A DNA stretch of 64,000 nucleotides from Hormiphora californensis (GCA_020137815.1 CM035359.1:992001-1056000); one strand, 5' to 3'. Counted from the first letter of the stretch, positions 1 through 64,000 are shown. Numbers and translations: made by a program. Notes: generated from the sequence alone by a model not told the origin.

Positions 1-1260
1 TCTCAGAATACAAGGAACCTTCCAGCGGGTACTTTTATATCTGATTCCCATTTCTCTAATAATTTGACACAACTTTTCTCTGTCTCCTACCATCTTATTA
101 CCCTCCACCCAAACACCCCCTTTTTCATTTTTGCTGACCTACCCTCCACACAGGGTTGGGCCGTCTTATGATATGGGAGAGGGAGACGAGGAGGAAGTCT
201 CGCGATTAAAGGACACTATGAGAAAGAGGAGACGCGTTTCAACACCGGGACGTGGCGTGGCCCCCGACCGAAGTCTAGCGGGCACGAAACCCCCTCCTAA
301 ACGGAGGTATCAGGATGGGTCAGATCAGGAGATTGAATTCGATCAAGTTATTTAAAACTGAACACGGTGAAACGGTTTTTTAACCTTTGTTTTTGAGTAT
401 TTATATTGTCATAGTACTGGGTGAGAAGTGATATATATTGTGTCGGAAATGTATTTGTATGATCGATTCATGCCGTGGACATCAAGAGAGAGAGAGAGAG
501 AGTAAGATGCGTGATCAGAGACAATTAATATTATGTAAAACCGATTCTGCCGCTGAGAATTGATTTCCGAAACAATTGACCCCTAAAGTTATGAGAGGTG
601 AGACGTCTTGCACGTCTCATACAGTTTATGTTTCATAGATCATTAACTGTTAAATTGATAATGAAATTTATTTAGTTCAACTGCTATTGATTACAAACAA
701 AATACCTGTGCTTTTTATTTTGAACACCTAAAAAACTAGATAGCTTGAGGAAGCTGAGAGATAGATCTAACACTTAAATGGGTTTTTTGTTGGTACGCGC
801 AGGTTTTTCAAGAATAAACTGCAAAACTGAGCCGCGCGCGCGTTATAAAATCAAAGTTTGAAAAATATCCGTCGGGATCAAGTTCTCGCGAGATTTTTTG
901 TCGGAAATTTGAAAACTCGAAGATTCAAACTTTTCTGAGGCGTTTCCGCGACAGTGGATGCCGTGATATGTGTGAAATCTTTAATTGCGACAACGTTACG
1001 AACAGACCTTTACAACTATCACTATCTCTCTGCAGAGAGACAGAAATATCTGCGATGTAGGTCACGCACTATCTGTACTAATTAAAATCCCAACATGAAC
1101 CTCAATTGTTTCAGTCGTTTATGACCCTACAAACAGTGGACGCGGGGAAACTGTTTATCACTCCTTCTACGACCATCAACGGAAACCCCGAGGTATAGTG
1201 ACTGTAAGTACACACAATCACCACAATCCTCACCCCACCCGTGAACTCTATCCACTCACC

Positions 1261-2646
1261 ATGGTGTCTACATTAAGAAGTGGGAATGCGTTTTCGCCAT
1301 ACGAACTTCAAACACCACCAAGAGTGTCCCATGGACCCATCCCTATTCAAACACCTAGCCACTTCACCTCGGCCAATCAATGTCTGTGTAATGGAAAGTT
1401 GACAAACAGGACCATGCTGAAGTGCAGTACGTGTAAATCGTGTTTTCATGATGAATGCGTAGGTTTGAAGTCATTAGGTGATCTTCTTACGCCATCAGAC
1501 GATGGTTTGTTCTCTCTTGAGGGCTGGGTTTGCCCAGAATGTATCGTTACGGCCAGGCTACTCCAACCTGGGAGTCCCATCTTTGACGCTATAGCTACTA
1601 AAGCAGCCAGGCTAATAGCAAACACTAGCGGTAAATCATCCGATCCACCCCAAGCTGATTGCACTTTCAACACATCCATGATCAATTCTGCACCACCTAC
1701 TGATGACACTAGTCAGTCTTCATCTCCTTCTACATCCACCACCTCGATCACCGACTCATTTGCATCACAAACGTCTAAAAACATCCCTAAAAATGCTCCT
1801 AACCATGCAGGTACGAGCAACCCGAGAATCATCCCTTCGGCCAGAACACAGCTACCTCCGCAACCACGCCTCACTGTGCACTGTGATGACGTTCCTGAAA
1901 CTAGAAAAAGCATTGATATGGCCCTAACAGACATCCCCATCGCAAATGTGAGAAACTTCTCATCTTCTATCAAACTCTGGTTCCCAAATGAAAAGTCCCA
2001 AGAACTTGCCACACTCAAACTGAAAGAAGCGGGTGTTCTCCAAAATACTACCAGAATATCTGATCTTGTCATGTCAAAGGTGACACTGCGTTTTGTTCCA
2101 GTTGACCTTCTACCCACAGATGCATCGCCCGAAGACTCTCGAAAGTTCTGTCTCGACAAACTTAGGGCAAAAAATGATCTCCTGAAAAGTTGTTCTGACC
2201 TCTCAATTGTTTATTTTAAACGAATGCAGTCGGATCCTAATCTTGCAACGGTGGCACTCAAACTCCCTGTTGAACTGAAAGACAAAGTTCTCAGCGAAGG
2301 AAGGGTTTTCTTTCATATGTCATCTGTGAAAGTCTACCATCGTGTGCACATTAAAAGGTGCCCCCATTGTCAAGCTCTTGGGCACTATCCCGACCAATGC
2401 CCAAAACGATTGCATCCTGCTACCTGCATGTACTGTGCTGAAAAACATCCAACAAATGATTGCCCTGTAAAAGAAGACACGGAGAAGCATCAGTGTAAAA
2501 ACTGTCTACATTCCAGTCGTTCCAACCCAGATATCCCAGTCCACCATGCTGGTTCATCAAAATGCCCCACCTATAAAGAACAGTACGACAAGCTGTCAAA
2601 AAACTACCGTCTTCGCAGCTCCCTGCACTCAAATATGGAAATCTAA
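1261..2646 (+). CDS. LINE ORF1: PHD finger, RRM-like region, three C-terminal zinc knuckles
   Basis: PHD: CLC...CSTCKSCFHDEC...WVCPEC. Knuckles: CPHCQALGHYPDQC, CMYCAEKHPTNDC, CKNC..HHAGSSKC. First ATG at 1261. Confidence 0.85.
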   Translation: MVSTLRSGNAFSPYELQTPPRVSHGPIPIQTPSHFTSANQCLCNGKLTNRTMLKCSTCKSCFHDECVGLKSLGDLLTPSDDGLFSLEGWVCPECIVTARLLQPGSPIFDAIATKAARLIANTSGKSSDPPQADCTFNTSMINSAPPTDDTSQSSSPSTSTTSITDSFASQTSKNIPKNAPNHAGTSNPRIIPSARTQLPPQPRLTVHCDDVPETRKSIDMALTDIPIANVRNFSSSIKLWFPNEKSQELATLKLKEAGVLQNTTRISDLVMSKVTLRFVPVDLLPTDASPEDSRKFCLDKLRAKNDLLKSCSDLSIVYFKRMQSDPNLATVALKLPVELKDKVLSEGRVFFHMSSVKVYHRVHIKRCPHCQALGHYPDQCPKRLHPATCMYCAEKHPTNDCPVKEDTEKHQCKNCLHSSRSNPDIPVHHAGSSKCPTYKEQYDKLSKNYRLRSSLHSNMEI

Positions 2647-2810
2647 ACTGCCGGTCGATGAATAACAAGCTCATTGACATCTTTGAAACATTCCATGACC
2701 TTGGTCTTGATGTGCTTGCCTTGACAGAGACCTGGCTAGAAGATGGTGACGTTGTTACTCCTGGAGTGATGAAAGAGCTCGGGTTCAACCTCTACAGCTC
2801 TCCTCGATGA
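2628..2810 (+). pseudogene. N-terminal stump of ORF2 apurinic endonuclease
   Basis: Translates LKYGNLNCRSMNNK...LDVLALTETWL...YSSPR* (APE motifs NxRS and TETWL), then stops. Confidence 0.8.
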
Positions 2811-2829
2811 ATTAGCCCCAGTTGAGGAG

Positions 2830-4866
2830 ATGACTGTTAAAGAATCAGAAAATCCACCCTGGTACACTAAAGAGTGTGTTGATGCCAAACGAACTCGCAG
2901 AAAATACGAGAGAGCGTTCAAAACTGCCCTTAAGAAAGCTAAGAAGAAATCGGACTACAGCGATGCATGGATAGCCCTGAAAAACTTCACCGATGAAACT
3001 TCTAGGTTTATTACGAAAACCAGAGTATCCTACTACCGTGAAAAACTGAAACTGGTGGCTGACGATCCAGCAGCGGTAAGCGGTATCATAAACAAGCTTC
3101 TTGGTAAAGACAAGATCCCTCAGGAACTACCAAGTGAATGGTCGGATGAAGAAGCAGCGAACAAATTTAGTGCTTACTTTAAATCAAAGATCGAAAACAT
3201 CTATGAGATGATTAAAGTCGAGAAAGCACTTAATGGATGTGTTCCTGACCTTTCCGGGGAAACCACCTTTAAAGGAAATTCCTTCTCCTCTTTCAAGAAA
3301 GTGAGTGATGAGGATCTCACTGCTATTATAACGTCGATGAGCAAGAAGCACTGTGATCTTGATCCGATCCCTACTCGAACTCTAGTTGGACTCTTACCTC
3401 AACTGTTACCTATTATATCTGACATTGTCAATGGAAGCCTTCAAGAGGGAAGATTCCCTGAAATGCTGAAACAATCCCTGGTTAGGCCATCTTTCAAGAA
3501 AAAGGACAGTCCCGAGGATATGAAGAATTACCGTCCTGTTTCTAATCTATCATTCATCTCGAAGATCATCGAGAAATGTGCGGCGGCCCAATTAACTGAG
3601 CATCTGGAGGAGAATAAGTTGTTTCCAGGAGTGCAATCAGCATACAGAACACATCACAGCACTGAGACCACTCTTGTGAAAGTAGTCAACGATCTCCTAC
3701 TAATCACTGACGAGAAGTCCAAAGCAATCCTAGTACTTTTAGACTTGAGCGCTGCTTTCGATACCATCAATCACAAGATACTCCTGGGGAAGCTGAAAAG
3801 GAACTATGGTGTGACAGGGACTGCTCTCTCCTGGTTTGAGTCCTACCTGACGGACAGAAAGGCCTCGGTGAAAGTTGGAAACTCGACCTCATCGCCAGTG
3901 GCTATAACCATCGGAGTTCCTCAAGGATCCATCTTAGGGCCCCTGTTGTTCGTTCTCTATACCAAAGAACTTGAGAGTATTGCTAAGCACTATGGTTTAC
4001 TAGTAGAGCTGTATGCTGACGATACGCAGCTTTATGTTTCATTTACCAACAACAAACTGGCTGACTTGGAAAAGACACTTCAGGAATGTCTCAACCATAT
4101 CAAGGTGTGGATGGCAGACAACTTTCTTCGACTAAATCCTTCGAAAACTGAATTCATCGTTCTTAGAAACAAACACGACAAAGAAGCGAATCCAGAAGCT
4201 ATAAAAGCGCTAGACGACCAAGATCCATCTGTTCCAGCCCCACTGGTGCGAAACCTTGGTGTTTTCCTTGATTCGGAGCTTTCACTAACTGGAAACGTTT
4301 CAAAAACGGTAAGAGCATGCAATCTGTGTCTCCTGAATCTTTGGAAGATAGGGAATACACTAACTATTGACCTCAAAGTGAAGCTAGTAAACACCCTTGT
4401 ACACAGTAGGCTTGATTACTGCAATAGTCTACTTGCGGGAGCATCTGCTAAAGACCTCGGGAGGTTACAAAAGGTTCAAAACGCTGCCACAAGATTCATC
4501 ACTGGACGCCGATCTCTTCATAGCACATCAGACATTCGAAGACAGCTTCATTTTCTACCGGTTAAGGAAAGAATTAACTACAAGCTATGCTTATTGACCT
4601 ACAAAGCCCTAAACGGTCTAGCACCGACGTATCTTTCTGAACTGGTACAACGTCGGAAGCACAAGCTGAAGAATCTCCGGCGTGATATGGACATAACATA
4701 TCTTGAAAGGAAATACACCCGTTATTGCTCGAGCAAAGGAGCCTTTAGTGTCGCTGCACCAGCAGTGTGGAACGACCTGCCGAAACTTCTACGTGAAAAT
4801 ACATCTGTCCTATCCTTTAAAGCCAACCTAAAGACTCACTTCTTCAAAAAAGCCTACAAATGTTGA
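2830..4866 (+). CDS. LINE ORF2 reverse transcriptase portion (L2/CR1 type)
   Basis: NYRPVSNLSFISKIIE, QSAYRTHHSTET, LLDLSAAFDTINH, GVPQGSILGPLLF, YADD, LNPSKTE, SRLDYCNSLL. Confidence 0.93.
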   Translation: MTVKESENPPWYTKECVDAKRTRRKYERAFKTALKKAKKKSDYSDAWIALKNFTDETSRFITKTRVSYYREKLKLVADDPAAVSGIINKLLGKDKIPQELPSEWSDEEAANKFSAYFKSKIENIYEMIKVEKALNGCVPDLSGETTFKGNSFSSFKKVSDEDLTAIITSMSKKHCDLDPIPTRTLVGLLPQLLPIISDIVNGSLQEGRFPEMLKQSLVRPSFKKKDSPEDMKNYRPVSNLSFISKIIEKCAAAQLTEHLEENKLFPGVQSAYRTHHSTETTLVKVVNDLLLITDEKSKAILVLLDLSAAFDTINHKILLGKLKRNYGVTGTALSWFESYLTDRKASVKVGNSTSSPVAITIGVPQGSILGPLLFVLYTKELESIAKHYGLLVELYADDTQLYVSFTNNKLADLEKTLQECLNHIKVWMADNFLRLNPSKTEFIVLRNKHDKEANPEAIKALDDQDPSVPAPLVRNLGVFLDSELSLTGNVSKTVRACNLCLLNLWKIGNTLTIDLKVKLVNTLVHSRLDYCNSLLAGASAKDLGRLQKVQNAATRFITGRRSLHSTSDIRRQLHFLPVKERINYKLCLLTYKALNGLAPTYLSELVQRRKHKLKNLRRDMDITYLERKYTRYCSSKGAFSVAAPAVWNDLPKLLRENTSVLSFKANLKTHFFKKAYKC

Positions 4867-5996
4867 AGGCCCCATTTCCAATATGAAACAAGGACATTGT
4901 GACAGAGTGATGTGTATGAGTATATGTAATGTGTGTAGCGTGAACAAAGTGAAGCTGGAATGGTCAGTATTTACTTTTTCCTCTCTTTCCTCTATCCTCT
5001 AAACTGACCCTTACTGCTAATGATTGGTTTGTTTATTTTGTAACATTTGATATCAAAAGGGAAAAAAAAGAGAAAAAAAAAAAAAAAAAAAAAAAAAGAA
5101 CAACAACAAAAAAGCGAGAAAAACGTGTGAATATAAAAAACATCCCAAAAAAAAAAGAAAAATAAAAAATAAAAAAAAAAGAAAAAAAAAAAAAAGAAAA
5201 AAAAAGTTGTTCTAAAAAAAAAGAAAAAAGAAAAAGAGAGCTTGCGAGAAAATAGAATGATATGTGAGGACTTGTAAGTGTTAAAGCAGTCGGCAAGTGG
5301 CTTCTACTACTCCAAGTTGGTCAACTGAATTACTGGAAATTGGAAATGCTACATGATACATCTTCTTCAAGTATTCTATGTGCAACTTCGCACACAGGTT
5401 TCAGTATAGGTATCCTAGTATCAATATCCCCGATAGGGGCGGTCTTCAATTTGCTTCTTTTGGATCTTTTAGATCCTTGAATATCATGTGCACTACTGCA
5501 TTTTCTGCAGTGATAGGATCTCCTAAATTATTTTCTCAACCTTTCAAATATATTAACAAAACATCTTTCAGAACATAAGAAAAATCATAATCTTGTAGTA
5601 AAACTAGCCGCTTTTGGAGCGAGGGCTGTTGGGGATGAAAGAGGATGGAATGATGAATTTTTCTTCTTCCAACAGCAGAACTTGTGCTGAACCGTAAAAC
5701 GGACAGTTAAAGAGCGGACTATAAATGTTTATTTTGTATTGTTGTATTGTATTGTATTCCTACCTCAGTAGCAAAACTACTCCCCCGATACTGCTTTGCA
5801 GGTTCGCTGCTCCTGCAGGCATACAGATACTAATTGTTGAGTAAATACTATCTGGTTGAATAACAATTTCAAGATCTAGATCTTGAAACTTGAAACTTGA
5901 AACTTGAAAATAAATTGAGGCTATCAAACAAATGACCACCTTTCAACTCAACTGTCCTTTCCTCGCTCACCACTTCTAAACTCAACAAATTTAATT

Positions 5997-7016
5997 TCAA
6001 TTCTCAGTAGTCCCTGGTGCTTCTACCACCTCCTTCCCACGAATGAAGTAGTGTTTTCCAGGAGACCTTTGAACCATTTCCTTCAGTCGATGAACAAGCT
6101 GTTTTCTCTCATTTCGTTCCTCCAAAGTCCTGTCAGGCGAAATGTAGACTTTATCGAACTTGCCGGTCCTTTTTAGTCGGGATTTTTTCGACAGGATCGA
6201 CATCTGAGCGTCTCTGCTCTTCAGTACGACTTTCACTGGTCTGACAGTTAAAGACTGCCTTCCCATGCGCTCCACTGATTTCACGTTCTGAGTTTCTCCT
6301 AGCTCAACAAGAAGAGACTCAACTTGAGTTTCAAGCTCTACGCTACTATTTATTGACTCTTCCAGGCCATGGATGATGATGTTGCAACCACGGTCTTCAG
6401 AGGCTGCCACAATCGCTGATTGAATCTTCCTTGGAGCCAGAGCCGAGGCACATTCTTTCTCCAAAACGGATGCGAAGCTTTTCAATTCTTGCTGTGCCGT
6501 TGACTGCACAGCTGTAATCTCAACCTCCCTCTTCTCAAGCAACTGCCTCTGGATATTGAGTAGTTCCTCTTGTGCTGCTACGAGGTCTCGTTGAGCTTTA
6601 ATTAGCTCCTTTCCATGTTGTCTGAGCTCCTTTTCGCACTCTCTCACCATCATACTTTCAGAACCCTTGTCACGCAACTTTTCAATTAGTGGAAATGTCT
6701 GTTCAAGAAAAATACCACACGCCCTCTTAGTAAAATCTAAAAGCTTTTTCTTCGACAGCGTATTAAGCTTGCTCGCAGACGGAACCTCTAAATCATCCCA
6801 GGTAGACCTTGGTGGAGGACCAGTTCCATATCTCACTGCCTCTGGGTTACTGTATCCAAACCCTGAACAATCCGACAACAAGTCTTTTACCCAATATACT
6901 GTATCACTTTGGCAGTCGTTGACATTCCTCCTATCAATATCAGTAGCCGGTTTCCCAGGATGAGCTGTCAGGTAAATCCGAGGAGTTGCTTCTTCTTCAT
7001 TATAAGTATTTACCAT
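5997..7016 (-). CDS. Intact stand-alone LINE ORF1-like protein (coiled coil + RRM-like + CTD), 339 aa
   Basis: Heptad coiled coil (ELRQHGKELIKAQRDLVAAQEELLNIQRQLLE), then NIIIHGLEES...ERMGR...RPVKVVL...VYISPDRTLEERNERKQL, typical of CR1/L2/L1-type ORF1. No ORF2 follows. Confidence 0.75.
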   Translation of the reverse strand: MVNTYNEEEATPRIYLTAHPGKPATDIDRRNVNDCQSDTVYWVKDLLSDCSGFGYSNPEAVRYGTGPPPRSTWDDLEVPSASKLNTLSKKKLLDFTKRACGIFLEQTFPLIEKLRDKGSESMMVRECEKELRQHGKELIKAQRDLVAAQEELLNIQRQLLEKREVEITAVQSTAQQELKSFASVLEKECASALAPRKIQSAIVAASEDRGCNIIIHGLEESINSSVELETQVESLLVELGETQNVKSVERMGRQSLTVRPVKVVLKSRDAQMSILSKKSRLKRTGKFDKVYISPDRTLEERNERKQLVHRLKEMVQRSPGKHYFIRGKEVVEAPGTTEN

Positions 7017-7062
7017 TTTCTTTCTGCCCCTCGTGGGCTGTTACATCAGCTTTATCCTAAAA

Positions 7063-7105
7063 CTCAAATTAATTTGTTTAAAGTAGTGTTGAAAAGTTTG
7101 AAACT
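7063..7105 (-). other. Ctenophore spliced-leader exon sequence fused to the 5' UTR of the ORF1-like gene
   Basis: Minus strand reads AGTTTCAAACTTTTCAACACTACTTTAAACAAATTAATTTGAG, matching the Pleurobrachia/Hormiphora SL as I recall it. It is followed by TTTTAG rather than a GT donor, so it is not an SL RNA gene. Confidence 0.85.
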
Positions 7106-7859
7106 AAAATAAACCTCCGATATTTTTAATCCCTACTACCCTCCACCCGCCCCGAACCGCCCCGCCCACCACCAATATATACATACTAAACAATACTGTG
7201 GACTGAGAACAAATCCTTGCTAGTTCAGCCTTCTAACCTAATCGGAATTAATTGGTCCTAATCAGACAGATAGGTCTCACATTACACATATACGTACAAT
7301 ACCCGTCCTGCCACTTATACTATATAAACCTACCATATGCCAGACCAATTCAAGATAATATAATACTATAATAATGAAACCCCAAACACCTAATATGCGG
7401 GTGACCTAAAATCCTAAAAACGGAGGCAAAACCTCGTACAATAACCTATGTAAAACGATAATAAACCACACCGCGGTAGCTATCAAGTTAATCGAGACAG
7501 CTCAAGACTAGAAGAACTCATCCCCGCCTGTCGCAGTGTGATAGAGTCAAAGATCCAAGACTCAGGAAAGAAGAACCAAGATCCTGCGACTCTCTCTAAG
7601 GAGTTTAGCCTCCCGAACCCGAAGCCACCTATAATGGAACCTGTCCTGTGGTCAGTTCCTGATGGTGGGGGAGGGGAGGGGGGCTATTCTCCTAGTGCCG
7701 GCGAAATCGCTTTGCGATAGTCCCTTGTGGGCTTGCCGTTGGCAGGCCCAGGCACTCCGTAGATAGATAGATAGAACTATCACTATTTTAACTTAACGCT
7801 ATTCAAAATGCACCGTAAGGAGCGGAGAAAATTGGAAAAATGACATCAGACGCCCGAAA

Positions 7860-8420
7860 GTGCATGGGTACTGAGGGCCTTTAAACAAAAATAAATACAA
7901 AAGTCTAGTCCGCAGTAAACTGGAATACTGCTGCCCACTCTGGGATTCGTCAAAGATCTCAGATATCCAGGACGTTGAAGCGATCCAGCGAAAGTTAAAA
8001 GTTTACTAAACAGATCAAAGGTATGGCTGATCTGAACTACTGGGAGGGTCTGGAAAAGCTGAAAATAACTTCCCTTCAACGCCGCCGAGAACGCTACAGC
8101 ATCATTATGATGTGGAAAATGGCCAATGGCAAAGCGCCCATCAACATCGGCATCCGCTTTTACAACAACAACAGTCTCGGAAAAAAAACCGGAGATCCCA
8201 ACCTGTCCCACAGTCACTCAAAAGTCAGTCGCAACGAAGTACCACAACTCGTTCATCTGTAGAGCGACTCGACTATGGAAAACACTACCCAGTGAGGTGA
8301 ACTTAGCGGAGAACCTATCGCCGTTCAAGGTACTTCTGGGGAAATGGATGTCTAGAATCCCGGATCACCCACCGGTACTCGGATACCCAAAACAGAATAA
8401 CAATTCAATCTTGGACTGGA
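7860..8420 (+). mobile_element. Degenerate 3' fragment of a CR1-type LINE ORF2
   Basis: Frameshifted pieces: LVRSKLEYCCPLWDSSKISDIQDVEAIQR, LNYWEGLEKLKITSLQRRRERY, YHNSF..RATRLWKTLP..FKVLLGKWMSRIPDHP..NNSILDW. Confidence 0.8.
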
Positions 8421-9381
8421 TATGGATATGGATAGTTTCCAGGGAGGGGAGACTCTGTGAGACCTGTGTAACTTGTACACGAAGACGATAACAAGATAAC
8501 AAGAAAATTGAGGTTAACTTTTGGCCCGCTAGGAGTAGCGCCATAAAATTATTCATGCATGCTCTTCTTAGTTAGACCTTACTTTTAGAACCACTTTTAC
8601 TTTTTCAAGACGTGAACTCCAAAAATTATTGAGGTTTACATTGATCTTGGTCAAAATTTAACCTCAATTTTCTCCCTATTGGTGTGAGCTAAAGTGTCCC
8701 AGAGAATCTCATCAGATCCGGCTCTTCTTCAAGCTCCGGCTGCCGAACCAAATCCAAACCTTCCCTGTGACCTCGACAGTTGACATGAATCAGTGATGCT
8801 GCATCATAACCGTTTCATGAAAAATTTGTTCCGAGTTCCCCCTATGTCCCTTTTTAAAACCCCGTCCGTGTCCCAACACATTATCCATGGTCCAAAACGC
8901 AAATTCTTTTACTATGTTCGTCTTTACACAGTCTTTACACCCAGTACGTATTAAATGTGTAAAATATCTTTTGAAAAACCCGTGGGATAAAAAACAACTA
9001 GCTCTAGTAGAAGTTTTATCATAAAAAGTTCTCCCGGGTAACAATTAACATAGTGTTTTTTATAGTGTTTTTATTATTATAATTTTTTTATTTTGCGATG
9101 GGCGAGAACAGCCAATTTGATAGGTGTGGGCGGTCACTGTAAGTATAAAGTTCAAGACATGTTTGTTGTTAGGGTAACAACTAACAACTAATACGGATGC
9201 AATATGCCCGGGAATAATTGTTTGTCTTACAGCATCTAACTTCTGCGGAACGCTACATTCAACGTCGAGTATCGGCGTGTTATTGTAAAAATAAAACGAG
9301 AAACAATAATTCAAACTATCTGATATATTTTCTTGTATAGTTGTCTTGTACTTGTCTGACAACAAATTCAATCTTAGGCCT

Positions 9382-41011
<31,630 letters not shown>

Positions 41012-41850
41012 AACTGCTATTTGTGTGTCACCAGAAATTAATAGGACATCTAGCCATCGGACATTTAGGCATCGGACAGTGAAAATGAGAGAGAGATATC
41101 TTGAAGAATAAATTGACCGTATTTATATAGGGTTGTAGTGTTAGTGCGGGAAATGGTACAATAAAATTACATTGACTGTTGTTATGTATAAAGTGTAAAT
41201 TAATTTCTCTCCTTTTCTAAAAACCCCAACCAGCTTTGTTTTATACATCTCCTCTCTCTCTCTCCTAAACAAACTTGAGCGTGCTCCGATCGGTGGAGAG
41301 CTGCAAGCTGATCACCAAAAACAGTGCTGCCCATGTACGTCAGCGGCGGTGTGTGTTCTACCCCCTCCGTACCCTCATGTGCTGGTTGCTATAGTGCCGT
41401 CACCTAATATGGGCATGCCAAGTGCTGAAATGATGGACTTTCATCTGTAGAACTGTTGCGCGCGTTACCGTTTTGTCAGTGCGCGCTCACTTATTACACA
41501 CAACAAATCGCACTTTTTTTCGTATTATTATTCGTAATATGATCAATGAAAAAGAGCTCACATCACATAACAGAGAAACATATAAATACAAAAAACACTT
41601 TTTACATCTTTTAACACATTTAAATATCTAAAAAACTCTTGCCCACTTTATGATCAACTCGAATTGTCTCACACACTGATTCTCTAATTACACTTGTCAT
41701 CTATCATTACACATGATGTGTTGTGCGAATGGCAGTCTAGCTTGGCAACACATGTGTCACAGTTTATCATTGCCTTGCTCGACCCTCTCTCCCCGGGTTA
41801 GAACATAACAAGTTCATCACGTGTGTACAGATAGTGTTCGTGTACCAGTG

Positions 41851-41970
41851 TTAGGGTCCTGGGGCAGTAGGTGGTGGTGGTGGTCCACTTGGTTCGGCCA
41901 TGTGTGCCCTCCCTCGGCACCCTACAGCTCCTGCTCCCTCTGTCTCGTTGCAGCAATCCCAAACATTCAC
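41851..41970 (-). CDS. Alternative terminal exon of the kinase gene
   Basis: CCCCAG|GTG, phase 0. Encodes VNVWDCCNETEGAGAVGCRGRAHMAEPSGPPPPPTAPGP*, paralogous to the 43527 exon (VTCWECC...PGC...H). Confidence 0.7.
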   Translation of the reverse strand: MNVWDCCNETEGAGAVGCRGRAHMAEPSGPPPPPTAPGP

Positions 41971-41974
41971 CTGG

Positions 41975-42635
41975 GGAGAGGGGTGGTAACTAGGGGCTGG
42001 GGGTGGTAACTAGGGACTAGAGAGTGGTAGCTAGGGACTAGGGAGTGGTAACTAGGGACTAGGGGTGGTAACTAGGGTATAGGGACTAGGGAGAGATAGC
42101 TAGGGAGTGGGGAGTGGTAACTAGGGACTAGGGAGTGGTAGCTAGAGGGTGGTAACTAGGGGCTGGAGAGTGGTATCTGGGGGCTGGGGAGTGGTAACTT
42201 TAACTAGGGACTAGGGGTGGTAACTAGGGACTAGGGAGTGGTAGCTAGGGAGAGGGGTGGTAACTAGGGAGTAGGGAGTGCTAGCTAGGGACTAGGGAGT
42301 GGTATCTGGGGAGAGGGGTGGTAACTAGGGACTAGGGAGTGGTATCTGGGGAGAGGGGTTGGTAACTAGGGGCTGGGGAGTGGTAGCTAGGGAGTGGTAG
42401 CTAGAAGGGTGGTAACTAGGGAGTGGGGAGTGGTAACTAGGGACTAGGGAGTGGTAACTAGGGACTAGGGAGTGGTAGCTAAGGACTAGGGAGTGATAGC
42501 TAGGGACTAGGGGGTGATAGCTAGGGACTAGGGAGTGGTAACTAGGGACTAGGGAGTGGTATCTGGGGAGAGGGGGTGGTAACTAGGGGCTGGGGAGTGG
42601 TAGCTAGGGAGTAGGGTGTGGTAGCTAGGGAGTGG
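41975..42635. repeat. G-rich minisatellite (GGGAGTGGTAACTAGGGACTA-like units)
   Basis: Read directly from the sequence. Confidence 0.9.
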
Positions 42636-43146
42636 GGGAGATATATGGTGTGTGGAAGGTATCTTAGTTAGGGGTGGTAGCGGGGAATTGGAGTCTTGGG
42701 AGGCCGAGGAGAAATGAAATGGTAGAAAGGTGTGTCTGTGTTTATGTGTAGGTATATATAAAGAGGCCTGCAACGAGGTAGGGGGAGATGGAAAGTGAGG
42801 AATGGAGCAGATCACGAGGCCTTGTTTTAATTGAATCATGAGAGAACGTGAGAGAAAAAAAGAAGATCGGACGTTCTCTCACTTTCAATAAATCACACGA
42901 TCATGTCAAGAAATAAAGTCTCGTGTAACGTCATAAAGTTTGACAAGCAGAAATTTACAATCTTCACAACAAACCATCACAACACATTACACGATGGTTT
43001 GAAGTCACAGAATACACAATTTAATATACAAATACAATGGACTTATAAGTGTTGAATCAGAACCATGAAAACTCTATCATTCTATCACCCGACCAGCCCA
43101 TAATCCCAGAGAATACGGTCTGTTTGTTTTAAAAAACTCTATTATA

Positions 43147-46100
43147 CTACATCAAGCAGCACAGTTTTGATTTCGTTGTTTTCTCCTCATCATCTCCCCC
43201 ACCATCTCTTTTCCCATCTTGAGAGGTCGAGGGTTCTCCCCCTTCTCCCTCACTACTACTGACCACAAATGTAGTCACACTAATTCTATCAAAATTGTCC
43301 TTTTCTCTTTTATTTCCTGACCCCTGATTGTTAGATCTCCTACTCTCATTAGACGCATCTTTAGAATTCCTACTAGATTCTTTAACGGTATCTAATCTCC
43401 CTTTCTCCTCTTTGGGAGGTGACTGGAAGGTGACTGGGATGTGACTGGAAAACTGGCATCCAGGAGCAGTAGTATCACCATCAGTATTGAGATCTTGTGT
43501 TGCTCCACAACACTCCCAGCAAGTCACCTAGATACTTCCCCGCCAAGGGGGGAACACGCATTCAGAATGATATACACAAGAGAGAGAGAGAGAGATAATG
43601 ATTATATGGTACACAGACAACAAACAACACACATGGAAATGGGTGCTTAATATATATATCTTGTAATTTACACACCTTCATCCAACCCCAGTCGATAACA
43701 GTGACCTTCCCTGGGTGCCACCTGCATGCCCCGACATGGTTCTCCCCCTCCCGATAATCTTCCTCACACCTGTAAAACAAATCAAAAAACTGAATCGACG
43801 GAATATTGGATGGTCAAAAGAACGGTCGGAAATATAGTTGTTCCCAAACCTTTTGCATTTCAGGATTGCATTTGACATTCTTCGTGGGGTACCAGGCGGC
43901 TTCCTGACCCCGGCTTCGTCAACTCCAGCGGGCGTGAGGGGTTTAGGTTGGCTGACAGTAACCACTTCCCCAGTCGGACCAAATGGGTTACTCTGGGGGA
44001 GGGCAGGTTTAGGAATGTGTTATACTACAACCTTTATATGAAGGGAAGGACTAAGGACCAATCAGATTTCAGTGTGGTAATCATAAATTGTTTTATTACC
44101 GCGAGACTGTCCGGTATTTCTGTCCGGCCCCATCGTTTCCTAGATGTCTTGTTGCCTCCAGCTGATGCCTGGTCACGGCTTATTCCAGAGATATACCCTG
44201 AAGATGGTAACTATCAGGAACCGACCGAAACAAGTAAACAACCAATCAGAACTCGTTCATTTAGGTCACGTGACTGGTTATCAGCCAATCAGGGACCAGT
44301 ATTCCTGATTCGGTCGGTTCTTGGTAACTATTAACAAATTGTTTTCTTTTTCTGTATCTATTGACTATAACAAGCAGAGGACTTTTTATCCCCTATCATT
44401 CTCAACACTCAACCACCAACAATTCCCAGAGACATTGTGTCTTTTATTATTGAGTTTCTTTTTTTAAAACACAGCCATTATATCAACAAGCAGGAACACT
44501 GAGCTTTTCACAATCACATGCACTGTATACAAGCACTCCCCAGAATACATGATAAATAAACTGATCTGTGGACTGTGACAATTGACCGAGATGGGAACAT
44601 TTTGATTTTTGGGGACTAAGACACTTCCTCAAAGCACAACCTTATTTCAAAACTACTGCATTTAAAATTGGTTTTTTATTTATATAAGGAACCATAATAA
44701 AGTTCAAGAGCCTCCAAGAGCGCACCAGGTCCAAGAGCACACCAGGACCAGGAGAGCACCCCATCCAGAAGAGACCGCGCGCAAGGGATACCACGCGCAG
44801 AAGAGCCCGCACGTGCAAATACAACGCCGCGCTGGTCTCTTCTGCGCGTGGTGTCCCCTGCGTGTGGTATCTTCTGGATGGGGAGCTCTCTTTGATTTGG
44901 TGCGCTCTTGGAGTGGTCTCTTCTGGATGTGGTACGCTCTTGGTTGTGGTCTCTTTTGGGTGTGGTGCGCTCTCAGGTGTGGTCTCTCTTCGATAGGGTG
45001 CGCTCTCAGGTGTGGTCTCTCTTCGATGGGGTGCGCTCTTGGGTGCTCTTGGAGGCTCTTGAACTTTATTATGGTTCCTTATTGCAACAAACTTTCATGG
45101 ATCATTTTACATTTATGGTAACGGTTTATCATTTTTACATAAACCGTTTTCTCTCTCTCTCTCTCTCTCTCTCGCATACACAACGCTCACTAACCCGATT
45201 CTTGATTTGCTGCCGGTTTCTCCCCAGTTTTCACACGTCGCCCCACGGCAGGTGAAACAGCCGGTCCAGCAGCGGGAGGGGGTGCTGCCGATGCGGCAGT
45301 AGCAGGGGAAATCAGGCCAGGATTATTCGGCGGCTCCCTTGGTCCCTCTCCTCCCGATTTTGAGGTCCCTGGAATGCGGGATCAATAACTAGATAATTAA
45401 ATATATTGACGTGGAATGTGCACTATAATCAAGATCATGACTCTGCATGCACTCTGCAGGCCACAACACTTACATTTGTTGACGACTGCTTTTGAGTTTT
45501 GAGCATATAAATTAGGGTTGTCCCTTGACGCTCGGAGTTGGTTGATCAGTGTTTGTGCAACGTCTCTTTCTCTACGTAACGATGTCAACTCTCTCTTTTC
45601 CCTGAAGATCAGTTGCAGTCGTGATGTTAGATATATAGTGCAAACAATTATTGATATTATACGATACACTTGCAATTATTGATATAATTCGCCTGGCTAC
45701 CAGTTATCAAGTATTTGATAAGTGGTAGCCATACATGGAGTATATCGTATTACTTATAGAATGTACACGATTAATAATCAACTTTTGATATACATACCAA
45801 GTTGATACTACAATACCAGGAACCGACCGAATCAGGAAATACTGGTCCCTGATTGGCTGATAACCAGTCACGTGACCTAAATAACGAGTTCTGATTGGTT
45901 GTTTACTTGTTCCGGTCGGTTCCTGCTCATGAGATTAACTTACCGTTCCTGTTCCAAACGAAGCTGTGAAACATTCTTGTTTGCTAGTTCATTTTCCCTC
46001 TTCAGTCTCTCCAGCGATTGGTTGACCGCCTCCCTCTCAGATCGCATTGTGTTCAACTCCGATATCAACTGAAGGAGTTGAGGATTTAACGAAATCAAAA

Positions 46101-49100
46101 TCACAAGTCTTTCTTTTTGAGAAACTGGTTGGATATAAAACATATATATCACAGAAAGCTTGGTAGCGTGGGACTGATCCCTTTATCAGACCTCATATCC
46201 CAGCTCAGGGTGCTGGCCGCGTTTGAGAACCAAATTACCAAACTCAGTAATTAATATTACTGGTAATTAATTGGTCAATTATACCTGCTGAAGCTGTCCG
46301 ACAGCGTCGTCCCGCTCTCTCCTTGCTTCCTTCCTCTCCCTCTCCGCACTCTGGCACCGATCAGTCAACATAGCAACTTTCCTTTGCAGCTCCTGCACAT
46401 TGTACTCACCTGGGGAGACAATTCTCAGTTGAATGTTTGTGGGTTTAGGAGCGGTCCAATTAAGAACACTTTGGGGAGCTGGTGTTTTACTATGAATTGG
46501 CTTCATCAGAACTTGAATGATTGGTCGTAAAACGCCTGAATTAGCAACACACCATTGCCTCAAATGTTCTAACCTTCTTTTTGGTGACATGAGGTAAGGA
46601 TCCCAAATGCCTCCTTGATAGAGGGTCGAGTGGTTGGTTCAAAGCTGAGAAGCTGCCGAACAATAAACTGGAACTCTTGAGGATACGATGTCGGGAGTGA
46701 TGGAATTTGTCGATCGTAATACTGTATTGGGCGACCATACCTGATATATCGAGAGACACATGTAGAATTGATCTAAAGTAAGATGTGCCACTTGGACTGG
46801 AAATTGGACTAGCACAACTACACTTACCTACAGGATTTATAAAAATATCGTGATAAATTAACTTTATTACGGAAACGTAAATGGTTTGAGTCTGATCAGC
46901 ACCCCCTCACGCTTTCACCTACAAACCGATAAAATGGAGCTATCATATTGAAGTTTGAACTTTTTAAAAACCCAATAAGTTTTGGCCCCAATTAATTACC
47001 TCACGGGGTACTCAGGAAAGGGATGGCAGTTCCGAATCATTTCGTGTACCATACACCCGTACGCCCACTCTGTTTGTCTGAAGTAGCTAACCACAGCTGG
47101 ACCCATTCCGCCCCGTTGTACCCTGTAAAACGAACAACATTTACACTAGGAACCGACCGAAACAAGTAAACAACCAATCAGAACTTATTTAGGTCACTTG
47201 ACTGGTTATCAGCCAATCAGGGACCAGTATTTTCTGATTCGGTCGGTTCCTTATTTACACATACGTTACTTTGCTTTATAATTGATGACTTTGCTGTGTT
47301 TTTATTACTAACAATGTGTTTTTATTACTTTAATAATATGTTTTAATAATACTACACTTATGTGTTTTTATTAGTATAGTGGGAAATAGAAGTGAGTTTA
47401 GAATACTTTGCGTATAATACTGCTAGACTACTAGAGCAAGTTTGATATTGATAAGGTCTCGATTTACATCTAACTACAGTCGGACCCCGATTTAGGGGCC
47501 CCCGATTTAGTGGCACCCCGATTTAGGGACAGGATTTTTTTCCCCCGATATAGGAAATTAACCTTATTTGACCCCGATTTAGTGGACACCCCGATTTAGT
47601 GGACAAGAGCCTTTCCCCCGAGGGTGTCCCTAAATCGGGGTCCGACTGTATATTGGTTTGATATCACACAGTTGATAATATAACTGCAGTATTACCTGAA
47701 GAACTCGTTGAGCACCTCGGGTGAAAGATGGGCAGGATTCCCACCCGGCGGCTGGCCTCTAACCAGATCGATTCTCATGGACTCCGAATCGAACTGTAGC
47801 GCACATCCAAAGTCACAAATGATGATATCGTCAGTGTCGGAGAGTAGCACGTTGTCAGGTTTGAGATCGAGATGAAGAACCCCCTGATTGAGATGATAGA
47901 GAATCATAAAAAGTGAACGAATTTGTCACCGCGGTTATGTCCATGATTGTGTGCCCGATTTCACTGACATTGAATGTTAATTCGTGTATACCATCATATT
48001 ATAAATGTTATGTACCTGTGATTTTAAAAAGACAATCCCGTCTGCCAACTGCAGACAATACTTCATCCCAATGTTGACGGGAAGGGGCGTAGGAAGGTGG
48101 CTCCGTTTTCCACCGAAGTTGTTTTCATGGTAGTCCATAATGACGAACTGAGAGGAGTACTAAGGGATGAAGGATTGTGAAATTACTAGTAGCTTGCAGG
48201 AACCGACCGAATCAGGAAATACTGGTCCCTGATTGGCTGATAACCAGTCACGTGACCTTAATAACGAGTTGTGATTGGTTGATTATATGAGGAGTACTAA
48301 GGGATGAAGGATTGTGAAATGGGTATTATTAGCAGCTTGCTACCTCTATCCTGCTGGGGGTTCAGTATCTAGAGATTAAGATGTGTTATATGAAGAGAGA
48401 TTGTCAGTGTGCACGGTGACCTAAAGTTACATGACTCTAACTTTGGAAACTATATTCATATTTTTCAAACCTGTGACTGCATATTAGGAACAGGGTGTTT
48501 GCTTTGTCGGGCAATGGGTTCCGGAACGACATCAACAAACTGGGACCAATATCGAATGATGTGCGGATGTGTGCGGATACGTGATAAGATCTCCCACTCA
48601 TTCTCAAAGGCATCGCGAATATCCTTGGTACGGAGGGCGGAGTCATTGAAAAGTATTTTCACTGCATACAGTTTGTTGGGGAAGGGTAATCCACGTCTTG
48701 TGCACCTGAAGAAGGGGGGAGTTAGAAAACCTAAAATGTGACATGTACTCCTAATTGAACAGATATCATGTTACCTGATCAAATCTAAGTTCTAAACCTC
48801 AAATCGAACGTGGCAACACCATACATTTATCAAATCTCAACGAAATCCTTCAACTCACTTTGCAGATACTACGACGCCATTGTCCCCATTTCCTAAAATC
48901 CGGTTGAGTGCAAAATCTCCAGCTCTAGATGCACTCAGAATTCGTAGTTCAATGTCTCGCTTTTCGTGTAAATCGTTGGAATCCTTGGACCCTTTAACAG
49001 TAACCATTTTAACATCTATATGGACAAGACTGTGAAAGTTTAAATTACTAGTGTTATTAGAAGTAAATAGGGTTCGGTTCGGTAAAAAAGTTTAGGGTTA

Positions 49101-49713
49101 CGTTCGGTTACATAAATTTTTCTGGTACGTTATTCGGTGGAAAAAACTCCAGTTCGGTCGCTCAAAGAAAACTGTATGTGAGAAAGGATCGGTGATATTC
49201 ATGACATGCTGACACTGTGTGTAGTTCCGAAAATCACTTGAAACTTTTCGGCACTGTGTTAGCTAGTTTGTTTCCGTCGTGCATTGCTGCTTTTCTATCG
49301 TCTGAATCTATACGAGCGTGGTCAACCATCTTTAAACCGCAATCAACTCCCTACCTCACAATTTCCTATGGCAACTTTCCCATTAGTAAACATTTCCCTG
49401 CTACTACTTTTATAACTCCACTGTGAAATTATCGGTGCCAAAACATTGTCAGTATGATGCCTTTTGTGCAATGTTTGCAGTAGTTCAACATGATTTTCGA
49501 TTTGGTTTACTTTATGGTGTGCACTGAACGGGAACCCAGTATACACGTAACACGAAACACTTGGTTTTTTCAAAACCTTTTTCAACAAGGTTGAGCTAGC
49601 TAGGCAAGGATAACACTTTATACTGTTTGTGCCTTGTTCCGACTCAATTTTACCCGAGAATTGTATGCTGTATATACACAATACAGCTCTCTCACGGGCA
49701 TGATCTGTGCCAT
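43147..49713 (-). CDS. Multi-exon PINK1-like Ser/Thr protein kinase with coiled coil, Cys/His motif and C-terminal CaaX
   Basis: Exons give ILGNGDNGVV (~48870), YAVKILFN/FENEWEIL/HPHIIRY (48471-48705), FVIMDY..QLADGIVFL (~48016-48148), HLDLKPDNVLL..CDFGCA..GGNPAHLSPEV (~47696-47883), EWAYGCMVHEM..HPF (~47000-47122). Then coiled coil (46410-45480), CKRCEEDY..ACRWHPG (43860-43676) and last exon 43147-43527. The 5' exons and start codon are uncertain. Confidence 0.8.
44215..44323. mobile_element. ~108-bp hAT-type MITE (CAGGAACCGACCGA family)
   Basis: 8-bp TSD GTAACTAT. Other copies at 45817-45925, 47147-47252 (TSD ATTTACAC) and a partial copy at 48197-48283. Confidence 0.88.
44685..45081. mobile_element. 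Foldback element with TAAGGAACCATAATAAAGTTCAAGAGCCTCCAAGAGC TIRs and internal subrepeats
   Basis: ~37-bp perfect terminal inverted repeat. Confidence 0.8.
47477..47648. mobile_element. CAGTCGGACCCCG-family MITE, TA TSD
   Basis: TIRs with TA flanks. Confidence 0.85.
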
Positions 49714-49802
49714 TGTAGTATAGTAGTGGGTACACAAAGCATTGTATCTCTGGTTCAGGTGTGCATTCTCTGTGAAAGCATTAATGCTTTCGCAACCAAT
49801 GC

Positions 49803-49854
49803 ACAGATACAGAAGGTGGCTCTCTAAATTTAGAGAGCCACCTTCTGTATCTGT
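49803..49854. repeat. Perfect 52-bp spacerless palindrome
   Basis: ACAGATACAGAAGGTGGCTCTCTAAA|TTTAGAGAGCCACCTTCTGTATCTGT. Confidence 0.9.
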
Positions 49855-49868
49855 ACCATTTAGAGAGC

Positions 49869-50552
49869 TATATACCCTGCTAACTTAAATAATGCGCCAG
49901 TGGCGAGAAGTCCCACTAGCGCGCTCTCGATAACCAGCCAGTCCAGCGGCAGATTATTTCCCACTGGCAGGTTATTTATTTTTAACTCCTACGTAACATT
50001 CAAAGTGTGTGTAAATGATCAGTTCTTACTAAAATACAGAGGGAACACTATGTGCAACACTTACACACTACATTGGAGAGAAAGAAAGGACACATTCCGT
50101 CAATTACTCTCTCTTTATCTCCCCTTTTGTCTCACTATCTCTTTCTCTGTGTTATTTGTGACATGCCCCTTATCAGGCTATTTCTTTCACTCTCTTTCCT
50201 TAGCAACTGCTTAGTAACTGTTACCAAACAGTGTACACTCAATTGTGACGTGTTTTTAACTATTTCTCAGTTCTCTTTGTGTGTTTTGATTAGTGTTCTC
50301 TCTCTTGTTGGTGTGTAATACTTGAAATAAACAACTAAAGCAGGGTATATAACCCATAAACTCTGACCACTGGCACGTTATAGGTTTAAACCCCTCCGCC
50401 TCTCCCTCGGCTCCGCCTCGGGATCGTCGTCGTGATTTAAACCAGTTTATCCGCCAGCGGCGGATAAACTCCAGCTAACTTCTCCCAGCGGCGCGCTGGG
50501 AGAAAGTTATCTGAAATAACGCGCCAGTGGCCAGAGTTTATGCCTCATATAT
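49869..50552. mobile_element. Repeat element with nested inverted repeats and a CTCGGCTCCGCCTCG hairpin
   Basis: TATATACCCTGCT/AGCAGGGTATATA and CATAAACTCTG.CCACTGGC/GCCAGTGGCCAGAGTTTATG inverted pairs. Superfamily not determined. Confidence 0.55.
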
Positions 50553-50725
50553 ATCTGTACCATTTAGCAAGACAATAGTCCACCATTGTTGAGATGACCA
50601 ATGACCAGATAAGATCAGCCTAGTTCCACTCTTGTGTTTCTCTGTAGTCTTTTGTTTATAACCTCGCGGTATCCCCCCCCCCCCGATTGTTCACCATCAA
50701 AATTATAACTGTCTTTCAGCACCAT

Positions 50726-63670
<12,945 letters not shown>

Positions 63671-63849
63671 CATTAAGATTGTTTACATATGTAATAATGA
63701 TTTGCTGGACGAGGGCGGTGAGGGCGAAGATGTTGGCAATGCTAATTGTATTTAATTATTGAAAGTATATGAATGTTAATTCGACAGTGTTATTATCTGT
63801 TACAATTACAGTGGTCATCCGACATAATTGCCATACCTCGACGTGAAAT

Positions 63850-64000
63850 TCGACCTGAATCTCGACCTGGAATGAGGCGCGCATTCGTAGTGAGCGAGAC
63901 ACAAAGACTAACGAGAGAGAAGAGTTGAAGCGCGACACCATTTGCTTACTGCGGCACATCTCTCTGATGCGCGCCTCATTCCAGGTCGAGATTCAGGTCG
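63850..64000. mobile_element. Hairpin MITE truncated by the window edge
   Basis: CGACCTGAATCTCGACCTGGAATGAGGCGCGCAT and its reverse complement. Confidence 0.65.

Follow-up and report, generated by a model that had tools for sequence, protein, structure and literature searches.

The window, a 64,000-nucleotide stretch of Hormiphora californensis DNA (GCA_020137815.1 CM035359.1:992001-1056000), carries on its minus strand, at 5884-7105, a 1222-bp insertion in which a complete copy of the host spliced leader (SL) is followed by a short 5' UTR, an intact ORF1, a 3' UTR, and a microsatellite tail. The insertion contains neither poly(A) nor an ORF2. It belongs to a multi-copy, ORF1-only non-autonomous LINE family and is not a lone retrogene, and its class, a leader-headed ORF1-only non-autonomous LINE, is well supported. 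A partner LINE probably supplied the reverse transcriptase that wrote this copy into DNA, with a leader-spliced RNA as the template. ORF1-only LINEs and leader-bearing retrotransposon loci are both already known, and a leader-headed ORF1-only family is a new variation on them.

The leader exon (7063-7105, on the minus strand like all parts of the element) is 43 nt long and ends with AG. It is joined without a leader intron to a 5' UTR of 46 nt (7017-7062), which starts with the hexamer TTTTAG (7057-7062). ORF1 (5997-7016) encodes 339 amino acids, and 82 nt lie between its stop and 5915. The 3' UTR (5910-5996) leads into the tail, (TTTCAAG)x4, which TRF places at 5882-5909 and which reads (CTTGAAA)x4 on the plus strand. 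The original prediction, made from the sequence alone, had described this intronless order of leader, 46-nt 5' UTR, intact 339-aa frame, and about 80 nt of 3' sequence, together with the lack of poly(A) and ORF2, and each of these parts is seen in the insertion.

The 43-mer had been described in that prediction as SL-like. Read from 7105 to 7063, it is identical at 43/43 positions to letters 2-44 of the leader printed for H. californensis (PMC8527503). The accessible text of the same paper states that over half of the transcripts start with AG, and reports 718 genomic leader copies in H. californensis and 491 in Mnemiopsis, there without explanation. The contig comparison covered 8 of 22 runs (X1, X4-X8, X11, and X13). 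Loose contig ends run on from 7063 with a GT donor and from 7105 into one dominant upstream sequence (33 contigs, agreement 0.93). Both observations fit leader-RNA genes, suggesting that the 43-mer is the whole exon. The same leader heads unrelated RNAs in the metatranscriptome run X11 (75 contigs, which cover only about 7059-7105). The leader was not found in the genome-contig collection, and the viral-contig collection contained no ORF1 relative, no leader, and no heptamer tail. In runs X1, X5, X6, and X8, many other contigs contain the leader (7059-7105) followed by different bodies; their 5' ends lie at leader positions 1-3 and 7, with many differing flanks. These other contigs in presumed DNA runs are further leader-headed insertions.

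The limits of the insertion are given by contigs in which the site is uninterrupted and by alignment with a second copy (L002, described below). Seven contig joints, six in X1 and one in X4, link 5871-5883 directly to 7104-7105 and leave out 1221-1232 bases; the X4 joint (5881 to 7104) omits 1222 bases, and 2 letters fit either side. An eighth X1 contig links 5883 to 7123 via a single AAAATAAA, another contig links 5875 to 7107, and X6 shows the same uninterrupted-site joint in two contigs. The uninterrupted site is thus present in 3 runs from 2 samples, in contigs whose shorter side is only 20-24 letters, below the caution limit of 30. It has one AAAATAAA and no heptamer array. The several joint variants suggest that the target belongs to a repeat and that the empty sites may be paralogous and not allelic; these contigs probably derive from other members of the repeat family into which the insertion fell. 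In two metagenomes, the depth climbs from near zero at the tail bin (from 0.32 to 33.5 in X7 and from 0.15 to 8.21 in X8). At the 5' junction (7104-7113), a 2-nt overlap of leader start and target (7104-7105), with an X6 loose end at 7104, precedes the single target AAAATAAA (7106-7113). The two overlap letters, AG on the element strand, fit both the leader start and the tail end, and the last two letters of the tail (5883-5882, AG) are common to tail and target.

Since the empty site has a single AAAATAAA and no array, and since an array of the same kind ends L002, (TTTCAAG)n is the element's own tail and the insertion spans 5884-7105. Such a microsatellite tail accounts for the absence of poly(A). 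The 3' limit differs from that of the original prediction, which had placed the array immediately outside the element and had proposed an 8-bp target site duplication (TSD) from the occurrence of AAAATAAA at both 5907-5914 and 7106-7113. Both 8-mers are present, though their match is partly chance, as 0.9% of 80-nt stretches taken at random from the window contain AAAATAAA. We rejected the TSD because the empty site has only one AAAATAAA and because L002 itself terminates in the homologous A/T stretch and the array; the A/T stretch that had been taken for the 3' TSD copy belongs mostly to the 3' UTR. CR1/L2-group elements typically have a microsatellite tail and hardly any TSD, or none.

LINEs of the NeSL and SLACS/CRE types insert site-specifically into leader-RNA genes, and there the leader belongs to the target gene. 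An insertion of this kind was rejected, because the uninterrupted site has no leader; the window flank is also unlike the dominant sequence upstream of the leader. Further features around the junctions should be noted. At 5867-5888, the target, with TTTCAAG on its opposite strand, and the final tail unit together make a perfect 22-bp palindrome. In its first 8 letters (AGTTTCAA, 7098-7105), the leader is the same as the tail repeat (5882-5909, minus strand) in one register, which may be chance or may reflect a preference of the partner enzyme for priming at leader starts. The insertion landed elsewhere than in front of a leader.

The second SL-headed copy, L002, has the leader at 42/43 positions, the UTR at 46/46, the last 57 nt (5971-5915 in the window) at 56/57, and a heptamer tail. 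Its upstream flank, of which 52 nt are non-leader sequence, is unlike that of the window. The ORF of L002 contains a 1-nt frameshift and shows 69-87% DNA identity to the window ORF1, with a synonymous divergence (dS) of 0.41-0.56. The original prediction had proposed looking for other copies and scoring them for an SL start, a shared 3' end, and TSDs; L002 shares the SL, the 3' end, and the tail, while the TSD is not real in the window copy. The 46-nt UTR is unchanged even though the ORFs differ at 31-39% of synonymous sites, and it could be a promoter, a packaging signal, or another cis element, or could result from a recent exchange of heads. No significant fold was found in the UTR, and no stable RNA fold for the head or the 3' end (z 0.55 to -1.24). 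The conserved end of the 3' UTR is likely to be the site that a partner reverse transcriptase recognises. A homologous UTR is also suggested for subfamilies further removed, from their translations.

Another copy, L001 (54% amino acid identity), is also ORF1-only; it is truncated within the UTR and ends about 190 nt past ORF1 in a (GAT)n tail, indicating that tails differ among subfamilies. Its 3' UTR (L001:1046-1236) is unrelated to that of the window, which suggests tail exchange between partner LINEs. Both fetched loci (2/2, of 142 pattern matches) are without ORF2, and in the window copy, L001, and L002 alike, only about 90-190 nt separate the stop from a microsatellite tail. P0108, a gene model from Pleurobrachia bachei with 84% identity to ORF1, reads through the leader and the UTR start from yet another flank. 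The close ORF1 homologues carry P. bachei labels. The homologue search gave 20 clusters with 97% to 27% identity, and the profile search gave 13,707 relatives at E 0.001. A leader-like translation stands at the N-terminus of 5 of 229 proteins (P0013, P0057, P0066, P0108, and, more weakly, P0226); a sixth pattern match, P0192, was dropped as its motif is internal. P0226, a distant ORF1 relative, begins with FQTFQ and then departs, possibly through a third leader type or a partial leader. One X7 contig spans the leader junction (6909-7092) with 3 differences, having 30 letters on the leader side, one under the 31-letter rule. Homologue contigs are short: 17/17 are under 1.9 kb in one search, and 72/73 of those listed are under 3 kb in another. 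This fits an ORF1-only structure, but weakly, since such collections consist mostly of short contigs.

The ORF1 protein is predicted by its fold to be a type II (L1-like) LINE ORF1. The structure model (mean pLDDT 73, pTM 0.35) has N-terminal helices, a long coiled coil (residues 121-192), an RRM (about 208-295), and a CTD. The ten top-ranked Foldseek matches are without exception human L1 ORF1p (best E 3e-5). A VIA comparison with the L1 RRM (2w7a) gave Z 10.8 with an rmsd of 2.5 over 87 aligned residues, and over the L1 RRM and CTD together Z was 10.4, against 9.2 for the best unrelated RRM. According to the accessible text of PMC4120745, type II ORF1s (transposase 22, CC-RRM-CTD) occur in the L1, CR1, L2, and R1 clades. 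The present protein resembles them in its predicted coiled coil, RRM, and CTD, with human L1 ORF1p as the best structural matches, but differs in having no sequence match in Pfam (nothing above the cut-off) or the PDB (nothing under E 0.07). As type II ORF1s are found in both CR1 and L2 and the element has no RT, ORF1 does not set the clade. The ESM Atlas yielded unnamed clusters only, under 0.9, with Ctenophora as the commonest taxon, which is a lead only. In Rfam, nothing came near a gathering score. Purifying selection acts on ORF1, with dN/dS values of 0.19 in the comparison with L001 and, for the two parts of L002, 0.33 and 0.14.

The relation of the leader to the rest of the element should be considered, since the UTR is as conserved as the leader and leader identity therefore does not by itself demonstrate renewal. 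The leader might have been captured once and be fixed now, with an internal promoter in the leader or the 46-nt UTR and with trans-splicing as no regular part of the cycle. The unchanged UTR and leader across a dS of 0.41-0.56 are what is expected of such a cis-acting head, and a leader-borne promoter has been proposed for dinoflagellate retrogenes in the accessible text of PMC5585692. Two observations speak against this explanation, which we regard as unlikely. One is a variant from which precisely the stretch that separates the leader AG from the AG following it has been lost. Runs X5 and X6, from two samples and two studies, each contain one contig without exactly 7057-7062 (TTTTAG), so that the leader is joined to the base after the next AG. 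Each side of these contigs spans 25-33 letters, with at least one side falling short of the 31-letter rule, and X5 and X6 are only presumed DNA runs. The depths are 461 versus 2933 and 393 versus 1398 for the adjoining full-form contigs, values that are not copy numbers. Alternatively, TTTGAG and TTTTAG are near-repeats, and slippage between them at the DNA level could account for the 6-nt loss.

The other observation is a probable second leader on a related subfamily. P0057 and P0066 (62% identical to ORF1) and P0013 share a 14-residue block, FQTFINYNVKLFIE, whereas the window leader translates in frame as FQTFQHYFKQINL. The block has the same first four codons as the window leader (FQTF) and about the same length, its neighbours differ on both sides, and in P0057 the residues after it are homologous to the translated window UTR. 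Judged from the translations only, the family is likely to carry a second leader type, FQTFINYNVKLFIE; as a gene model, P0013 may include predicted introns. The second leader type was not found printed in the literature searched, and a search with its N-terminus on unrelated proteins gave no match. In the RNA runs X11 and X13, coverage is limited to the leader and does not extend to the UTR and the ORF start.

Together, these two hints lean toward renewal of the leader by trans-splicing, and we consider such renewal fairly probable. A fresh host leader is likely to be gained at least in some rounds. The original prediction regarded TTTTAG as a fresh acceptor that lets the copy be trans-spliced again. 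The variant lacking exactly this hexamer agrees with that idea, and TTTTAG is likely to be a minority second acceptor; most copies keep it, suggesting that splicing would ordinarily use the AG at the end of the genomic leader itself. The broader proposal of a retroposon family with an SL-defined 5' end is supported by L002 in another flank, by P0108, and by the TTTTAG-less variant.

We propose the following cycle. A genomic copy would be transcribed from a flanking promoter or from a putative promoter of its own. To its RNA, a new capped leader would then be added by the host spliceosome. At the AG with which the old genomic leader ends, this would restore the original 5' end; use of the adjoining TTTTAG, which would be rarer, would give the form shorter by 6 nt. 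ORF1p would be translated and would package the element RNA. The ORF2p of a partner would recognise the conserved 3' end and nick the target, and after priming on 2 nt of microhomology, copying would run up to the cap. More tentatively, the family may be promoterless: read-through transcripts would be cut at the old-leader AG and recapped with either host leader type, giving a full-length translatable RNA wherever the element landed, and such copies might then make up many of the hundreds of unexplained ctenophore leader copies. The promoter independence of the element is itself conjectural.

Next, the source of the enzyme and the origin of the ORF1-only form are considered. Other contigs share the 3' end of the element and diverge upstream of 5920, 5927, or 6000 (30 letters displayed). 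Among them, one X7 contig diverges exactly at the ORF1 stop (6000) and is a candidate for the partner. Neither the window nor the viral-contig collection contained another match for the 3' end. The neighbouring LINE at 1261-4866 (plus strand), with a PHD-containing ORF1, an RT frame, and a leaderless 5' end, was rejected as the partner, because it has no leader and does not share the tail; one 13-letter near match to the leader, at 922, is at chance level. A noisy A-rich stretch (5062-5205) lies behind this LINE. The same X7 contig would also fit a repeated origin of the copies as by-products of an autonomous LINE, from whose RNA splicing or deletion removes ORF2, and one of the 73 listed homologue contigs is as long as 5.4 kb. 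That origin is quite unlikely, as copies at a dS of 0.41-0.56 keep the same stop-to-tail layout and as L001 has another tail on a related ORF1. A search of limited power for an ORF2-bearing parent or a longer fused protein found none, which weighs slightly in the same direction. Of the outron form, no loose end behind 7062 was seen among 16 of 81 rows listed, which is likewise a limited sample.

The intact ORF under purifying selection might also suggest a domesticated ORF1 retrogene, as the original prediction offered in the alternative, or a single retrocopy of a host gene. Purifying selection is expected of an active element lineage too, and the many subfamilies, different flanks, microsatellite tails, and frameshifted copy, as well as the site being uninterrupted in other samples, make this reading very improbable. 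That a cDNA molecule was chimerised into the contig during assembly is extremely improbable, even though the junctions of this copy are absent from the listed contigs and its letters include private ones, because the insertion, which lacks poly(A), sits precisely in an otherwise continuous site that it overlaps by 2 nt at each end, and because L002 has the same layout with non-leader flank. The standing of the window copy should be noted here. No contig bridging its own junctions (5884-7105) was present among the matches listed (25 of about 1700 records). At 7004, every contig that covers the position departs from the window, whose letter is private there and nearly so at 6092. From the difference at 7004 and the unlisted junctions, the copy is likely to be absent from those samples. 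Such absence is expected of a young polymorphic insertion; an assembly error is possible.

HAL1 has the poly(A) tail and long TSD of an L1-type insertion, and HAL1 in the strict sense was rejected for the present element, which has a heptamer tail and at most a 2-nt overlap. The accessible text of PMC5786205 lists ORF1-present bipartite non-autonomous LINEs, namely HAL1 (L1 clade), HeT-A (Jockey), and Ag-Sponge (CR1). Like them, the element has ORF1 only, a LINE-type 3' end, and presumably a dependence on a partner enzyme; by fold it has a LINE ORF1 homologue, there is no ORF2 before the tail, and copies stand in different flanks. The difference is at the 5' end, which is a host spliced leader here and a LINE 5' UTR there.

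The element also shares a feature with leader-relic retrocopies, in that its DNA encodes the host leader and this runs straight into the body, with no leader intron between them. In parasitic flatworms, leader-bearing retrotransposon loci have been reported (6 loci in PMC5832876, and 597 loci with partial leaders in PMC12582326). They are alike in having a DNA-encoded leader at a mobile element, which their authors read as integrated trans-spliced RNA. The leaders there are full or partial, assembly chimeras are possible, and the accessible texts describe no ORF1-only family, junctions, or second-round splicing. In dinoflagellate retrogenes (PMC5585692), a leader was likewise written into DNA by retroposition, and the AG inside the leader relic was named as an acceptor for renewed trans-splicing. 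As far as the accessible text goes, host genes are copied passively there and relics pile up, whereas here a mobile family keeps one complete leader. In Hydra (PMC12220107), about 30% of TE long reads carry a leader. TE RNAs of an animal thus make use of the host machinery; this is at the RNA level, and the accessible text describes no genomic leader-headed copies. The literature searched, with most subscription journals and Repbase outside it, gave no report of a leader-headed ORF1-only ctenophore element.

LINEs must rebuild their 5' end in every round, and the promoter of a neighbour is one solution to this problem. Others are internal promoters and ribozymes, as given in the accessible text of PMC5786205. 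A host leader would be another way, and candidate marks of repeated trans-splicing are the form shortened to the next AG and the probable second leader. If true, the proposed cycle would help account for the 718 and 491 genomic leader copies in the two ctenophores (PMC8527503, accessible text). Care is needed in transcript annotation, as mapping leader-headed RNA reads onto such copies makes false shared first exons.

Two other features of the window should be mentioned. C-type-lectin-like ORFs whose N-termini are rich in glycine occur as three tandem pairs at 18134-33007 on the minus strand; the first pair matches Pfam Lectin_C. At 61319-63670 on the plus strand, a long ORF combines an LDL-receptor class A repeat with a rhodopsin-family 7TM domain (Pfam).
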